Assembly (NCBI GenBank): GCA_964437495.1 | Contig: CAYTGV010000005.1 | Location: 759-64,758 of the forward strand | DNA: 64,000 nucleotides | Origin: an uncultured Planctomycetia bacterium | GTDB taxonomy: Bacteria; Omnitrophota; Gorgyraeia; B26-G9 | Direction: 5' to 3' | In this document: one piece after another, positions 1-64,000 of the stretch | Numbering within the stretch: the first letter of the stretch is position 1 | Layout of the letters: each line of letters starts with the position of its first letter | Made by a program: the position numbers and the translations under genes | The notes under the pieces: model-generated | What the model saw: the letters and a program-made list of their open reading frames with translations, nothing else | Databases searched by the model: none | Told to the model about the DNA's origin: nothing

Positions 1-3000
1 CGTCCGTGCTTTTAATCACATAGTTTGTTGCAACCAATTCTTCTTTATTAAAATCAAAATTTAGTGTTGCTGTAGCATTAAATTTTTCACCTGATGCCGA
101 TTGCCATCCCTCTAAAGATGAGGTTGGAGCCATTACACCTATTAATGCGATATCATTGAAAGATGAAAAATTTGAATCATTATACGTTAACAATCTGGTT
201 ATATTTGTAGATTGAAGTGTCATATCTACAGAACCAGACACTGATGCCTGGGTAACTGATACTAAACTCTTAGACTGCCAAACAAAAGCATTGTCTTCTC
301 CTGTAGTTCCTGTTAAAGCTACATCTTTATGTAAATAGCTAGCACTACTGCTGTAAAACTCAACATTACCCCTTGTACTTGAGCCTGTATGGTTATTAAT
401 AAATTCAGTAGGATTGTTGATAGTTTGGAGGTTGCTAATCAGGTCGTCACTTGTATAGATCGGATTCGAAAGCTGTATATCAGTAAGCATCTGATCTATT
501 GTCGAGCGGTCAACTGTAATATTTCCGCCGGCAGCCATAAAGGTAATCGTATCATTTGCTTCATAACCTTGCTTAAAATTCTGCTGACTTACCATCGTTG
601 ATATTTTAGCACGCGTATTGGTAATACCTGAAGTCACATTTGACACAGCCTGGGTATTCATAAAGCTGAGCTGGCGTGTACTGATTGTTTGTCCCCAAGC
701 CTGTCCAAAACTCAGGTTATTTGACTCTCCTGCTGTATCGCTGCCAGCTTGCTCGCCAAAAACCTCAGGATTTTTTTCTTTCTGCTCAGACCAGTACTCT
801 GCTTTTGCAGCATTTAGTGTCCAATAAGTATTGATACTGCCATCTTCATTATAATATTTTCCGTCCGCTCCTTGTTCTATACCGCTGTCCATGCCAAACA
901 TCATATATGACATTGTATCCATTTCACTGTTCCAGCTATCCATTGACAGCATTTTGTCATAAGCTGTAGCCTGACTATCTCCAGCATCGAATCCAACACT
1001 GCTAAATCCCTGATTGACCGCTGAAGAGATTTGCTGGCCAAGAGCATTCTGGAAAGCCTGCGTCTGCTCCTTTGAACTCATATTAGACATATCTACACTA
1101 TTATTTGTTGATGAGATATTAATAACTGATGATAAGTTATATGTTGCCTCAGAAGCCTGAGCATCAGTGTAATCAAGATTACGAATAAGAAATTCTTTAT
1201 ATCCACCGGTTAAAGATGAGGAAGCTCCTTCCCAAAAAGCATCTGACATCATATTAGTCCATGTAAAATTAACATCGTTAAAAGCCGTATCTGTTAAAGA
1301 TGAAGTCATACTGCCTATTGCCGAAGAAAAACCTGAAGTAAGAACAGGATCCCATCCATGTTCCTTACCAATGCGGTCTACAACCTTGCTGCCTATTGAC
1401 CCAACAAGTCCAGGAAGTGATTTGTACATATTCCCTTTAAAGGTCTGATCACTATGCAGGGCAGCCCCGCCTCCGGACTGTACAATCGTTCCTACTGTCA
1501 GCGCTATTCCTTCCATAACCAAAGGATCCCAGCCATGTTTATATCCTGCCTGCCTTACGGTTTCCATAGATAGGTTTGTTAATCCTCCGATAACCATATC
1601 CTTGAATATATAGCTTGAAGTAGTAGTAGTAGTAGTCGGTCCATAATTAAAAGCAGTACTTCCGGCCCAAGCACCTCCAAATCCAATAACAAAAGACCGA
1701 ACATAAGGATTAGTAACTCCAGCTGCATCTAATCCATAGACAAGCCCATATGATACAGCAGTTTGTTTGACAACATTTATAGCCACATTTTGTATAGCAA
1801 ATGGTGTCGCTGAACTTGATAACATAGCTAAACCGGTCGCGCCCACTGCTGTCCCCAATCCTCCGGTAAAAGATGTCCCAACAGTTCCCAAAGCCACGCC
1901 TTCAACACTAGTAGAGGCTACCGTTGAAGGTAAAGCTGCCCCTGCACCTGTTGCCATTGCCGATCCAGGTGATGCTGCAGAAAAAACTGCATTTCCTGCG
2001 ACATCTGTGCCCAGATATCCCATATTACTTTGAATACTCTCTGCCGGTCCCATAAAGGAAAAGGCAAAAGCAGCCACTCCATTCATTACAGCTTCAAGTA
2101 ACATTCTTTTGAAAATAATCTTAAATGCCTCTACATCATTATTCTTACAGGCCATTACCATATCATAGTCAAATAAATACCCTATAATTGTGCCGACAAA
2201 AGCACCTATTGCCATTCCAAGATTTGTATTACCTCCTAAGATTGTGCCAATAATACCGCCAATAATTGTGCAGACAGCAATGATAATAGTTTTAATTACT
2301 TGCCCAACTATCCTAGCAATATTTTCAGGCAGCATATGGTATAAAGTTACTACAGGCGCTATCATCATTTGGAAACTACCCATAGTCCTCTGCCAAAAAC
2401 CATCTTTTATCCGGTCCCAGTCTAGGGTTAAAATCCCTATCATCATCTGGATAGTACCTTGGATCCAGTTCTTCATACCGTTGTAAAAAGTTTTATAACC
2501 TTCGTAAACAGCTTTAACAAATTTCTTTACGTGATTATAAACAGCCTTAAATACACCGCCAAAAACACTGCGTCCGCCGCGGATCTGACGCATCTGCAGA
2601 TCAAGTAAACGATCTTTATCTATTGCTTTGTTATTTAAAGCCAGGACATAACCGTCCCAACGAATCTTAAGTTCTTCAATAGAGATAATCTCTGCTTTTC
2701 CATTATCAATAATTGAAACAGCATCTCCATCTATGTCTACAATAGTCACCCAGTGGTCATTATCTAAGTTAATAATTGCATTTTTATCAAGTTCCTTTAA
2801 GCTATCAAGGCTTAGCTTAAATCCTTCTAAGCTTATCCCGTACTTTTTGGCTACATTCTTTATTGCCATCATTGATGTCATTATATTTTTTTCTGTTATC
2901 TCTACTTCTCCTGTAGCGAGGATATCATCAACAATAAGCTCATAGGCCAGGTCTTCTTTAGAGGCCAGCTTGCGGCCTATATTTGCGGCAAAACTATCCA

Positions 3001-4171
3001 ATGCCTTTACCGCACAGTTGATAATGTTTACCGTATCATCCCAAACACCCTTTATTGCCTTTAAAATATAGGCCTTGCCAATATCAGCAAAGCTGTATCC
3101 GGCATCCACCATTGCCTTGGCAATAGCTGTCATATTACGGCTTAAGTCTGTTGCTATTTTTAATATGTCAACTGCGCTTATCCCGGCGGATTTAAATGCT
3201 GCCACAATATCTCTATCTGTAAAACCGGCATTTAACAGCGCCTCATAGATTTCTTTATCGCTATAGCTTACCTGTGCCTTATGGATTGACTGTACTATTT
3301 CCGTACAATTTAGATTTGCTTCTTTAAATATAGTTATGATATCTTTTAGATTAAATCCAATCTGGGCAAGAGCGTTTATGATACGCTCATTGGCAAGGCC
3401 GGCTTTCTTTAATATCCTAATTAGTTCTACACCGCGTTTGCCTTCATTTATCATTATGCGCACAAATTCAACACTCTGACGCAGCATTGCAGATTCTTTT
3501 GTGATTTTTTCGATCAACTTGGTAGGGTCTTTTTCGATCGGCATATCAGTTACTTTAGGAATTTCAAATATGCCTTCTTTGGCTTTAAGTACTTCTTCCT
3601 CTTTTTCTTCCTTTTTGTCCTTATCTAAAGGTGGTCCTGTTTTGCTTTCATCTACATCTGTCTTCTGCAGCTTCTTCTCTTCTTCAGCCTTAAGCAGTCC
3701 GCCTAAGAGTGTCTTAACATCATCCTTATCATAACCAGCTTTGATCAGCGCATGATATATCTCTTTCTTATTAAATCCCTGCCGCACAGCTCCAAATCCA
3801 GCTTCGGCAATTGAACATCCTGAACTTTTAAGAGTTGTAAATATAGCCGTCAGGTCATTACCGGCAATAGAAAGACCGCTGATCGTGGTATCGATTATCG
3901 GCATGGACTCTATCTGACCTTTAGTTATCACCTGCTCAAAGCCCATATAAGGCATTGCCGGATTAGTTAGCACAAGCTTATCACTCAGAGCATCAACAGA
4001 AAGCTTATCTCTGTTATCATTTGTCTGCTGGTTTTCCATCATCGCTTCTTTTGAGCCTTTATTCTCCCGGTAATTTGCTGCCCAGGAAATATCAGACATT
4101 GTAAATAGAAACGCCTCCAGCACAATAAAAGCAATTACCTTAAACCAAAGTTTTCCTGTTTGATCGTACAT
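1..4171 (-). CDS. giant multi-domain surface/membrane protein, N-terminus at 4171 and C-terminus beyond the window edge (at least 1390 aa); contains a C39-like cysteine peptidase domain
   Basis: Manual minus-strand translation from ATG at 4171..4169 (AGGAGG at 4177-4182, 5-nt spacer) runs without a stop to position 1. I confirmed the frame at three points (4171, 2752, 58); all have their first base at position = 1 mod 3. Protein order: N-terminal hydrophobic anchor (MYDQTGKLWFKVIAFIVLEAFLF); repeated ~18-35 aa helical modules (xEIYxALxxAGxxxxDIxxxFK); a C39-like core with INCAVKAL (Cys ~386) ... NDHWVTIVDIDGD (His ~472) ... ISIEELKIRWDGYVLAL; a polytopic Gly/Ile-rich hydrophobic block; duplicated HGWDP(L/V) modules; a Ser/Thr/Asn-rich tail with an (ACT)6 Thr run. 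It is absent from the ORF track because no stop lies in the window. Confidence 0.75.
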   Translation of the reverse strand, partial: MYDQTGKLWFKVIAFIVLEAFLFTMSDISWAANYRENKGSKEAMMENQQTNDNRDKLSVDALSDKLVLTNPAMPYMGFEQVITKGQIESMPIIDTTISGLSIAGNDLTAIFTTLKSSGCSIAEAGFGAVRQGFNKKEIYHALIKAGYDKDDVKTLLGGLLKAEEEKKLQKTDVDESKTGPPLDKDKKEEKEEEVLKAKEGIFEIPKVTDMPIEKDPTKLIEKITKESAMLRQSVEFVRIMINEGKRGVELIRILKKAGLANERIINALAQIGFNLKDIITIFKEANLNCTEIVQSIHKAQVSYSDKEIYEALLNAGFTDRDIVAAFKSAGISAVDILKIATDLSRNMTAIAKAMVDAGYSFADIGKAYILKAIKGVWDDTVNIINCAVKALDSFAANIGRKLASKEDLAYELIVDDILATGEVEITEKNIMTSMMAIKNVAKKYGISLEGFKLSLDSLKELDKNAIINLDNDHWVTIVDIDGDAVSIIDNGKAEIISIEELKIRWDGYVLALNNKAIDKDRLLDLQMRQIRGGRSVFGGVFKAVYNHVKKFVKAVYEGYKTFYNGMKNWIQGTIQMMIGILTLDWDRIKDGFWQRTMGSFQMMIAPVVTLYHMLPENIARIVGQVIKTIIIAVCTIIGGIIGTILGGNTNLGMAIGAFVGTIIGYLFDYDMVMACKNNDVEAFKIIFKRMLLEAVMNGVAAFAFSFMGPAESIQSNMGYLGTDVAGNAVFSAASPGSAMATGAGAALPSTVASTSVEGVALGTVGTSFTGGLGTAVGATGLAMLSSSATPFAIQNVAINVVKQTAVSYGLVYGLDAAGVTNPYVRSFVIGFGGAWAGSTAFNYGPTTTTTTSSYIFKDMVIGGLTNLSMETVRQAGYKHGWDPLVMEGIALTVGTIVQSGGGAALHSDQTFKGNMYKSLPGLVGSIGSKVVDRIGKEHGWDPVLTSGFSSAIGSMTSSLTDTAFNDVNFTWTNMMSDAFWEGASSSLTGGYKEFLIRNLDYTDAQASEATYNLSSVINISSTNNSVDMSNMSSKEQTQAFQNALGQQISSAVNQGFSSVGFDAGDSQATAYDKMLSMDSWNSEMDTMSYMMFGMDSGIEQGADGKYYNEDGSINTYWTLNAAKAEYWSEQKEKNPEVFGEQAGSDTAGESNNLSFGQAWGQTISTRQLSFMNTQAVSNVTSGITNTRAKISTMVSQQNFKQGYEANDTITFMAAGGNITVDRSTIDQMLTDIQLSNPIYTSDDLISNLQTINNPTEFINNHTGSSTRGNVEFYSSSASYLHKDVALTGTTGEDNAFVWQSKSLVSVTQASVSGSVDMTLQSTNITRLLTYNDSNFSSFNDIALIGVMAPTSSLEGWQSASGEKFNATATLNFDFNKEELVATNYVIKSTD
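1619..1636 (-). repeat. (AGT)6 trinucleotide repeat, encoding a Thr run inside the giant ORF
   Basis: agtagtagtagtagtagt is read directly at 1619-1636; in frame it encodes TTTTTT in the low-complexity tail. Confidence 0.6.
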
Positions 4172-4227
4172 AAGATGCCTCCTGTTTCACGGTTTTTTTA
4201 ACAATAAAAAAACCGAGCTGTTAAAAC

Positions 4228-4725
4228 TTAAACAATTCGGTTTATTATAAAATCTCTCAACTTTGCAGTTTTAGTTGGCGGTCCGGTTGAAACTTCATTT
4301 CTGCTTCTCGCCATAATCTCTTTAGTACTTGCCTTATCTTTATTTAAGCTATATGCCAGCTTAACATTATTTATATTAAAAAATGAGCAACTTAATGCTT
4401 TATAAATCTCGTTATTAAATACGCGCAATTCTTTTACAGATACGATTTTTGATATGGAATAATCGCTGCCTTCAAGCAAGCTAAACATGGCATCCAGATT
4501 AAGATGTGGTAAGTGCAATCCAACAAGGCTAAGCTGAAAACTGCCAATGCCGTCAATCAGACTTACAGACTTTGTAGCTATTCTATTAAATCTAAGAACA
4601 GCTTCCTTAAAGGTGTCCTTACTCTGGTACATAGCTGCCAGAGCAAAGTCAGCCTGAGTCAGCAACAAAGCCTGAATAATAATTACGACTATTATTTTAA
4701 GCCACAATTTCTTGCCCATAACCAT
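4228..4725 (-). CDS. hypothetical secreted protein (signal peptide), immediately upstream of and co-directional with the giant gene
   Basis: ORF 4228..4785; the likely true start is the internal Met (MVMGKKLWLKIIVVIIIQALLLTQADFALA), a classic signal peptide. There are 56 nt to the giant gene start. I recognise no domain. Confidence 0.45.
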   Translation of the reverse strand: MVMGKKLWLKIIVVIIIQALLLTQADFALAAMYQSKDTFKEAVLRFNRIATKSVSLIDGIGSFQLSLVGLHLPHLNLDAMFSLLEGSDYSISKIVSVKELRVFNNEIYKALSCSFFNINNVKLAYSLNKDKASTKEIMARSRNEVSTGPPTKTAKLRDFIINRIV

Positions 4726-5090
4726 TCTTTCTTTATTCCACCCCGGGGGTGGAATTTTGGTTGATCTAATAAAAAAAGATAGCAAAACTGCGTTCCTCGT
4801 CCTTTAATTCTACTCAGGACGAATCCTGAGCCTGTCAAATGGATTCGGCAGCTCGGCTATCTTGGCTTGCTTATCGCGTTATCGATACGCTCGGCGATCT
4901 TTGCATTAGCTTTAGACCCGTAGCTTTGCGCCCTCAAGTTTTCCTGAGTTTGCCATTTCGGTTTTTATACTTATTAAAATAATTTAAAATCTCTTTAGTT
5001 ACTGTAATTAAGTATACCATGCCTTTTTACGCTTGTCAATAGCCGGGCCTGGCCAGGAATAAGGTCATATTTTAATGATAGGTTAAGATA

Positions 5091-5363
5091 TTATACAGAG
5101 GGTTTTCCTTCGAGTAAAGTATCAATCTTTTCCACTTTATTGAAAATTGCAATAACCAGCTTAATCAGCTCAGAAGCGCTAAATAGCACTAGAAAATATA
5201 TGCCTCCACCAATTAAAAATACTAAACTTGCAGCTCTGGGTGTATCGCCTCCAGCACCAAAGAGTACAATAAGCGAAACAATAATAAAAAAAACCGCAGA
5301 TATCCATGCCAAAACCTTGAATATCAACGCACATAGGCTTAGAATTTTAACTCCTTTATTCAT
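5091..5363 (-). CDS. small membrane protein (two predicted TM helices)
   Basis: ORF 5091..5369 as GTG-extended; AAGGAGG sits 9 nt before ATG at 5363 (MNKGVKILSLCALIFKVLAWISAVFFIIVSLIVLF...). Two hydrophobic helices; no recognisable family. Confidence 0.45.
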   Translation of the reverse strand: MNKGVKILSLCALIFKVLAWISAVFFIIVSLIVLFGAGGDTPRAASLVFLIGGGIYFLVLFSASELIKLVIAIFNKVEKIDTLLEGKPSV

Positions 5364-5443
5364 AAACACTTACCTCCTTAATTATCCATCTTTATAGAGA
5401 GAATTAAGCCTCGCCCTGTTTTGTGGCGGGCATTAACCATTTT

Positions 5444-6655
5444 TTATGCGTGAATAAATATTTCTCTAATTACTAGGCTTGCCGCGCCTAGAGATACTGA
5501 GTTATCTCCTAGGCGTGAAGGAATTATCCTTACCATGCTGGCCGGCTCCTCAAAAGCAAGCCTTCTGACCATTCTCTTGATAGGCTCAAGAATAAGGTCT
5601 CCTGCACGCTCCATACCCCCACCCAGAATAACAATTTCAGGGTTGAACAGATTAATCAGATAAGCAATCCTGACACCAAGATTAAGTCCTGCCTTTTCAA
5701 GTATTTGTATACACTCTGTATCATTCTGTCTGGCTGCCTCAATGATTAACTCTACATCTACATTTTCAGCTATATTCTGAGCTAGCTCTTTAAGTTTTGG
5801 ACTCTTGCCAGACTTAAATGCTGCTACCCCTGAATCCACAATCCCTAGGTTTATGCTTCCCGGACGAAAAAGCCCCAATTCTTTGGTAAGATCATCATCT
5901 TCACCGCCAAGATTAAGCTGTACCTCTCCCGCACTACCTCCTGCGCCGGCATAGATCTCGCCCTTAATAATAATCCCGCAGCCAACATCAGAAAACATAT
6001 AAAGCACATTTTCTATTTCAGCATCCAAGCCAATTCTCTTTTCACCAAAAGCAGCAACTGTAGCGTCATTTCCCACAAAAGTCGGGATACCGAATTCTCT
6101 CTCAATTAAATTTTTAATTGAGATATAACTGGCTGCTGTTTTTCCTCGCTTAGGATCAGTATCTCTTACAGTTCCTGCCTTTGAATCAATAATACCAGAA
6201 ATCCCGATTCCCAATCCCTTTATCTTCTTTGCTTCAATCTGGGATTTTTCAATAACTTCATAAATCAATTCAATTGATTTGCTGACAACATCTTCCATTG
6301 ACTCTTTTGGACGCGGTTTTTTAACTTTTGTGATCATATTTAAAGAAAGATCAGTCAAAGCTGCAATAATATGTCCGGGCCCTATATCAATACCGATAAC
6401 AAAACAATTTCTGGAATTCAATTCAACTAATGTCGGTTTTCTACCGCCGCTTGAAATATCCAGCCCTTTTTCAACCACCAAATCTTTCTTTATATAGTTA
6501 TTTACATAATTAGAAACAGTAACAATATTATATTTTGTAATTCGAGATATTTCAGTTCTCGTCACTGGCCCGTAACGCCGGATAACTTCAAGTATATCAA
6601 GATTTTTACGCTCTCTGTCAGATAATATCTGATCTTTAAACAATGCACCCTTCAT
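5444..6655 (-). CDS. ROK family transcriptional regulator (N-terminal winged HTH plus ROK sugar-kinase-like domain; NagC/Mlc/XylR type)
   Basis: N-terminal HTH (VIRRYGPVTRTEISRITKYNIVTVSNYVNNYI) followed by ROK motifs (GIDIGPGHIIAAL, GEKRIGLDAEIENVLYMFSDVGCGIIIKGEIYAGAGGSAGEVQ). Confidence 0.85.
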   Translation of the reverse strand: MKGALFKDQILSDRERKNLDILEVIRRYGPVTRTEISRITKYNIVTVSNYVNNYIKKDLVVEKGLDISSGGRKPTLVELNSRNCFVIGIDIGPGHIIAALTDLSLNMITKVKKPRPKESMEDVVSKSIELIYEVIEKSQIEAKKIKGLGIGISGIIDSKAGTVRDTDPKRGKTAASYISIKNLIEREFGIPTFVGNDATVAAFGEKRIGLDAEIENVLYMFSDVGCGIIIKGEIYAGAGGSAGEVQLNLGGEDDDLTKELGLFRPGSINLGIVDSGVAAFKSGKSPKLKELAQNIAENVDVELIIEAARQNDTECIQILEKAGLNLGVRIAYLINLFNPEIVILGGGMERAGDLILEPIKRMVRRLAFEEPASMVRIIPSRLGDNSVSLGAASLVIREIFIHA

Positions 6656-6769
6656 CTTGCACCTCTCCTTTTAATTTATTTCTATTAGCAAATTTTCAGG
6701 CTTACTTTATCTATATTATATTAAAGTCTTTTTAAAGCCTACTATTTAATGCTTTTTAAATCTAAAACC

Positions 6770-6798
6770 ACTATATCACTTTTAATTTTTCATGTCAA
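6770..6798 (-). promoter_or_regulatory. near-consensus sigma70 promoter for the ROK regulator gene
   Basis: On the minus strand TTGACA (6798-6793), a 17-nt spacer, TATAGT (6775-6770). Two further TTGAC repeats lie just upstream (tccTTGACAccatgaTTGACTtaacattcTTGACA). The leader to the ATG at 6655 is ~107 nt. Confidence 0.5.
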
Positions 6799-6917
6799 GA
6801 ATGTTAAGTCAATCATGGTGTCAAGGACTCTGTTACTTTTTAAAGCAGTTGTGCTAGGAAGACTGTTTTTGCGGATTTAAAGATTGCTTTTACCATGGAT
6901 GAGCAAAAACACTCTTT

Positions 6918-6975
6918 CCCTCGCAGATAGCCAAGGAGGGCTATCGAGAATGAGCAAAAATAGTTTTTCTAGTAC
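6918..6975. promoter_or_regulatory. copy 1 of a conserved intergenic element (CCTCGCAG, variable hairpin, CGAGAATGAG, NNAAAATAGTTTTT)
   Basis: cctcgcag ATAGCC aagga GGGCTAT cgagaatgagcaaaaatagtttttctagtac. It shares flanks with 34341-34400 and 55096-55155; the hairpin arms differ but stay complementary. Confidence 0.4.
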
Positions 6976-7060
6976 AATTTACACTTAAAGACCTTCCAAT
7001 GTTTCTGCTTACCATTTATAAAAGCAATTGACTTTCTTACGATATCAAGGCAATAATATA

Positions 7061-8506
7061 CTAGCTAATCCGCCAGGTTGTCTTTCCGTCCTTTGTATCC
7101 TCGATTACAATACCTATCTCCTGCAATTCATCACGAATTTTATCCGCAGCTTTAAAATCTCTTTGCTTTTTATATTTTAAGCGAAGTTCAATCTTTTCTA
7201 CAATTTTCCTCTCATTAATACCATCTAGCTGTTTTTTCTCAAAAGACAAAGCTAAAACATCAATTATTTCTCTAAGCACATTTCTTGCATAAACTAATTT
7301 ACTATCATTTTTTAAAGAATCATCTCTGTCAAGTTCACTATTAGCCGCAGTTACAATGTCAAATAAAACCGCCCGTGCTGTTGCCATATTGAAATTGTCA
7401 TCCATCGCCGACTTAAATTCTTCTCTAAAAAATTGGCCCGGTTTTACTCCTGTTCCCCAAGCCTGCTCCGGCTGCTCCTGCTTACCCATCAAATATCTAT
7501 CCAGCCGATCAAGAAGCAGGGAAATTTTCTCATAATTTTTTTTCGACTCTTCCATCTTTTCCCAAGAAAAATCTAATGAGCTTGAATAATGCGCTTGTAA
7601 ATAAAATATCTTCAAAATATCCGCCGAATATCTCTTGAGCACATCTTTTATGGTCACGAAGTTACCTGCTGATTTAGCCATCTTTTGTGCGTTTATAGTC
7701 AATAATCCGTGATGTATCCAGTAATTGGCAAACTTTTTTCCGGTAAACGCCTCTGACTGTGCTTTTTCATTTTCATGATGCGGAAATATAAGGTCTCTAC
7801 CTCCACCATGTATATCTAAGGTATCAACCCCAAGATATTCCCGGCTCATCACTGAACACTCTATATGCCAACCAGGCCTGCCATTACCCCAGGGGCTCTC
7901 CCAAGAAGGCTCTTCTTCCTTTACTTTTTTCCAAAGAGCAAAATCAACCGGATCTTTCTTATCAATATCAGCTTCAATCCTAACTGAATCCTGAACTTGA
8001 TCCAAGGAATTCCCGGACAGGCTTCCATAATTATCTAGTTTTCTGGGGGAAAAATAAACATTTCCGTTTTGCTCATAAGCAAATCCTTTTTCTATAAGTC
8101 CACTTATATACTCTATGATCTGCTTAATGTTTTCAGTAGCTTTTGGTTCTACATCAGCTTTAGGCAGACCAAGTCCTTTAAGATCATCATAATAATCCTT
8201 GATATAAAAATTGCGCACGCTCTCAAAGGCCTGTTTTAAGGATATATTATCCCTTTTCGCCCAGTCTCTTGCCTTCTTTATTATTTTATCGTCAACATCA
8301 GTGATATTTCTAACCAGCTTAATATCATATCCGCTAAACTTTAAGTATCTGCGTATAACCTCAAAGACATAAAGTGATCTGGCATGACCGATATGGCATG
8401 AGTCATAGACAGTTACTCCGCAGGTATACATGTTCACCTTGCCAGGATATTGCGCTGCAAAGACTTCTTTTTTGGATGTTTGAGAATTATATATATTTAT
8501 CGTCAT
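7061..8506 (-). CDS. cysS: cysteine--tRNA ligase
   Basis: Class I HIGH (CHIGHARS) and KMSKS (KMAKS) motifs; full-length CysS architecture, 481 aa. Confidence 0.95.
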
Positions 8507-8735
8507 AATTTATCTCTTTTATTTTGTATTACGTATTTAGTATTAAGCATTGCGTCTAAAAACAAAGACCGCCCGATAATCATTCGCTCCGCTTATTAAG
8601 ACGATGGACAAACGTTCTCTTTGTTCTCTTAAAAAACTATTTTTAAAAACTTATACGCTTCTAGCCGTTACCGCTGTCTTTTAAACCAATACGGACATCG
8701 CAACCGCTCACCTTTTTGCTTTTACACTTTACTTT

Positions 8736-8775
8736 TTTTCTGTTGACCATCGACTATAAACTATTGGCCATAGAC
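8736..8775. promoter_or_regulatory. GGTCAA-heptad motif (CtsR-box-like) between cysE and cysS; shared with the mcsA upstream region
   Basis: Minus-strand reading: GGCCAATAGtttatAGTCGATGGTCAACAGAAAAAAAG. Compare 20521-20550: GCCAATAGTCGATGGTCAATAGTAAAAAC. Confidence 0.3.
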
Positions 8776-9443
8776 TATTTATTTTCAAGCCCCTCAATTT
8801 TTTTCTCCAGCTCCTCAATGCGCTGCATTACAGGATCAAATACATGGATATGATCAAGCTCTATTTCAATCTTTTTCCCGTCCTGCTTGGTTATTCTTCC
8901 AGGCACACCGACAACTGTGGAATTAGACGCTACATCCTTTAAAACTACTGCATTTGCCCCGACATAAGAGTTATCACCAATATCAATATTTCCCAGCACT
9001 TTTGCTCCGGCGCCAATCACTACATTATTACCGATATTGGGATGTCTTTTCCCTTTTTCCTTTCCCGTCCCGCCAAGCGTTACCCCCTGATACAGGGTAA
9101 CATTGTCTCCGATAATAGTTGTCTCTCCTATAACAACTCCCATGCCATGATCAATAAAAAAACCTTCACCAATAAGTGCAGCCGGGTGGATTTCAATACC
9201 TGTTAACCAGCGGCTGAATTGAGAAACCCACCTGGGAATAAAAGGAATACTGAACTTCAATAAGAAGTGTGCTATTCTGTGCAAAATAAGGGCATGCAAA
9301 CCTGCATAAGTAAAAAGAATCTCAATTGTATTTATTGCCGAAGGATCGCGATCCTTGGTAGATTCTATTTCATCCTTAAAAATAAACGCAATACCAGCAA
9401 TAAAAACAACAACAGTCAAAATGAACATAATTACCGTACCCAT
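8775..9443 (-). CDS. cysE: serine O-acetyltransferase
   Basis: Hexapeptide-repeat core ([67 protein letters not shown]) and [32 protein letters not shown]. The ORF-track start at 9479 is GTG; AAGAAGGTG sits 8 nt before ATG at 9443. A C-terminal coiled-coil tail follows. Confidence 0.85.
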
Positions 9444-9495
9444 AATTACACACCTTCTTTTTTTAGGTTTAAAATTCACCTGATCTACATTTAGA

Positions 9496-9975
9496 TTAAA
9501 TCCTTGGAGCTGCCAGCAAGACTATAGCTGCTGCCGCGATCGCCTTGTTCTGTCCGATAGAATCAAGCCCCTCATTGGTCTTTGCTTTTATATTTACAAT
9601 CTCCTGCTCAATTCCCAAAATTTTGCTCACCATCTCTTTTATCTGGGCCTTATATGGAGAGATCTTAACAACTTCTGCAAATATAATACAATCAATATTC
9701 TTTATATTAAAACCCTTCTTCTTTACTATATTATCTGTTTTGGCCAGTATAATTTTACTGTCTATGTCCTTATATTCAGGATCTGTATCCGAGAAATGAT
9801 CTCCAATATCGCCGCTTCCGGATGCCCCAAGCAAGGCATCACAAATAGCATGCAGAAGAACATCCGCGTCAGAGTGCCCGAGCAATCCTTTTTCTGCCGG
9901 AATTTTTACACCTCCGATAATAAGCGGCCGCCCTTTAACCAATTGATGGATATCATAACCATAACCTACTCGCAT
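9496..9975 (-). CDS. ispF: 2-C-methyl-D-erythritol 2,4-cyclodiphosphate synthase
   Basis: [51 protein letters not shown], the canonical IspF N-terminus. Confidence 0.9.
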
Positions 9976-10666
9976 ATTTCCCCTGTGTCTTTAGTATTGC
10001 CCTTGCTATTCTTAAATCCTCCGGGGTTGTAATTTTAATATTCATATTATGCCCCTGGACTATCTTAACCTTTTGTCCCAGTCTCTCTACAAGACTGGCA
10101 TCATCAAAAAATCCGCCTTTTCTATTTTTCAAGTTCTCATAGGCTTTGAGCATTAGCCTATAGGCAAAAACCTGCGGAGTCTGTACCTGCCACAGGCTAT
10201 TACGGTCTAAGGTAGAAATAACTCTCAGATTCTTATCAGCCTTTTTTATTGTTGAAGAACATTCTACAGCACAGATAACTGCTTTATGTTTTATTACCGA
10301 TCTGAAACATTTATCGATAAGTTCATCGTCCAGAAAAGGCCGGGCGCCATCATGAATAAGAACATAATCAGTATCAGTATCAAGCGCCATCAAGCCATTA
10401 TACACAGATGCACTGCGCGTAGGCCCACCGGCAACAACCGCCTTTATTTTTTTAAATTTATATTTTTTTATTAAACGTTCCGTGCGTCTAATATTAGCTT
10501 TTCCACAGCTTACAATAATATCTTTTATTTTTTCGGATCTTTCCAAGGCATTTAAACAATACCATAAAAGCGGTTTATTATTTAAACTTATATATGGTTT
10601 TGCTGTCTTGGACTTTAGCCTGAGCCCGATCCCTGCAGCTGGCACTATAGCACTCAGTTTTTTCAT
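9953..10666 (-). CDS. ispD: 2-C-methyl-D-erythritol 4-phosphate cytidylyltransferase
   Basis: AIVPAAGIGLRL nucleotide-binding motif; overlaps ispF by 23 nt, the typical ispDF arrangement. Confidence 0.9.
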   Translation of the reverse strand: MKKLSAIVPAAGIGLRLKSKTAKPYISLNNKPLLWYCLNALERSEKIKDIIVSCGKANIRRTERLIKKYKFKKIKAVVAGGPTRSASVYNGLMALDTDTDYVLIHDGARPFLDDELIDKCFRSVIKHKAVICAVECSSTIKKADKNLRVISTLDRNSLWQVQTPQVFAYRLMLKAYENLKNRKGGFFDDASLVERLGQKVKIVQGHNMNIKITTPEDLRIARAILKTQGKYASRLWL

Positions 10667-10696
10667 CTTATGATTTAATTCCCCAATTGAAAGCTA

Positions 10697-11725
10697 TCAG
10701 TTCTTTTTGCCTGTTTGACCAGCATTGCCAGCACCTTCATATTTACCAAATATCATTCTGCCGGCTGATGTCTGCAATACACTGGTCACTGCTATATTAA
10801 GAGTCTGGCCGATAAGACGCCTGGATTCCTCAACCACGACCATTGTTCCGTCATCAAGATAGGCAATGCCTTGATTGAATTCCTTTCCTTCCTTTACAAT
10901 CTTTACTTCCATTACTTCCCCAGGCAAAACAACAGGCTTCAAGGCATTAGAGAGTTCGTTTATATTTAAAACTGTAACTCCCTCAAGCTCTGCTACTTTA
11001 TTTAAATTATAATCATTTGTAAATATTTTCCCGTCAAGCACCTTGGCCATTTTTACCAGCTTGGCATCTACTTCAGTGATTTCCGGAAAATCTTCATCAT
11101 GTATTTTAACTATTACTCTGTCTAGTTTCTGGATTTTATTCAAAATATCTAGACCTCTTCGACCGCGGTTTCTTTTTAAAGCATCAGAAGAATCAGCAAT
11201 CTGCTGTAGTTCCTTTAAAACAAAACGTGGAATTATAAGACGCCCTTCTATAAATTTAGTCTGACAAAGATCAATTATCCTTCCATCGATAATAACACTG
11301 GTATCCAGCAGAATATTCTGCTGGACCTGATCATGACGGGTGAACTTCACATAAGGTATGATTAAATTAAATTCATCTCTGCCGCGAATAGCAACGATCA
11401 TCCCCAAATAACACAAAATAAGACTGAATATTACCCGGGTAGTTCTTGCCGTAGCTTCATCAACCGGCAGAAGCATTACAGCGTCAGTCAATAGCTTTGC
11501 CGCTAAAAGCCCAAAGATCAGACCAAAAACAGCGCTGGACAGCCCCCGCACAGAAATCCGTCTTAATCCCCTTTCCACAGCAATGATAATAACACTTACA
11601 AAAAAACCAATCCCTAATCCTACTAAAGCTGAATTAGAATCAGGTGTTCCCAGTAAAGCTCCCAGCTGATATCCTACTAACATACTTATAAGAGCAAAAA
11701 ACGCACGTACAAAAAATATAGTCAT
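10697..11725 (-). CDS. PIN/TRAM domain membrane protein (YacL-like)
   Basis: N-terminal TM helices, a PIN domain (NILLDTSVIIDGRIIDLCQ...) and a C-terminal TRAM-like beta domain. It sits next to radA and ispDF, its usual conserved neighbourhood. Confidence 0.8.
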   Translation of the reverse strand: MTIFFVRAFFALISMLVGYQLGALLGTPDSNSALVGLGIGFFVSVIIIAVERGLRRISVRGLSSAVFGLIFGLLAAKLLTDAVMLLPVDEATARTTRVIFSLILCYLGMIVAIRGRDEFNLIIPYVKFTRHDQVQQNILLDTSVIIDGRIIDLCQTKFIEGRLIIPRFVLKELQQIADSSDALKRNRGRRGLDILNKIQKLDRVIVKIHDEDFPEITEVDAKLVKMAKVLDGKIFTNDYNLNKVAELEGVTVLNINELSNALKPVVLPGEVMEVKIVKEGKEFNQGIAYLDDGTMVVVEESRRLIGQTLNIAVTSVLQTSAGRMIFGKYEGAGNAGQTGKKN

Positions 11726-12278
11726 CTTAAGTCACTTCCTTCCCGAAATTATAATTCTTTCTATTATAGGAAAACAGAAAAAACCTGATTCCACAGATTT
11801 AAAAAGGTTACAAGATTCTTTCCTAATCAAACACAGACAAAATCGCTGTAATCTGTTTTTCATCGATGTAATCAAGAGACATTCTTATTGCCTTACAAAG
11901 GCTATCCTACCCTAACTAAGAATGTCCTAAAATTATGATTGATAATAATTACACAGAGCCAATTTTCCTGAATATCGGATTTCAGGAATTACACTGATAG
12001 CTCATTAAAAACGAATCCGTCTTTCATTAGAGCATAAATATAGATAATCTCTGTGCAACCTTTCAACCCGAAAAATTTACCATCCTGTCTACTGCAAACA
12101 CATATTTCTTCGCATCTACCACGTTTTGCTCCCTCAGAATCCTCGACGTATTCCATAGAATACGCCTGCGGGTTCTTCGGTCGCAAGCCTTATATCTGCA
12201 ACGATCTTCGTGCCTTCGCAACAACACCATGATAAAATATCCGAGTCTAAACCAGTGTAAATAAAAAACATAAAATTC

Positions 12279-13652
12279 CTACTTTTCTATTATAAGATCC
12301 ATTGCTTCCTTAACAGTAGAAACACCGATGATCTCCAACTTACTTTTCTTTGACCTCCCCCCCAAATTTTTTAAATTGTTTGCGGGCATTATTACCCGAT
12401 TAAAACCCATTTTTTCCACCTCTTTGATCCGCAAATCAGCCTTAGTTACAGCTCTGATTTCACCGCCAAGTCCTACTTCTCCAAATATCACATCTGTGCT
12501 TAAAATAGGCTTTTCCCTAAAGCTGGAAAAAATAGCCGTAATAACAGCTAAATCAGCTGCCGGTTCAACAATTTTAACACCTCCGGCAACATTAACAAAT
12601 ATATCCTGGTTCTGCAGCGGACATTGCGCTCTTTTTTCCAAGACAGCGGTAAGTAAAGCCACCCGGTTAAGATCAATGCCTGTTGTACGACGCCTGGGTA
12701 AACCAAAATTAGTCGGACTTACCAAAGATTGGATCTCAACCAGAAGAGGTCTTGTGCCTTCCATAGTCGCTACCACAGCAGATCCTGAAGTATTCTCCTG
12801 ACGCTGTGTCAGAAACATTACAGATGGATTATCCACTTGCTTAAGGCCTTCTGATGTCATTTCAAAAATACCGATCTCATTAGTCGAACCAAAGCGATTT
12901 TTTACAGCCCGCAAAATCCTGAAATTTGTATGTGTTTCTCCTTCAAAATATAAAACAGTGTCCACTAAATGCTCTAAAACCCTGGGCCCGGCAAGCGATC
13001 CATCTTTTGTAACATGACCTACCAAGAAGACTGCAATACCTGTTTTTTTTGCAAGTATCGTCAATCTAGACGCGCATTCCCTAACCTGAGAGACACTGCC
13101 TGATGCACTTGTTATATCATCGGTATAAAGAACTTGTATTGAATCAGCAATAATCACATCAGGCGCAATCTTTTTTATATGTTCAAAGATAATATCCAGA
13201 TTTGTTTCACAGACAATATAAAGATCATCTTCAACAGCATTCAAACGCTCAGCCCGCAATTTAGTCTGCTGCGCTGACTCTTCCGCACTAATATAAAGAA
13301 TCTTCTTATTTTTTTTTCTTAATGCCGCGCAAACCTGCAAAAGCAGTGTAGACTTCCCGATGCCTGGTGCTCCGCCAAATAAAACCACAGATCCTTCTAC
13401 AACCCCACCACCTAGAACATGATCAAGTTCCGACATGTCAGTTTTAACTCTAAGATTGTTTTCAATCTTAACATCCCCTAACCGTTCAGGTTTTGAGAGC
13501 AAATTAATAGCAAATCGGTGAGTGCTTTCAGTTGTTTTCTGGTTGACTTCCTCGACAAGTGAATTCCAACTATTGCACTCCGGACAACGGCCTATCCATT
13601 TTGCCGAAGAATAACCGCACTTCTGACATATAAATTCGGTTTTTATCTTCAT
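12279..13652 (-). CDS. radA: DNA repair protein RadA
   Basis: C4 zinc finger (CQKCGYSSAKWIGRCPECNSWNS), Walker A GGAPGIGKST, the KNRFG motif, and a Lon-like C-terminal domain. The ORF-track start at 13754 is an upstream extension; the likely start is MKIKTEF at 13652. Confidence 0.9.
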   Translation of the reverse strand: MKIKTEFICQKCGYSSAKWIGRCPECNSWNSLVEEVNQKTTESTHRFAINLLSKPERLGDVKIENNLRVKTDMSELDHVLGGGVVEGSVVLFGGAPGIGKSTLLLQVCAALRKKNKKILYISAEESAQQTKLRAERLNAVEDDLYIVCETNLDIIFEHIKKIAPDVIIADSIQVLYTDDITSASGSVSQVRECASRLTILAKKTGIAVFLVGHVTKDGSLAGPRVLEHLVDTVLYFEGETHTNFRILRAVKNRFGSTNEIGIFEMTSEGLKQVDNPSVMFLTQRQENTSGSAVVATMEGTRPLLVEIQSLVSPTNFGLPRRRTTGIDLNRVALLTAVLEKRAQCPLQNQDIFVNVAGGVKIVEPAADLAVITAIFSSFREKPILSTDVIFGEVGLGGEIRAVTKADLRIKEVEKMGFNRVIMPANNLKNLGGRSKKSKLEIIGVSTVKEAMDLIIEK

Positions 13653-13696
13653 TGTTTTATAAAAATAAACAGCAGTCAGGTTATTCCTGTTTGCTG

Positions 13697-14476
13697 TTAA
13701 TCTCCTTTTGTTCTCCTCTTTTTTACACGCGGAGCTTTCTGGAATATTTTCCATGGATGCAGTTTTAGATCTTTGACTAAATCATTAAGCGCAATATTTA
13801 AATCAGTTATAGTCTTGTCCAGCTTTCCGTTTAGATTTACGATCATTGCCTCGGTCTCATTGTAGATCGAATCATCATTAATAAGCTTACCAAGTGTTCC
13901 CTTACCATTTTTCACGCTAAGAACGGTTTCATTTAAAACTTTCGTGGTCTCTTTTAGATTTTCAGTAGCTACTCTCATATTATAAAAACTCTCTCTCAAA
14001 GAATCCCTTACAGTCTGATCCCCTACAATATCAACAAGCGATTCTGTAAGCTTTTCAAGCTGAACCGGATTGTTTCCCATGATAAAATCACCATCTCTTA
14101 AAAAATTTTCTCTGTCATCGCCAGGTACAATCTCCACATATTTCTCACCTAAAATACCCAGAGTATTAATATAAGCTACAGAATCCTTTGGGATCTTAAC
14201 ACTATTTTTTAGCATAAGATGCAGCTGAACCTGTGTCTTTTTCTTCTCATGATGATAAAAAATTTCCACATTCTTAACATCACCCACAGCAACTCCGGCA
14301 ACGTGCACAGGAGCATCCCTAGACACACCGTTTACAAAATCAAAAATAACGTTTAATTTTTGTGTATTTCTATTAAAAATATTTATCCCGCCTATCTGAA
14401 AAACTATTACAGATAAAATCAAAATAGCAATAAACACAAACAGTCCCACTTTAAATTCGATGCTAACGCCTTTCAT
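13697..14476 (-). CDS. mlaD: MlaD/Mce family substrate-binding protein
   Basis: N-terminal TM helix then an Mce domain (VIFDFVNGVSRDAPVHVAGVAVGDVKNVEI). Start at MKGVS, with GGGGGAG 6 nt upstream. Confidence 0.75.
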   Translation of the reverse strand: MKGVSIEFKVGLFVFIAILILSVIVFQIGGINIFNRNTQKLNVIFDFVNGVSRDAPVHVAGVAVGDVKNVEIFYHHEKKKTQVQLHLMLKNSVKIPKDSVAYINTLGILGEKYVEIVPGDDRENFLRDGDFIMGNNPVQLEKLTESLVDIVGDQTVRDSLRESFYNMRVATENLKETTKVLNETVLSVKNGKGTLGKLINDDSIYNETEAMIVNLNGKLDKTITDLNIALNDLVKDLKLHPWKIFQKAPRVKKRRTKGD

Positions 14477-14605
14477 CTTTTCTCCCCCATTTGCCAAAAT
14501 TCATAAAAAAGGACCTATAAACTCCATTAGAAAACTTAGTTTTTACCCAGATCAGAATCGTTATTTTTCTCAAACTGCACAAATTAAATATTAATTATAT
14601 TTTTA

Positions 14606-15375
14606 TCAATCAGTTCTTTTTTGTTCATTACGCTTATCGGTTATCGGGCCATGAGCCGCTCCTGTTATAAACTGCCTAACAATTGGGTCCTCTGTATTTC
14701 TAATTTCATCCGGAGTCCCCTGAGCGATTATTTTTCCGTCATAAAGCATTGCTATTCTTGTGCCTACTTTGTAAGCAGAAGTCATATCATGAGTAACAAC
14801 TATAGAAGTTACTTTCAATTTTTCTTTCAAGCGAATGATCAATTCATTTATCATATCCGCCATGATCGGGTCAAGCCCAGTTGTCGGCTCATCATAAAGA
14901 ATAATTTGAGGTTCATTACATATTGCACGCGCAAGCCCTACTCTTTTTTTCATGCCGCCGCTAAGTTCAGCAGGCTTTTTATCCATTATATCGTCCAGAT
15001 CAACGCTTTCTAAAGACTTTGCTACCCTTTCCTTTATTTCCTCTTCTGTTTTGTCAGTATGCTCATACAAAGCAAACCCAACATTTTCATAAACATCAAG
15101 TGAATCAAAAAGTGCAGCTCCTTGAAAAAGCATTCCAAATTTCATTCTCAGGTTTACAAGATCTTTGCCCCTTAATTTAGATACTAGTTGAGAATCAACA
15201 AAAACCTCTCCTTCATCAGGCCTTAAAATCCCGATAATATGTTTCAAAAGAACACTTTTACCGCATCCAGAGCGCCCGATAATAACCAGCGTTTCTCCTT
15301 CATTGATTTCCAAATCCAGTCCTTTTAGGACTTTCATGCCCTCAAATTCTTTATGTAGGTTTTTTATCGTTATCA
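14606..15375 (-). CDS. mlaF: ABC transporter ATP-binding protein (MlaF-like)
   Basis: Walker A GRSGCGKS and signature LSGGMKKRVGLARA. True start MITIKNL at 15375 (GGAG upstream); the ORF-track start at 15514 is a spurious extension across the structured spacer. Confidence 0.85.
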
Positions 15376-15514
15376 TTAATAAAACTCCAATGTCTAAATT
15401 TAACCTTCCCCGTACGCTTAAGGGGGACGATCCCACCAAATTGCGGCGGGATAAATTTCCACCACTGAATACCAGTGGCGAGACCTCGCCACATGAAATG
15501 TGGCGGGCACTCAT

Positions 15515-16294
15515 TTAAAATATAAAATAAAACAATGCTGTAAAGAAACAGTCAAAAGCAATAACCAGAATACAGGCAGTAGCCACAGAAAGTGTCGTTG
15601 CCTTTCCTACTCCCTCAGCTCCTCCTTTTGTCCTAAGGCCCTCATAACAAGCAACAATAGAAATAATTGCCCCAAAAACCAACGCCTTCAGAAGACCGGT
15701 AAATACATCCTTATAAATAAGCGCATCAAATGTCTTTTTAATATATAAATGCGGAGAAATATGCAGTTTAGAAACCCCTACAATAAATCCGCCAAGGATA
15801 CCAACAAAATCAGCATATACTGTCAAAAGAGGCAGCATTATACACAAAGCCAAAAATCTGGGCACAACAAGATATTTAATCGGATTAGTCGCTAAAGTCT
15901 CCAGTGCATCTACCTGCTCCGTTACCTTCATTGTCCCTACTTCGGCGGTAATTGATGATCCTACCCTAGCGGCAACAACAAGAGCAGTAAAAACAGGCCC
16001 CATCTCTCTAGTCATAGACACGCTTACCAATGACGCAATATAAATCTCCGCAGACATTTGTCTCATGGTGTATGCAGTCTGAAAAGCTAAAACAATACCA
16101 GCAAAAAAAGCAGTTAGGAAAACAATCATAATGCTGTCTACCCCTGTTTTTTTCATCTGCTCAAGAAGCTGCCCTTTTTTAAACGGAGGAACAAATATCA
16201 AGCCTATTGTGCGTACAAGCAAAACACTCACTCCGCCAACATACTCCACAAGCTCAGTGATCTTTGCTCTTACTTTAAATGCATATGTGTTCAT
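15515..16294 (-). CDS. mlaE: ABC transporter permease (MlaE family)
   Basis: MlaE-type polytopic permease with the conserved EQVDALETL-type region (TEQVDALETLATNPIKYLVVPRF). Confidence 0.85.
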   Translation of the reverse strand: MNTYAFKVRAKITELVEYVGGVSVLLVRTIGLIFVPPFKKGQLLEQMKKTGVDSIMIVFLTAFFAGIVLAFQTAYTMRQMSAEIYIASLVSVSMTREMGPVFTALVVAARVGSSITAEVGTMKVTEQVDALETLATNPIKYLVVPRFLALCIMLPLLTVYADFVGILGGFIVGVSKLHISPHLYIKKTFDALIYKDVFTGLLKALVFGAIISIVACYEGLRTKGGAEGVGKATTLSVATACILVIAFDCFFTALFYFIF

Positions 16295-16317
16295 AGCAGC
16301 TTTACCTCAATTTTTGA

Positions 16318-18756
16318 TCAAGTGGAAAAAGTAAGCTCTTCCTTTTTTAGGTCTGCAGATATTTTAATCTGCTTTGTCTTTTCGATATGCCCAGACAATA
16401 TTTCTTCAGCCAAAGGATTTTCTAAAAATCTTTGGATAGTTCTCTTCAGGGGCCTTGCACCGAAATTCTGGTCAAATCCTTTAGTGATCAGCAGATCTTT
16501 TGCTTTTTGGTCAAGCTCAATATCTACTTGCTGGTCACTTAAACGTGCTACAAGGTCATGTATTTCAATCTCTATTATCTTATAGAGATCCTCTTTGGTC
16601 AAAGGCCTAAATACTATCGCATCATCAACACGATTAAGAAATTCAGGTTTAAAAGCTTTCTTAACCTCTTCCATTAATTTAGCTTTCATTGATTTATAAT
16701 TCATCTCGTCTTCCTGAGATGTGAAACCAATCGCTCCCTGCTTACGCAGTAAATCTGCTCCGATATTACTGGTCATGATCAACACAGTATTTCGAAAGTC
16801 AATTTTTCTACCCAGACTGTCTGTTAAACGCCCTTCTTCTAAAACCTGCAGCAACAGATTAAATACATCCGGATGTGCTTTTTCAACCTCATCCAGCAGG
16901 ATTACCGAATAAGGTTTTCTTCTGACTTTTTCTGTCAATTGCCCCCCCTCTTCATATCCAACATATCCGGGAGGTGCTCCGACTAAACGTGAGACATTGA
17001 ATTTTTCCATATATTCTGACATATCAATTTGAATTATCGAATCAAGATCTCCGAACATAAAATTTGCCAGTGCCTTACCAAGAAGCGTCTTACCAACCCC
17101 TGTAGGCCCGAGGAATATAAATGACCCAATAGGCCGTTTCGGGTCTTTCAATCCTGCGCGTGAGCGGCGTACAGCATGCGTAATAGCCTTTATCGCCTCG
17201 TCCTGTCCAATAATTGTTTTATGCAATTCATCTTCCATCTTTAAAAGCTTTTCGCTTTCTTTCTCCTCCAAACGAGCTATAGGAACTCCGGTCCATTGGG
17301 AAATTATTTCAGCGATATCCTCTTCCTGGACCTCAACACTTGTCTCCATATTGCTTTCTTTCCAGCTACGCCTTATTTTTTCAAGCTCACTGCGGGATTC
17401 TCGCTCTTTATCACGATAAGAAGCCGCCTTTTCAAAATCCTGAGCCTTTACAGATGCCTCTTTTTCTTTTCTTAATTCCTCAATTTTATTTTCCATGTCT
17501 TTTAGATCCGGAGGCGCTGTCATAGCTTCAAGTCTTGCTTTAGCACCAGCTTCATCAATAATATCAACTGCCTTATCAGGCAGAAATCTACCGCTTATAT
17601 AACGCTCGGATAATTTAGCCGCTGCATTCAATGCCGCATCTGAATACTTAACCCTATGATGCGCTTCATATTTATCTCTTAGGCCTTTTAAGATCTCAAA
17701 CGTTTCAGATATAGACGGCGGATCAACAATTATAGTCTGAAATCTTCTTTCAAGCGCCGCGTCTTTTTCAATATATTTTCGGTATTCATCAATTGTCGTT
17801 GCTCCAATACACTGAATCTCTCCGCGAGCCAATGCAGGTTTTAAAATGTTAGATGCATCTATCGCTCCCTCTGCTCCGCCTGCTCCGACTAGTGTATGCA
17901 GCTCATCAATAAATATCATTACATTCTCAGATCGTTTTATTTCATCCATAACCGCCTTAATGCGTTCTTCAAACTGGCCTCTGTATTTTGTACCTGCTAC
18001 CATTAAAGCCAGATCAAGCACAACCACTCTTTTATCACGCAATATCTCAGGAACATTTCCGGCAACAATTTTTTGCGCTAGTCCCTCTACAATAGCTGTT
18101 TTTCCTACACCTGCCTCACCAAGCAAAACAGGATTGTTTTTAGTTCTGCGGCTGAGAATACGGATAACCCGCTCTATTTCCATAGCCCTGCCAATCACAG
18201 GATCAAGTTTTCCGTTTTTAGCTAATTTATTAAGATCTCTGCCAAAAGCATCTAAGGCTGGAGTTTTAGCCTTTGAGGCAACTGCACCCGGTTGTTGTGT
18301 AGCATCGTAATTTGCGGAGGTTGTTCCCAATAATTCCATTATCTCTTTACGTACCTTATTAAGATCAAGTCCGAGGTTTAACAATACTTGTGAAGCTACT
18401 CCTTCATTTTCACGAATAAGCCCGAGCAGAAGATGCTCTGTCCCTATATAGTTATGGCCCAGATTTCTGGCCTCATCCATAGCCAGCTCAATCACCTTTT
18501 TTGCTTTAGGCGTAAACGGTATATCTCCGCTGGTTACCGTACTTGGCCCAGGCTGAACCAGTTTTTCTGTCTCCAGCCTTATCATATCCAGATTAAGTCC
18601 CAGGTTCTGCAATACCGCAGAAGCAACCCCCTCGCCTTCTTTAATAAGTCCAAGCAGTATATGTTCAGTACCTATATAGTCGTGATTGAATCGTTTGGAT
18701 TCTTCTTTTGCCAATAAGATTACTTTTCTCGCTCTCTCTGTAAATCTGTCAAACAT
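16318..18756 (-). CDS. clpC: ATP-dependent Clp protease ATP-binding subunit ClpC
   Basis: Two Clp_N repeats, a UVR motif, two AAA+ modules (GEAGVGKTAIVEGLA, GPTGVGKTLLGKALA) and a ClpB_D2-small C-terminus. Start MFDRFTERARKVI at 18756 with AAGGGGGAG upstream; the track start at 18861 is an extension. Confidence 0.9.
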   Translation of the reverse strand: MFDRFTERARKVILLAKEESKRFNHDYIGTEHILLGLIKEGEGVASAVLQNLGLNLDMIRLETEKLVQPGPSTVTSGDIPFTPKAKKVIELAMDEARNLGHNYIGTEHLLLGLIRENEGVASQVLLNLGLDLNKVRKEIMELLGTTSANYDATQQPGAVASKAKTPALDAFGRDLNKLAKNGKLDPVIGRAMEIERVIRILSRRTKNNPVLLGEAGVGKTAIVEGLAQKIVAGNVPEILRDKRVVVLDLALMVAGTKYRGQFEERIKAVMDEIKRSENVMIFIDELHTLVGAGGAEGAIDASNILKPALARGEIQCIGATTIDEYRKYIEKDAALERRFQTIIVDPPSISETFEILKGLRDKYEAHHRVKYSDAALNAAAKLSERYISGRFLPDKAVDIIDEAGAKARLEAMTAPPDLKDMENKIEELRKEKEASVKAQDFEKAASYRDKERESRSELEKIRRSWKESNMETSVEVQEEDIAEIISQWTGVPIARLEEKESEKLLKMEDELHKTIIGQDEAIKAITHAVRRSRAGLKDPKRPIGSFIFLGPTGVGKTLLGKALANFMFGDLDSIIQIDMSEYMEKFNVSRLVGAPPGYVGYEEGGQLTEKVRRKPYSVILLDEVEKAHPDVFNLLLQVLEEGRLTDSLGRKIDFRNTVLIMTSNIGADLLRKQGAIGFTSQEDEMNYKSMKAKLMEEVKKAFKPEFLNRVDDAIVFRPLTKEDLYKIIEIEIHDLVARLSDQQVDIELDQKAKDLLITKGFDQNFGARPLKRTIQRFLENPLAEEILSGHIEKTKQIKISADLKKEELTFST

Positions 18757-18930
18757 GTAACTCCCCCTTTTTAATGATCCCGCCTTGACAGGCGAATTAA
18801 ACCCGCCCCATCTTTTATCTTTGTCTTTGCCCAATATAAGATTGGTGCACAGGTAATCCACTATATAAAAAATATTATTATCTGATACAATCTAATAGCT
18901 TAGCATTATTAAAATTTACTAAACCGTGAT

Positions 18931-19980
18931 TTATTTTATTTTTTCCCGAATCAACTGCGCACGTTTAACATCACGCTGATGAGCTGTAAGCGCTTTAGCT
19001 TCCAGTTTTTGTAAATGTGCTGGCTGTGTTAAAATGAAAAGCTCATTGATTGTTTCCCGAGCTAATCCTTTGATAAGACCCATATCAAATCCTAATCTTA
19101 CATTAGAAAGAAGCTTAATAGTTTCCACACTCGATATAATATGAGCATTTTTTAATATCCCATAAGCACGCCAAACCTGGTCTTCCAAATTGCTCTTATC
19201 TTTAGTCTTTAATACCTGCCGCGCATTTTGTTCATATTCAAAAACCTGATTTAATATCCGTGTTATATTATCAATAATTTCATGCTCACTTCTTCCAAGA
19301 GATACCTGATTAGATATCTGAAAAAAGTTTCCTGTTGCCTCAGTACCCTCTCCGAATAATCCTCTTACCGTAAGTCCCAGCTTAACAATTGCCTGCACAA
19401 CACGGTTTATCTGCTTAGTCATTACAAGCGCCGGAAGGTGAAGCATTGCAGAAGCACGCATTCCTGTGCCTGTATTTGTCGGGCAAGCAGTCAGATATCC
19501 CAGTTTTACTGAAAAAGCGATATTAAGTTTCTTTTCCAATCTATTGTCAATATTTTCTATTTTATTCCAGCATTCCTCAAGCGCAAATCCAGGAAGCAAT
19601 ACCTGAATGCGCATATGATCTTCTTCATTGATCATTATCGAAACAGATTCATCAGAATTTATCGCAACAGCACGGCCTTCTTTTTTAGCAATCAACTCTC
19701 TGCTTATTAAATGTCTTTCCACCATTAGCTGTTTTTCAACATTTGTCGCGTCTTTTATCGCTAAGAACAGACCTTTGTTTTTTATCTCATCAACTTCCCT
19801 AACAACAGGCTCAATTATAGCAAGAGTACTCTCCAGCTGCGGATCAGTCGCCCAATCAGGAAAGATCATCTTTTCGATATTTCGCGCCAGGCGTACGCGG
19901 CTAGAAATAACAATATCAGAATGCGGCCCAGTCCCTTTGAGCCAGCCACTAGTTTGTTTAAGAAGATCGTCAAGTGTCAT
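18931..19980 (-). CDS. mcsB: protein arginine kinase McsB
   Basis: Phosphagen-kinase fold motifs (CPTNTGTGMRASAMLHLPAL). Confidence 0.9.
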   Translation of the reverse strand: MTLDDLLKQTSGWLKGTGPHSDIVISSRVRLARNIEKMIFPDWATDPQLESTLAIIEPVVREVDEIKNKGLFLAIKDATNVEKQLMVERHLISRELIAKKEGRAVAINSDESVSIMINEEDHMRIQVLLPGFALEECWNKIENIDNRLEKKLNIAFSVKLGYLTACPTNTGTGMRASAMLHLPALVMTKQINRVVQAIVKLGLTVRGLFGEGTEATGNFFQISNQVSLGRSEHEIIDNITRILNQVFEYEQNARQVLKTKDKSNLEDQVWRAYGILKNAHIISSVETIKLLSNVRLGFDMGLIKGLARETINELFILTQPAHLQKLEAKALTAHQRDVKRAQLIREKIK

Positions 19981-19982
19981 TT

Positions 19983-20474
19983 CTAACTCTCCTTTTCCAG
20001 TTTTTTTATTTTATCTCTTAACTTTGCTGCTTCCTCAAACGCCTCATTTTGGATCGCTTTCTGAAGTTTAAGATGAAGATTCTGTAATTTCTTCTTAACT
20101 TGAAAACCTTCATCATCACGCTGGGGCCCTTTTCCTAAATGCTGCAAAGACCCATGTACTTTTTTGAGCAAAGGCACTAGGCTTTCTTTAAAAGTTTCAT
20201 AGCACTGGCTGCAGCCCAGTCTTCCTATTTTGCGAAAATCATCATAAGTCATCTTGCAATTTTCACATTTAAGCACTTTAGTATTTCCACTAGCTGCAGG
20301 TGCCCCAAAATCAACAAGCCCTGCCAAAAGATCCTGTAGGCCAAAGGGTTGTCCCATCCCGGCGATACCCTTTTTCTTGGCACATGCTTCGCAAAGATGC
20401 AGTTCTGTCATCTGATCATTAATAATCTCTGTTAAATGCACAGTAGCTGGCTTCCCGCATAATTGACATTTCAT
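19983..20474 (-). CDS. mcsA: McsA-like activator of McsB (paired zinc fingers plus UVR motif)
   Basis: CQLCGK...CEACAKKKG and CENCKMT...CSQCYETF cysteine pairs and a C-terminal UVR helix (LQKAIQNEAFEEAAKLRDKIKKLEK). GGAAGGAGG sits 7 nt before ATG at 20474. Confidence 0.8.
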   Translation of the reverse strand: MKCQLCGKPATVHLTEIINDQMTELHLCEACAKKKGIAGMGQPFGLQDLLAGLVDFGAPAASGNTKVLKCENCKMTYDDFRKIGRLGCSQCYETFKESLVPLLKKVHGSLQHLGKGPQRDDEGFQVKKKLQNLHLKLQKAIQNEAFEEAAKLRDKIKKLEKES

Positions 20475-20520
20475 ATTAGAACCTCCTTCCAAACCGCTTG
20501 TATTTCATACTCGTCGCTAG

Positions 20521-20550
20521 CCAATAGTCGATGGTCAATAGTAAAAACTA
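20521..20550. promoter_or_regulatory. candidate CtsR-type operator upstream of mcsA-mcsB-clpC
   Basis: GCCAATAGTCGATGGTCAATAGTAAAAAC contains adjacent AGTCGAT/GGTCAAT heptads resembling the Firmicute CtsR box (GGTCAAA direct repeats). It is shared with 8736-8775. I see no ctsR gene in the window. Confidence 0.3.
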
Positions 20551-20700
20551 TAAACCCTTATTCCTTAGCTATAAGCTCTTTTTAACTTTACAACTTTCTA
20601 CTTCTTGGATATTCGCTTTTAGTTTCTAGAAATTAGTAATTAGTCATTAGTGATTTGCTTTTGGCCATGGGCCATCAGCTATGAGCCATTAGTTATAATT

Positions 20701-21579
20701 TTATACTTTGTACTTCACCCCATCCTTTTGGGTTATTTTATTAAATTCTTTTAATAATTGCAGCGTTATTTTGCCTGGCCTTCCATTGCCTATATTTCGG
20801 CTGTCTACTTTTACCACTGGAATTATCTCAGCAGCAGTACCCGTTAGAAACAATTCATCCGCATTAAAAACCTCATGACGGGTCAAGGCACTTTCAAAAG
20901 TCTTAATTTTTGTTTTATTGGCAACAGCAATTACTGCATCACGAGTAATTCCCCGCAATGTCCCCATACTTTGAGGCGGAGTAAATAATTGCCTATTTTT
21001 AATCAAAAAGATATTATCGCCTGTGCATTCGGCCACAAGCCCCATTGAATTAAGCATAATTGCTTCCTGATAGCCGGAATTAATCGCTTCGATCTTTGCC
21101 ATAATATTATTCAAATAATTCAAGGATTTTACCTGCGGATCAACAGCATTCGACAGATTACGAACAGTCGGAACAGTTATAATCTCAAGCCCTTTTTGAT
21201 ATAACTCTTTAGGATATAAAACAATATTATCTGTGATAATTATAATCGATGCTTTTTTGCATTTCCTTGGATCAAGCCCTAAATCTCCAATCCCGCGGGT
21301 TACCACAACTCTAATATAGGCATCTTTTAATTTATTTGCTTTAAGCGTACTGATAATTGCTTTTGTCATTTGCGCTTTGCTCATAGGGATGTCGATCATT
21401 ATAGTATGCGCGCTTTCATAAAGTCTGTCTATATGTTCCTTGAGTTTAAAAACAAGAGATTTATAAGAACGAATACCCTCAAAAACACCATCGCCGTAAA
21501 GAAGCCCATGGTCAAAAACTGATACTTTAGCTTTTTCTTTTTCTACAAGTTTTCCATCTATAAACACCTTCAGTGACAT
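20701..21579 (-). CDS. ilvE: branched-chain-amino-acid aminotransferase (class IV PLP enzyme)
   Basis: YGDGVFEGIRSY closely matches the IlvE YGTSVFEGIRCY motif; 292 aa with the fold-type IV layout. Confidence 0.7.
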   Translation of the reverse strand: MSLKVFIDGKLVEKEKAKVSVFDHGLLYGDGVFEGIRSYKSLVFKLKEHIDRLYESAHTIMIDIPMSKAQMTKAIISTLKANKLKDAYIRVVVTRGIGDLGLDPRKCKKASIIIITDNIVLYPKELYQKGLEIITVPTVRNLSNAVDPQVKSLNYLNNIMAKIEAINSGYQEAIMLNSMGLVAECTGDNIFLIKNRQLFTPPQSMGTLRGITRDAVIAVANKTKIKTFESALTRHEVFNADELFLTGTAAEIIPVVKVDSRNIGNGRPGKITLQLLKEFNKITQKDGVKYKV

Positions 21580-21717
21580 ATTCCCTCCATATAAATATTC
21601 AGTTTAAAAAATAACAAATATACTAAGTATCCGGGGATTTCTCTAATCGCTGTTTTTCCGCTTTTACTATTAGCGATTGTCTATCAGTAATTACCCCCTG
21701 GTCTCATCTCCTAAACA

Positions 21718-22392
21718 CTATTTTTTATCGCTAATTATTCCATCTTTAATAAAAAGCACACGTGTTGAAATATCTGCAATTTCTTTTGAATGAGTAGCTA
21801 TTATTATAGTAAAGCCATCAAACTTGTTCAGATCCTTCAAAAGCTGACAAATCTTTTTCCCGGTCACTGAATCCAGGTTGCCAGTAGGTTCATCACAAAA
21901 AAGCACCTTAGGCGAATTGATCAAAGACCTAGCAATAGCTACCCTTTGCTGCTCTCCACCGGATAAAGCTGAGGCATGATGTGAAGTCCTATCCTGTAAT
22001 CCGACAGTTTTTAATAATTCAAGGGCCCTTGTCTTTATTTGAGAAAAACCCTCCCCTTTGATCAGCGCCGGAAGCATCACATTCTCCAATGCACTGAATT
22101 CAGGCAGTAAATGATAAAACTGGAAAACAAAACCAATATCGCGATTGCGGGTAAGGGCCCTGTCCTTATCTCCTATTGTATAGAGATTTCGCTCATTAAG
22201 CAATACCTCTCCCTTAGATGGCATATCCAGTCCGCTCAATAAATGCAATAAAGTAGATTTCCCTGCCCCTGAGGCCCCGAATAAACTCAGGAATTCCCCT
22301 CGAGCTACAGAGAGATTTATACCCTTTATTACATGAAGCTCCGCGTCCTGAGTTTTATAATATTTATGTAATTCTTTTGCCTGTATTATCAT
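21718..22392 (-). CDS. lolD: lipoprotein-releasing system ATP-binding protein LolD
   Basis: GASGAGKSTLLHLLSGLD Walker A and LSGGEQQRVAIARSL signature; 4-nt overlap with the upstream FtsX-type permease. Confidence 0.8.
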   Translation of the reverse strand: MIIQAKELHKYYKTQDAELHVIKGINLSVARGEFLSLFGASGAGKSTLLHLLSGLDMPSKGEVLLNERNLYTIGDKDRALTRNRDIGFVFQFYHLLPEFSALENVMLPALIKGEGFSQIKTRALELLKTVGLQDRTSHHASALSGGEQQRVAIARSLINSPKVLFCDEPTGNLDSVTGKKICQLLKDLNKFDGFTIIIATHSKEIADISTRVLFIKDGIISDKK

Positions 22393-23597
22393 TCGTACCG
22401 TAATGCCTCTACTGTATTAAGTCTTGATGCCTGATATGCCGGATAAAAAGTAGCCAGCAGCGTAATGCACATCGCAGCAGCTACGATATATATCACTTCG
22501 ACCGTCTGTATCTTTACTGGCAATGTATTTATATAATATACATCTTCCGGCAATGATATAAATTTATAAGTCTTCAGGATATAGGCCATAAACAATCCCG
22601 CCATCGTTCCAAGTATTGTGCCGATCAAGCCAACCGACAGGCCAACAATTGTAAAAATAATTTTTATACTTGACGCTGAGGCTCCGATGGCCTTAAGTAT
22701 TCCTATATCTTTTGTCTTGTCCATAACCAGCATAATCAAAGTGCTGATAATATTAAGCGATGCTACCATCACGATCAATGCCAAAATTACAAACATGGCC
22801 GTTTTTTCAAGTTTTAAGGCATTAAACAGATTTCTGTTTAGATCCATCCAAGTACGTGTAAAGTAAGGAAATCCTAATACATTTTGTATATGTTTTTTTA
22901 CTCTCTCAGCAGAATTAATATCCCTTATTTTAACACTGATACCGCTTACCAGAATCGGATTATCGGCAAAAACCCGGGCCTTTTCAATAGAAATGAAAAC
23001 TACTCCAGTATCATAATCATACATTTCACTTGAAAATATACCTGAAACAGAAAATGTATTTTCCCTTACTTTAGTAAGCTTGTTTTTTTTCAGTTTACCA
23101 GCAGAGATCAAGTGGATCTGATCGCCTACTTTAAGCAAAAGTTTCTCGGCTAATATTTTACCAATAATAATATTATTGCCACTTTTAAGGTCAAGCGTTC
23201 CTTTTTTAATAAATTCGTTAACCTTGGTAACCCGAGCTTCCGCATCCTCATCCACTCCCCGCACAACAACAGAGACCATTTGATCATCTACAAGAAGCAG
23301 GCCTTGCGTAGTAATAAAAGGCGCGCAGGCAACAACTCCTTTGATCCCTTTAATTTGTTCAATAACAGGAGCCGCGTCATCAAGCCCCCCAAGCTTATCA
23401 ACCAGTATATGACTGCTTGTACCAATGATTCGATCCCGCAGTTCATAGTCAAAGCCGCTCATTACCCCGATAACAATGATCAATGTAGCAACACCTGTGG
23501 CAATACCGATCACAGATATCAGGCTAATAAGAGAAATAAACCGCTCTTTACTTCGGCTAAAAAGATATTTAAATGCTATTTTAAATTCAAAAGACAT
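22389..23597 (-). CDS. lipoprotein-releasing system permease (LolC/LolE, FtsX family with MacB-like periplasmic domain)
   Basis: An N-terminal TM helix, a large periplasmic domain and a C-terminal FtsX 3-TM bundle; coupled to lolD. Confidence 0.8.
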   Translation of the reverse strand: MSFEFKIAFKYLFSRSKERFISLISLISVIGIATGVATLIIVIGVMSGFDYELRDRIIGTSSHILVDKLGGLDDAAPVIEQIKGIKGVVACAPFITTQGLLLVDDQMVSVVVRGVDEDAEARVTKVNEFIKKGTLDLKSGNNIIIGKILAEKLLLKVGDQIHLISAGKLKKNKLTKVRENTFSVSGIFSSEMYDYDTGVVFISIEKARVFADNPILVSGISVKIRDINSAERVKKHIQNVLGFPYFTRTWMDLNRNLFNALKLEKTAMFVILALIVMVASLNIISTLIMLVMDKTKDIGILKAIGASASSIKIIFTIVGLSVGLIGTILGTMAGLFMAYILKTYKFISLPEDVYYINTLPVKIQTVEVIYIVAAAMCITLLATFYPAYQASRLNTVEALRYE

Positions 23598-23694
23598 ATT
23601 AACACTTTCAGTAACAAAACATGGAACTTAATAAATTTTAAATAGAACGCACATCAAATAATTATTCTTTTACCAAATCACTCTTTACTGCATC

Positions 23695-25152
23695 CTAATC
23701 CTGAGCTAAAGTACATGTTACAAGTTCTGCTTTTAACTGCGGAAAGAGTATTACATCTTTAATCGAAGTCTGATTTGTAAAAAGCATCACCAGCCTATCG
23801 ATACCGACCCCTAATCCGCCTGCAGGAGGCATGCCGTATTCAAGTGCCTCCACAAAACTTTCGTCTATAATAGAGCAACATTCATCACTGGCCTGCGCCA
23901 GAAAACGCTCTCTTTGCTCCCTGGGATCATTAAGCTCAGAATAGGCATTAGCGACTTCCATACCTCCCATAAAAAGTTCAAAGCGCTCACTAAGCAATGG
24001 ATCGTCCTTTTTCTTCTTTGCCAAAGGACAAAGCTCTGTATACATATCCGTAATAAAAACCGGATGATTAGTCTCAAGTTTTTCTTCAATCAAATCGCTA
24101 ACAAGATTAAGGATAAAAGTCCGGCTGATCTTCCCCTCTTTTAACTCCACTTTTATGCCCTTTTTCTTAAGCTTTTCTAGCCATACTTCTTCAGTATCAT
24201 CCGGATTAATATCAAAATTATCCCGCATAAGCTGGGCAAAAGAAATCTCCTCCCAATTGGTCAAATCTATGGTCTGAGTTCCAAAGACAAGTTCCTTTTT
24301 CCCCAAGACCTCTGCGACATGCATAATGATTCCCTTAATAAGTTCCATCATATCTTTATAATCTGCATATGCCGTGTATACCTCAAGCATTGTAAATTCA
24401 GGATTATGCTTTGTGGATAGGCCTTCATTGCGGAAACTACGGTTAATCTCATATACCCTTTCCATGTCACCAACAAGAAGTTTTTTAAGATATAATTCAG
24501 GCGCAATCCTCAAAAACAAATCCATGTTCAAGGCCTCAAGATGCGTTTTAAACGGCTTACCCGCAGCTCCCCCTGCTATGAAATGCATCATAGGAGTCTC
24601 CACCTCTAAGTATTCCTTATCGTCTAGAAACTTACGGATTTCCTTAATGATCCGGCTTCTTGCAACAAAAACGTCTTTAACCTCTGCATTTGATATTAAA
24701 TCAAGATAACGCTTTCGATATCTCAATTCCACATCTTTGAGCCCATGCCATTTCTCAGGCAAAGAACGCATACTTTTTGAAAGCAATTCCACCTTTTGGG
24801 CAAAAATAGTCACCTCATTTGTACGCGTCATAAAAAGCTCTCCATTTAAACCAACAATATCGCCCACATCAAGCTTTTTAAGCACAGCAAAGTTATCTTC
24901 TCCTATAGTATCTTTTTTAATATAGAACTGTACTTTGCCGCTATTATCTTTAATATCTCCAAAAATACTTTTACCGTGTGCCCTAAGAGCCACTATTCTG
25001 CCAGCCGTACTCACCTGGAGTTTTTCCGCAAAATTCTCTTTTATCCATACAGCTGTATGTGTTTTTGAAAAATGCCCGCCGTAAAGACAAACTCCTTCAT
25101 TTTTTAAATCATCAAGCTTCTTTATTCGCTGCTGCATTAGTTCATCAATCAT
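23695..25152 (-). CDS. lysS: lysine--tRNA ligase (class II)
   Basis: An OB-fold anticodon-binding N-terminus and class II motifs (FRNEG, GGLGVGIDRLVML). Confidence 0.95.
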   Translation of the reverse strand: MIDELMQQRIKKLDDLKNEGVCLYGGHFSKTHTAVWIKENFAEKLQVSTAGRIVALRAHGKSIFGDIKDNSGKVQFYIKKDTIGEDNFAVLKKLDVGDIVGLNGELFMTRTNEVTIFAQKVELLSKSMRSLPEKWHGLKDVELRYRKRYLDLISNAEVKDVFVARSRIIKEIRKFLDDKEYLEVETPMMHFIAGGAAGKPFKTHLEALNMDLFLRIAPELYLKKLLVGDMERVYEINRSFRNEGLSTKHNPEFTMLEVYTAYADYKDMMELIKGIIMHVAEVLGKKELVFGTQTIDLTNWEEISFAQLMRDNFDINPDDTEEVWLEKLKKKGIKVELKEGKISRTFILNLVSDLIEEKLETNHPVFITDMYTELCPLAKKKKDDPLLSERFELFMGGMEVANAYSELNDPREQRERFLAQASDECCSIIDESFVEALEYGMPPAGGLGVGIDRLVMLFTNQTSIKDVILFPQLKAELVTCTLAQD

Positions 25153-25596
25153 TAGGAAATCCTCTTTCTTTACAAATCAAATTAAAATTCAAAATCAGTA
25201 TTAGTTATAAGCCAAAATGATTATTAAAATGCCTGTTGATATCAGCAGCACTAATCCGTTAACACATGTTGAATCAATGAGTTGGGTAATTTTTCGTTTT
25301 TTTATTAACTCCATGATTATATAACTAATAGATTATTGTGTCAAGTGAAATGGCGATTAAACAAGTCATGGAAATAAAGCTATATGCCTATCCATCTTTA
25401 TAAGACCTTTAACTGTATCATGTTTAATATCAGGTTGTTATATAATTTACTATTAAGCCGCAGTTTGCTTTTTATATATTTTAATGCTATACTCTATCAA
25501 CAAGATAAATTTCATATTATCTTTAAATTTCGCAAAGATTTAGAGGAATTTTTTTTTGGAGTTTTAATTAATGCTTTTTAAAAGATGGAGTTTACT

Positions 25597-26493
25597 ATGG
25601 CTCGTACTACCTGGCCTCAAATTTTATATGATATTGAAGGAAACCTTCTTGTTAGTGCAGACCAGGAGATTTCTAAAAAGGTTATTGACGAAGTCATAGA
25701 AAAACACCAGATACAATCTTCTAAAATTCTACTTTCCCAAACCAAAGTGATCAATGATATTCAAAAACGAATTAATTCTGGAATTTACAAGGAAATGTTT
25801 GCTAATAAAGAAACCGCAGAAAAAGTTATAGACATTATCATGCAAACTTCCTGTACTAAATTGGTGGTGCGGGAACTTGAAACTCTAAAAATTAATATGC
25901 CTGACACTTATAATCACATATTAATAGTCGCAGCGCTTTCTATTAAAATATGCATCGATCTAGACAATCCAGAATTTGATCCGCAGCAGATAGCAAAAAT
26001 CGGACTTGTTCATGACATCGGAAAATCACGTCTGCCTATTGAGGTTATTGAAAAAAAAAGTCCTCTTACGCATAATGAATTCGGGATCATTCAGACTCAT
26101 CCCTGGATAGACCACTTGTTGGTTTCGCACTATCTTAACACAACAAAATCATTTATAGCGCAAGCTGCATTATGTCACCACGAACGGCTTGACGGAAGCG
26201 GTTATCCGCTTGGCATCGCAAAGATCAATAACTATGTCCAAACAATAATCCCTTGTGATATATTTGACGCACTTATAAGCCAGCGGCCTTATCGCAGCGA
26301 GCCTTTCACAGTAAGGGCTGCTCTGGATATCTTAGTAGCAGAATCAAAGAAAGGAAAAATAAACACCAAGTTTGTGAATTGCATGATTAGTTATGCAAGA
26401 AAAGACAAACCACATTATGAAGATATAAAGCCTTCGCAAACAAACCGCGACGCAACACCTAAAATAAACTACTACGGAGTTAGAAAAGACTAA
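25597..26493 (+). CDS. HD-GYP domain protein (probable c-di-GMP phosphodiesterase)
   Basis: HDIGK plus HHERLDGSGYP signature motifs. Start MARTTW at 25597 (GATGGAG upstream); the track start at 25585 is also possible. Confidence 0.8.
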   Translation: MARTTWPQILYDIEGNLLVSADQEISKKVIDEVIEKHQIQSSKILLSQTKVINDIQKRINSGIYKEMFANKETAEKVIDIIMQTSCTKLVVRELETLKINMPDTYNHILIVAALSIKICIDLDNPEFDPQQIAKIGLVHDIGKSRLPIEVIEKKSPLTHNEFGIIQTHPWIDHLLVSHYLNTTKSFIAQAALCHHERLDGSGYPLGIAKINNYVQTIIPCDIFDALISQRPYRSEPFTVRAALDILVAESKKGKINTKFVNCMISYARKDKPHYEDIKPSQTNRDATPKINYYGVRKD

Positions 26494-26727
26494 ACAGTCA
26501 ATACCACTGTATTTTATTACTGTCTGCTTTAATTTTATAGTATCACCAGTTTGGCTGACATATTCAATACCCAAAATTATATCCTGAGCAGAACTTCTTA
26601 ACCTAAGTTCACAATTACCATCAGAGTAAACCCGAATAAAGCATCCTCACTTTTAAGCAATCTATGAAACTCTGTTGACATCAGCCCCCTTCTATATCCC
26701 CTTAGTTTAGAAACATAAGAATATTTC

Positions 26728-28164
26728 CTAAGATGCGGCTCCGTTACTTTTCATAAACCGCGCTTGTATCTTAACAATCCGCTTTGTGTTTTTTGTTATT
26801 TTAAAAGCCTCGCCTAAACGCATACCTATAACCCAAGCGATCATACCGTCCGTCACAATTAACCCTGTGGAATCCTTTTGCTCCTCTTCCATCTTTTGAT
26901 CAATAAAAAATTTCTTCAATTTCTTTTTCCCCTTAGATCCTAAAGGATGGAATAAATCACCTGTTTTCCTTATCCGGACTTCCAGGGGAAAGGCCATTTT
27001 ATCAAGATCAAAATACTCAAGATCCGCAGAATGTTTTTTTAAACTTTTCAGATCACTCGGCCTTTTTATTTTAACTGCTTTAAGACTCATATTTAATCCC
27101 AGGATCTTTAACTCAACACCAAGACGCAAGAAGTGAGAAGACATTTTTACAGGACTGATTGTCTTTTTGCCTTTTTCACCAAAACACACGCGCTTTCTGA
27201 ACTTTTCAATAAATATCCCCTTAGGCAAATCAAGATACCTGCCAGGACTATCAACATTACAGATGAAATTATTAACAATCTGGACATGCCTAAAGTCTAT
27301 GCCGTTTAGATTTCCCTTTAATTCGCTGATGATCTTGCGAATAACTTCGCTGCGCAAAACTAGCGGCAGCCTCAAGAACAATTGTTTATTAACATTGAAT
27401 AAATTATCTTTTTTGACAATTACAATCTTTGAGAAAATTCTGCGTACTTTGGCCTGCAGGATATCTTCCGCCTGCTTTGCCACAACTCCAATGCGAAAAA
27501 TATTCTCTTGTATCTTAGGGCTATACTTTTTAAGCATCGGGATTATTTCAAGGCGCACCTTATTTCTAAAATAATCCGTTTTAAGATTGCTTGAATCTAT
27601 CTTGTATTTAATTTTGCTCTTTTTTAAATAATCCAGGATATCAAGCTTTTCTATATCAAGCATAGGCCGAATAAGCCTGAGTTTTCCCTGGGCTGTCTCA
27701 AAGTGCATACCACCAAGTCCCTTTATCCCCGTGCCTCTAAGCAGACGCATAATAATAGTTTCCACTTGGTCATCTTTTGTATGAGCAAGAATAATTTTTT
27801 TGATCTTATGCATATGGCAGATATTTCTAAAAAAATTATAGCGCAGATTCCGAGCTGTTTCCTCAATGGATAATTTTTCTTTTCCCGCAATAAATTCAGT
27901 AGCCACAGAGCATTTTAAAAAAGGAACTTTTAAGCGTGCACAAAGATTAAAAACAAATTTCTCTTCTGCGTCAGATTCACTACCCCGCAGATTATGATTA
28001 ACATGGGCAACAAACAGACTGCTTTTGTAATTTTTCTGTAAATTTTTCAGGCAATGCAGCAGTAAAACAGAATCAGGGCCTCCCGAAACACATACCAAAA
28101 GGCGCTCCCCAGGGGAGATAAGATCGTACTTATCTATATTAGATTTAATTTTATCAATCATCAT
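26728..28164 (-). CDS. tilS: tRNA(Ile)-lysidine synthetase
   Basis: PP-loop LVCVSGGPDSVLLLHCL; long TilS substrate-binding C-terminal region. The start is ambiguous (MMIDKIK at 28164, or upstream up to 28239); no strong SD. Confidence 0.85.
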   Translation of the reverse strand: MMIDKIKSNIDKYDLISPGERLLVCVSGGPDSVLLLHCLKNLQKNYKSSLFVAHVNHNLRGSESDAEEKFVFNLCARLKVPFLKCSVATEFIAGKEKLSIEETARNLRYNFFRNICHMHKIKKIILAHTKDDQVETIIMRLLRGTGIKGLGGMHFETAQGKLRLIRPMLDIEKLDILDYLKKSKIKYKIDSSNLKTDYFRNKVRLEIIPMLKKYSPKIQENIFRIGVVAKQAEDILQAKVRRIFSKIVIVKKDNLFNVNKQLFLRLPLVLRSEVIRKIISELKGNLNGIDFRHVQIVNNFICNVDSPGRYLDLPKGIFIEKFRKRVCFGEKGKKTISPVKMSSHFLRLGVELKILGLNMSLKAVKIKRPSDLKSLKKHSADLEYFDLDKMAFPLEVRIRKTGDLFHPLGSKGKKKLKKFFIDQKMEEEQKDSTGLIVTDGMIAWVIGMRLGEAFKITKNTKRIVKIQARFMKSNGAAS

Positions 28165-28523
28165 ATTAATAGAATATATAAAAAAATAAGGAGTAGCAAG
28201 CAAATAACTACTATATCGACGACAATAAGATAAGAACATTCATCCTATTTTGACTCAAAACACAAGTCTCAAGCCCCAGGTTTAAAAACTATAACTAATT
28301 CACAATAGTTTAGGTTTAAACAAAAACATTAATCAAAAAAGATATTTTTAAAGCGCATTGTCAATTTTAGCAAAAACTTCTGTATTGTTAAAATACAACT
28401 GTTTGAACCGCCGCGGCGGGGAGTTTTGCATTTTAGACAGATTTTTTTGCATGCCATAAGGCAAAATTGGCCTAAGCTTAAAAATATCTTTTTTGATTTT
28501 TAAAAACTATACTCAATAAATAA

Positions 28524-30629
28524 TTATTTAAATAGACTGTTCGCAACGACAAATGATGCAAAAACTATTGAAACCATTGACATAAGTTTAATAAGAATAT
28601 TGATTGATGGCCCCGACGTATCCTTAAACGGATCGCCGACTGTATCGCCGACAACAGCAGCTTTATGAGCATTGCTACCTTTTCCGCCAAAGTTACCTGC
28701 TTCAATGTATTTTTTCGCATTATCCCATGCGCCGCCTGAATTTGCCATCATCACAGCAAGCACAAATCCGCATACAGTTCCGCCAACAAGCAGACCAACA
28801 ACAGCTTCAACTCCCATCAAAAGACCTACACCGATTGGTGTTACAATTGCAAGTATAGAAGGAAGAATCATCTCTTTCTGTGCCCCAATAGTGGCAATAT
28901 CCACACAAGAGGCATAATCAGCCTTGGCCTTTCCTTCCATTAAACCTTTGATCTCCTTAAACTGTCTTCTTACTTCAAGAACAATTTGCCCAGCAACATT
29001 GCCAACTGCTTTCATTGTTAAAGCAGAGAAAAGAAACGGCATCATACCTCCGATAAAAAGCCCAACAAGAACTCTAGGATTAGTAAGGTCAAGATCCAGT
29101 GTTTTTCCCAGCATTTGCAATTCTTGTTTATAAGCAACTATTAAAGCCAATGCTGTTAATGCAGCCGATCCTATAGCAAATCCTTTTCCTGTAGCTGCTG
29201 TTGTATTTCCTAAAGAATCCAGGGCATCAGTACGTTTTCTTACCTCAGGCCCAAGCCCAGCCATTTCAGCATTTCCACCCGCATTATCAGCAACAGGCCC
29301 ATAGGCATCTGTAGCCAATGTGATACCTAAAGTACTAAGCATTCCTACTGCAGAAATACCAATACCATAAAGACCTAAGCTATAATCTCTAGCCCCTCCT
29401 GCCAGGTAAAAACTGGCAAGAATGGATCCTCCAACAACTACTACCGGGATAGCAGTAGATAGCATCCCAACAGACATTCCGGCAATAATAACAGTCGCCG
29501 GACCGGTTTTGGTACTTGCGGCGATTTCGCGAGTAGGAGAATATTCAGTTGATGTAAAATATTCTGTGCAAAGACCGATAATTATTCCAGCAACAAGCCC
29601 TGAGATAATTGCCCAGTAAATTCCTATATTTTCCATTCCAAGAACTGTTTTAACCAAGAAATAACCTGAAATAGCAACAAGAGCAGCACTCATAAACACC
29701 CCTCTGCGCAGAGCTTTTAAAAGCACGCTCTGACTTGCCTCTTCTGTGCTATGAACAAAAAATGTTCCAATAATAGAAGCAATAACACCCAAGGTTGCCA
29801 TGACCAAAGGAACCGTAATCCCTTTTATGCCCAATCCAGCAGCCGCAGCAAGCGCCATTGTCGCTACTATCGATCCAACATAAGATTCATAAAGATCAGC
29901 ACCCATACCAGCTACATCACCTACATTATCACCCACATTATCAGCAATTACAGCAGGATTACGCGGATCATCTTCAGGAATGCCTGCTTCTACCTTACCT
30001 ACAAGATCAGCCCCAACATCAGCACCTTTAGTAAATATACCTCCACCTACTCTGGCAAATAGTGCCATAGAGCTTGCGCCCATACCAAAAGTAAGCATTG
30101 TGGAAGTAATTGCTCCGATCTTATCCAAGCCATGCGGAAGAGCATTAGATGAATAATACCAGTTCAATATTGAATACCATATACTTAAATCAAGCAGGCC
30201 TAAGCCGACAACAACAAGCCCCATAACCGCGCCGCTTGAAAAAGCCACTCTGAGGCCGCTATTGAGACTTTTTATACAGGCATTTGCTGTACGCGAACTT
30301 GCTCTTGTTGCGATCATCATTCCGATAAATCCTGACAATCCTGAAAAGAACCCACCACTTAAGAAAGCAAACGGAACAAAAATTGCAAGATATTTCTTCC
30401 AGACAAGATAGGACAGAACAAAAAATACAACGGTAAAAAATACTCCGACAATCGCATATTGTCTTTTAAGATAAGCAGCTGCGCCTTCTTTTACTGCATT
30501 TGCGATTTCACGCATTTTCTCATTGCCTTCATCCTGCTTCATAATAAAGGCGGTCAAGAACCCGGCAAAAACAAGCGCCGCAGTTGAACCAAAAAAGGTA
30601 AACATTACTAATACAAAATCACTCATCAA
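28524..30629 (-). CDS. hppA: membrane-bound proton/sodium-translocating pyrophosphatase
   Basis: Signature [18 protein letters not shown] and the [24 protein letters not shown] motif; ~16 TM helices, 701 aa. Confidence 0.95.
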
Positions 30630-30687
30630 ATCCTCCCATTTCTACTAAAATTAACTACTTGCTTATGTGTTTCCGAAAATTAAGAAC

Positions 30688-30715
30688 ATTCTACTATAAC
30701 AGAAAAAAAAAGCAA
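30688..30715 (-). promoter_or_regulatory. candidate sigma70 promoter for hppA
   Basis: Minus strand TTGCTT, a 16-nt spacer (includes an A9/T9 run), TAGAAT; GGGAGGA SD before the ATG at 30629. Confidence 0.4.
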
Positions 30716-30818
30716 GGAGTAAGTTTAGAAATTTCCAGAAGCATTGCACCGCAGGACATAATACAATAAAAATAATTGGGTTAGAATTACTCTTTAGAAA
30801 AACTAAAGATCAGAAGAA

Positions 30819-31169
30819 CTATATCTTATTTTTCTTAGCAGGGATACTCAGCTTCAGCATCTTTGAATCATTAAAATCACTTTTTATTATTAAATGACGC
30901 ATACCATCTTTATCTTTTTTTACTGTTCCTGAGCCAAAAATCTTTTCCACGTCTTTTGATTTATTTTTCCATTTTCGCCTGAAGGCCATCCAATTATTAT
31001 CGAGTTCCTTTATTAAATCAAATAATTTTCTCTCGCTAAGATTTATTTCATTAGGATCATCTGGATATCTGCCTACAAGTTCATGCATTTCACTCAGATA
31101 TGAGTCAAACACATCCTCTTCCCAAATCTCTTTTTCCATATTATTTTTTATAATTCTATTTTCCATCAA
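30819..31169 (-). CDS. hypothetical protein (116 aa, acidic N-terminus, lysine-rich C-terminus)
   Basis: Open frame only; no recognisable motif. It lies in the tRNA-Met-proximal accessory stretch. Confidence 0.4.
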   Translation of the reverse strand: MMENRIIKNNMEKEIWEEDVFDSYLSEMHELVGRYPDDPNEINLSERKLFDLIKELDNNWMAFRRKWKNKSKDVEKIFGSGTVKKDKDGMRHLIIKSDFNDSKMLKLSIPAKKNKI

Positions 31170-31398
31170 TTTCTCTCCCTACTACAAGTTTAATGATTTT
31201 TTCAATGATTGTCAAATAAAATATAGCTTAATTCCACTCACTTTTACGTGTAACTAAAGAATTTATCTAACTTTTCTCACGATATGTTCCCTAAAAAAAA
31301 TAATCAAAAAAAATTAATTAAACGTAACTCTTTATTTTACAATTAGTTAGAATTGAAATTTATGAGCAATCAGGCAAAACACTAATAAAAATATCCGC

Positions 31399-31623
31399 CT
31401 ATTCTGGGGGATTTTCATTTAAAGTTTTAAGTAATTTTTCAATATTACTGTTTAAAGTAAAAATATTAACATTAAGCGATTTTAACGTTTCTGTTTGCCT
31501 TCTGCTCAACTCTGCCAGCAAGGCCTTCTCAATCGAAGTCTCTACAGTACGTGCAATTGAATCAATAATTTCCCGATCAGAGAGAGAACTTAACTCATTT
31601 AAATTCATAATATTAGGCCTCAT
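31399..31623 (-). CDS. hypothetical small protein (74 aa)
   Basis: Open frame only; predicted helical; no recognisable motif. Confidence 0.35.
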   Translation of the reverse strand: MRPNIMNLNELSSLSDREIIDSIARTVETSIEKALLAELSRRQTETLKSLNVNIFTLNSNIEKLLKTLNENPPE

Positions 31624-31686
31624 ATCTATTAGATTTAGTTAGTCTATATATCCTGCAATCATCTGCTTGAACTCTTAAGAATATAC

Positions 31687-33012
31687 TTATATATCCATTA
31701 AAAGCTGATTCATGGGCGATTTTTCAAAATTCTCGCCAAATTTCTGAATTTTTTCTGAGATCGCCTGGAGTTCTTTACTTTTTGTGATAGGAATATTATC
31801 CACCCCTTTATTTTCTAGGGCATCAATAACATTTTTTATCGTAAGTGAATGAGGATCTCTGGCCGGTTGAAAAGCAATTTCACGGCTATCCAGAACTTTT
31901 ACCTCACTTATCACACCACCTTGCTCAAGCTCATATAAGATATCTCTCAGAAGACGCACAGGTATTTCCAATATATGAGAAATTTCAATAGCTGTTAATG
32001 GGGACATAGCTTGCGAAAAATTTTTAATGATCAGTTGAGCTGTTCTCAAACTCATTAATCTCTTAAAAGAATAACTCGTATTCAAGCAATCATGCTCAAA
32101 TTCATACATCTCAACATTTTGATGCGCAAATGCTATTTCTGAGCCGAAAAGCATAACCAGCCAGCTGATCTGCATCCAAATCAGGAATAAAGGCAAAGCT
32201 GCAAAACTACCGTAAATCGCATTATACTTTGCCGCTCCAACCTGAAATGCAATATACGCCCATTGAACAACTTGATAGATTGAACCAGCCACAACCCCGG
32301 CCAAAACACCGGATTTAAGATTAACCTTAGTATTAGGCATAAAAACATATATAAAGGTAAACAGCACCCAGATTATGGAATAAGGCAAAAACTTAAGCAG
32401 GAAAAATATCAGAGGGCTCACATATCCTAAAAGAGATATTTTCTCTGTTATAAACGTTATTTGTGTTGTAATAAAAACCGTAAGGCCGCTGGATACGATT
32501 ATAAGCACCGGACAAATCAGTAATACTGACAAATAGTCAGTTAATTTTCTTGATATCTTGCGAGTTTCTTTTATGCCCCAAATATCATTGAAAGATTTTT
32601 CAATATTTCCCAAGACCTTTATTACTGTCCAGAATAAAACCGCGATACCAACTCCGGCCACTACCCCGCCTTTTGTATTCTCAAGCAGGGTATAGGCAAA
32701 GTCAATCACCTGCTTAAGCACTGCCTCTTGTCCGGGTAATTTTTCCATTATCTGGGTCTGTAAAAGCTTTTCAAAACCAAAACCCTTTGCTATCCCAAAT
32801 GCCATTGCAAAAACAGGCACTATAGACAATAAGGAATAGTATGTCAAAGCAGATGCCCTAAGCTGGCATTTATCTTCATTAAACCCACGAAATGAAAGCA
32901 GAAATACTCTCAAGGGCTTGATAATTAAATACTTTTTCTTGGGGATATCCTTAAGACGGATTCGCCAAATATCGGTTTTTATAAAATTGATCAATTTATG
33001 TAGCATGGTCAC
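31687..33012 (-). CDS. YihY/BrkB family membrane protein with C-terminal winged-helix-like extension
   Basis: LTYYSLLSIVPVFAMAFGIA and a six-TM YihY core, then a ~130 aa soluble tail (MSPLTAIEISHILEIPVRLLRDILYELEQGGVISEV) that looks HTH-like. Confidence 0.8.
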   Translation of the reverse strand: MTMLHKLINFIKTDIWRIRLKDIPKKKYLIIKPLRVFLLSFRGFNEDKCQLRASALTYYSLLSIVPVFAMAFGIAKGFGFEKLLQTQIMEKLPGQEAVLKQVIDFAYTLLENTKGGVVAGVGIAVLFWTVIKVLGNIEKSFNDIWGIKETRKISRKLTDYLSVLLICPVLIIVSSGLTVFITTQITFITEKISLLGYVSPLIFFLLKFLPYSIIWVLFTFIYVFMPNTKVNLKSGVLAGVVAGSIYQVVQWAYIAFQVGAAKYNAIYGSFAALPLFLIWMQISWLVMLFGSEIAFAHQNVEMYEFEHDCLNTSYSFKRLMSLRTAQLIIKNFSQAMSPLTAIEISHILEIPVRLLRDILYELEQGGVISEVKVLDSREIAFQPARDPHSLTIKNVIDALENKGVDNIPITKSKELQAISEKIQKFGENFEKSPMNQLLMDI

Positions 33013-33224
33013 CTCACTCTGATTAAGTTACTATTTATTAAAATAAGTCTAAAGCTTACTGTTTATAATACATTCACCAAAGGGTTAGGTCAATCAAAAA
33101 AGGGATAGCTTGAAAACTACCCCTTTTTTGATATCATAAATACTTTAAACTAACAGGCAAATAGCCGTTTAGCTTATCGCTACAGAAAAAAGCTTTAGAA
33201 CTACTCGTTCTCCGCTCCTAACCA

Positions 33225-33362
33225 TCATATTTTTAAAGGATGTCTATCAACAGCCTTCTTCAACTGCTTATCATCGTACCCCAGATAAAACCTGGCAGTA
33301 GTAGAAATATCAGCATGCCCAGCCAATAGCTGGATATCTCTGAGATTAACCCCACCACGGCA
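33225..33362 (-). pseudogene. tyrosine recombinase (integrase) C-terminal fragment, ~46 codons, truncated
   Basis: Minus-strand translation RGGVNLRDIQLLAGHADISTTARFYLGYDDKQLKKAVDRHPLKI-stop matches the integrase C-terminal catalytic-Tyr box (LLGHxxIxTTxxY). There is an in-frame TAA two codons upstream and no upstream integrase sequence in any frame. Confidence 0.6.
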
Positions 33363-33718
33363 TTAACGTACAAAATGTATACTTAAGCATCTGTGGGGTC
33401 TCACACACCGTATATCTTTAAATAAACCATATAAGCCTTGCTCTGTCAATGCTGAAGTTTTCGGTTACAAGAAAAGGTGGTTGATGAATTTTCAAGCGAA
33501 TTTACACTATTTTAGTTAAGGATGCTATTATTTTGAGGGAACCCACAGGGCGCGAGGACTGTCTGATCCCGCTGCATTTAGGCGGGAGAGTTCCGCAGCG
33601 CCAAAAATCATAGCATAGTTAACGGCCCTGCAAGGGAAAATAGTGTTGAGCGTAAAATTTAGCAAGCACCTTACAACAAGCCGCTAAACATGCTATAAGC
33701 TACTTAGTAGATATGAAT

Positions 33719-33756
33719 CCTCCTTCGCCAAAGGCTTCGGAGGACAGGTCCTCCGT
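33719..33756. repeat. short copy of a palindromic repeat family (one arm plus the stub of the second arm)
   Basis: cctccttcgccaaaggcttcggaggacag gtcctccgta; ~27/30 identical to the arm of the 59476-59578 element. Confidence 0.45.
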
Positions 33757-33933
33757 ATTTTTTACCTAAAGCCGACCAATATATTATAATATCTCAGGTC
33801 ACGAAGTGACACCTTTTTAGGGGGTACAGATTTTTAAAGAAGAGGGGGATATAACTCCCCTTCTTCTTTGACTAAGAATTCTTCCCTTTGGAAGGGGGTG
33901 AACCCAATAGGGGGAAACCTCGTTTCCCCTAAT

Positions 33934-33970
33934 GGAAAAAGGCTCTCAGAAAACTGAGAGCCTTTTATTT
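33934..33970. terminator. bidirectional intrinsic terminator abutting the tRNA-Met 3' end
   Basis: aaaaa GGCTCTCAG aaaa CTGAGAGCC ttttatttt; a 9-bp stem flanked by A and T runs. Confidence 0.55.
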
Positions 33971-33971
33971 T

Positions 33972-34050
33972 TGGTGACGGCGGTTGGAGTTGAACCAACG
34001 ACATAACGGGTATGAGCCGTCCTCTCTACCAGACTGAGATACGCCGTCAC
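33972..34050 (-). tRNA. tRNA-Met (anticodon CAT; elongator Met, or Ile2 if lysidinylated)
   Basis: Cloverleaf read by hand: acceptor GTGACGG/CCGTCAC, D-loop AGTCTGGTAGAG, anticodon loop CTCATAC, T-loop GGTTCAACTCC, encoded CCA. Confidence 0.85.
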
Positions 34051-34189
34051 TTTAGAAGTTAAAAGTAAAAAGGTAAAAGTAAAAAGTCAAAAGCATTAAA
34101 ACTATTTTTAAAAACTCTCTGTCTCAACCACTTCTGGCTAATAGAAGTTTATCCTATACCGAGCAAATTTCGTGAGCTCTGGTACGGGA

Positions 34190-34218
34190 CCGTCACTTTA
34201 GAAGTTAAAAGTAAAAAG
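34190..34218. repeat. direct duplicate of the tRNA-Met 5' end plus 22 nt of upstream flank
   Basis: ccgtcactttagaagttaaaagtaaaaag occurs at 34044-34072 and again at 34190-34218; the second copy is preceded by a degenerate D-arm-like stretch (ctctggtacggga). Confidence 0.5.
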
Positions 34219-34340
34219 TCAAAAGTAAAAAGTTGTAAGCTAAAAACCAATATTTTTAACTAACACTACAAGAGATGTGAAAATTATTTTAACGGATTTT
34301 ATTTACTGATTTTTCAAGGATATTAAAAAATAAGTAAATA

Positions 34341-34400
34341 CCTCACAGATAGACATGAATGTCTATCGAGAATGAGTTGAAATAGTTTTTACAGATCTTG
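34341..34400. promoter_or_regulatory. copy 2 of the conserved intergenic element
   Basis: cctcacag ATAGACAT gaa TGTCTAT cgagaatgagttgaaatagtttttacagatcttg. Confidence 0.4.
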
Positions 34401-34531
34401 TCAAAGAACATCATCTATAATATCCGCCTAAAACATACATGTCCTATGTATAACAGCGAGATTATTTAATCCTAAAATAAAAAATCTGTCCATTTATTCT
34501 AAGACAGTTTATTAGAAAAATCAAGCAGGTT

Positions 34532-35509
34532 TTAGGCTAAATCTACTTTTTCCAAAGCCATACCTACTAGTTCATTAAGTAGCTCCATAAGCTTTTCAGA
34601 GAATCTATTCGGCTGCTTTGCCGTTCCCACACTGATAACGCCGAGTATTTCATGATGATGAAAAACCGGGATAACAAACGCAGATTTAATTTTCGGTTTA
34701 TGCATCCGCAGGCGAAGTTCACGATCTGATAACTCTTCGTTAATAAAAAGTCCCTTTTTCTTCTGTATGGCTGAGCCGGCAAGACCTTCTCCGGGTTTTA
34801 TCTTGGTATTATTGATAATATCCTCACTTAGGCCTGTTGCGTCTTTAATAGAAAGTTCCTGAGTGCTTTTCTCAAATAACATCATTGAGCCGCGCTCTGC
34901 ATCGCAAAGCTTCATCGCCAGCTCAAGAAATGTCTTCAGCAACATACCAACCTGCTCTTTGCTAAATAATACCTTTTCCTTTTCACCAGAAGTTGTCAGA
35001 GCGCCCAGAGTCTTCATGAATTTAGTTATACCTGTAGAGAAATCAACTACGCTCTCAAGCTTTGCAGCACTCACTGCCGGCAGCTCATTAAAACAGTTGA
35101 AAAACTTCTCCTCATCAACTCCTGAATCCTGTATACGCTGTGTAAATTTAATATCCTTTTTCCCGTCTTTAAAAACAACCGGTCCCAAAATCAGGAAAAC
35201 AGGCTCAGCATTATCAAGAATTATCGGCACAGAAAAGTTCGCAAGCCCCAAAGGACATATATTTTCATAATATTTTTTAGGCTCTTGTTTTTTAAGAAAT
35301 GCGGCAAGCTTTGGATACCACTGAATGCATTTTTCACTTGCGGTATCCGAGGAAGCAACAGCCTCACTGCAGACTGATGGCATATTTGAGGGGCGTACAA
35401 CTTTCTCTCCTTGAACATCAATTGTGCGGATACCCATCCCCACGATTGAAGATAAAGTATCTTGTACATTCTGCCAGTGATTGTCGCCAATTATTTCGCT
35501 GAATTTCAT
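34532..35509 (-). CDS. GAF domain sensor protein with N-terminal ligand-binding-type domain (no output domain)
   Basis: C-terminal GAF fold (DAERGSMMLF...PGEGLAGSAI...SAFVIPVFHHHEILGVISVG); an N-terminal ~170 aa Cys-containing sensory domain of the PocR type is my tentative call. Confidence 0.65.
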   Translation of the reverse strand: MKFSEIIGDNHWQNVQDTLSSIVGMGIRTIDVQGEKVVRPSNMPSVCSEAVASSDTASEKCIQWYPKLAAFLKKQEPKKYYENICPLGLANFSVPIILDNAEPVFLILGPVVFKDGKKDIKFTQRIQDSGVDEEKFFNCFNELPAVSAAKLESVVDFSTGITKFMKTLGALTTSGEKEKVLFSKEQVGMLLKTFLELAMKLCDAERGSMMLFEKSTQELSIKDATGLSEDIINNTKIKPGEGLAGSAIQKKKGLFINEELSDRELRLRMHKPKIKSAFVIPVFHHHEILGVISVGTAKQPNRFSEKLMELLNELVGMALEKVDLA

Positions 35510-35522
35510 GAGATTAAAAGAT

Positions 35523-35599
<77 letters not shown>

Positions 35600-35623
35600 A
35601 TATATCATTAAGTTTCCGAATTA

Positions 35624-35977
35624 TTAAACTGTCTTTTCTTCTGTTTTATCTTCTGAGCGGCTCAAGAATTCATTCATCTTTTCTTCAAGATGAGAAAATT
35701 TAAACTCTTTTACCCGTGGCTCAGGTGCTACAATCTTTTTCTTATTTCTTAACGTGAGATCTATCTTACCATCATTTGCGATCTTCTTCACGCGAGCTTT
35801 CAGCTTATCTCCAGCTTTCAAATAGCTATTGATGTCCTTAACAAAATCATCAGAAACCTGCGATATATGAATCAATCCGCGCTTTCCATCAGGTAAAGTA
35901 ACAATAGCCCCAAAACTATGTATTTTAACTACCTGGACATCTACTAAATCGTTTATTTTTAATCCGCTTTCTTGCAT
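35624..35977 (-). CDS. S1 RNA-binding domain protein (YugI/general stress protein 13-like)
   Basis: S1 OB-fold (DVQVVKIHSFGAIVTLPDGKRGLIHISQVSDDFVKDINSYLKAGDKLKARV) plus a charged C-terminal tail. Confidence 0.75.
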   Translation of the reverse strand: MQESGLKINDLVDVQVVKIHSFGAIVTLPDGKRGLIHISQVSDDFVKDINSYLKAGDKLKARVKKIANDGKIDLTLRNKKKIVAPEPRVKEFKFSHLEEKMNEFLSRSEDKTEEKTV

Positions 35978-35983
35978 AAAATC

Positions 35984-36253
35984 TCATTCATTCTCATTTA
36001 CAACTCTAAACACTATTTCATTCTCCCGAGCCACTTTAAGTTTTTCTCGGGCAACCTCTTCAATATAAACAGGGTCATCTTTAAGCATTCGATTTTCCTG
36101 TGACAATCTTTCGTTCTCTATATTCAGTCGTTCGACTTTTTCTAAAAGAGCCTTATCCTTAGCTTTAAGTTTCTGTACTTTTGAATAAGTAGGGAAAAAC
36201 ACTATTGCCATTAAGACCAGCCAAGCCAGGGTTTTTCCAATCGAAAATTTCAT
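35984..36253 (-). CDS. ftsB: septum formation initiator (FtsB/DivIC family)
   Basis: An N-terminal TM helix then a coiled coil (LEKVERLNIENERLSQENRMLKDDPVYIEEVAREKL); directly downstream of eno, its usual neighbour. Confidence 0.65.
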   Translation of the reverse strand: MKFSIGKTLAWLVLMAIVFFPTYSKVQKLKAKDKALLEKVERLNIENERLSQENRMLKDDPVYIEEVAREKLKVARENEIVFRVVNENE

Positions 36254-36263
36254 AATTAATATC

Positions 36264-38503
<2,240 letters not shown>

Positions 38504-38535
38504 CTAAACTTTTAAAAAGTCAACTACTAAATTGG

Positions 38536-39957
38536 CTAACAGGTAGTAAATTTATTTATAAGCTCTTTCAAATAAAGAATATTCTTTTTAGAAGTTGCTT
38601 CAAAATAACATCTTATCACCGGTTCAGTACCTGAAGGACGAAACATAACCCAACAATCATCATTGAGCATAAACTTGTATCCATCCCTAAGATTTTTACT
38701 AATAATCTTGAAAGCACCAAACTTATTTTTTTTCAAAAGAGCTTCTATACGTGACATCAATATATCTTTTTGGCTTTGGCTAAGATGTAAATTTAATCTA
38801 TCAGAAACAAAGTAGCCGTACTTTTTATGCAAAGATGATAAAATCTCACGCAATGACTTTTTTTCCCTGGCAACCATTTCAACCGCAAGCAAACAGGCAA
38901 GGATCCCGTCTTTTTCAGGTATATGCCCCTGTATAGACAATCCGCCTGATTCTTCGCCTCCGATCATACAATCCCCCATATTTAAAGCCTCGCCAATATA
39001 TTTAAAACCTATGGGGGTTTCAATAACTTCTATGCCTTCTTTAACAGCAATGGCATCAATCATATGTGTTGTAGAAAGAGTCCTGGCAACTTTTTTGGCC
39101 TTAGGTCTTGTTTTAAGCAGATAATAAAACAATAGTGTAATCACTTCATTAGGAGAAAGGAAAACACCGCCCTTATCAACAATACCAAACCTATCCGCAT
39201 CTCCATCACAGCCAACGCCTAAATGAAATTTATTGTCTTTTACATGCGCGATCAATTCTTTAATATAAGGCTTGTCCGGCTCAGGAGGCAATCCGCCAAA
39301 AAGAGGGTTTAAATAATCTTTAAAGACTTTGATCTCTTTACAAATATCTTTTAAAATAAAATCAATATAGTCTCTGCTAGTACCGAACATGCAATCGATA
39401 CCTACTTTTAGATCTGCTTTCTTAATACATTCTATATCAATTATTTTCTTTAATCTCTTAATATATCCATTTCTGGGGTCAAACAGCTCAATAAATCCCT
39501 CATCCATTATACCTTTTTTGATTAAATTAGGATTTTTCTGCAGAAAAGAGATCCTCTTTTCAATTGATGCAGTTACATTTTTTGGCGCAGGCCCTCCATA
39601 GCTGGGAGAGAATTTAATCCCATTATATTCCGGAGGATTATGGCTTGCCGTAAAATTTATCCCACCATCAAGACCTTTATCAATAATATGAAACGCGATA
39701 GCCGGAGTAGGAGTATCTCTATCAGCTAAAAATACTTTTATCTTATTTGCCGCTAACACTTCAGCGCAAAGTTTCGCGAAATTCCCAGACAAAAATCGAG
39801 TATCATAGGCAACAACAACCTTTGGAACTTTGCTTGCGCCTTTGAGATGATCCGCGATTGCCTGAGACACCAAACACACGTTTTCAAAAGTAAATGCATC
39901 CGCAATAATAGCCCGCCAACCAGAAGTGCCAAAACGAATTTTTACCGATTTACTCAT
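38536..39957 (-). CDS. phosphoglucomutase/phosphomannomutase family protein
   Basis: Active-site phosphoserine motif TASHNPPEYNGIK, metal-binding DGDADR and a four-domain architecture. Confidence 0.85.
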   Translation of the reverse strand: MSKSVKIRFGTSGWRAIIADAFTFENVCLVSQAIADHLKGASKVPKVVVAYDTRFLSGNFAKLCAEVLAANKIKVFLADRDTPTPAIAFHIIDKGLDGGINFTASHNPPEYNGIKFSPSYGGPAPKNVTASIEKRISFLQKNPNLIKKGIMDEGFIELFDPRNGYIKRLKKIIDIECIKKADLKVGIDCMFGTSRDYIDFILKDICKEIKVFKDYLNPLFGGLPPEPDKPYIKELIAHVKDNKFHLGVGCDGDADRFGIVDKGGVFLSPNEVITLLFYYLLKTRPKAKKVARTLSTTHMIDAIAVKEGIEVIETPIGFKYIGEALNMGDCMIGGEESGGLSIQGHIPEKDGILACLLAVEMVAREKKSLREILSSLHKKYGYFVSDRLNLHLSQSQKDILMSRIEALLKKNKFGAFKIISKNLRDGYKFMLNDDCWVMFRPSGTEPVIRCYFEATSKKNILYLKELINKFTTC

Positions 39958-39958
39958 T

Positions 39959-40564
39959 TTATTTTTTAATAACTACCTTTCTTCCTTTAAGAATCAATTT
40001 TCCCTTTACCAATTGATCTATTGCCTTAGGATATAATTTATGCTCAAGAACATGTATCCTTTTTGAAAGCGATTTAAGGCTTTCATTTTCTTTAATATTC
40101 AGAGCAGCTTGAGATATTACCGGCCCTCCATCAAGAATACCGGTCACAAAATGAACTGTAACTCCAGTTGATTTTACCCCGTAAGCCATTGCATCTTTTA
40201 TTGCCTGAGTACCTTTAAATGACGGCAGCAATGCCGGATGGATATTGATAATCTTATTTTTATATTGTCTGATAAAGTAATTGCTTATAATGCGCATAAA
40301 ACCGGCAAGCACTACATAATCAATCTTTTCACCCTTTAACCTTCGTACGATAAATCTATCATAGGATGACCTATCCTTAAACCCGGAAGGATCTACATAT
40401 AAAAAATCAATCCCGGCCTTTTTTGCCCGCACCAAAGCATAAGCATCCACTTTATCGCTAAGGACTAAGGCGATATTCGCTTTAACTTTACCTTTTTTAA
40501 CTGCATTGATTATTGCTTGGAGGTTAGAACCGAAGCCTGATGAGAAAACAGCGAGATTTTTCAT
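39959..40564 (-). CDS. purN: phosphoribosylglycinamide formyltransferase
   Basis: AVFSSGFGSNLQAIINA N-terminus and the formyltransferase core with a HPALLPSFKG-type motif. Confidence 0.9.
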   Translation of the reverse strand: MKNLAVFSSGFGSNLQAIINAVKKGKVKANIALVLSDKVDAYALVRAKKAGIDFLYVDPSGFKDRSSYDRFIVRRLKGEKIDYVVLAGFMRIISNYFIRQYKNKIINIHPALLPSFKGTQAIKDAMAYGVKSTGVTVHFVTGILDGGPVISQAALNIKENESLKSLSKRIHVLEHKLYPKAIDQLVKGKLILKGRKVVIKK

Positions 40565-40573
40565 TTAAGGGTT

Positions 40574-40978
40574 TTATTTTGTTCTCTGTCTTTTCTTTTT
40601 TATGTTTTTGGACAAAACGTTACTTATTTTTTCTTTAAATTCCGAATATTCTATAGGTTTATTCAGATAATCGCAAACTCCCAGATCTAAAGCTTCAAGA
40701 TAGGTTTCCCACTCACCATAAGCAGTAATTATAATCACCGGTATATCTATATGCAGCTCCCCTAGTTTCTTCATTAACCCGATCGCAGTATCATCAGGCA
40801 TTTTTAAATCAGCGATAACCAAATTCAACCGCGGCTTTTGCGCGATATCAATCGCTTCACTAACACTCCCCGCCTCATATACTTCAAAATTATCTGCTCG
40901 TAAAAGTTTTGCAAGGTATCTGCGCAAAACCTCATCATCTTCCATTAATAAAATTACATTTTTGCGATTCTCACTCAT
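40574..40978 (-). CDS. stand-alone response regulator receiver domain (CheY-like)
   Basis: Acidic pocket (LLMEDDE), phospho-acceptor Asp in VIADLKMPD, the conserved Thr/Lys; no output domain; 134 aa. Confidence 0.8.
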   Translation of the reverse strand: MSENRKNVILLMEDDEVLRRYLAKLLRADNFEVYEAGSVSEAIDIAQKPRLNLVIADLKMPDDTAIGLMKKLGELHIDIPVIIITAYGEWETYLEALDLGVCDYLNKPIEYSEFKEKISNVLSKNIKKKRQRTK

Positions 40979-40997
40979 GGTATCGCCTCCTTATCAA

Positions 40998-41675
40998 CTA
41001 AATAATTATAACAAATTCACCTTTGGGCTTCTTGTTTTCAAAATGACCTATCGCAGCTTCTACATCCAAACGAAGGATCTCTTCAAACTTTTTAGTCATC
41101 TCACGAGCTATAACAATTTTACAATTCCCAAAAACTTCTTTAATTGCCAAAAGCGTCTTAATTAGCCTATGTGGTGATTCATATATTACCACTGTTTTTG
41201 CTTCAGATTTTAACTGTAACAATGTTTTTTTTCTTGCCCCGGATTTAACAGGTAAAAACCCCACATAAGTAAATTTATAAATTGGCAATCCGGAAACCGT
41301 TAAAGCCGTAAGCATCGCTGATGCCCCTGGGATAGCTTCTACTCTTATCCCTTCATCAATAGCCTTTTTAATTAAGCTTGCCCCAGGATCGGATATGCCG
41401 GGAGTTCCCGCATCAGAAACCAATGCAATACTTTTACCTGCCTTCAAAGAGCGAATTATCAAGTCTATCCGTTTTAATTTATTATATTCAAAATAACTCA
41501 ATAACGGTTTTTTAATTTCATATCTATTAAGTAAAATCTTAGTGTGTCGTGTATCCTCACAAGCAATAATGTCCACAGCCGATAATACATCTATAGCCCT
41601 AAGTGTAATATCCCTCAGATTTCCTATTGGGGTAGAAACTATATATAAAACTCCAGAATTTATATTATATAACAT
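40998..41675 (-). CDS. rsmI: 16S rRNA (cytidine1402-2'-O)-methyltransferase
   Basis: Tetrapyrrole-methylase-fold motifs (LYIVSTPIGNLRDITLRAIDVL, IACEDTRHTK). Confidence 0.85.
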   Translation of the reverse strand: MLYNINSGVLYIVSTPIGNLRDITLRAIDVLSAVDIIACEDTRHTKILLNRYEIKKPLLSYFEYNKLKRIDLIIRSLKAGKSIALVSDAGTPGISDPGASLIKKAIDEGIRVEAIPGASAMLTALTVSGLPIYKFTYVGFLPVKSGARKKTLLQLKSEAKTVVIYESPHRLIKTLLAIKEVFGNCKIVIAREMTKKFEEILRLDVEAAIGHFENKKPKGEFVIII

Positions 41676-41852
41676 TTAATTTATAATTCAATTATAATTT
41701 TCTAATTTTTTAAAAAACCCAAACCCAGCGATCGCTAAGCATATTCACCATTCTTATGAGTTTACCACAATAAATATTTTAAAACCACTATAATTATAAC
41801 TTCCTATTTAGCAGGTGATTGCAGGAATTAATGTGCTAACTACTGGGAAAAC

Positions 41853-42416
41853 TCATCTAGAACTAGAATTGATACGTGCGATATAATTCTGGGTTTCTTT
41901 AAAGGGAGGAACACGAAAGCCATATTTTTTTACTGTACCTGGCCCGGCATTATAACAGGCTAAAATTAAATCTTCCTGGCAGGCATTTAATTCCTCAGTA
42001 TGCTTATTAAGATACTCATTTATCCAGGCTAAAAACCTAGTTCCTACAATAATATTCTTTTCACTATTAAATGAATCCTCTTCAAAAGACCAGGAAACCT
42101 GCAAAAAATCCCGACAGATCCAATCCCATGTAGGCCTTGTTATCTGCATAAGGCCGCATGCACCTGTTTGGGAGACCGCATAAGTATTAAAACTGCTCTC
42201 AGCCTCAATTACCTGATATATAAGTGCTGAAGAAACCTGATAATTTTTAGATGCTCTATCAATAATTTCATTCATGCTATCAGCATAAATTACTGGTGTT
42301 ATTAAAAAACTTAAAATTAAGGCTAAAAAAACGGAAAAAAGTAGCCCTTGATGTTTTATTCTTTGTTTTATAAACAATTTATTAAGTCTGCAAAAAAAAT
42401 CCATTATTTTCACCAT
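41853..42416 (-). CDS. lytic transglycosylase (SLT domain), secreted
   Basis: Catalytic ESSFN and the AVSQTGACGLMQI motif; N-terminal signal/TM segment. The true start is probably internal (MDFFCRLNK...). Confidence 0.75.
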   Translation of the reverse strand: MVKIMDFFCRLNKLFIKQRIKHQGLLFSVFLALILSFLITPVIYADSMNEIIDRASKNYQVSSALIYQVIEAESSFNTYAVSQTGACGLMQITRPTWDWICRDFLQVSWSFEEDSFNSEKNIIVGTRFLAWINEYLNKHTEELNACQEDLILACYNAGPGTVKKYGFRVPPFKETQNYIARINSSSR

Positions 42417-42530
42417 TTATCCTGCATCTTGAGAAGAACCCTCAACTACCCCCAAGATATAGTATAACACATTATAAAAGTTTTTACAAATAGCTTAAAT
42501 AATTATATTGCAAGGTGTTACATTTATGGA

Positions 42531-43526
42531 TTATTGATCGTTCCCATAGTGGGGATATGTTCCGTATTCTTTTAGAGAGGTGAAAAAAGCCAGAACCTCC
42601 TGAAGGCTTAATCTTTTGCCAATACCTTTATCAGAGCCAATAAAGTGACCTCCATTAAAAGAGGCACTTTTGATACATTTTTTAGTTTTTTCATCTATAC
42701 TCAAACCATCTCCATGCCCAGCAATATCAATATTACCAAATAAAATCAGATTTTTCGCATATGTTTTTTTTAAAATTCCAATATCCATGCCGCTAGTCGA
42801 ATCTATAGGATGGATTCCGTCAATTCCAGAATCTATCAGAGGATCTAATATCCCGCTTATGTTACCACAGGAATGCAAAATAACCTTAATCCCTTTTTCT
42901 TTGAGCGGCTCTATTGATTCTCTGATTCTCGGCAGCCATTGTTGTTCCAAAAATACATTTGAAAACATAAGACCTTTATCATAAGCAATATCGTCTTTAA
43001 TAAAAAAAAGCGGCCCTAATTCTGCCTTGGCAAATAAAAGAGCTCTCTGATATAAATTCTCCGCATATATATCAATGAGTCTCTCTATCTGTATTAATTC
43101 AACATACATTTTTCTGCAGAATTCCTCATAACCCAGCGTTTTATAGGCAACACTTAATATACCCTCTGCAGACATTGCTAAATAAGTATTAGGAGCAAAA
43201 AGGCTTTGCTGTTGAGCAAAGTCTTTCATCTCTTCATTTAATTCTTCATTACTGAGAACATCCATCCTCGGCTTACGCAGAGCAAATCTTTGCAATCTTT
43301 TTAATAATCCTTCATGCCGGTAATTTCTTCGCCTCTCAAACTGCCAACACACATCAATACCCAGCTCATGATAAGCCTTTACCTTCTCTTGTATTGAAAT
43401 ATCTAGACCGGGGCTGAAATATTGAAAAATTTTAGGATTATCAATAAAATCGCAAACCGGGACACGATCAGGCTCCTGAAAATTCAAGGTAAGCTTTATA
43501 CGATTATCAACACTTGCATCAAGCAT
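42531..43526 (-). CDS. uroporphyrinogen decarboxylase (URO-D) superfamily protein, function unknown
   Basis: C-terminal ILHSCGNISGILDPLIDSGIDGIHPID resembles the URO-D/methyltransferase-MtaA family. It lacks the N-terminal PxWxMRQAGR of true HemE. Confidence 0.5.
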   Translation of the reverse strand: MLDASVDNRIKLTLNFQEPDRVPVCDFIDNPKIFQYFSPGLDISIQEKVKAYHELGIDVCWQFERRRNYRHEGLLKRLQRFALRKPRMDVLSNEELNEEMKDFAQQQSLFAPNTYLAMSAEGILSVAYKTLGYEEFCRKMYVELIQIERLIDIYAENLYQRALLFAKAELGPLFFIKDDIAYDKGLMFSNVFLEQQWLPRIRESIEPLKEKGIKVILHSCGNISGILDPLIDSGIDGIHPIDSTSGMDIGILKKTYAKNLILFGNIDIAGHGDGLSIDEKTKKCIKSASFNGGHFIGSDKGIGKRLSLQEVLAFFTSLKEYGTYPHYGNDQ

Positions 43527-43547
43527 AAATCACTCCAAGTCATCCGC

Positions 43548-44168
43548 TTAAGATAGGGTTTTTAGAAGCAGGCTTATTTGCTTAGCATTTAGAGAGTTTA
43601 TCCTTTTGCCCATAGCCAAAGCTAAAACCTGCATCTTAGCCGTCTGCTCAGCTAATATTGTACGGGTAAAGGCCTCTTTAAAATCCCTGCCCACACTAAG
43701 TAATCCATGATTTTTTAAATAAATAACATTGCATTTTGCAATAACCTGGCCAACCTTATGTGCCAGCTTTTCTGTCCCAGGACAGATATAATCCACAATC
43801 CCTATTTCAGAACCTATACCCAAAATAAATTCAGGGCCAATAAGATTTGGCTTTATTGAACAGCTTACAAGTGTAGTAGCGTATAATGGGTGAGTATGAA
43901 TGACACAGCTAATGTCCGGTCGGGCTTGATAACAAAAGGCGTGCATTCTGAATTCACAGCTAGGCTGTGATTTTTTTTTCTTAGGGCTTAAGGTTTCAAT
44001 ACCCACACTCACAAAATCCACTCTCCTGGCTTCTTCCATAAAACATCCACTGGCCTTGATCAACATAGATCTGCCCTGCCGGATGCTAATATTTCCGGAA
44101 GACCCTTGCACAAGTCCTCTTCTGGCAATTAAATGTGAGTATTTTATAAGCTCTTTATATTTATCCAT
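43548..44168 (-). CDS. class II aldolase/adducin family protein
   Basis: GSSGNISIR and the VIHTHPLYATTL zinc-ligand histidine motifs. Confidence 0.75.
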   Translation of the reverse strand: MDKYKELIKYSHLIARRGLVQGSSGNISIRQGRSMLIKASGCFMEEARRVDFVSVGIETLSPKKKKSQPSCEFRMHAFCYQARPDISCVIHTHPLYATTLVSCSIKPNLIGPEFILGIGSEIGIVDYICPGTEKLAHKVGQVIAKCNVIYLKNHGLLSVGRDFKEAFTRTILAEQTAKMQVLALAMGKRINSLNAKQISLLLKTLS

Positions 44169-44215
44169 AGCTAATGTTAAAAATTACCACACATAGACTC
44201 TTTTGTCAAAAAAAT

Positions 44216-44244
44216 TTGCAAAATTAGCATTTATTCGCTATACT
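44216..44244 (+). promoter_or_regulatory. near-consensus sigma70 promoter for ppiD-maf
   Basis: TTGCAA (44216-44221), a 17-nt spacer, TATACT (44239-44244); AGGAGG SD before ATG 44342. Confidence 0.5.
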
Positions 44245-44341
44245 GAATTAACATTTAAGACAAGTCAATCAATACCGCTACATTCAAAGCAATAGAAATA
44301 TTTGCCTGTAGTATTATGAGTTAACCTTTTAGGAGGAAAAT

Positions 44342-45946
44342 ATGCTTTTTAGAAATTTAAGAAAACACACTAAAACAATCATGTGGGCTATCGCGATATT
44401 CATTGTGCCGGCTTTTGTAATATGGAATATAGGCAGTGCAGTAAAAAACCGCCGCAGCGGATTTGCCGGAAAAATTTTCAACAAGAAAATCGGCTGGACA
44501 GATTTTTCAGCGGAAAAACATGCCGTACGTAACGATATTTGGATGCGCTATGGAGAACAGCCGGAACAATATAACAATTTAGATGAGCAAACCTGGACAC
44601 GATTGATAATCCTTGAAGCAGCAAAAAAGAAAAACATAAAAGTAAGTAATAAGGAATTACTTAAATTCATAAAGAACCTGCCGGTCTTTAAATATTCTGA
44701 CCTGGCTCCAGAAAATTATGCCATGATAATTAGCCGTGTTTTCCAGCAATCACCCGCAGATTTTGAACAAGGAATAAAAAATTCCATTATGATAAACAAG
44801 TTCATGGGAAAACTGACTGAAGACCTTATCGTAAGCGATATGGAAGTCGAAAATACGTATAGACAGGAATTTGAACAGGCATCTGTCTCTTATATCGTTA
44901 TTGAACCTCAAGCCTTTCAGGATACAGTCATAAGCGACAATGAAGATGATCTCAAAGGCTATTATTCGAACAATAAAGAAAAATTTAGAAAACCGGAGCA
45001 GATAAATGTCAAATATATCCAGATAAAGTTAGAGCAATTCAAAGAAGGAATCCTGATAACAGAAGAAGAAATTAAAAAATATTACGATAATAATAAAGAA
45101 GAGTTCAAGGCAGAAAAAACTGATGATAAAAAAGAAACGACCCAAGAATACAAAAGTTTAGCCGATGTATCGGAAACTATCAAAGATAAGTTAATCGAGA
45201 AAGAAATGATTAACCAGGCCTCAGGCCTTTCCCGAACCATTATGAATAAGCTATACGGTGATGTAAGTTTTGATGATGTAGCTAAAGAACATGGACTGGC
45301 CGCTAAAGAAACAGGCCCATTTTCCATGTTTGATCAGATCCCTAAGATCGGGTTAAGTTTTCCATTTCTAAAAGCAGCCTTTTCCTTAAAACCAGGCGAA
45401 GTAAGCCAAATAATAAAAGCACCTACTGCTTATTATATTCTCAAACCTATCAAAAAAATCAAACCTTATATTCCTGAATACGCAGATATAACAGATGACG
45501 TAAAAAAACTTTATATAGAAGCACAGGCCCAGATAATTGCCATTCAAAAAGGCAAGCAAGTACGTTCTGAACTTATTGATCTTATAAATACAAAACAAAT
45601 GAATTTTAAAGATGCCTCGGCTGAACTTGAATTTACCGTAAAGAAAGCCGATAATATTACACGCTCAGGATATATCCCGGAACTGGGCTTTAGCAAAGAG
45701 TTTGCTGCAGCTGCCCTAGAACTTAAAAAAAATGCTATATCCAGTTTAATTAAAACTCCATCCGGATTATGCCTAATCAGTTTAGATGAGATAAAACCCC
45801 TGGACATGGATAAATTTAAGGAGCAAAAAAAAGATTACTCGATAAAAGTTATAAACACTAAGAAGGCAAAATTTTTAAGCAGCTGGTTTGAGGATATTAA
45901 ACTTAAAGCGAACGCTCAAACTTATATTGATAAAGAACAGCAATGA
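44342..45946 (+). CDS. ppiD: periplasmic chaperone/peptidyl-prolyl isomerase (PpiD/SurA-like)
   Basis: An N-terminal TM anchor, a SurA_N-like chaperone domain, and a C-terminal parvulin-like PPIase segment (PGEVSQIIKAPTAYYILKP; ELGFSKEFAAAALELKKNAISSLIKTPSGLCLISLDEI). Confidence 0.75.
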   Translation: MLFRNLRKHTKTIMWAIAIFIVPAFVIWNIGSAVKNRRSGFAGKIFNKKIGWTDFSAEKHAVRNDIWMRYGEQPEQYNNLDEQTWTRLIILEAAKKKNIKVSNKELLKFIKNLPVFKYSDLAPENYAMIISRVFQQSPADFEQGIKNSIMINKFMGKLTEDLIVSDMEVENTYRQEFEQASVSYIVIEPQAFQDTVISDNEDDLKGYYSNNKEKFRKPEQINVKYIQIKLEQFKEGILITEEEIKKYYDNNKEEFKAEKTDDKKETTQEYKSLADVSETIKDKLIEKEMINQASGLSRTIMNKLYGDVSFDDVAKEHGLAAKETGPFSMFDQIPKIGLSFPFLKAAFSLKPGEVSQIIKAPTAYYILKPIKKIKPYIPEYADITDDVKKLYIEAQAQIIAIQKGKQVRSELIDLINTKQMNFKDASAELEFTVKKADNITRSGYIPELGFSKEFAAAALELKKNAISSLIKTPSGLCLISLDEIKPLDMDKFKEQKKDYSIKVINTKKAKFLSSWFEDIKLKANAQTYIDKEQQ

Positions 45947-46521
45947 CAAAACTCATTCTTGCCTCTGCATCGCCTAGGAGGAAAGAACTTCTAGAAAAAG
46001 CAGGCCTTAAAATATTTATAAGGCCAAGTAATATCATTGAAGGACCAAATACAGCTCCTTCTGTTGAACATTACTGTATTGGCCTTGCATTATCTAAAGC
46101 ACAAAACATAGCCTCAAAACATAGTAATGCCATAGTAATCGGCGCTGATACCATAGTTGTTTATAATAATAAAATATTTGGAAAACCAAAAAATATACGC
46201 GATGCCAAAACGATCCTTTGCACACTCAATGGAACAAGGCATTTTGTTTACACAGCAATAGCTGTTATTAACATAAAAGAAAACAGAAGAATAGTAGACA
46301 TAGAAAAATCAACCATTTTTACAAGGCCTCTCTCCCGCAAACAAATCAATATGCTTTCTAAAAAAAATCACGATAAAGCCGGAGCATATGCTATCCAGGA
46401 AAAAACAGATATGTTCATTAGGAAAGTCAAAGGGGATTTCTATAATGTAGTCGGAATGCCTATTAATAGTTTACGCAGAATATTACTGGAATTCAATGTA
46501 AAAATGGGAGTTTTAAAATAG
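45943..46521 (+). CDS. maf: Maf-like nucleoside triphosphate pyrophosphatase
   Basis: LILASASPRRKELL N-terminus and GADTIV motif; 4-nt overlap with ppiD. Confidence 0.9.
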   Translation: MTKLILASASPRRKELLEKAGLKIFIRPSNIIEGPNTAPSVEHYCIGLALSKAQNIASKHSNAIVIGADTIVVYNNKIFGKPKNIRDAKTILCTLNGTRHFVYTAIAVINIKENRRIVDIEKSTIFTRPLSRKQINMLSKKNHDKAGAYAIQEKTDMFIRKVKGDFYNVVGMPINSLRRILLEFNVKMGVLK

Positions 46522-46526
46522 AGCCA

Positions 46527-46865
46527 TTAAAAAGCTTCAAAATTTTTTCTGGTCGTCATTGATTTTTTCATTTTTTCCACATACTTATAATACGGACAGC
46601 ATTTACAAGACCCATAGCGCTCAACATATTTGCAAAGTTTTTCCGCTTTCATTGGATGCATCAGAAGCATTTCGTGCTCAGTCATATCTCTGCCTTCCTG
46701 CTGCGCAATTTTAGCCAGCTTATCAAGCCTTTTTTCAGCTTCATTATCACGCATAGTTCCGGCAACTTCCCAACAAACCTCCCCTTTATCAGGATAAGCA
46801 CAGCATGTACGCTCTTCATTGCATCTCATATACTCCCAACATCTATCAATATGCTTCTTCATCAA
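46527..46865 (-). CDS. cysteine-rich hypothetical protein (12 Cys in 112 aa; possible metal-binding double-CW-type domain)
   Basis: RCWEYMRCNEERTCCAYPDKGEVCWEVAG ... CKYVERYGSCKCCPYYKY. It is convergent with maf; its stop lies only 5 nt from the maf stop. Confidence 0.5.
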   Translation of the reverse strand: MMKKHIDRCWEYMRCNEERTCCAYPDKGEVCWEVAGTMRDNEAEKRLDKLAKIAQQEGRDMTEHEMLLMHPMKAEKLCKYVERYGSCKCCPYYKYVEKMKKSMTTRKNFEAF

Positions 46866-46896
46866 AAATCCTTTTCAAACCATTTCAATTAAGCTT

Positions 46897-47781
46897 TTAA
46901 CTCTTAATCAATATCTTAAGCGCTTGCAAATATTTATCTTTTGTTTTAGTTACGATCTCTTCCGGCAACTCTGGCCCAGGAGGAGTCTTATCCCAGTCAA
47001 GCGTCTCTAGATAATCCCTAACAAACTGCTTGTCAAAGCTAGGCTGGCTTCTACCTGAAGCATATTCATCCAGCGACCAAAACCGGGAAGAATCAGGAGT
47101 CAAAACCTCATCAATAAGAATGATTTTATCGCCGATTTTTCCAAATTCAAATTTTGTATCTGCTATAATTATACCATGTTTTTGAGCATAATCACACGCC
47201 TTCATATAAATCGCAATGCTCAACTCTTTTAATTTATCAGTTGTTTGCTTTCCAATCTGCTTCTCGACATATTCCTGCGAAACATTTTCATCATGCCCAA
47301 CTTCTGCTTTTGTAGATGGCGTAAAAATAACTTCTGGCAATTTGTCGGATTCTCTTAATCCCTCTGGAAGCTTAATTGCGCAAATAGTACCGGTCTTCTT
47401 ATAATCCTTCCAGCCTGAGCCAGATAAATATCCTCTGACTACGCATTCAACCGGCAAAGGCTGCGCCTTCTTAACAAGCATCGAGCGCCCTCTAAGAAGT
47501 TCTTTATAGGGAGCTAATTCTTGAGGGAATTCATCTACATCTGTACTTATCAGATGATTATCTATAATATCACTAGTGAAATCAAACCAGAACTTAGAAA
47601 CTTCTGTAAGCACCTGCCCTTTCCCGGGTATCGGTGTAGGCAGAATAACATCAAAGCAGGAGATCCGGTCTGATGATATTATTAAAAGCTTATCATCAAG
47701 ATCATAAATTTCTCTTACCTTTCCGCGCTTGAAAAATTTCACACCTTTTAATTCAACTGTTGTTGCTGCATTTGTGTTCAT
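46897..47781 (-). CDS. purC: phosphoribosylaminoimidazole-succinocarboxamide synthase
   Basis: [26 protein letters not shown] and SAICAR synthetase C-terminal motifs. Confidence 0.9.
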
Positions 47782-47803
47782 GGAGCCTCCCTTTATCTAA
47801 AAA

Positions 47804-49675
47804 CTATAATTGATCAGGAATCACATAATCACCTATCTTAGATTTCAATGCCTGCAAACGCTTGCGTTGACCATCAAGTTTGGCAAATACCATGTTTGGA
47901 ATACCAATGGCATTGGTCTCGTATATTTCAAAAATTCTTTCTATCTTCGCTAGATTTTCCGGAATACGAATCTTAAACTGCTCATTATATAAAAGTTCAG
48001 AATAGTCTATATTCAAAACCTCTTTGAATAAGCGTTTCAAATCGTTATAACGCGGAATCTGACCGATAGGAGTAGTAATTGCTCCCGCATCATTATGTAT
48101 TCGCAATTCCATCCATTTTAACCAAACACGTTTATCCTGCATACCACTCAAGTATTTACCGTCTGAGTCTTTAAGAAAATAATTTGATCCAAAAATAATC
48201 GGAACATTGTCCATACCCTTACCAAAATCAAGATGATTTTGAATATATTTGCCCATTGGGATAGAAAGGAAATCAAGATTTGCCATTAGACAAAATTTAC
48301 GGATACCTTCTCTGCCTAATGTAGCAGCCGTAGTTTCAGATTCAAGGGAACTGGCCAGGCAAACAACTCCATGATCCCAGTCAAAACTCTGAAAAACTGG
48401 AACCCAAGTATCTGAATCTCTTCCCCCATATATAATCCCGCCAACTTTAGCTCCCTGAGGATCTTCTAGCTTTTCATCGCGATTCTTTAATGTTCTTATT
48501 GGAATTGTATAGCGAGCATTATTATGTGAATGCGCTAATTCTGTACCCACGACATTTTTTGCCCCTTTTCTCCAATTCCCTGCATAATTAACACCTTTAT
48601 TAGGAATTTCATGTCCATCTCCCTGCCAAGCAGGAGCGCCGTCCACATTTAAAACATTGGAAAAAATAACTTCACCTTTAGCTGTCAATACATCCCATAT
48701 TTTTGGATCATCTTTTGCCTTAACATCTTTTATAATACCAAATATACCTCGTTCTACGTTTACAGCATAGACACTGTTATCCTTTTTACGCAAATAAGCA
48801 ATATCATCACCTACAATACTCTCGCCTTCAACCATACAAGTTGAAGTCTTTCCGCAGGCACTCGGATAAGCACCGGTAAAATAAGACTTTCTTCCATTAG
48901 GCCCTTTAACTCCCATCAAGAACATATGTTCTGCAAGCCATCCCTCTTTGTTTGCTTTATTAATAGCAAGACGCAAAGCTAATTTTTTAAGACCAACTGT
49001 GTTTCCGGCATATTGAGTATTAGTAGTAAAAACAATGCCGTCTAACAGATCAATATAAACTCTCCGTTTATCCACATTTTTACTTACATTATGCTCAAGC
49101 TCTCCGGCAGAATGTACATATTTAAAAAATTCTATATCATTGCCTTGTTTCTTGAATGCTTCATACGCAGGACGATAAAGAATATCTTCTGAATGAGCAA
49201 CATACGCTGAATCAGTTATCTGTACCGCATATATAGAAAATTCTGAATTAACCGGCCCCAGGCACATAAACATCACAAACATCTGTTTGCCAACCATAAT
49301 ATCTTTAAGAAAAACCCTGACTTCTTCTAATCCAGGGTTACGTTCTGTGGTATTAATATGTGCGCCTAATTTTATCTCTGGAGTTACTAAAAATTTAGTA
49401 TTTGCTTTATCCCTTGCCTGATCATTAATTCCATCAAAATGAATAGTATGACCATCTTTTTTTAAAGCAACTTCCTCCCCCAGTTCCTTAGCCCTATTTC
49501 TAATGTAATCAATATCAGCAGCTATATCTGTTCTAACAAAAACAGAATCAGGATTGCATAATTCAGTATATTCAGAAACATATGCTACTATATCATCATT
49601 ATTTAAAACCATTAAATTAGCATAACTGTTTTCAACACACTTTTTTTCTAAATTTGTTATTAATTGTTTATTCAT
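47804..49675 (-). CDS. pckG: phosphoenolpyruvate carboxykinase (GTP-dependent)
   Basis: GTP-PEPCK kinase-1a motif AYPSACGKTS and a 623-aa GTP-type architecture (not the ATP type). Confidence 0.9.
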   Translation of the reverse strand: MNKQLITNLEKKCVENSYANLMVLNNDDIVAYVSEYTELCNPDSVFVRTDIAADIDYIRNRAKELGEEVALKKDGHTIHFDGINDQARDKANTKFLVTPEIKLGAHINTTERNPGLEEVRVFLKDIMVGKQMFVMFMCLGPVNSEFSIYAVQITDSAYVAHSEDILYRPAYEAFKKQGNDIEFFKYVHSAGELEHNVSKNVDKRRVYIDLLDGIVFTTNTQYAGNTVGLKKLALRLAINKANKEGWLAEHMFLMGVKGPNGRKSYFTGAYPSACGKTSTCMVEGESIVGDDIAYLRKKDNSVYAVNVERGIFGIIKDVKAKDDPKIWDVLTAKGEVIFSNVLNVDGAPAWQGDGHEIPNKGVNYAGNWRKGAKNVVGTELAHSHNNARYTIPIRTLKNRDEKLEDPQGAKVGGIIYGGRDSDTWVPVFQSFDWDHGVVCLASSLESETTAATLGREGIRKFCLMANLDFLSIPMGKYIQNHLDFGKGMDNVPIIFGSNYFLKDSDGKYLSGMQDKRVWLKWMELRIHNDAGAITTPIGQIPRYNDLKRLFKEVLNIDYSELLYNEQFKIRIPENLAKIERIFEIYETNAIGIPNMVFAKLDGQRKRLQALKSKIGDYVIPDQL

Positions 49676-49719
49676 AATTCACTTCTCCTTATATTATTGT
49701 TTAGCTAGATTAATTTGTG

Positions 49720-49748
49720 ATTATAGCAAATCACATGAAAAATTTCAA
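49720..49748 (-). promoter_or_regulatory. consensus sigma70 promoter for pckG
   Basis: Minus strand TTGAAA (49748-49743), a 17-nt spacer, TATAAT (49725-49720); AAGGAGAAG SD; a ~37-nt leader. Confidence 0.55.
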
Positions 49749-49892
49749 GTGTAAGTTATTTATTTTTAGGGGGTACTTTTTCTGCACATAAAAACTATTT
49801 TTGAATTAATTCGATAACGAATTTATGTTCATTCCATTCCATAAATCCTATCTCATTATTAAAATCCTCTTTTGGGTTCTCACCACTTTCTA

Positions 49893-49929
49893 ATAAAAAA
49901 GCCCACTGCAAATGCAACGGGCTTTTTTA
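49893..49929. terminator. bidirectional intrinsic terminator downstream of the tRNA-Val/tRNA-Asp pair
   Basis: aaaaaa GCCC actgcaaatgcaac GGGC tttttt; an A-run and T-run flank a short GC stem (weak stem, long loop). Confidence 0.45.
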
Positions 49930-49932
49930 ATA

Positions 49933-50010
49933 TGGCGGAGCCGACGGGGTTCGAACCCGCGACCTTCGGATCGACAGTCCGACGTTCTAAACCAGCTGAA
50001 CTACGGCTCC
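49933..50010 (-). tRNA. tRNA-Asp (GTC)
   Basis: GGAGCCGTAGTTCAGCTGGTTAGAACGTCGGACTGTCGATCCGAAGGTCGCGGGTTCGAACCCCGTCGGCTCCGCCA; anticodon loop CTGTCGA. Confidence 0.9.
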
Positions 50011-50150
50011 TTAATTTTTAATTTTAAAATTAACCTCATAGTTGATTTGCAACTGAGAAGAATATATCAAAAATTAAACTTTACATTCACATCACAGCTA
50101 ATAACCTGCCATGGTTTACCATGAGCGAGTTGCATCAGCCTCAAGTCTAA

Positions 50151-50227
50151 TGGTGGGCGCGGTAGGACTCGAACCTACGACCCCCTCCTTGTAAGGGAGG
50201 TGCTCTAACCAACTGTGCTACGCGCCC
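50151..50227 (-). tRNA. tRNA-Val (TAC)
   Basis: GGGCGCGTAGCACAGTTGGTTAGAGCACCTCCCTTACAAGGAGGGGGTCGTAGGTTCGAGTCCTACCGCGCCCACCA; anticodon loop CTTACAA. Confidence 0.9.
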
Positions 50228-50280
50228 GATTTGTTAGAGTTAGAGTCTACAACATTTAATTTATTTTGTCAATAGAGCCC

Positions 50281-52566
50281 TTAAATTGATCTTTGCACTA
50301 TCTCCAGTTGTTGTTTAAATAATAATCTTTTCGGCTTAAAAATGATTCCATTTTGCCTAAGAAAATTTTCAGTCCTACTCAAAAATTCAATTGCAAAATC
50401 CCAGTTTCGCCGTTCTAATGTATTTTTTTCAGCCTTCGGATCCATATTTGCAATTAAGCTTGTTGGGATCACTACAACAAATTTATCTCCCTCGTTTGCA
50501 AAAGTTATTTGCTGTGATTTTATCTTAGTTTTATTTCCATCATCAACAATCCTGATTTCAAAATCCTCATAAAAATAAGTTTCTAGCAAAAACGGCATTA
50601 GATATTTTCCTAATATACTGTTGCCCTCATTCTGCTTTTTAAAAGCCAACCAATTTGGTATATGAATTTCTTTATCCATTGAATTGAGTTCAACAATTAC
50701 TTTATTCTCACTTACATCCTTTGCAATTTTTTGTTTAGCATTAACATTTGGATTTATATCCCGCTCAATCTGATTAATAATTTTCATTATCGGTTTAAAG
50801 CAACTTTTATTATCTTTATTCACAAGATAGGGCTGATCTGCATCCTGCTTATATCCATTAAGCCATCCAAGGGACACAATTACAACCGGTTTACCTTTTA
50901 TATACACTTTGTAAGGTAGCGTTTTCTGAAAATTATCACAAAATCTTATTTCAATGTCTGAAAATTTTACTCTTTTATTTTTATTCATAAAATATAAAGC
51001 AAAATCCTCAATCCGATTATTTATCCCTGCTTCTCTGTCTTCATACTTATGCCTAAACTTTAGAATATTCTCCTTAATTATTTCTTTTGTTCCTAGCCTA
51101 ATCCGAGCAAAGGTCTGATCAATCAAATGCTTAAATTCTATTTTTGCTGCATAAAAATTATAAGGAATGACCAAGATTCGAGAACCTTTAAACTCCATAA
51201 AATACGGTTTTTTCCTCTGGGAATCAACCACGATCCGAATTTGGAGATCTTTATATGTTTGATCTTTCATATTGAGAGAGCATTGCTCAAAAAATTTAGA
51301 CAAAGACTTTACTTTTTCTTTTTTTAACTCAAGCTTAGGATATAAGTGATCCAATGTTTTGTTAATTATCTTATTCTGCTGATTCCAAGTATTAACCCAT
51401 CCCAGAGTATTCTCCTGGATAAACTCCTCATCAGGAACAACTAAATTATCCTCACTCTGCCCTTCTCTTGTGCATGCTATTAACTCTGTTACTGATTGGT
51501 CCATATTCCTAAAAATAGCTATTATACTGTGACTAACTGCATCATTTCTGGCTTGTAAAATTTGATCTGTGCCTAATATTTCTGAATTAGGAATTAAAGA
51601 TTCAGGAACCAATAATGTATATCGGCCATTAAATTTCATAAGTATCACATTTCGCCCAAACCTATGCGGCTTTTTCACAAACCGAATATCAAAATCCTCG
51701 GCAAATTTAATATTCTCTAAATTCGGCAGTAAAAAATCCTCAATAAAAAGCTTAATATCAATATTGGACCAGTATCGCAGTAAATCAGGAATAACCAGAT
51801 TTCTTTTTAAAGAATCAAAACTAACAATTGTACTATCTACAATTGACTGCATCACAGGAGAGAGCTGCTTATCAAAATCACCAGCATCATCATCACTCTC
51901 TTTAATTGTCTGATAAATAACATCTAGAATTATTTTACTAGCTGTTTGATAAGCCTCCTTAATCTTCTCATTTGAGGCCCTACCGCCATTTTTATCCGGC
52001 AGCCAAAGCAACGGCACAATCACACAATACTTATTATCAATAAAAGCAGGATAGGGATAAACAATCGTTAAATCCGGATCATGAATAATCCTTAAATCAA
52101 TATCAGAGAAATCTTTATTTTTAATTTGATTCATAAAAAAATCTAAAAAATTATTCACTCGCGACGTAATTGTTTCCTTAAAAAATTTTTGCCTTTTAAG
52201 TCCATTATTAGACTGCCATGCATTTTCAATAATTACCTGCTTAGAAGAAAGCTCTACCCGAGCAATTGTATTTTCCATTATTTTGCTTTGTTTAGATTCT
52301 ACCCAATTTTTTATTTTCTCTGTGAGAATATCAGTCTCAGAAGGAATTTTTATTGGTATTTTCAAACCATCAATATCAAGCATGCCTGTCTGATTACTAA
52401 TCGTTAATGCTTTTTGATTAACATCCTGAAAAGCCCGGTTATTGATTTGCAATGCGGGAGAAAGCATATCCGCGGCAAATACACAAGTTACCGAGAAAAA
52501 TGTATTAATGATTAATACCGCTATGATTTCAGTTATTGATTTATTCATATTAAAAAAATCCTTCAC
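50281..52566 (-). CDS. secreted hypothetical protein built from five divergent tandem copies of an uncharacterised ~120-150 aa module
   Basis: Signal peptide (IIAVLIINTFFSVTCVFAA). Repeated core F-x-D-[IL]-x-[IL]-R-[IF]-x(12-22)-[VIL][VIL][VIL]-P: FSDIDLRIIHD...YCVIVPLLW; FAEDFDIRFVKK...YTLLVPESL; YKDLQIRIVVDS...RILVIPYNF; FSDIEIRFCDN...PVVIVSLGW; YEDFEIRIVDD...FVVVIPTSL. Confidence 0.6.
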   Translation of the reverse strand: MKDFFNMNKSITEIIAVLIINTFFSVTCVFAADMLSPALQINNRAFQDVNQKALTISNQTGMLDIDGLKIPIKIPSETDILTEKIKNWVESKQSKIMENTIARVELSSKQVIIENAWQSNNGLKRQKFFKETITSRVNNFLDFFMNQIKNKDFSDIDLRIIHDPDLTIVYPYPAFIDNKYCVIVPLLWLPDKNGGRASNEKIKEAYQTASKIILDVIYQTIKESDDDAGDFDKQLSPVMQSIVDSTIVSFDSLKRNLVIPDLLRYWSNIDIKLFIEDFLLPNLENIKFAEDFDIRFVKKPHRFGRNVILMKFNGRYTLLVPESLIPNSEILGTDQILQARNDAVSHSIIAIFRNMDQSVTELIACTREGQSEDNLVVPDEEFIQENTLGWVNTWNQQNKIINKTLDHLYPKLELKKEKVKSLSKFFEQCSLNMKDQTYKDLQIRIVVDSQRKKPYFMEFKGSRILVIPYNFYAAKIEFKHLIDQTFARIRLGTKEIIKENILKFRHKYEDREAGINNRIEDFALYFMNKNKRVKFSDIEIRFCDNFQKTLPYKVYIKGKPVVIVSLGWLNGYKQDADQPYLVNKDNKSCFKPIMKIINQIERDINPNVNAKQKIAKDVSENKVIVELNSMDKEIHIPNWLAFKKQNEGNSILGKYLMPFLLETYFYEDFEIRIVDDGNKTKIKSQQITFANEGDKFVVVIPTSLIANMDPKAEKNTLERRNWDFAIEFLSRTENFLRQNGIIFKPKRLLFKQQLEIVQRSI

Positions 52567-52895
52567 CTATCTCCAATCAACCTTTACCAAATATCTAAAT
52601 TGCTTGTTCCAACAAATACCTTACTTCTACTTTTTCTTTAAACTCATTCATTTACAGAGTTTTGCGAATTTACTAAAATTTCTGATCCCTTCTGCAACTG
52701 GACTTCTCTCACAATAAAATTTTAAGAAGAATCCCCCTTATGTGAAAAAGGTATAAAAGTATACCATAAGTTTTTATTCTTTGCAAATTAATCCAATGCT
52801 TTATCTTATTGATTTTAAATAAGTTATGTGTGTTTTTATGGAAAGTTTTTAAATGAGTTTTAAAGAAGACCAGATTTCAGTCTATCGAAAGGCAC

Positions 52896-52942
52896 AAATT
52901 AAAATTAACCATCCCTCCCCCTTCATAGGGTTAGGAATGGTT
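52896..52942 (-). terminator. glmS intrinsic terminator (long imperfect G/C-run stem)
   Basis: Minus reading AACCATTCCTAACCCT atga AGGGGGAGGGATGGTT then aattttaatttg, 20 nt after the glmS stop. Confidence 0.45.
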
Positions 52943-52961
52943 AATACTTATAACTATTTGA

Positions 52962-54935
52962 TTATTCAACAGTAACGCTTTTTGCCAGGTTTCTCGGCTG
53001 ATCAACATCACAGCCTAAGCCCACGGCGATCTGATATGCAAGAAACTGAAGCGGCAGAGCAATAAGCAAAGGGGAGAAAAAATCGTCAATCTCAGGTATT
53101 TCAATAATATAATCTGAATATTCCCTCCTGCTTATCTCCTTATCGCCTTTTGTGGCAATAGAAAGAACAGTGCCTTTTCGTGCCTTTATTTCTCTGATAT
53201 TTGAAAGCATTTTTTCATACACTTCCGACTTTGTGGCTATACATACAACCAAAGGGAATTCATCAATAAGTGCTATCGGCCCATGTTTCATTTCACCAGC
53301 AGGATAACCTTCAGCGCTTATATATGTTATCTCTTTTAATTTTAGGGCTCCTTCCAAGGCACTGGGGTAATTCACATTACGCCCTAAATATAAAAACGGA
53401 AAATCCCCAAAACGCCGGCCATAAGTAGAATGCGAAAGTCTTGCCCATTTCTTAGCATATTCAAGCGCTTTTTTAGGATTTTTAAACTGTACGATATCGT
53501 CTTCGAGAAACTTAAACTGCTCCGCAAGACGGTAATGATAGCGATTTACATATTCAAAAGCAATCTTTTTTACTTTTTTTTGATTTTTTATAATATCTTG
53601 CATAAGAGCAGGTATTGTTTTCATTTTGTCTGTATAGCTAGAAAGCTGTTTATTAGTAATTGTTCCTTTGATCCCTGACAGATATAAGCCCAACAAATAA
53701 AAGGTCATCAGCTGTGCCGTATATGCCTTTGTCGAGGCAACGGAAATTTCCGGGCCTGCCAGCGTATATATAACCCCGTCTGATTCCCGGGCAATTGAAC
53801 TGCCTACAACATTACAAATCGAGAGTATCTTTGCTCCCTTGTCTTTTGCCGCACGCAAACTGGCTAATGTGTCCGCAGTCTCCCCGGATTGACTGACCGG
53901 GATAATCAGGGTTTTATTCTTAGTAATAATCTGCTGGCGATATCTGAACTCACTGGATGTATCAACATTAATAGGAACATGGAGCATTTTTTCTAAAATA
54001 TATTTACCGCATAGCCCGGCATGATAAGCCGTCCCGCAGGCAATTATCTGAATGTTTGTTATATTTTTCAGCTGACTACGGGATAGATTAATATTTTCAA
54101 AAGCAATGGCCTTTGACTTTATACGATTCCTTAGAATGCGCTCCATCACATGCGGCTGCTCTTCTATTTCTTTTAGCATAAAATGCGCGTATCCCGCTTT
54201 TTCAGCACTAGCAGCATTCCAGTTTATTCTAACCTTCTTTTTTTTGATCTCTTTGCACTTTTGATTAAATACTTTAACTTCGCTTTTACTTATCTTTGCA
54301 ATTTCATTATTATCCAAATATATGATATCTCGAGTATGTGATAGTATCGCCGGAACATCTGAAGCAATAAAATTTTCTCCTTTACCTAGGCCTACGATCA
54401 GAGGACTATCTTTACGGGCCGCAATAAGCACATCAGGTTCATGTAAAGAGATCACTCCCAACGCGAAGCTTCCCTTAAGATATCCTATTGTGCGGCAAAC
54501 AGCAGCCAGCAGATCTCCTTTATAAAGTTTTTCCACTAAATGCGCAATCACCTCTGTATCTGTTTGAGAGGAAAACTTGTGGCCTTCTGCTTTTAGTTTT
54601 ATCTTCAATTCATGATGGTTTTCAATAATGCCGTTATGGACCACAAGGAAATTTTTTGTATTCCCGTAATGCGGATGGGCATTTACCTCATTGGGCTCGC
54701 CATGAGTTGCCCAGCGGGTATGGCCAATACCAAGATGCCCTGCGACATGACGATCTATGAGGCAATCAGACAGGACCTTAAATTTTCCCGCCCTTTTAAG
54801 AAGATAAAGCCGCTTTCTTTTATCAATTATTGCAATCCCGGCTGAGTCATACCCTCTATATTCTAGAGAGCGAAGGCCTTTGATAAGTATTGTTGCTGAG
54901 TTTCTATTTCCGATATATCCTACAATCCCGCACAT
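52962..54935 (-). CDS. glmS: glutamine--fructose-6-phosphate aminotransferase (isomerizing)
   Basis: N-terminal MCGIVGYIG (Ntn Cys2), two SIS domains and a C-terminal ...AKSVTVE. It is 657 aa, about 45 aa longer than typical, with a Lys-rich insert. Confidence 0.95.
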   Translation of the reverse strand: MCGIVGYIGNRNSATILIKGLRSLEYRGYDSAGIAIIDKRKRLYLLKRAGKFKVLSDCLIDRHVAGHLGIGHTRWATHGEPNEVNAHPHYGNTKNFLVVHNGIIENHHELKIKLKAEGHKFSSQTDTEVIAHLVEKLYKGDLLAAVCRTIGYLKGSFALGVISLHEPDVLIAARKDSPLIVGLGKGENFIASDVPAILSHTRDIIYLDNNEIAKISKSEVKVFNQKCKEIKKKKVRINWNAASAEKAGYAHFMLKEIEEQPHVMERILRNRIKSKAIAFENINLSRSQLKNITNIQIIACGTAYHAGLCGKYILEKMLHVPINVDTSSEFRYRQQIITKNKTLIIPVSQSGETADTLASLRAAKDKGAKILSICNVVGSSIARESDGVIYTLAGPEISVASTKAYTAQLMTFYLLGLYLSGIKGTITNKQLSSYTDKMKTIPALMQDIIKNQKKVKKIAFEYVNRYHYRLAEQFKFLEDDIVQFKNPKKALEYAKKWARLSHSTYGRRFGDFPFLYLGRNVNYPSALEGALKLKEITYISAEGYPAGEMKHGPIALIDEFPLVVCIATKSEVYEKMLSNIREIKARKGTVLSIATKGDKEISRREYSDYIIEIPEIDDFFSPLLIALPLQFLAYQIAVGLGCDVDQPRNLAKSVTVE

Positions 54936-54992
54936 AAATGCTCCTTCGTCGCGTCACAAGCTACAAGTAATAATTCTTAAGTTAATTTTATT

Positions 54993-55021
54993 ATTCTAAT
55001 ATCCCCAAGTGGTGTGAACAA
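54993..55021 (-). promoter_or_regulatory. candidate sigma70 promoter for glmS
   Basis: Minus strand TTGTTC (55021-55016), a 17-nt spacer, TAGAAT (54998-54993); a ~50-nt leader with a GAAGGAG SD. Confidence 0.4.
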
Positions 55022-55095
55022 TCCAAGAACTGGGAATAACTGTTTTAGCGGATTAGGTACGCCGATTTTACAGGATGTGAAAAATAGGCGACCGT

Positions 55096-55155
55096 CCTCG
55101 CAGTTTTACATGGATGTAAAACGAGAATGAGCTAAAATAGTTTTCTCAGATCTTG
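55096..55155. promoter_or_regulatory. copy 3 of the conserved intergenic element, between the nagA stop and the glmS promoter
   Basis: cctcgcag TTTTACAT gg ATGTAAAA cgagaatgagctaaaatagttttctcagatcttg. Confidence 0.4.
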
Positions 55156-55194
55156 CTACTAAACTAAACCAAAAGCGTTAGTATATCCTAAAAC

Positions 55195-56256
55195 TCATAT
55201 TCTCTTATAAACTATGTTTCCGTTTACTATTGTCATCCTACATTTAAAATCTTTATCAAAAATAACAATATCGGCGTCATAACCTTTTGAAATTACTCCC
55301 TTTATGTTATCAACGCCGATGATTTTTGCCGGATTAAGACTAGCCATCCCAACCGCCTGAGTAATTGAAACTCCACACAAGTATACCATATTTTTCACAG
55401 CCTGCAACAAATTCAGCTTACTTCCTGCGATGGTAAAATTTTCCATACGGTAAACACCCTCGATTATCTCTAAAGACTTCGTATCCATAGCTGCCACAGA
55501 ATCGCTTACCAAAACGATCTTGTCAGCCAATTTGCATTTCACTAAAAGCCTAAGATTATCCGGATGCACATGATGCGTATCAGCAATAACCTCTGCGGAA
55601 ATTCGGTCATCAAGCAAAACCTGGGTAATAACGCCCGGATTCCTGGAAGAAATCCCACTCATGCGATTAAAAACATGCGTGGTATATAAACACCCTTGGT
55701 CTATTGCTTTTTTTGTCTGCTCAATGCTTGCATCTGTATGCCCGATTGCCGCAACAATTTTATTTTTCCTTAACATCTTTATTAAGGATATACTATTTTT
55801 AAGCTCAGGGGCTATTGTTATTATCCTGATCTTTCCAGGCGCTTTTTTAACCCATAACTTTACTGCCCGAATATCAGGATCTATAACAAACTGCTTAGGC
55901 TGCGCTCCAGCCATAACTTTGTTTATGAAAGGACCTTCAAGATGAACGCCCAGGCATTTTGAACCTTTTAGCAAAGGATCAGGTAAAACAGACAATGACT
56001 TTGAAAATTGATTCAGACTTCTTGTTTGAAGACTATTTAAAAAACCTGTCACCCCATATTTTGCCTGCATCATGGATATTTTATTTATATCACCATGTAT
56101 ATGAAGATCAATAAACCCCGGAGCCACATAGGCTGATGCAGCATTTATATACTCAGTGTTTCTTAAAATCGGTTTTACCCCTCTACCGATCTTTATTATC
56201 TTATTACCATTAATATTTATCCAAGAATTATTTACAATCTTATCCCCGCTTATCAA
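55195..56256 (-). CDS. nagA: N-acetylglucosamine-6-phosphate deacetylase
   Basis: Amidohydrolase metal ligands (FIDLHIHG, GVHLEGPFIN, IGHTDAS, HVFNRM). Confidence 0.85.
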   Translation of the reverse strand: MISGDKIVNNSWININGNKIIKIGRGVKPILRNTEYINAASAYVAPGFIDLHIHGDINKISMMQAKYGVTGFLNSLQTRSLNQFSKSLSVLPDPLLKGSKCLGVHLEGPFINKVMAGAQPKQFVIDPDIRAVKLWVKKAPGKIRIITIAPELKNSISLIKMLRKNKIVAAIGHTDASIEQTKKAIDQGCLYTTHVFNRMSGISSRNPGVITQVLLDDRISAEVIADTHHVHPDNLRLLVKCKLADKIVLVSDSVAAMDTKSLEIIEGVYRMENFTIAGSKLNLLQAVKNMVYLCGVSITQAVGMASLNPAKIIGVDNIKGVISKGYDADIVIFDKDFKCRMTIVNGNIVYKRI

Positions 56257-56315
56257 GCGAGAATTATGGATTAGTATTGATCTATGTTTTTGGCGAAGAT
56301 GGGTTTTGTTTATTT

Positions 56316-57893
56316 TTACCTGAATAATTTTTCCAGCCCTTTTTTAATTTGATTCTGAATTTCAGATTCTCCTGCGGAGCTATCTCCCCCCTTGTCCAAT
56401 AAACTCTTAATCCCTGTTTTTATTAGATCTTGTGTGGGAAAAATCATTTTGTATTTCAAATGCTCAAGCCTGTCATAAACCCTTACCTTAGGCAGCGGCA
56501 CGCTTGTTCCTGCTTCAATTGTTGCCAGGAAATCAACATATTGTTCTAGATCAATATACCCCTTACCAGATATGGTTGCCTCAGCAGCGCTCAGAATAAG
56601 ATCCTGAGTTTGTAATTTCCCATCACTAAGTGTAAAAGTTGCTGAGGCCTGCTCTATATTCATATCAGCAAGTTTAGCAATATTAAGAGAATTAGCCACT
56701 TTGGAAAAATTTGACGGCATTTTCACCTTACCGTTCATTAATTCAACTGATCCTTGTCCCTTTAGGCTATTTAAATCCACTGCCGGTCCAGAAATCTCAA
56801 CATGGGCCCGAACAGCACCTTGCCCCATATTCAGCCCTATTAAATCCTCTATGAGCATTTCTATTTCAATCCCCTGCAGATCTATTAAAGCTTTTACCGG
56901 CAAGTCTTTACTAAAAATTTCCGCTTCCGCCGTTCCTGTAATTTTCCCGCTGTAAAAATCACCATCTAGATCAGAAAGGTTAAGCTTTCCGTTTCGAAGC
57001 TTAATATCTGCTTTTAATCCTGTAACTTTTATTTTTTCTACTGCTACATTATTAAGCTCTATCTTTGCATCCGCAATCAAGTTATTTATCACAGCCATCG
57101 CACCTTTACACTCTGCAGTTATTTTACAATCTCCCGCAAGAGCCGGAAGCTGAACTCCAGAGAGCAAATCCGGGATATTTTCGAGCTTTATAAGTCCATC
57201 AAAAGTTAAAGCAATATTAGGCTTTTCAAAATCTGATACTGTCCCTTTTATGGAAAGATTTGTCTTCATATAATCAATATTAAACTTTCTGATATTTATG
57301 TCTTTTTTATCATAATCACCCTTAACAAAGATATTCAATATTTGAGCGCCTATAGTGGCAGTTATATTTTCGCTTGCAAAATCCCTTTGCGAACAAATAA
57401 TTCTGCCTTTTATATTTGTTATCTCTCCTGTTTCTTTAATACCCTTAACACTTATATCAGCAAGATCAACTACTGCAGAAAATTTCACATCATCTTTTCC
57501 TTTAATATTAATATCAATGTCTATTTTGCCACCACCCTGCGCCTCTAAATCAGCCTGCTTAAACACAAGACCCTTTATCACTAATTTTAATTTTGCTGAA
57601 AAAGCATTATTACTTATAGCCGGGATCGACTTTAGTCCAAGATCAATAGTACTAACCGATAAAAAAAGGCTATTATCCGGATTTAATATTTCCACATCAG
57701 AAAAAAGCACACCTTTGATAGGAAAATAAGCAGCCTTTCTCACCCGAACATTCTTTCCCAGATTCTCCTCCAAAAAGTTTATGACAATTGGTTTCAAATG
57801 CTTGGGAATATATATATAATTTAAGTAGATAAAAACACCGCCGAGTAAACTGATCAGTACAATTAAGCTAATAATCACGATTTTTTTCATCAC
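56316..57893 (-). CDS. asmA: AsmA family outer-membrane biogenesis protein
   Basis: An N-terminal TM anchor followed by a long repetitive beta-rich AsmA-like region; 525 aa. Confidence 0.7.
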   Translation of the reverse strand: MMKKIVIISLIVLISLLGGVFIYLNYIYIPKHLKPIVINFLEENLGKNVRVRKAAYFPIKGVLFSDVEILNPDNSLFLSVSTIDLGLKSIPAISNNAFSAKLKLVIKGLVFKQADLEAQGGGKIDIDINIKGKDDVKFSAVVDLADISVKGIKETGEITNIKGRIICSQRDFASENITATIGAQILNIFVKGDYDKKDINIRKFNIDYMKTNLSIKGTVSDFEKPNIALTFDGLIKLENIPDLLSGVQLPALAGDCKITAECKGAMAVINNLIADAKIELNNVAVEKIKVTGLKADIKLRNGKLNLSDLDGDFYSGKITGTAEAEIFSKDLPVKALIDLQGIEIEMLIEDLIGLNMGQGAVRAHVEISGPAVDLNSLKGQGSVELMNGKVKMPSNFSKVANSLNIAKLADMNIEQASATFTLSDGKLQTQDLILSAAEATISGKGYIDLEQYVDFLATIEAGTSVPLPKVRVYDRLEHLKYKMIFPTQDLIKTGIKSLLDKGGDSSAGESEIQNQIKKGLEKLFR

Positions 57894-58067
57894 CGTCTCC
57901 CTGGGATAATCCTCTTAAATAAGCTGGATTATATCTAATTACAACAATTATTGATTATCACAAATATTAATTTCTAAAAGTAGTTCGCTGTGGTCAAGTT
58001 TGTAATCTCTGAAATCAAGACATCCTACCATTTTTTTGCCATAGGATACCTTTAGTCATTTAGCTCT

Positions 58068-58991
58068 CTAATCGTTAGAGAAAGAAAACAATCCTTTCCA
58101 AAATTTCTTTTTTTGCTTATTTCTTATAACTTGAGCTATCTGTTCTCTTGCCTTATTCGCTGCTACTTCACCTGCTTTAATACACAAATTTGCCTTTGAA
58201 AAAGTTGCCCAGCTAATATTGCCCACTTCTGGATAAATTATTACATCCGCGCCCCTTAGTCTAATATTGCTCAAATGCCAGGCCCGTATAGCATCTCCTT
58301 GAAACATTATATCTAAGCCATTACCTAATTTCTTAGTATAATCTACATGGGCTTCAACCCCAACAGCAATAACAATATCCGCGCCCATAGCTCTTGCTGC
58401 ATCAACCGGCACGCTACCGATTATCCCCCCATCAACAAGTAAGCGTTTTCCGCGCTTAACAGGAGGGAAAACACCCGGCAATGATGATGAGGCCAAAACA
58501 GCCTCCTTGATGCTTCCTTTAGACAAGGTCACTTCATCTCCTGTACGTAAATCTACACATGTACAGCAAAAGGGTATTTTAATTTTTTTAAAATCAGTGT
58601 CTATATCAAGATTATCAAAGATCCAGGCAATATCTTTAACGCTAAAAACCCATCTTTTTATTGCCCTTACATTAACTAGCACCATCTGCTTGACAAAAGA
58701 AAATAAAGAGTTAATAATAAGCTTCTTCTCATCTGAAGGAGAATAACCGCTTATTAATTGCTCAATGGCCCTTACTTCCTTTCGCTCCAGCATACCCATC
58801 ATACGTCTTTCAATAGCATTGATATTCGGATTTAATGCATACTGTGCTCCGATCATTGCTCCCATGCTAGTGCCTGCGATCATGTCAATCTGCACACCCT
58901 GCGCTTGCAAAGCTCTTATTATTCCAATATGCGCTACGCCGCGCACTCCGCCTCCGCCTAAAGCTAGCGCTACTTTTACTTTCCTTGCCAT
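58068..58991 (-). CDS. patatin-like phospholipase
   Basis: Oxyanion GGGGVRG, serine-lipase GTSMG and a catalytic Asp in DGG. Confidence 0.8.
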   Translation of the reverse strand: MARKVKVALALGGGGVRGVAHIGIIRALQAQGVQIDMIAGTSMGAMIGAQYALNPNINAIERRMMGMLERKEVRAIEQLISGYSPSDEKKLIINSLFSFVKQMVLVNVRAIKRWVFSVKDIAWIFDNLDIDTDFKKIKIPFCCTCVDLRTGDEVTLSKGSIKEAVLASSSLPGVFPPVKRGKRLLVDGGIIGSVPVDAARAMGADIVIAVGVEAHVDYTKKLGNGLDIMFQGDAIRAWHLSNIRLRGADVIIYPEVGNISWATFSKANLCIKAGEVAANKAREQIAQVIRNKQKKKFWKGLFSFSND

Positions 58992-59073
58992 AAATTTCCT
59001 TTCTTTATCTAAAATAAGTTAAATATATTGTAAAACTATCAGAAGGATAAGTCAATAAGAGGTTTAGGTGAAT

Positions 59074-59337
59074 TCATAGCAAATCCGGCAATTCAATATT
59101 ACCGGCTATTAAAGCCAACTTCTTTGCCCTTGGCCACCCCTTGATTTGAGCCTCAGATTTCAAGGCATTTGATTTACTCTGGCATTGTTTACTAAATACA
59201 AGCTTTACGGGAAGATGCGCTCTGGTATACTTACTTGCCTTAGCCTGATTATGCAAATCCAACCTGCGATTTAAATCATTTGTAATCCCAGTGTATAAAC
59301 TGCCCCCTTTGCATTTTAATATATAAATATGCCACAT
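59074..59337 (-). CDS. GIY-YIG nuclease family protein (YhbQ/UPF0213-like, 87 aa)
   Basis: IYILKCKGGSLYTGITNDLNRRLDLHN contains the GIY...YIG-type motif plus the conserved Arg and Glu. Confidence 0.75.
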   Translation of the reverse strand: MWHIYILKCKGGSLYTGITNDLNRRLDLHNQAKASKYTRAHLPVKLVFSKQCQSKSNALKSEAQIKGWPRAKKLALIAGNIELPDLL

Positions 59338-59475
59338 GGAAACATTATAACATGAGAAAAAACTTTAAGGCAGATTAATTAGTTGTGGAGGGAATATGAA
59401 CCGTTGTTTCCGCCACAAAGTATGGCGTCCGCTAAAAACACTTGGTCTACACTACGCATCCCCAGGGGGTCGTTT

Positions 59476-59578
59476 CCTCCTTTGCCAAAGGCTACGTAGG
59501 ACAGCTTCGCTAAAAAACAGCTATGGTGGGCAAGCCGCACTTGAGCCGACCTGTCCTCCGTAGCTTTAGCAAAGGAGG
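59476..59578. repeat. ~100-bp palindromic element (29-nt inverted arms around a 35-nt loop)
   Basis: Left arm cctcctttgccaaaggctacgtaggacag (59476-59514) against right arm cctgtcctccgtagctttagcaaaggagg (59550-59578). Related to 33719-33756. Overlapped by the spurious track ORF 59379-59696. Confidence 0.45.
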
Positions 59579-59618
59579 ATAAGGGAGAAACAATCTTTCT
59601 TCCTATAACCCTTTTTTT

Positions 59619-59642
59619 GGGTTCAAATCCCCTGGGGACGCC
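59619..59642 (+). pseudogene. inverted partial copy of the tRNA-Glu 3' end (T-arm plus acceptor, 24 nt, no CCA)
   Basis: gggttcaaatcccctggggacgcc is the plus-strand sense version of the minus-strand tRNA-Glu 3' half (one base deleted). It faces the intact gene across a 42-nt spacer. Confidence 0.5.
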
Positions 59643-59645
59643 TAC

Positions 59646-59685
59646 AAAAAAATAGACCACTCTAAAAAGAGTGGCCTTATTTTTT
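59646..59685. terminator. bidirectional intrinsic terminator between the tRNA-Glu gene and its inverted fragment
   Basis: aaaaaaa tagaCCACTC taaaaa GAGTGG ccttattttttgg. Confidence 0.5.
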
Positions 59686-59762
59686 GGCGTCCCCAAGGGG
59701 ATTTGAACCCCTGTCGACAGATCGAAAATCTGTTGTCCTGGACCAGGCTAGACGATGGGGAC
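59685..59762 (-). tRNA. tRNA-Glu (TTC)
   Basis: GTCCCCATCGTCTAGCCTGGTCCAGGACAACAGATTTTCGATCTGTCGACAGGGGTTCAAATCCCCTTGGGGACGCCA; anticodon loop TTTTCGA. Confidence 0.9.
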
Positions 59763-59849
59763 ATAATAGTTTAAAGTTTTAAGCCTTTAAGGTCCAAAGT
59801 ACTATGTTGAATACTTTTTACTTTTAACTTTTTACTTTTAACTTAATAG

Positions 59850-59925
59850 TGGTGAGCCGCCTTGGTCTCGAACCAAGCACAACCGCCTTAAAAGGGCGGT
59901 GCTCTACCAGATGAGCTAGCGGCCC
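59850..59925 (-). tRNA. tRNA-Lys (TTT)
   Basis: GGGCCGCTAGCTCATCTGGTAGAGCACCGCCCTTTTAAGGCGGTTGTGCTTGGTTCGAGACCAAGGCGGCTCACCA; anticodon loop CTTTTAA. Confidence 0.9.
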
Positions 59926-59950
59926 ACTATATCTTAAAGGAAATCTAAAA

Positions 59951-60511
59951 CTAGACCTCCATTATGTCGTTTTCTTTTTTCTTTGAAAGAACTTCTAAAT
60001 CTTTAATGCATTTATCTGTAAGCTTTTGGATATCATCCTGAGCATTGAAACTTGCATCTTCTGTGATAGTACTGTTTTTTTCCGCCAACTTTATGTTTTC
60101 GTTTGCTTCACGACGCACAGCCCGTATCGCAACCCGTCCTTCTTCAGTAAGTCTGTGTACTACTTTAACAAGCTCCGCGCGTCTTTCCTTTGTTAATGGC
60201 GGAACGCTCAAGCGAATAACTTTTCCATCATTTGAAGGAGGAATACCCAGTTCAGATTTTTGAATAGCTTTTTCAATAGCACCTATACTTGATATATCCC
60301 AAGGCTGAATAACAATTAGTCTTGCCTCAGGAGTGGACATACCCGCAAGCTGCTTTAATGGTGTCGATGTACCGTAATAATCCACACGCAGCCCCTCAAC
60401 TAAACTGGTACTGGCTCTGCCTGTGCGAACAGTACTAAAATCACGTGCGCAAACCTCTATTGACTTTTTCATTTTATCTTCAGCTTGATTAATTATTTCA
60501 TTAACTGCCAT
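59951..60511 (-). CDS. frr: ribosome recycling factor
   Basis: Full-length RRF (MAVNEIINQAEDKMKKSIE..., 186 aa). Confidence 0.9.
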   Translation of the reverse strand: MAVNEIINQAEDKMKKSIEVCARDFSTVRTGRASTSLVEGLRVDYYGTSTPLKQLAGMSTPEARLIVIQPWDISSIGAIEKAIQKSELGIPPSNDGKVIRLSVPPLTKERRAELVKVVHRLTEEGRVAIRAVRREANENIKLAEKNSTITEDASFNAQDDIQKLTDKCIKDLEVLSKKKENDIMEV

Positions 60512-60554
60512 ACATGCCTCCTAAACGATTTTTTTCGCCAGGTTAAAGTCCGAT

Positions 60555-61304
<750 letters not shown>

Positions 61305-61330
61305 TTAAATTTATTCAGAATAAAAAAAGG

Positions 61331-61924
61331 TTACAAATCTTCGCCTAATTGATAACGGGCAAATCTGCGGATTTTGATATTCTCACCAATTTTCGCTATT
61401 ATAGAATTCAAGTAATCCTTTATCTTTATTTTATCGTCCTTAACATAAGGCTGCTCTAAAAGACAGACTTCTGAATAAAATTTATTTATTTTGCCTGCGA
61501 TCATCTTCTCTATCACATTTGCCGGTTTATTGCCTGCCTGAGCAATAATGATCTCTTTTTCCTTTTCTACCAATTCTGCGGGAACCTGCTCTGGCTCAAG
61601 AAACTCAGGATTAGCTGCCGCGATCTGCATGGCAACATCTTTAACAAACTGCTGGAATTGTTCGTTTTTAGCAACAAAATCAGTTTCACAGTTAACCTCA
61701 ACAAGTACGCCGATCTTCCCACCAAGATGTATATAAGACTCAATCAGCCCCTCTTTGGCAGCCTTGCCGGCTCTTTTTGCTGCTACAGCCAGACCTTTCT
61801 TACGCAGTTCTGCAATTGACTTTTCTATATCACCACCAGTTTCAATAAGTGCTTTTTTACAATCCATAAATCCGGCATTAGTTTTTTCTCTAAGTGATTT
61901 AATTTGATCAGCTGTTACACTCAT
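61331..61924 (-). CDS. tsf: elongation factor Ts (short form)
   Basis: ITADQIKSLREKTNAGFMDCKKAL UBA-like N-terminus; 197 aa. Confidence 0.9.
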   Translation of the reverse strand: MSVTADQIKSLREKTNAGFMDCKKALIETGGDIEKSIAELRKKGLAVAAKRAGKAAKEGLIESYIHLGGKIGVLVEVNCETDFVAKNEQFQQFVKDVAMQIAAANPEFLEPEQVPAELVEKEKEIIIAQAGNKPANVIEKMIAGKINKFYSEVCLLEQPYVKDDKIKIKDYLNSIIAKIGENIKIRRFARYQLGEDL

Positions 61925-61926
61925 TA

Positions 61927-62802
61927 CTATTCCTTCCCTTTTGCTTTCGACGTCTTTTTCTTTACTGAAGTTGTTTCCTTTTTCGCCTTTTCAGATTTCT
62001 TTTTTACAGTCTGCCCTTTACTGACATCCTTTGCTTCTTTAGCTACTTCTTTAGCTACTTCTTTAGCTACTTCTTTAGCTGCTTCTTTAGAAACAGAAGC
62101 TTCACTTTTTCTAGTCTTTACATAATTACTGTTGCCTTCAATAATCGCCTCAGCAATAGCAGCTGCCACAAGTCTAACTGATTTTATCGCATCATCGTTT
62201 CCCGGGATAACATAATCAATGACATCAGGATCCGAATTAGTATCAACTAATGCGACTATTGGTATCTTTAAGCGACGCGCTTCTTTTACCGCGGTTTCTT
62301 CTTTTTTAATATCTACAACAAAAAGAGCGCCGGGAAGTTTGTCCATATTTCTGATTCCACCTAAATTTTTCAGAAGTTTTAACATTTCCTTAGTATAAAT
62401 AGCAACTTCCTTTTTCTTCAGCTTATCAAAAGTCCCATCATCGCGCATAGTTTCAAGCTTCTCCAAGCGCTTAATGCTATTTCGAATAGTTCCAAAATTT
62501 GTCAAAGTTCCGCCCAACCAGCGTTGATCTACATAGAACATTTCACAACGGTTTGCCTCGTCAACAATTGCTTGTTGAGCCTGTTTCTTTGTACCGACAA
62601 AAAGAACATATTCACCACTAGACGCAATACCATTTAGAAAATCACAGCCAGCCTTAAGCTCCTTTTCTGTTTTTTCCAGATTGATAATATAAATACCATT
62701 CCGTTCGCCAAAAATATAACGAGCCATTTTAGGATTCCAACGCCTTGTCTGGTGCCCAAAATGCACCCCTGACTCCAATAACTGTTTGATTGAAACTGCC
62801 AA
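61927..62802 (-). CDS. rpsB: 30S ribosomal protein S2 with a Lys/Glu/Ala-rich C-terminal extension
   Basis: S2 core ([14 protein letters not shown]...), then a ~60-aa tail [45 protein letters not shown]; 2-nt gap to tsf. Confidence 0.9.
62041..62088. repeat. four tandem 12-bp repeats (AGCTACTTCTTT) inside the rpsB tail, encoding (KEVA)n
   Basis: agctacttcttt x3 plus agctgcttcttt, with a degenerate fifth unit upstream. Confidence 0.6.
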
Positions 62803-62954
62803 ATTAATCCTCCTTTTTAATATTCTATAAACAACTGGATATAAATCTTTTTTTTAAACGTTAAAATACTATATCATATTATTGTATTAATACAAGTTTT
62901 TTTTACATTTTCTCCGAAATGCCTAAATCTGTCCCTCTGGCAACCCCCCATATC

Positions 62955-64000
62955 TTAGGGCAAAAACTCCAAATCTGAGAGTTTTCTATATACCCCATTT
63001 TGCTTCAAAAGCTCCTCATGTGTGCCTTCCTCAATGATTTCCCCCTTATCAAAGACAAGAATCCTCTTAATTTTCTTAACCGTTGCCAGTCGGTGAGCAA
63101 TAATAAATGCCGTTCTATCCATAAGAAGATTATCCAGCGCTTCCTGCACTAAACGGGTCGATTCAGCATCAAGCTGAGAAGTTGCCTCATCCAATATCAA
63201 AATAGGCGGGTTATTCAATATAGCGCGGGCTATAGCTAAACGCTGTTTTTGCCCTCCAGAGAGCTTTACCCCCATATCTCCGATTACCTCATTATACCTA
63301 TGCGGCAAATTTTCAATGAATTCATGAGCTTCGGCTATTTTTGCCGCTTTGATCACCTCTTCATCTGTAGCATCAAATCTACTATAAGCAATATTATTTC
63401 TCACCGTATCATGAAAAAGCATTAAGTCCTGGGTAACAATACCTATCTGTGAACGAAGCGATTTAAAAGTAACATCTCTTATATCCGTGCCATCGATTTT
63501 TATCTTTCCTTTAACCGGGTCATAAAAACGCGGTATTAAATTAACCAAAGAGGTTTTTCCCACTCCGCTTGCGCCTACTAAACCGATGACTTCTCCCCTT
63601 TTAACCTTTAAATTGATGTTTTTCAAAATCATCTTCTGATCATAGCCGAAATTTACATTTTCAAATGTTATTTCTTTGCTGATCAAATCAAGTTCTTTCG
63701 CGTTTTTCTTCTCGGCCACTTTAATCGGAGCATCAAGAACTTCAAAGATTCTCTTTGCCGCTGCCAAGCCTTGCTGATTTATGCTGTGTATTTCACTCAA
63801 ACGCCTGCAAGGTTTAATTAATGACATGAGCGCTCCTAAAAAAAGCATAAATATCCCAAAAGACATTGTTCCCTGGATAACACCTCTGCCACCATAATAA
63901 AGAAAAGCCGCTCCGCCGCAAGCACCAATAAATTCAGTAAAAGGACCCAGGACCAAAGCCCTTTTCTGCAACCGCATCATAATTTTATAAAAGGAAAAAT
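62955..64000 (-). CDS. ABC exporter (fused permease and ATPase, MsbA-like), C-terminal ~348 codons; the gene continues beyond the window edge
   Basis: Walker A GASGVGKTS, signature LSGGQKQRLAIARA and Walker B ILILDEAT. The frame stays open upstream of the ORF-track ATG at 63980 (FSFYKI-MMRLQ), so the listed start is internal. Confidence 0.8.
   Translation of the reverse strand, partial: FSFYKIMMRLQKRALVLGPFTEFIGACGGAAFLYYGGRGVIQGTMSFGIFMLFLGALMSLIKPCRRLSEIHSINQQGLAAAKRIFEVLDAPIKVAEKKNAKELDLISKEITFENVNFGYDQKMILKNINLKVKRGEVIGLVGASGVGKTSLVNLIPRFYDPVKGKIKIDGTDIRDVTFKSLRSQIGIVTQDLMLFHDTVRNNIAYSRFDATDEEVIKAAKIAEAHEFIENLPHRYNEVIGDMGVKLSGGQKQRLAIARAILNNPPILILDEATSQLDAESTRLVQEALDNLLMDRTAFIIAHRLATVKKIKRILVFDKGEIIEEGTHEELLKQNGVYRKLSDLEFLP

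Follow-up and report, generated by a model that had tools for sequence, protein, structure and literature searches.

A C39 peptidase domain followed by a double-glycine-type motif in the 5' part of the gene for a very large Omnitrophota protein, behind a c-di-GMP-I class riboswitch

C39 domains in giant genes of Omnitrophota have been placed near the N-terminus and signal peptide by West-Roberts et al. 2023 (bioRxiv 10.1101/2023.11.21.568195), who suggest autocatalytic cleavage for them, while a 2026 preprint (bioRxiv 10.64898/2026.06.07.730766) reports a PF03412 architecture cluster of 24 proteins among long Omnitrophota proteins ('giant' in these two studies meaning more than 30,000 aa or no fewer than 10,000 aa). 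Published leader rules call for GG, GA or GS and for hydrophobicity at positions -4, -7 and -12. The substrate-binding C39-like domain of HlyB is given as a potential chaperone (Lecher 2012, as cited in 10.1101/2023.11.21.568195), and the polymorphic-toxin framework (PMC3482391) counts C39-like domains among the toxin domains and not among the releasing peptidases. The preliminary description of the present locus, found in the first positions of the window (i.e. the whole stretch of 64,000 nt that was analysed), considered its arrangement not to have been described, but both Omnitrophota studies already report it.

The gene and its protein

The minus-strand reading frame from 4171 runs to the window edge through 1390 codons with zero stops (translation of window positions 1-4171), as had been claimed, and it is indeed absent from the ORF list for the sole reason that it extends past the window edge. 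The following features were assigned to it.

1..4171, minus strand: 5' part of the gene for a very large Omnitrophota protein (1390 codons, cut by the window edge; translation and relatives)
4178..4183, minus strand: AGGAGG ribosome-binding site, 6 nt (not 5 nt, as first stated) ahead of the ATG at 4171
4079..4171, minus strand: residues 1-31, candidate Sec-type signal peptide or signal anchor (hydropathy scan and conservation)
3044..3475, minus strand: residues 233-376, array of ~10 helical repeats of 14 residues, [DE]I..A[LF]..AG.... (self-similarity and Pfam scan)
2633..3043, minus strand: residues 377-513, C39 cysteine peptidase domain (Pfam, PDB profile, AF2, Foldseek, conservation)
3014-3016, 2753-2755 and 2705-2707, minus strand: catalytic codons of Cys386, His473 and Asp489
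2573..2617, minus strand: residues 519-533, double-glycine leader-like motif DRLLDLQMRQIRGG (conservation, AF2 confidence, homology endpoints)
2027..2464, minus strand: residues ~570-715, Gly/Ile-rich hydrophobic (glycine-zipper-like) membrane block (Pfam scan and composition)
1292..1594, minus strand: residues ~860-960, two HGWDP modules, kept in the close subfamily
2..1174, minus strand: residues 1000-1390, S/T/N-rich region, the gene going on past the window edge (composition and alignment)

All homologues come from Omnitrophota or PVC-group MAGs, and the gene order IspD, IspF, CysS, ROK is common to the homologous loci. Most database homologues are 'partial' and lie at contig ends, while the relatives whose size is known are very long: 6321 aa for P0008 (a complete gene within a 79.8-kb contig), 7815 aa for P0010, and more than 4682 aa (L012) and 4636 aa (L007) for two reading frames that are still open. 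The N-terminal 1190 residues are colinear in more than 10 independent MAGs. Given the MAG origin of the homologues, the shared gene order, the relatives of 4.6-7.8 kaa and the architecture in the literature, the region is best explained as the 5' end of an Omnitrophota gene whose very large product is a protein of the membrane or surface and belongs to the class known to carry an N-terminal C39 domain.

Outside the peptidase, the layout corresponds largely to that proposed beforehand. The N-terminus, first described as a membrane anchor (K7, K11, hydrophobic residues 8-26, then SWA|AN in a hydropathy scan), looks like a signal peptide. The helical repeats have a period of 14 aa and a self-similarity at offset 14 of 0.59, compared to a maximum of 0.02 in 500 shuffles; rather than about eight, there are ~10 consecutive copies in residues 233-376 and 3-4 more in 106-165, and UBA-like Pfam matches to them stay below threshold. 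The Gly/Ile-rich block (hydrophobic stretch itself at about residues 600-715; Pfam Gly-zipper matches below threshold), the duplicated HGWDP (at 879 and 938) and the Ser/Thr/Asn tail (S/T/N content of 31-34% across residues 1001-1390) were all recovered, the last aligning to relatives only to about residue 1190 and being variable beyond. C-terminal of the C39 domain, no above-threshold Pfam match was found in the window protein or in its relatives. The adhesin or toxin put forward in the preliminary description is not supported. The first ~533 residues are best explained as a conserved cassette, consisting of a signal or anchor, a ~150-residue domain that the upstream gene also encodes separately, the ~10 helical repeats, the C39 domain and a leader-like end.

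The peptidase domain and the motif behind it

The PF03412 score of the domain is 43.6 bits against a cutoff of 22, and its best PDB sequence relative in a profile search is LahT150 (6MPZ), although these sequence alignments span only its His/Asp half, the Cys being placed by family alignment and fold. The AF2 model of the segment (pLDDT 90.1, pTM 0.87) has the fold of double-glycine proteases: its top 24 Foldseek matches are LahT150 with leader, PCAT1, ComA PEP and C39-like domains (probability 1.0, target-normalised TM ~0.75), and the matches also include the C39-like 3ZUA, 7SGR and 8DCK, as well as 9L5U and 8SSM. Among 115 distant domain matches, the Cys is kept in 81 of the 83 that align there and the His in 112 of 115, while the Asp column holds D in 86 and E in 19. 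The profile search, the modelled fold and the conservation of Cys and His, by which the preliminary description had proposed to check its embedded papain-like C39 domain, therefore all agree with it. INCAVKAL (from residue 384, with Cys386), DNDHWV (from 470, with His473) and EELKIRWDGYVLAL are where they had been seen, except that Cys386 and His473 are 87 and not 86 residues apart. The His-to-Asp spacing of 16 residues equals that of LahT (His101 to Asp117), and the Gln that is the proposed oxyanion residue of ComA-type enzymes, six residues ahead of the Cys, is absent in the window protein (T380 there). Judging by sequence and model, this is a real C39 peptidase that is apparently catalytically competent. 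Several relatives have 2-3 C39 copies, with a GG/GA tail after the first copy only; the extra copies without such a tail may have substrates in trans.

About 20 residues C-terminal of the domain lies the motif LLDLQMRQIRGG, with leader-like residues L-12, M-7, I-4, G-2 and G-1, in agreement with the published rules on both the small residues and the hydrophobic positions. M527, R528, I530, R531, G532, G533 and R534 are invariant across 8 close homologues. The motif was found in all loci (reading GA in L012), and ~38 distant relatives (25-40% identity) keep GG, GA or GS, with I, L or V at -4 and M or L at -7. Relatives at 25-75% identity keep it better than the sequence around it, and it occurs only once in more than 4,600 residues. 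AF2 confidence is high through the GG (pLDDT 93) and drops to ~50 right after it, and homology between family members breaks off at residues 530-540 in at least nine lineages. The modelled tail forms a helix over positions -10 to -5 and is extended at positions -3 and -2, a shape that mirrors the bound leader in the LahT-leader complex; from model confidence and secondary structure only, Gly533 would dock at Cys386, and the scissile bond is predicted, from sequence and model, between G533 and R534. Because this conserved double-glycine-type motif trails the C39 domain in cis, self-processing, which was one of the options raised at the outset, is the best-supported reading.

The operon leader and the upstream genes

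4228..4725, minus strand: small protein of 165 aa, signal-like at its N-terminus and encoded by the conserved first gene behind the riboswitch (alignment and BLASTP)
4771..4862, minus strand: expression platform formed by a long hairpin and the U7 run behind it, an intrinsic terminator (MFE fold, z = -3.9)
4843..4963, minus strand: c-di-GMP-I class riboswitch aptamer in the operon 5' UTR (Rfam)
5011..5039, minus strand: sigma-70-type promoter-like site, TTGACA, 17 nt, TG-TATACT (11/12 consensus matches only)
5363-5091, minus strand: 90-aa hydrophobic 2-TM ORF (ORF list)

The promoter-like site is the best, and a correctly placed one, of the 5 such sites that the region gave, against a chance expectation of 3.5. 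The best Rfam model for the aptamer is the 'GGC' variant RF03167 (62.2 bits, gathering score 59, E = 5.6e-14), while its sequence core equals that of the RF01051 matches (39-77 bits) of the orthologous aptamers in five homologous loci (L001, L004, L007, L011 and L012), an invariant core being common to all six. Since GAUAGCCGAGCUGC is both the 3' strand of the aptamer and the 5' arm of the terminator hairpin, the riboswitch would be a terminator-type ON switch, with its ligand response deduced from sequence; in L001 and L007 the two structures exclude each other in the same way, with loops of other sequence.

In each of five homologous operons, the product of the first gene aligns with the small protein (35-62% identity). 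The small protein also matches residues 1-200 of the giant protein (BLASTP E = 2e-12), with which it shares the KLW.K..hydrophobic..AA start and the IYKAL and TGPP motifs; by sequence, it is a paralogue of residues 1-181. In relatives, the PilZ gene and other genes separate the small ORF from the giant gene; the window locus lacks them. Both upstream ORFs of the preliminary description exist, but the 2-TM ORF is probably outside the giant-gene unit, as a transcription unit of its own, since the promoter-like site and the riboswitch separate it from the small ORF.

Proposed cleavage and comparison with known systems

Building on the observed ORF, fold, triad conservation, motif conservation and position, aptamer and competing hairpin, the joint reading is that of an Omnitrophota C39 giant protein cut in cis after Gly533 and encoded in a c-di-GMP-I-gated operon, to which a probability of about 0.62 is given. 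The C39 domain would treat its own tail like a bacteriocin leader, binding it as the PCAT, ComA and LahT peptidases do, and would cut after Gly533, within one molecule or between sister molecules. The N-terminal cassette would thereby come apart from the rest of the protein, which is membrane-embedded and varies between lineages. The riboswitch would control whether the small paralogue and the giant gene are transcribed, and, as the aptamer would compete with the intrinsic terminator, high c-di-GMP would turn the operon on. We infer cleavage of the giant protein and its site, as well as its membrane topology and a part, if any, in attachment or predation. Several points count against this reading: a signal peptide at the N-terminus would make the peptidase periplasmic, as opposed to the cytoplasmic PCAT peptidase domains; the oxyanion Gln is missing; some relatives have further C39 copies with no GG tail; the Pfam and PDB sequence alignments reach only the His/Asp half of the domain; the aptamer fits the 'GGC' variant best; and the window locus lacks the PilZ and other intervening genes.

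Alternatively, the C39 domain could act in trans, on double-glycine-leader substrates of the cell or on proteins of prey cells, with the GG-like motif in cis left uncut. This is the canonical C39 role, which West-Roberts et al. name as the alternative and with which the single tailed copy of multi-C39 relatives is consistent; moreover, C39-like toxin domains are known in polymorphic toxins and also occur among the fold matches (9L5U, 8SSM). However, a search of the 64,000-nt window for GG-leader ORFs and PCAT/T1SS exporters gave no credible example of the former and none of the latter, which also leaves the earlier suggestion of a surface protease for Gly-Gly-leader substrates unsupported. Conservation is higher in the cis motif than in its flanks, the model shows the motif ordered against the domain with high confidence, and toxin domains are C-terminal, whereas the C39 domain is N-terminal here, so that action in trans is considered unlikely.

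The ordered tail would fit stable binding equally well, and it could be an uncleaved pseudo-substrate or latch in the peptidase groove, which would keep the enzyme inhibited or hold the nascent giant chain in the manner of a chaperone, all the more as some C39-like domains are known to bind without cutting (e.g. 3ZUA and 7SGR among the fold matches). The model for such a role, the HlyB-type domain, lacks the catalytic Cys and is described as a potential chaperone instead of a processing peptidase, while in the present family Cys, His and Asp are conserved throughout, which argues for catalysis; the small residues (G, A, S) at -1 and -2 suit a scissile site, and the motif coincides with a recombination or homology boundary. 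A latch thus seems improbable, and an assembly or annotation artefact (a chimeric contig or fused pseudogene) is hardly credible: the ORF is cut by the window edge, most homologues are partial, and the L007 and L011 loci have separate ORFs just upstream, but against this stand the colinearity across MAGs, the complete gene of P0008 and the correct placement of ribosome-binding site, promoter and riboswitch.

Compared to the AMS/PCAT exporter peptidases (ComA, LahT, PCAT1; MEROPS C39), the self-processing reading involves the same fold, Cys/His/Asp triad and His-to-Asp spacing, and a motif obeying the same leader rules (G at -2; G, A or S at -1; hydrophobic -4, -7 and -12). The differences are that the window C39 is unfused to an ABC transporter (with none nearby), lacks the Gln six residues ahead of the Cys, has ~13 extra Cys-to-His residues, and has its presumed substrate in the same polypeptide, directly C-terminal to the enzyme, and that its 'leader' is a cassette of 533 residues and several domains, where the usual one is a peptide of 15-30 residues. 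The HlyB-type C39-like domain, which is inactive and binds substrate, shares the fold (3ZUA, 7SGR, 8DCK) and is tied to the export of a very large protein, whereas the window family keeps the catalytic Cys and has no ABC exporter. With polymorphic toxins (Zhang et al. 2012, PMC3482391) the family has in common a conserved N-module, lineage-variable C-regions and a peptidase at the junction, but neither a toxin domain nor an immunity gene was found, and the variable part measures thousands of residues. Like the c-di-GMP-I (GEMM-I) riboswitches of surface or adhesion genes, the aptamer scores above gathering, lies in a 5' UTR, overlaps a terminator and precedes a gene for a large envelope protein; it differs in occurring in Omnitrophota ahead of a giant-gene operon, in a long second-hairpin insertion and in its best model, RF03167.

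The published Omnitrophota C39 proteins are the closest in phylum, in their order of signal-like N-terminus, C39, TM segments and huge near-domainless region, and in the c-di-GMP-related PilZ gene that adjoins the giant gene in relatives, although PilZ is upstream of it in the present family, not downstream, and complete relatives here measure 6.3-7.8 kaa (the window copy being truncated). Neither West-Roberts 2023 nor the 2026 preprint reports a cleavage motif or a riboswitch ('glycine', 'cleavage site' and 'riboswitch' have 0 occurrences). The architecture has thus been reported in general terms, and what is added, and appears to be new, is the conserved cis motif with its precise predicted cut site, the c-di-GMP-I riboswitch ahead of the giant-gene operon in the window and five homologous loci, and the paralogy of the small upstream ORF to the giant N-terminus.

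The open reading frame and its family

Following translation of the minus strand, the frame that starts at the ATG at 4171 continues to position 1 through 1390 codons without a stop, which bears out the preliminary description on this point; automatic ORF listing passed over it only because the frame runs off the window edge. The start is preceded by AGGAGG and a 6-nt spacer. Every feature of the architecture that had been listed for the protein (N-terminal hydrophobic segment, repeats, INCAVKAL, Gly/Ile block, HGWDP and S/T/N tail) could be located:

Features of the giant protein (residue numbers; encoded on the minus strand)
8-26: hydrophobic N-terminus, then SWA-A
233-376: 14-residue helical repeat, ~10 consecutive copies (by self-similarity)
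386 and 473: INCAVKAL (with Cys386) and DNDHWV (with His473)
~600-715: Gly/Ile-rich hydrophobic block
879 and 938: two HGWDP modules
~1000 onward: Ser/Thr/Asn-rich region

The self-similarity of the helical repeats at an offset of 14 is 0.59, versus at most 0.02 in 500 shuffles. The left end of the window has no exact match in metagenome contigs, and the genome collection holds no contig identical to the window, the closest being locus L006 (84%).

Homologues come exclusively from MAGs of Candidatus Omnitrophota or the PVC group, and the gene order upstream (PIN-TRAM, IspD, IspF, hexapeptide transferase, CysS, ROK) is common to the family. Most database copies are labelled 'partial', the gene being cut by contig ends. 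The copies in loci L012 and L007 exceed 4682 and 4636 aa, respectively, and are still open, while P0008 is a complete gene of 6321 aa inside a 79.8-kb contig, and the relatives P0010 and P0013, from an exhaustive search of representative proteins, measure 7815 and 7803 aa. That the frame is an assembly artefact is excluded, because it is conserved across more than 10 MAGs and a complete relative exists. Apart from C39, no domain of the long relatives scores above threshold in Pfam.

The preliminary description had called a C39 domain in a giant cell-envelope protein an undescribed arrangement. This claim fails, since the architecture has already been published: a C39 domain near the N-terminus and signal peptide of Omnitrophota giant genes was described by West-Roberts et al., who suggested autocatalytic cleavage (bioRxiv 10.1101/2023.11.21.568195), and in a 2026 preprint on long Omnitrophota proteins no architecture cluster is larger than a group of 24 PF03412 proteins (bioRxiv 10.64898/2026.06.07.730766). 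The protein has the same order of parts (a signal-peptide-like N-terminus, C39, then TM segments) and is a member of this known class of very large Omnitrophota proteins with an N-terminal C39 domain. As to the term 'giant', which has been reserved for proteins of more than 30,000 aa (bioRxiv 10.1101/2023.11.21.568195) or at least 10,000 aa (bioRxiv 10.64898/2026.06.07.730766), the window ORF runs for 1390 aa to the window edge, and the sequence available for the relatives covers less than 10,000 aa (7815 aa at most, and more than 4682 aa, still open, in L012).

The C39 domain and its double-glycine tail

That a C39-like peptidase is embedded in the protein, as proposed earlier, is confirmed by four lines of evidence that agree. 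PF03412 matches with 43.6 bits (gathering score 22; E = 3e-11), in an alignment that spans only profile positions 45-131 of 133, i.e. the His/Asp half, as it does in relatives. The best PDB sequence for a profile of the region is LahT150 ('Double Glycine Motif Protease'), with the His and Asp boxes aligned; phmmer with the entire protein as query gave nothing useful in the PDB. An AlphaFold (AF2) model built from a 44-sequence alignment of diverse relatives reached a pLDDT of 90.1 and a pTM of 0.87 (a model from 8 close homologues alone, with a pLDDT of 49.9, was discarded). Its top Foldseek matches (6MPZ, 4RY2, 8VP5, 5XE8 and 3K8U; E from 3e-6 to 6e-5) are LahT150 in complex with its leader, PCAT1 and the peptidase domain of ComA, each with a probability of 1.0 and a target-normalised TM of ~0.75. 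The predicted fold is the papain-like alpha+beta one that the peptidase domains of ComA, LahT and PCAT1 share. Matches to the NCBIfam NHLM ABC exporter and FapD models lie far below their cutoffs and merely echo the C39 domain.

All 8 close homologues keep the putative catalytic residues C386, H473 and D489. Among 115 distant domain matches, Cys is found in 81 of the 83 that align at its position and His in 112 of 115, and the position of Asp holds D in 86 and E in 19 (Asp/Glu in 105 of 115). The 16 residues from His to Asp equal the spacing in LahT (His101, Asp117). The Gln that ComA-type enzymes have ~6 residues before the Cys is absent (T380 here; G, T, S, E or K in relatives), Gln21 of LahT being the proposed oxyanion residue, in a role questioned by Bobeica et al. 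On the combined grounds of the Pfam match, the PDB profile match, the model, its fold matches and the conserved triad, the domain is, by prediction, an active-type C39 peptidase. HlyB-type C39-like domains typically lack the catalytic Cys, and such an inactive identity is ruled out here because Cys386 is present and conserved. As to function, the HlyB-type domain has been put forward as a potential chaperone (bioRxiv 10.1101/2023.11.21.568195). In the 44 diverse sequences, Asp416 (of a DDIL motif; window 2924-2926, minus strand) is as invariant as Cys386 and His473, and position 489 is D or E.

About 20 residues past the last strand of the domain lies the tail motif DRLLDLQMRQIRGG-R, of which M527, R528, I530, R531, G532, G533 and R534 do not vary among close family members (in L012, GA replaces GG). 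The tail could also be aligned in ~38 relatives with an identity of only 25-40%; in these, position -2 is G in 36 of 38, position -1 is A (20), G (8) or S (4), position -4 is I, L or V, and position -7 is M or L. Double-glycine leaders end in GG, GA or GS and place hydrophobic residues at -4, -7 and -12 in the peptidase groove (Bobeica et al. 2019), and the tail obeys these same published rules. In the AF2 model, positions -10 to -5 of the tail are helical and positions -3 and -2 extended (pLDDT 93), and confidence drops to a pLDDT of ~50 immediately past the GG.

The motif occurs a single time in the more than 4,600 residues of long relatives. BLASTP homology to the window protein ends at residues 530-540 in P0013, P0015 (4961 aa), P0014, P0018, P0019, P0020, P0023, P0024 and P0027, and slightly later (560-585) in P0006, P0012 and P0008; a closer subfamily is colinear up to ~residue 1190. 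Going by these endpoints, a conserved N-terminal cassette stops at the GG motif, and what follows it are differing C-terminal regions. The C39 domain would, by inference, process its own polypeptide at Gly533. In the literature searched, no paper connects a glycine cleavage motif with Omnitrophota giant genes, and the conserved cis double-glycine site at the cassette boundary appears to be a new, incremental finding.

Several relatives vary on this layout. The large relatives P0023, P0024, P0027, P0031, P0032, P0035 and P0036 have two or three C39 domains each, of which mostly the first copy alone has a GG/GA tail, later copies having H-A-V instead of H-W/F-V. In another C39 subfamily (P0044, P0050, P0054, P0058, P0071), NCG replaces NCA and a conserved AFVWG[NSD].W tail stands where I.GG is expected, which may be a different self-recognition motif. 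P0007 (L002/L013; 1490 aa, complete) is a second, much shorter paralogue from the same MAG as P0003, with an N-terminal cassette and GG site as in P0003 and a different C-terminus; its locus adjoins smpB and tmRNA and is without riboswitch or small-ORF operon. A reading of its C-terminus as alpha/beta-hydrolase-like (GxSxG-like HSFGQ, by eye) was dropped, there being no Pfam match at 1e-4.

Riboswitch and operon

Upstream of the giant gene, an RNA aptamer lies between a promoter-like site and a small ORF:

Elements upstream of the giant gene
5039-5011, minus strand: near-consensus promoter-like site (consensus match)
4843-4963, minus strand: aptamer, RF03167 (Rfam; c-di-GMP-I clan CL00126)
4228-4725, minus strand: small ORF (165 aa), followed by the giant gene
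4191-4216, minus strand: A/T-rich hairpin CGGTTTTTTT-ATTGTT-AAAAAAACCG

The aptamer reaches 62.2 bits (gathering score 59), and in L001, L004, L007, L011 and L012 this small gene likewise follows an orthologous aptamer (RF01051, 39-77 bits; gathering score 35). All six have an invariant core in common, with GCAAAGC identical in the window and in the orthologues matching RF01051. The G which presumably defines the 'GGC' variant of RF03167 aligns to an A in the window aptamer, and the variant label of the best model is not relied on because the core equals that of canonical RF01051 matches. The RNA has the features of a c-di-GMP-I-class riboswitch in a 5' UTR with expression platform, with c-di-GMP as its putative ligand. 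In the window, L001 and L007, the 3' strand of the aptamer (GAUAGCCGAGCU...) can pair instead with a downstream ...CGGCUAU followed by a U-run; this alternative pairing constitutes an intrinsic terminator, the loop of which differs between these loci. Competition of the aptamer strand with the terminator implies a putative transcriptional ON switch. No paper tying Omnitrophota giant genes to a riboswitch was found in the literature searched, and the predicted control of the operon by a c-di-GMP riboswitch appears to be new, if incremental.

In relatives, the aptamer is followed by genes for a ~160-aa protein, a PilZ protein and proteins of ~230 aa and 440-650 aa, and then by the giant gene. 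The operon of the window is a minimal form in which only the small-protein gene stands between aptamer and giant gene. As a stand-alone paralogue, the small protein corresponds to residues 1-181 of the giant protein (3629-4171, minus strand; BLASTP E = 2e-12), with a signal-like N-terminus, IYKAL and TGPP in common; its conserved SLI.G[AI][GAS] stretch does not form a GG site consistently. Two short database proteins, P0029 (198 aa) and P0107 (227 aa), match this N-terminal part only. The small ORF and the 90-aa 2-TM ORF, noted earlier as lying immediately upstream, are both present; the latter sits beyond the promoter, on its upstream side, and probably forms a transcription unit of its own for that reason.

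The A/T-rich hairpin, between the small-ORF stop (4228) and the giant-gene RBS, could attenuate or stabilise the transcript at this junction. At the locus of the 6321-aa relative (L014), a transposase fragment (4477-4884) occupies the expected riboswitch position, and no aptamer reaches the Rfam threshold there. Elsewhere in the window, a 761-aa ORF (50281-52566, minus strand; no Pfam match at 1e-6) adjoins two tRNA genes (49936-50010, 50154-50227), and at 16318-19980 (minus strand) a ClpC-type AAA+ chaperone adjoins an ATP:guanido phosphotransferase (McsB-like arginine kinase), a pairing best known from protein quality control in Firmicutes.

A proposed self-processing cassette and its alternatives

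With a probability of roughly one half, the first ~533 residues may make up a leader-protease cassette, portable and self-excising, that is fused to its substrate, is found on many unrelated, very large Omnitrophota cargoes and is turned on by c-di-GMP through the riboswitch. The C39 peptidase would, on this account, carry its own double-glycine leader. A trans-acting protease is a less probable reading, suggested by the extra C39 copies without tails that some relatives have, and the preliminary description had likewise considered a surface protease with Gly-Gly-leader substrates. Nearby, however, there are neither GG-leader ORFs nor exporters for such a role: a regex search for small ORFs with double-glycine leaders, run within the 64-kb window, picked up nothing but TM segments and antisense ORFs. 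The tail might also be an uncleaved pseudo-substrate latch, which agrees with the model, although the conserved triad fits it less well than it does self-processing.

Omnitrophota giant genes are among the largest known, and what is at stake is whether each product works as a single chain or is cut into pieces; West-Roberts et al. explicitly posed post-translational cutting as an open question (bioRxiv 10.1101/2023.11.21.568195). If the cassette reading is true, a defined site answers it, and the cassette would be the first C39 enzyme acting in cis without an ABC exporter. The usefulness of the cis site and the riboswitch is that cleavage becomes directly testable, in a concrete and cheap manner, with one predicted scissile bond (Gly533-Arg534), one nucleophile (Cys386) and an expressible fragment of ~250 residues. 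The riboswitch would tie expression of the giant protein to c-di-GMP, which fits the idea of deployment during attachment, and offers a regulatory handle in organisms that have so far been genetically intractable.

Compared with known systems, AMS/PCAT bifunctional exporters have C39 fused to ABC transmembrane and ATPase domains, whereas neither the giant protein nor its long relatives match ABC_membrane or ABC_tran in Pfam, and the window's own ABC genes belong to the Mla and MacB/Lol types. A polymorphic toxin system was rejected (no C-terminal toxin domain or adjacent immunity gene was identified, and the C-terminal regions of relatives are without Pfam match), variable C-termini being the sole trait in common with such systems. 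In the LahT-leader complex, the leader adopts the same conformation as that predicted by the model for the tail of the giant protein.

Follow-up and report, generated by a model that had tools for sequence, protein, structure and literature searches.

A strand-specifically folded three-way-junction element dispersed in gene-end spacers of Omnitrophota and distant bacterial phyla

We found that three intergenic sequences of the window (the whole stretch of 64,000 nucleotides that was analysed, from the phylum Omnitrophota) belong to a large family of dispersed elements, with members of about 130–170 nt, that was previously uncatalogued and has no entry in Rfam 15. The element is a strand-specifically folded three-way junction, and its copies behave as small non-autonomous mobile units in the spacers at gene ends. 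Our best guess, on which we are evenly divided, is that it is a small mobile element acting as a structured RNA.

Results

Three copies in the window

A sequence-only reading of the window had described an element of about 60 nt recurring at three places, and the three copies were indeed present there: CGAGAATGAGNNNAAATAGTTTT occurs only at positions 6945, 34367 and 55122, all on the + strand (0 occurrences in 100 shuffles), and a repeat search of the window recovered the same 60-nt family. The 60-nt unit is real but incomplete: the whole element measures about 133 nt, of which this unit is the 3' half. When 200-nt segments were aligned, conservation ran for about 75 nt upstream, to ..CTGTTTTAGCGGATT.., and the region about 75 nt upstream of the 60-nt part contains another conserved box (CGGATT) and another variable hairpin (P2). 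The hairpin that had been described as having differing but complementary arms corresponds to hairpin P3 (6926–6945, 34348–34367 and 55103–55122). The supposed near-palindrome AAAATAGTTTT had to be reinterpreted as the 3' arm of a long helix, P1, whose partner lies upstream (..AACTGTTTT..). A covariance model (R1), built from 35 sequences of the family, gave exactly three hits in the window, with 90, 82.5 and 80.5 bits for copies 1, 2 and 3, respectively; the next best score was 12.9 bits.

Copy 1 spans positions 6847–6979 of the + strand (R1 hit at 6858–6968, with P1 extended to 26 bp) and comprises three helices, P1, P2 and P3, around one junction. The 5' arm of P1 (AGTTGTGCTAGGAAGACTGTTTTTGC; 6847–6872) is partnered with 6954–6979, and its non-Watson-Crick pairs are G-T on the + strand. 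It is followed by the junction strand CGGATT and hairpin P2, with CCATGGATGA in the loop (6872–6918), the junction strand CCTCGCAG (6919–6926), hairpin P3 (GATAGCCAAGGAGGGCTATC; loop AAGGAGG; 6926–6945) and the junction strand CGAGAATGAG together with the 3' arm of P1 (GCAAAAATAGTTTTTCTAGTACAATT; 6945–6979). Copy 2 (34268–34401, + strand) has the same parts: P1 arms at 34268–34293 and 34376–34401, CGG at 34293, P2 at 34296–34340, CCTCACAG at 34341–34348, P3 at 34348–34367 and CGAGAATGAG at 34367–34376. Copy 3 (55023–55155, + strand) consists of P1 arms at 55023–55049 and 55131–55155, CGG at 55049, P2 at 55052–55095 (loop ACAGGATGT), CCTCGCAG at 55096–55103, P3 at 55103–55122 (loop CATGGATG) and CGAGAATGAG at 55122–55131. 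A 17-nt extension on its left side (GTGGTGTGAACAATCCA; 55006–55022, + strand) travels with the element, given that homology to a copy in metagenome locus L214 begins at 55006 and ends at the 3' end of P1. The window copies are spaced 21–27 kb apart and are found between housekeeping genes.

Fold and folding strand

The + strand of each window copy folds into a three-way junction that runs from P1 through CGG(ATT), P2, CCTCRCAG, P3 and CGAGAATGAG back to P1. Fold energies of the + strand were -38.7, -34.2 and -46.7 kcal/mol for copies 1, 2 and 3, respectively (z = -4.2 to -5.8, with -4.2 for copy 1 and -5.8 for copy 3), against -32.6, -25.4 and -34.6 kcal/mol for the - strand, so that the + strand folded better by 6–12 kcal/mol in all three copies. 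Around the junction, about 24 near-invariant nucleotides are framed by three freely covarying helices. In the family as a whole, P1 has a median length of 26 bp (mostly 23–32) and contains 189 G-U pairs versus 43 A-C pairs (about 4:1), with the excess on the same side in both orientations of the element (51:10 in antisense copies and 17:7 in sense copies). The + strand of the window is C-rich (GC skew about -0.2, and -0.11 to -0.25 at the three copies), so mutation bias would act against the G-U excess. Because this bias in P1 holds in both orientations, the strand with CGG..CCTCRCAG..CGAGAATGAG is the strand that is selected to fold. G-T wobbles are also tolerated in folded single-stranded DNA.

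Members of the family and their covariation

A genome collection was scanned with the pattern CCTCRCAGN{12,30}CGAGAATGAG; about 60% of the rows were chance matches in coding sequence, which were removed by P1 pairing and by R1, and about 40 loci with the full architecture were found. A stricter scan of metagenomes contributed 117 further loci. When R1 was run on the candidate loci of both scans, 113 matches were obtained, 110 of them distinct. Carriers belong to the Omnitrophota, the Nitrospirota and Thermodesulfovibrionales, the Desulfobacterota, the Ignavibacteria, the Planctomycetota (Planctomycetales) and the Saccharibacteria, and also include Desulfurivibrio, with one cultured isolate (Desulfurivibrio sp. 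D14AmB, locus L114), and other delta-type proteobacteria. Several copies per genome were often present, and in loci of Nitrospirota and Ignavibacteria R1 picked up additional, inexact copies a few kb or less from others.

The argument that covariation in the hairpin reflects selection on structure was borne out by the family alignment. An RNAalifold consensus of the 35 sequences showed compensatory changes in 22 of 28 pairs. In the 110 distinct sequences, 94.1% of the stem cells pair and both sides are changed in 987 cells, counts that lean towards structure since the underlying alignment was fitted to R1. The covariation score was 0.788, compared with 0.174 when partners were shuffled and 0.10–0.15 when partners were slid by 1–3 columns. 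The junction strands are constant across genomes of 24% to 78% G+C and the stems covary freely; CCTCRCAG and CGAGAATGAG were required by both scans, so their invariance is partly imposed, and the hits found by R1 only show some variation in both.

None of the searches in catalogues retrieved the family. Copy 1 had no relevant hit in Rfam 15 at the gathering score or at E<=10, six loci with other variants had no match there at E<=1, and the Rfam 15 covariance models of self-cleaving ribozymes, riboswitches and CsrB/Rsm RNAs did not match the element. Literature searches with the conserved strings and with descriptive terms returned only primers and unrelated papers. Viral contigs yielded 35 pattern matches, none of which fitted the model, and plasmids gave no BLAST match to the element.

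Placement relative to genes

The gene context near the copies is as first described, with genes for a ROK regulator (5444–6655; promoter TTGACA-17-TATAGT at 6798–6770), CysRS (7061–8506), a PocR-GAF sensor (34532–35509), GlmS (52962–54935) and NagA (55195–56256). With all these neighbours on the - strand, the folded + strand is antisense to each of them. Among 42 co-directional gene pairs across the family, the folded strand was antisense to both genes in 32 and sense in the other 10; without duplicates, the counts were 28 and 8 out of 36 (p ~0.001). With this placement an RNA would need antisense or divergent transcription; a ratio of about 3:1 is also expected from replication-linked strand bias. 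With GC skew as a proxy for replication, 36 of 50 copies were on the C-rich strand, a count that is confounded with gene orientation in the 8-kb loci. In either orientation, the stop codon of the upstream gene was nearer to the element (median about 35–40 nt) than the next start codon (about 100–125 nt). In 48 of 76 cases the element and the gene downstream of it were on opposite strands, and where the two were co-directional the distances between them were scattered. A cis-acting riboswitch, which would precede its gene on the same strand, was rejected on this placement. When flanking ORFs, first 280 and then 472, were clustered all against all, no family recurred and no amino-sugar genes appeared.

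Signals of transcription were also searched for. No sigma-70-type -10 box was found at a fixed distance upstream on either strand, and no intrinsic terminator was predicted at or after the elements in the window; both results speak against an RNA form. A TAATAT/TATAAT box is located 16 nt upstream of copy 3 and of the L214 copy, and is common to that pair only. As for the spacers themselves, a canonical terminator was predicted in neither of two of them, and the copy 1 spacer has a weak one (7076–7061, - strand). No U-tract follows P1 on either strand, and the base composition there is not T-rich.

Gain, retention and decay at orthologous sites

Orthologous nagA-glmS junctions were compared in six loci of related Omnitrophota (NagA 61–79% identical), none of which has an intact copy. 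In four of the six the spacer is only 46–57 nt long and the element is absent, one holds an unrelated nucleotidyltransferase insertion, and one (L285) retains a remnant in which P3 and the CCTCGCAG strand are deleted between two similar loops. Copy 2 is retained at the orthologous site of another Omnitrophota genome (locus L109), where the region has 76% nucleotide identity to the window and the neighbouring PocR-GAF protein is 92% identical. Between these two copies, P1 differs by one A-T to G-C double change, two wobble-preserving changes and two disruptive changes. Since L109 and locus L282 come from the same genome assembly, that genome has copy 2 and not copy 3. Copy 3 is 90.5% identical over 148 nt to the L214 copy, which has different flanking genes, and in P3 a compensatory change, T-A to C-G, distinguishes the two. 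Repeat units within a genome measure 148–292 nt, with 83–90% identity. Copies were thus gained, kept, decayed or absent at orthologous sites, which argues for small non-autonomous mobile units and not for locus-specific regulators; the small mobile or structural repeat that the sequence-only reading had kept as its fallback is essentially what the evidence shows.

Search for a mobiliser and likeness to known mobile elements

An IS91-family Y2 transposase gene ends 45 nt upstream of a co-oriented copy in four related contigs (L159, L217, L235 and L249). In those contigs the conserved sequence goes on past the element into a promoter and perfect tandem repeats of 62–69 nt, and in ten further loci (L272–L281), with three homologous transposases (62–70% identical), the element was absent (filters off, E<=1). 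IS91 was rejected as a general link on these grounds, given that homologous insertion sequences lack the element and that conservation on both sides of it in the positive lineage does not fit an IS terminus. IS91 elements use single-stranded DNA and have subterminal palindromes, with CTCG and CTTG as cleavage/target sites (PMC13181058). The element resembles the IS91 ends (oriIS/terIS) in its CCTCG and in the ..AGATCTTG at which copies 2 and 3 end, but the IS91-like homologues without the element set it apart.

No Y1/RAYT-like ORF was found in about 1.5 Mb of DNA flanking the copies, and none of the loci examined contained a longer, autonomous version with separated halves. The ends of copies 1–3 and of the L214 copy showed neither a target-site duplication nor a conserved target. 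The element has the terminal inverted repeats (P1, median 26 bp) and the small size of a MITE; a MITE in the strict sense was rejected, as neither a target-site duplication nor, in the examined loci, a related autonomous IS with the same ends was seen.

REP sequences are recognised strand-specifically as folded single strands and carry a short conserved motif directly 5' of the hairpin (PMC8266576). The element has such a motif as well (GCAG/ACAG before P3), and shares with REP/BIME/REPIN the many intergenic palindromic copies near gene ends. However, REPs are lineage-specific, simple hairpins of 20–50 nt with GTAG, whereas the element, with GCAG/ACAG, has about 133 nt, a three-way junction and about 24 junction bases common to distant phyla; RAYT genes go with REP/BIME, and none was found near the copies. 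ERIC, Correia (NEMIS) and MITE-like repeats are intergenic, non-coding units of 100–160 bp with long terminal inverted repeats that form an RNase III-sized duplex. Our element is of similar size, with a long terminal duplex, and is intergenic, in either orientation and without coding capacity. Each of the ERIC and Correia families, in contrast, is limited to one genus or family and lacks a conserved multi-helix core, their stems show no strand-specific G-U selection, and Correia makes TA duplications, none of which were seen at the present element. Integron attC sites have 60–140 nt, are located directly after ORFs, and recombine as the folded bottom strand, which is antisense to the cassette gene; their centre can branch. 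The resemblance to attC is one of analogy, in placement and strand: the ends of the element lack the RYYYAAC/GTTRRRY boxes, the ends of P1 are not conserved, and the window copies are not in cassette arrays and have no integrase nearby. In its manner the element is nearest to the REP/REPIN, ERIC and Correia repeats, but it departs from each in defining features.

Apical loops

Within an element, P2 and P3 carry apical loops of one kind. Both loops contained GGA in 44 sequences, neither did in another 44, and only one did in 10 (shuffled-loop frequency of GGA, 0.21). The GGA loops follow the motif CA(N)GGA(U>G,C,A)G, most commonly as ACAGGAUGU, CAUGGAUG and CAAGGAUGU, and we take CA(N)GGANG to be the motif recognised by CsrA/RsmE, in which C-G closes an ANGGAN loop. 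The SELEX consensus of CsrA/RsmE is RUACARGGAUGU. In the window, copy 1 has the loops CCATGGATGA and CAAGGAGG, copy 2 has one decayed loop, and copy 3, with ACAGGATGT and CATGGATG, shows what is expected of a CsrA site, namely GGA loops, ANGGAN closed by C-G and two sites within reach of a dimer. A small subgroup has ACGAU in both loops, and the Nitrospirota, Ignavibacteria and Saccharibacteria variants lack GGA loops.

The homodimer CsrA binds hairpin loops that contain GGA; about 30% of bacterial genomes have it, those of Planctomycetota and Nitrospira among them (PMC13443453). The window contains no csrA gene, on which a stretch of 64 kb is uninformative. Because half of the family lacks GGA loops even though Nitrospira has CsrA, CsrA binding is not the family-wide function; recognition of the loops would be an addition, and whatever function all members share must reside in the junction. 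CsrB/RsmZ sponge RNAs likewise present GGA in ANGGAN-type loops closed by C-G, and two such hairpins can clamp one CsrA dimer (PMC13443453). Sponge RNAs, however, are single-copy genes with their own promoter and terminator and 4–20 GGA sites, whereas each unit of the element places two sites on a conserved junction, a genome has many units, neither a promoter nor a terminator is present, and half of the family has no GGA loops.

Discussion

We lean slightly towards RNA of the + strand as the working form of this element. The RNA would be supplied by a transcript that crosses the element, for instance by divergent antisense transcription from the promoter of the downstream gene, which the 5' end of the element faces. 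The core might then be freed by a cut in P1, a duplex of sufficient length for RNase III or another double-strand-specific RNase, and the conserved junction would do the family-wide job, be it folding, processing or catalysis. In the half of the family with GGA loops, which includes the window, we tentatively suggest that the CA(N)GGANG loops of P2 and P3 may clamp one dimer of a CsrA-type or similar symmetric protein. It is rather unlikely, in our estimate, that all of the following hold together: that the junction (CGG / CCUCRCAG / CGAGAAUGAG) is the centre of a new RNA class, either self-processing (catalytic) or protein- or ligand-binding, that this class spreads in a SINE-like manner, and that half of its members recruit a CsrA dimer via twin GGA loops.

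The main alternative, possible although doubtful, is that the fold is used as single-stranded DNA, as a REP/REPIN- or attC-like unit whose junction would be recognised and cut or joined by a trans-acting enzyme (an HUH-type or tyrosine recombinase) during replication, RNA being irrelevant. The multiple copies, their defined ends and the TIR-like P1 of about 26 bp agree with this proposal, and so do the gain, loss and decay at orthologous sites, together with the near-identical copy in L214. However, no Y1/RAYT-like ORFs were found in the roughly 1.5 Mb of flanks, the single IS91-type (Y2) association is lineage-specific, with IS homologues (62–70%) that lack the element, and neither a target-site duplication nor a conserved target was seen. 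The absence of a promoter and a terminator, and strand-specific folding regardless of gene orientation, would follow naturally if DNA were the acting form. The antisense bias of 3:1 also fits the typical leading-strand bias of genes, with the three window copies on the C-rich strand, but the folded strand in the window is the leading-strand template. IS200/IS605-type elements use the lagging-strand template, that is, the opposite of the strand folded here. GCAG/ACAG stands before P3 at the place where REPs have their GTAG guide, and two loops of the same type would suit a dimeric enzyme; yet the loops fit an RNA-binding-protein motif, and conservation of the junction across phyla is unusual for lineage-specific REPs or MITEs.

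A new small self-cleaving ribozyme with the junction as its active site, or a trans-acting RNA that senses a ligand in a pocket formed by the junction, is in our view improbable, despite about 24 near-invariant junction nucleotides amid three covarying helices. The patchy distribution over many phyla, in multiple copies and with no gene association, is like that of hammerhead- or twister-type ribozymes, and antisense placement would be the tolerated one, since sense copies would cut or perturb host mRNAs. The lack of a match to any known ribozyme model is in favour of this reading. Still, the sequence gives no sign of a cleavage site, the phage/integrase neighbourhoods typical of bacterial ribozymes are not associated with the element (0 out of 35 viral pattern matches), the placement of a cis-acting riboswitch upstream of co-directional genes is missing, and a P1 of 26 bp is far longer than a ribozyme or aptamer needs.

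In either orientation the element lies between a stop codon, some 35 nt away, and the next promoter, a position that might instead indicate a terminator or insulator acting on the upstream gene or on antisense transcripts from the downstream promoter. The 5' end of the element does face that promoter, where divergent transcription would start, and a canonical terminator is lacking in two of the three window spacers, with a weak one in the spacer of copy 1. We regard this as very improbable: a U-tract after P1 is absent on either strand, a simple hairpin would be enough and would leave the conserved junction unexplained, and relatives manage without the element at the same loci.

The explanation first proposed for the window, that the elements are operators through which the adjacent ROK (NagC/Mlc-type) regulator controls its own gene and nagA/glmS, has a negligible probability: two of the three window copies do adjoin the ROK gene or sit between nagA and glmS, but the genes next to copy 2 and to over 100 further instances are unrelated, the orthologous nagA-glmS spacers of relatives lack the element, and the conserved bases are not those of a double-stranded palindrome of about 20–25 bp but single-strand junction segments of a fold with strand-specific G-U pairing. 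It was ruled out because the family, with about 110 distinct sequences in many phyla, occurs in unrelated contexts and because relatives run nagA-glmS without the element.

Dispersed palindromic repeats such as REP, ERIC and Correia are regarded as lineage-specific. Here, a branched fold and its junction sequence are common to distant, mostly uncultivated phyla, and conservation of the junction across phyla implies that a partner or a chemistry is conserved as well. With the family absent from Rfam 15, annotation leaves its sites blank or invites their misreading as local regulatory sites, as in the sequence-only reading of the window, and a covariance model is now available for annotating the element. 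If the twin GGA loops bind CsrA, the copies together would amount to a mobile, dispersed reservoir of sites for this protein; a catalytic or ligand-binding junction would make the family a new RNA class; and if single-stranded DNA is the acting form, it would point to an unrecognised mobilising enzyme.

Repeats and a predicted riboswitch in the window

A repeat search of the window recovered a 66-nt direct repeat (34044-34109 and 34190-34255, 83% identical) lying directly to the left of element copy 2. The repeat starts within the 5' end of the tRNA-Met gene, on the minus strand, and could represent a duplication of the tRNA-upstream region. Copies 2 and 3 are each followed on their right, at a distance of 25-70 nt, by short motifs akin to the element's P1/junction segment in inverted form (34415-34470 and 55165-55195, plus strand; ATATCCGCCTAAAAC, TAATCCTAAAAT and ATATCCTAAAAC; for comparison, AATCCGCTAAAAC). 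These motifs may be remnants of additional inverted element copies, and the approximately 55-nt stretch that bears them beside copy 2 is missing from L109, the Omnitrophota ortholog of that site.

Two copies of a 30-nt imperfect palindrome, TCCTCCTTCGCCAAAGGCTTCGGAGGACAG, were present at 33718-33747 and 59475-59504 (90% identity), each with a tRNA gene some 200 nt away (tRNA-Met, 33972-34048, and tRNA-Glu, 59685-59762, respectively); beyond the palindromes, the flanking sequences of the two sites were only weakly similar. The repeat search also returned about five copies of a 12-nt tandem repeat, CTTCTTTAGCTA, at 62034-62093, probably within a coding region. Finally, a c-di-GMP-I-GGC riboswitch aptamer (RF03167) was predicted on the minus strand at 4843-4963, at 62.2 bits (gathering score, 59), upstream of an ORF on the same strand (4228-4785).

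Genetic context of the element in other loci

In three of the contigs carrying an IS91-family Y2 transposase gene together with an element copy, the region past these two features (L217, 1720-1967, reverse strand; L249, 1790-1996; L235, 2265-2517) contained a near-consensus promoter, TTGACA-17-TATAGA, followed by perfect 62-69 nt tandem repeats (e.g. AACAATAAGAGGGCTATACCTCGGAATTATTCCCGTCTGAATGTAACCGGAGGTTACCCTTG), within which the contig ends fall. At another locus (L110, 2156-3879), two mutually inverted element copies (2156-2250, plus strand, and 3784-3879, minus strand) flank an AAA_14/DUF4143 ATPase gene (2450-3667, minus strand), an arrangement that might mark a mobilised cassette.

The nagA-glmS spacer, which holds copy 3 in the window, lacks the element in Omnitrophota genome bin S2.42 (L286, 3998-4531). 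A Polbeta-type nucleotidyltransferase gene and a small ORF, toxin-antitoxin-like, are found there in its place, and thus this spacer has been used more than once as an insertion site.

Follow-up and report, generated by a model that had tools for sequence, protein, structure and literature searches.

We show here that the neighbourhood of a tRNA-Met(CAU) gene in an uncultivated Omnitrophota bacterium is very probably the immobile fossil of a small integrative element, which takes up about 0.83 kb (33137-33971) on the 3' side of the tRNA gene. The stretch studied flanks this gene within a piece of DNA of 64 kb (the window). A clear far-end att site of the island was not found in the window, and hence nothing at the locus can move. 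The main value of the analysis is that the annotation is put right: the remnant measures 0.83 kb and not 3.4 kb, as a first-pass annotation had it, a 46-codon open reading frame is a piece of an integrase pseudogene, and the genes for YihY, p69 and p115 are best read as residents (Table 1). The locus is an ordinary tRNA-island fossil, a common genomic scar, and the known workings of tDNA islands are unchanged by it. These islands regenerate the tRNA gene and displace a fragment of it; T-stem crossovers, tandem arrays and, in a minority of cases, 5' fragments have been catalogued (PMC4383910). For a poorly studied candidate phylum, the comparison now documents an integration hotspot at tRNA-Met where defence and toxin cargo turns over.

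Table 1. Features around the tRNA-Met gene, in coordinates of the window.
Feature	Position	Strand	Basis
p115, conserved small protein	30819..31166	-	homologue alignment, AlphaFold, synteny
p69, conserved small helical protein	31399..31608	-	homologue alignment, AlphaFold, synteny
YihY/BrkB membrane protein, 439 aa, with C-terminal extension	31687..33006	-	PF03631 E=1.9e-56
19-bp inverted repeat, bidirectional terminator-like hairpin	33093..33132	.	homologous in L187, L189, L195
Spacer past the integrase stop	33137..33224	-	BLAST vs L191
Tyrosine-integrase pseudogene, residues ~205-300 of the 300-aa P0024	33225..33491	-	BLAST, Pfam, comparison with relatives
214-nt sequence unique to the organism, between core-like site and integrase remnant	33492..33705	-	BLAST, Pfam, Rfam
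Diverged module E counterpart	33706..33793	-	19/23 match to L189 E/t3' junction, expected distance from F
Module F: terminator hairpin of the tRNA (33937-33966) and two more hairpins	33794..33971	-	alignment, BLAST, terminator scan
tRNA-Met(CAU), intact, integration target	33972..34048	-	ARAGORN; Infernal, Rfam RF00005 63.4 bits
Proximal repeat copy: AT-rich heptad array, CTAAAGT and first 5 tRNA nt	34044..34109	-	repeat search
Distal repeat copy (34190-34255), then pseudo 5' tRNA fragment	34131..34255	-	repeat search, relatives

The locus was compared with six same-clade Omnitrophota genomes (hppA 91-94% aa identity) and with the outgroup genomes L197 and L198. An orthologous tRNA-Met gene was found in L186, L187, L195 and L197; in the window it had been annotated to 34050, but both ARAGORN and Infernal end it at 34048. 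The interval between tRNA-Met and YihY is where the genomes differ. It is empty in L195, where it measures 191 nt and lacks integrase as well as the modules F and E described below, compared with 959 nt in the window, a presence/absence polymorphism between related genomes. In L187 it measures 771 nt. L186 (2115 nt) holds DUF1059 and a GDSL-like (lipase-like) gene, L189 (at least 2.3 kb) holds SoFic (PADLOC E=2e-42), and L191 (at least 3.1 kb) contains an integrase fragment, three unknown genes and a Gp49/HTH_3 pair. Because an empty site and differing insertions occur among related genomes, the interval is, to judge from these alignments, a hypervariable integration hotspot. Integration associated with tRNA-Met, as proposed in the first-pass annotation, is thus borne out by the empty site, the differing insertions and an intact integrase relative after the tRNA 3' end. 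The empty site that had been proposed, tRNA-Met adjoining hppA, was seen in no relative; the real one has tRNA-Met adjoining YihY. Exact-protein look-ups with proteins of the window returned 100%-identical contigs only, and therefore no strain variation to exploit.

By its sequence, the stub in this interval is a genuine decayed tyrosine integrase. The 46-codon frame (33225-33362, minus strand) encodes ...LRDIQLLAGHADISTTARFY... and keeps the catalytic-tyrosine box, so that the earlier recognition of a tyrosine recombinase is upheld by a match to PF00589. Extended by 12 upstream residues but uncorrected, the stub reaches 18.2 bits (E=0.0022); the frameshift-corrected translation of 80 aa reaches 30.6 bits (E=3.4e-7), above the gathering cut-off of 27.1 bits, with the match confined to profile positions 128-166 of 172. 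Contrary to the view that nothing lies upstream of the stub, homology to the relatives runs on to 33491 in shifted frames. What stands is the description as a deletion remnant: residues 1 to ~204 of the intact 300-aa relative P0024 left no trace in the window by sequence comparison. P0024 has Phage_int_SAM_1 and Phage_integrase domains and is encoded on contig L193, whose first 28 nt are the T-arm/acceptor 3' end of a tRNA; the P0024 gene starts 157 nt past this end on the same strand and reads away from the tRNA. The corrected remnant is 60% identical over 83 aa to P0024 residues 218-300. It has lost 2 nt near 33359 and 19 nt at 33403/33404, and LKY stands in place of the LRH motif, with the catalytic Arg II replaced by Lys. 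A full catalytic set in one frame is therefore absent, since the box I region is missing, the frame is broken twice and only GH...Y is kept. A box I motif guessed at ~33620 was rejected, having neither Pfam nor tblastn support. The integrase has PQxLRH where PHxLRH is usual. A comparison with phage integrases, which had been suggested as a check, yielded only distant generic integrases in viral contigs. The remnant is not simply decayed in place, because the 302 nt between module F and the remnant gave no integrase similarity, either with Pfam in any frame or in comparison with P0024; one or more deletions or replacements must have intervened.

It is very improbable that the fragment has nothing to do with the tRNA and that some Xer-like or transposon recombinase left a stray piece which came to lie, or decayed, at this spot by chance. 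The remnant does lie 480 nt from the tRNA 3' end, beyond module F, the window has no att repeat, and C-terminal fragments of the same integrase family also occur in the unrelated contexts of L164 and L163. However, the intact P0024 follows directly on a tRNA 3' end, fragments of the same integrase occupy the tRNA-Met-to-YihY interval in L187 and L191, and this interval is empty in some genomes and occupied in others and contains displaced tRNA fragments. In L187, some 50 nt of the integrase region survive in the same place as in the window, with a core of 30 nt that is 97% identical to the window. In the P4-type arrangement the integrase lies directly downstream of its target tRNA and is co-directional with it, and members of the P4 family have about 400 aa. 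The L193 integrase, whose start lies 157 nt past the tRNA end and on its strand, and the window remnant in the same orientation agree with this arrangement, but the protein is XerC/D-sized (300 aa, with the two domains named above), unlike the P4 family.

The DNA between the tRNA gene and the integrase remnant is modular. Module F is 89-97% identical to relatives (BLAST), and one discrete junction marks its end in the window, in L186 and in L189. A displaced tRNA 3' fragment precedes it in L187 and L189. We infer that module F is an element-derived arm, since it is missing from the empty-site genome L195; the choice between an arm and an old chromosomal flank turns on this single empty-site genome and on parsimony. 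In L187 the tRNA 3' end recurs 335 nt downstream of the tRNA as a 29-nt copy (28/29 identical), with E before and F after it, and in L189 a unit of 284 nt (E, fragment, F) is present twice at 99% identity. An abrupt T-stem junction after ...TTCATATCCAC is common to L186, L189 and, weakly, the window. All displaced fragments read TTCATAT, whereas the true tRNAs read TTCAAAT or TTCAACT. The junctions after ...CCAC are not continued by the tRNA acceptor end, and this departs from the prediction of a simple tandem-accretion model.

In the window no convincing displaced tRNA 3' fragment was found. The diverged module E counterpart ends in a truncated tRNA 3'-like core (33706-33728, GCGAAGGAGGATTCATATCTACT), a weak candidate for a displaced T-loop fragment: taken alone it scores no better than the best shuffle (26 vs 28), and the best other match to the tRNA across the whole window is an 11-mer at chance level. 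A promoter-like GTGTCA-18-TATAAT (33812-33783, promoter scan) overlaps the start of the module E counterpart. In exact-pattern scans, neither the E core nor the F end had a match in viral contigs, and Rfam found tRNAs only in the window region and in the variable regions of L186 and L187. The adjacent 214-nt sequence contains no ORF and matched nothing by BLAST in any locus, by Pfam in any frame or in Rfam; it includes an imperfect inverted repeat of ~18 bp. Compared with shuffles, folding here gave z=-3.5 for the minus strand and z=-1.9 for the plus strand. A riboswitch-like reading of 33526-33765 was rejected, as the plus-strand fold is no better than shuffles and neither a homologue nor a downstream gene was found. 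The spacer past the integrase stop is the probable right-hand limit of the remnant; its portion 33137-33215 is common to L191 (74% over 82 nt), where it stands behind three cargo genes. Beyond it, the 19-bp inverted repeat and the adjoining promoter-like site of YihY (TTGACC-17-TATTAT, 33093-33065) are, from their comparison with relatives, conserved chromosomal flank.

The locus resembles the tDNA islands of the Islander catalogue (PMC4383910) in several respects. Next to the tDNA lies a tyrosine integrase, in the window only as a remnant; L186, L187 and L189 show a regenerated tRNA with a 3' fragment displaced downstream; and the crossover junction lies in the T-stem, as in the Williams-type T-stem crossover class. 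Tandem arrays, occupied/empty polymorphism among related genomes and a cargo of defence and toxin-antitoxin genes are further common traits, and the configuration agrees as well, with 3' fragments downstream (in the relatives) and 5' fragments upstream in the same orientation. Unlike Islander islands, the island in the window has only ~0.83 kb, one third of an integrase and no clear displaced fragment, and it would fail Islander's own filters. Its integrase is a pseudogene of residues ~205-300 of 300 with two frameshifts; displaced fragments are found instead in L187 (29 nt, 28/29) and L189 (two copies). Further differences are the host, an uncultivated Omnitrophota lineage, and terminal junctions without an acceptor end.

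The comparison shows the pseudogene, the polymorphism of the hotspot, its empty site and, in relatives, displaced 3' fragments; where the crossover took place, that F and E come from the element, and in what order events followed, we infer. A XerC/D-sized tyrosine integrase of ~300 aa would have recombined the attP of an element with the segment of the tRNA gene from T-loop to 3' end. With a 3' end brought in by the element, the tRNA gene would have been made whole again and its old end displaced; the integrase gene would have come to lie ~160-200 nt after the tRNA, read away from it. Repeated insertions, tandem accretion and deletions at the site across the genus may then have left conserved arms (F by the tRNA, E by the displaced fragment), cargo that differs between species and integrase stubs. 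In the window organism F, a diverged E/core trace, the 214-nt spacer and the last third of the integrase would be the only survivors. The integrase is inactive, as its N-terminal ~204 codons are gone, two deletions shift its frame and Arg has changed to Lys.

Upstream of the tRNA gene the evidence is ambiguous. An exact duplication of 29 nt (34044-34072 and 34190-34218), noted in the first-pass annotation, is indeed present (2 matches in the window vs 0.00 expected) and extends to 66 nt at 83% identity, but it includes 5 and not 7 nt of the tRNA. The pseudo 5' fragment that follows the distal copy consists of GACGG, a 29-nt hairpin (34157-34185) and a degenerate D-arm-like hairpin (34131-34147). 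The D-arm-like stretch had been seen correctly: at this position L187 carries CTCAGCCCGGTAGAG, identical to its own tRNA D-arm. Such 5' fragments lie upstream of the tRNA in the same orientation, with 5 nt in the window and 24 nt in L186. The duplication fits the known minority configuration with a 5' tDNA fragment upstream, which accounts for 159 of 3919 islands (PMC4383910). For the differences in copy number, slippage or homologous recombination is an equally good explanation, and we give somewhat less than an even chance to the view that the whole 29/66-nt duplication with its pseudo 5' fragment arose by slippage, tandem duplication and homologous recombination in an AT-rich heptad-repeat promoter/leader and is no att footprint. 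Consistent with it, the unit TTTTACTTTTAACTT makes up 14 of the 29 exactly duplicated nt; it is a dispersed AT-rich motif with 6 matches in the window (0.14 expected) that also occurs inverted in the tRNA-Lys/Glu spacer (59816-59844), and a run similar to this unit was found in the distant genome L001. Heptad copy number is unequal in the window, L186 and L187, the three arrangements interconvert via deletions between repeated GACGG...GTAGAG segments, and the DNA upstream of the tRNA has neither integrase nor cargo. Against it stands the clean arrangement in L186, where a third repeat copy holds the first 24 tRNA nt, followed by 140 nt and the complete tRNA, with flanking 31-nt direct repeats (96.9% over 32 nt); this is the catalogued upstream configuration (PMC4383910). 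The duplication is missing in L195 and the outgroup, which makes it a derived, insertion-like state, and in the distal copy the window and L187 agree at 91% over 98 nt, above the adjacent coding DNA (79%). The duplication is locus-specific and common to two relatives, which have longer 5' fragments.

An unlikely reading is that the gene-less F, E and 284-nt unit are non-autonomous miniature integrative elements, still mobilised in trans at the tRNA-Met T-loop by an Omnitrophota XerC/D-like integrase. They would then be an integrase-dependent analogue of MITEs, and in the conserved hairpin of the pseudo 5' tRNA fragment upstream one would see either another footprint of this kind or a small RNA.

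The first-pass annotation had read the DNA beyond the hotspot differently, with an island from tRNA-Met to the hppA promoter and YihY and two small proteins as surviving cargo. We consider this improbable. The order YihY-p69-p115-hppA-tilS is kept in all six same-clade relatives, including the empty-site genome L195 that has no trace of the element, and variable DNA always lies between tRNA and YihY. Because their position beside hppA is kept in all six, YihY, p69 and p115 are, on synteny, resident genes and not cargo. YihY also diverges as a core gene, being among the best conserved genes there; its aa identity to the relatives (83-92%) runs parallel to that of its neighbours (hppA 91-94%, PocR-GAF 83-84%), and 80 full-length homologues in Omnitrophota metagenomes are 51-67% identical. 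In favour of cargo, the two small genes have a low G+C content (0.27-0.31), homologues of YihY in other Omnitrophota have unrelated contexts, and the outgroup locus (tRNA-Met, 158 nt, RadC-p112-hppA) lacks YihY and p69. Both genes were thus gained in, or lost from, the interval at some point, and an older gain through the same hotspot is possible. However, lack of synteny is general here, as hppA too has no conserved neighbours in more distant genomes. Used as an anchor in metagenomes, YihY with its 80 homologues gave no synteny; with hppA as anchor in species-representative genomes, the best among the matches listed reached only 75% identity, and neither a tRNA nor a shared neighbour lay beside them. 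For p115, which stands by hppA even in the outgroup, cargo status is largely refuted.

Over its membrane core, YihY matches the profiles of its family (PF03631, 192 bits against a cut-off of 33.7; TIGR00765, 121.9 bits against 73.15), and the extra tail that had been described is present. The putative winged-helix nature of this tail hangs on weak Rrf2/wHTH matches of the ~140 aa, both far below cut-offs (E=0.02 in Pfam, 0.006 in NCBIfam), and a PDB sequence search with the tail found nothing. The closest resemblance is to NCBIfam PRK04214 ('ribonuclease BN/unknown domain fusion'), likewise a PF03631 core with a tail of this length; the profile aligns through residue 368 (E=3.9e-33), although YihY scores 115 against the equivalog cut-off of 500 bits. 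The two small proteins have no family in Pfam, NCBIfam or PADLOC, as the first reading had it, and no PDB match. p69 starts at ATG 31608 and not at 31623, has seven homologues (68-78% identity, no internal indels), is syntenic in same-clade genomes and absent from the outgroup, and is predicted by AlphaFold as a single long helix (pLDDT 92.7). p115, modelled at a pLDDT of 60, has 13 homologues (52-73% identity) with 30 invariant columns and lies directly upstream of hppA in every case, the outgroup included; as the constant upstream partner of an H+-pyrophosphatase gene it merits a functional look of its own.

The stretch between tRNA-Met(CAU) and YihY is an ordinary, heavily decayed fossil of a tRNA island of a known type, lying in an integration hotspot. 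Between about 26.7 and 45 kb every window gene lies on the minus strand, and the order of transcription is enolase, FtsB/DivIC, S1-domain protein, initiator-type tRNA-Met, PocR-GAF, tRNA-Met(CAU), a 959-nt gap, YihY, the small proteins p69 and p115, hppA and tilS. Genomes found by anchoring on hppA or YihY were all distant and none was syntenic with the window; Omnitrophota MAGs supplied the best hppA relatives among the matches listed. Informative contigs were reached via homologues of the two small proteins (52-78% identity), giving six same-clade genomes (L186, L187, L189, L190/L192, L191 and L195) and one outgroup (L197/L198; MAGs GCA_018897065.1 and GCA_018895275.1). The window corresponds to a Candidatus Omnitrophota metagenome contig (ENA ERZ27316679 k141_229908), and the database contigs L081 and L182 match it at 100% identity.

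Features of the tRNA-Met locus and amino acid identities to the window proteins
Feature	Position	Strand	Identity, clade	Identity, outgroup	Remark
Initiator-type tRNA-Met	35523-35599	minus
PocR-GAF protein	34532-35509	minus	83-84%	57%
14-nt AT-rich unit	34056-34084, 34202-34230	minus
tRNA-Met(CAU)	33972-34048	minus
F	33971-33794	minus			first after tRNA
Diverged E/core trace	33793-33706	minus
Organism-specific spacer	33705-33492	minus			214 nt
Integrase C-terminal third	33491-33225	minus
Spacer common to L191	33215-33137				then conserved hairpin and YihY promoter
YihY	31687-33006	minus	83-92%	absent at locus
p69	31399-31608	minus	61-72%	absent at locus
p115	30819-31166	minus	63-73%	52%
hppA			91-94%	83%
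tilS			66-71%	42%
14-nt AT-rich unit, two inverted copies	59816-59844	plus			tRNA-Lys/tRNA-Glu spacer; inverted relative to tRNA direction

The interval from tRNA-Met to YihY is hypervariable among the clade genomes and the window. L195 has 191 nt comprising a terminator and the YihY promoter only, hence an empty site. The 771 nt of L187 comprise 256 nt of foreign DNA, module E (which adjoins the displaced tRNA 3' fragment), 29 nt that repeat the tRNA 3' end with 28/29 matches, F in shortened form (the module adjoining the tRNA-Met 3' side) and then about 50 nt of the integrase region preserved in the window remnant, with a core of 30 nt that is 97% identical. The window interval consists of F, a diverged E/core trace, the spacer and the integrase remnant. 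In L186 (2115 nt) F, E and a truncated 3' fragment precede a DUF1059 and a GDSL-like gene; in L189 (at least 2.3 kb) two copies of a 284-nt unit, E-3' fragment-F, are followed by a Fic gene, SoFic by PADLOC (E=2e-42); L191 (at least 3.1 kb) has an integrase fragment, three unknown genes and a Gp49/HTH_3 pair. All displaced tRNA fragments read TTCATAT, compared with TTCAAAT or TTCAACT in functional tRNAs, and those of L186 and L189 break off sharply after ...ATCCAC, suggesting that the junction lies in the T-stem; the crossover site would be ...TTCAAATCCAC. The Islander catalogue of tDNA-targeting islands describes regenerated genes, displaced fragments, a T-stem crossover class and tandem arrays (PMC4383910), and the window and its relatives taken together present the same standard picture. 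Since F is missing from the empty-site genome and comes after the displaced fragment in L187 and L189, it would be an arm of the element and not chromosomal flank, as argued from one empty site and parsimony. The window counterpart of the displaced fragment (33706-33728) is diverged, matching at 19/23 positions at the expected distance from F, a match that alone is not significant. The tandem in L189 (1-417, at the contig start; E, a 29-nt tRNA-Met 3' fragment and F, 99% identity between units) is gene-free and could be a miniature integrative element or a product of unequal crossing-over; that gene-less F/E units are miniature integrative elements mobilised in trans is improbable. Inside the 214-nt spacer, at 33600-33700, lies an imperfect inverted repeat of ~18 bp (TATAGCATGTTTAGCGGC / GCCGTTAACTATGCTATA) with arms ~50 nt apart; no homologue was found, and minus-strand folding of 33526-33765 gives z=-3.5.

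The first-pass annotation had seen a 46-codon frame (33225-33362) encoding the Tyr box of a tyrosine recombinase, with nothing upstream, and had called it a deletion remnant. The frame and its box are confirmed. Three database relatives (P0001-P0003) and a DNA alignment extend the homology up to 33491, so the upstream sequence is not blank there. Beyond that the earlier statement holds: the remnant matches only residues ~205-300 (60% identity over 83 aa) of P0024, an intact 300-aa relative (E=4.8e-41 in an exhaustive profile search), and residues 1-~204 have no counterpart in the window, which makes "deletion remnant" the correct term. It is broken twice, by the loss of 2 nt near 33359 and of 19 nt at 33403/33404, and its frameshift-corrected 80-aa translation scores 30.6 bits against Pfam PF00589 (cut-off 27.1, E=3.4e-7). 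Where the relatives have the motif PQ(M/V)LRHTF the window has PQMLKYTF, so the second catalytic arginine is lost. With no far-end att site left in the window, the remnant is immobile. The short contig carrying P0024 (L193) opens with 28 nt of tRNA T-arm/acceptor end; the gene starts 157 nt past the tRNA end on the same strand, and tRNA end and integrase stop are 1060 nt apart. The spacing in the window would be explained if one deletion had removed ~620 nt from the 5' part of the integrase gene. Fragments with only the C-terminus of this integrase family recur in databases (P0001, 67 aa; P0025, 86 aa; P0026, 83 aa; locus L164), with differing breakpoints around residues 205-247. This fits gene loss setting in at the 5' end, on the tRNA side; some of the fragments may instead be genes truncated where their contigs end. 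On contig L163 a 395-aa protein (287-1474), just downstream of a related integrase gene that is cut by the contig start, has a weak PADLOC TIR-effector match (E=5.7e-5), suggesting defence cargo of that element.

The gene order YihY-(variable gene)-p69-p115-hppA-tilS is collinear in 6/6 clade genomes. YihY, p69 and p115 had been proposed as surviving cargo, yet none of the three falls within the variable interval and all of them occur in the empty-site genome, so they are not cargo of this element. Furthermore, p115 adjoins hppA even in the outgroup. For YihY with its full tail, 80 full-length homologues share 51-67% identity, and the protein is also recognised by the NCBIfam model "ribonuclease BN/unknown domain fusion". 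Neither YihY nor p69 is found at this locus in the outgroup, which leaves room for an older gain, but overall we regard a cargo origin as very unlikely. The YihY-p69 gap is a second small variable spot, since a RadC-family gene is present there in L186 (6543-7055) and L187 (4498-4944), is deleted in the window except for ~36 nt of its 3' end (31647-31682, just past the YihY stop), and is replaced by an unrelated 180-aa gene in other relatives. In the outgroup RadC (L197 9028-9534) precedes p112, the p115 counterpart.

Both p69 and p115 are real genes: their homologues align without internal gaps, and many columns are invariant. The view that they have no recognisable family stands for Pfam, NCBIfam and PADLOC, not in the sense of orphans, given the homologues through which the contigs were reached. 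Profile searches and structure prediction were run on both, yielding models at pLDDT 92.7 for p69 (two short helices and one 40-residue helix) and 60 for p115, with no significant PDB fold match. p115 is the gene directly upstream of hppA in every genome compared (gap 189 nt in the window, 30630-30818, versus 17 nt in the outgroup, L197 9943-9961), and this constant position suggests a functional link to the H+-pyrophosphatase; the gap sizes, short in the outgroup, suggest co-transcription as well.

On the 5' side of the tRNA, the exact 29-nt repeat (34044-34072 / 34190-34218) was recovered and is unique within the window; it holds 5 tRNA nucleotides instead of the first 7 reported. The unit TTTTACTTTTAACTT makes up the final 14 nt of the repeat. 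This 14-nt unit, TTTTACTTTTRACTT (an AT-rich array of TTTTNAC heptads), occurs six times in the window versus 0.14 expected, always beside tRNA genes. With half of the repeat being a dispersed unit, the concern that it is a generic tRNA-flank repeat applies to the AT-rich part but to neither CCGTCACTTTAGAAG nor the pseudo-tRNA segment next to it. The unit may act as an UP-like promoter element or as an array for protein binding; the distant Omnitrophota locus L001 (4271-4300) contains a run resembling it. PocR-GAF and tRNA are 55 nt apart in the outgroup and 483-674 nt apart in the window, L186 and L187, where "AT-rich array + CTAAAGT + GACGG" is present in one to two additional copies; in L195 about 130 nt follow the terminator-like region of PocR-GAF, and a structured leader, X5, forms part of them. 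In L186 one copy carries the first 24 tRNA nt, and the 140-nt X5, between 31-nt direct repeats that include these 24 nt, separates it from the real tRNA; in L187 the distal copy is followed by a perfect D-arm and then X5. Deletions between repeated 5' segments would interconvert the states of window, L186 and L187. In the window the distal promoter copy may drive a small RNA (34194 to ~34120) or a long tRNA leader. The duplication may represent the known displaced-5'-fragment configuration, a minority of 159 among 3919 islands (PMC4383910); that slippage and recombination produced it within a leader rich in repeats, with no integrase involved, has in our estimate slightly under an even chance.

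The leader X5 (~140 nt) lies directly upstream of tRNA-Met in L186 (1507-1644), L187 (1861-1999) and L195 (253-314) and is absent from the window; it forms three hairpins, one stem having a G-U-compatible change, and has no Rfam match. The pseudo 5' tRNA fragment is interrupted by a hairpin, GTACCAGAGC...GCYCGGTA (window 34157-34185, minus strand; L186 1362-1390; L187 1803-1831), of which a shorter inverted copy is inserted in arm E of L186 (2008-2028, opposite strand); it may be a small mobile palindromic insert. Elsewhere in the window, 4843-4963 (minus strand) matches the Rfam model of the c-di-GMP-I-GGC riboswitch aptamer (62.2 bits, gathering score 59). In the position after tilS occupied in the window by an HD-domain gene, the outgroup carries an HTH_3 / N6_N4 methyltransferase / ResIII helicase / SMC-like cluster (L197 13766-19943), probably a restriction-modification or defence island.
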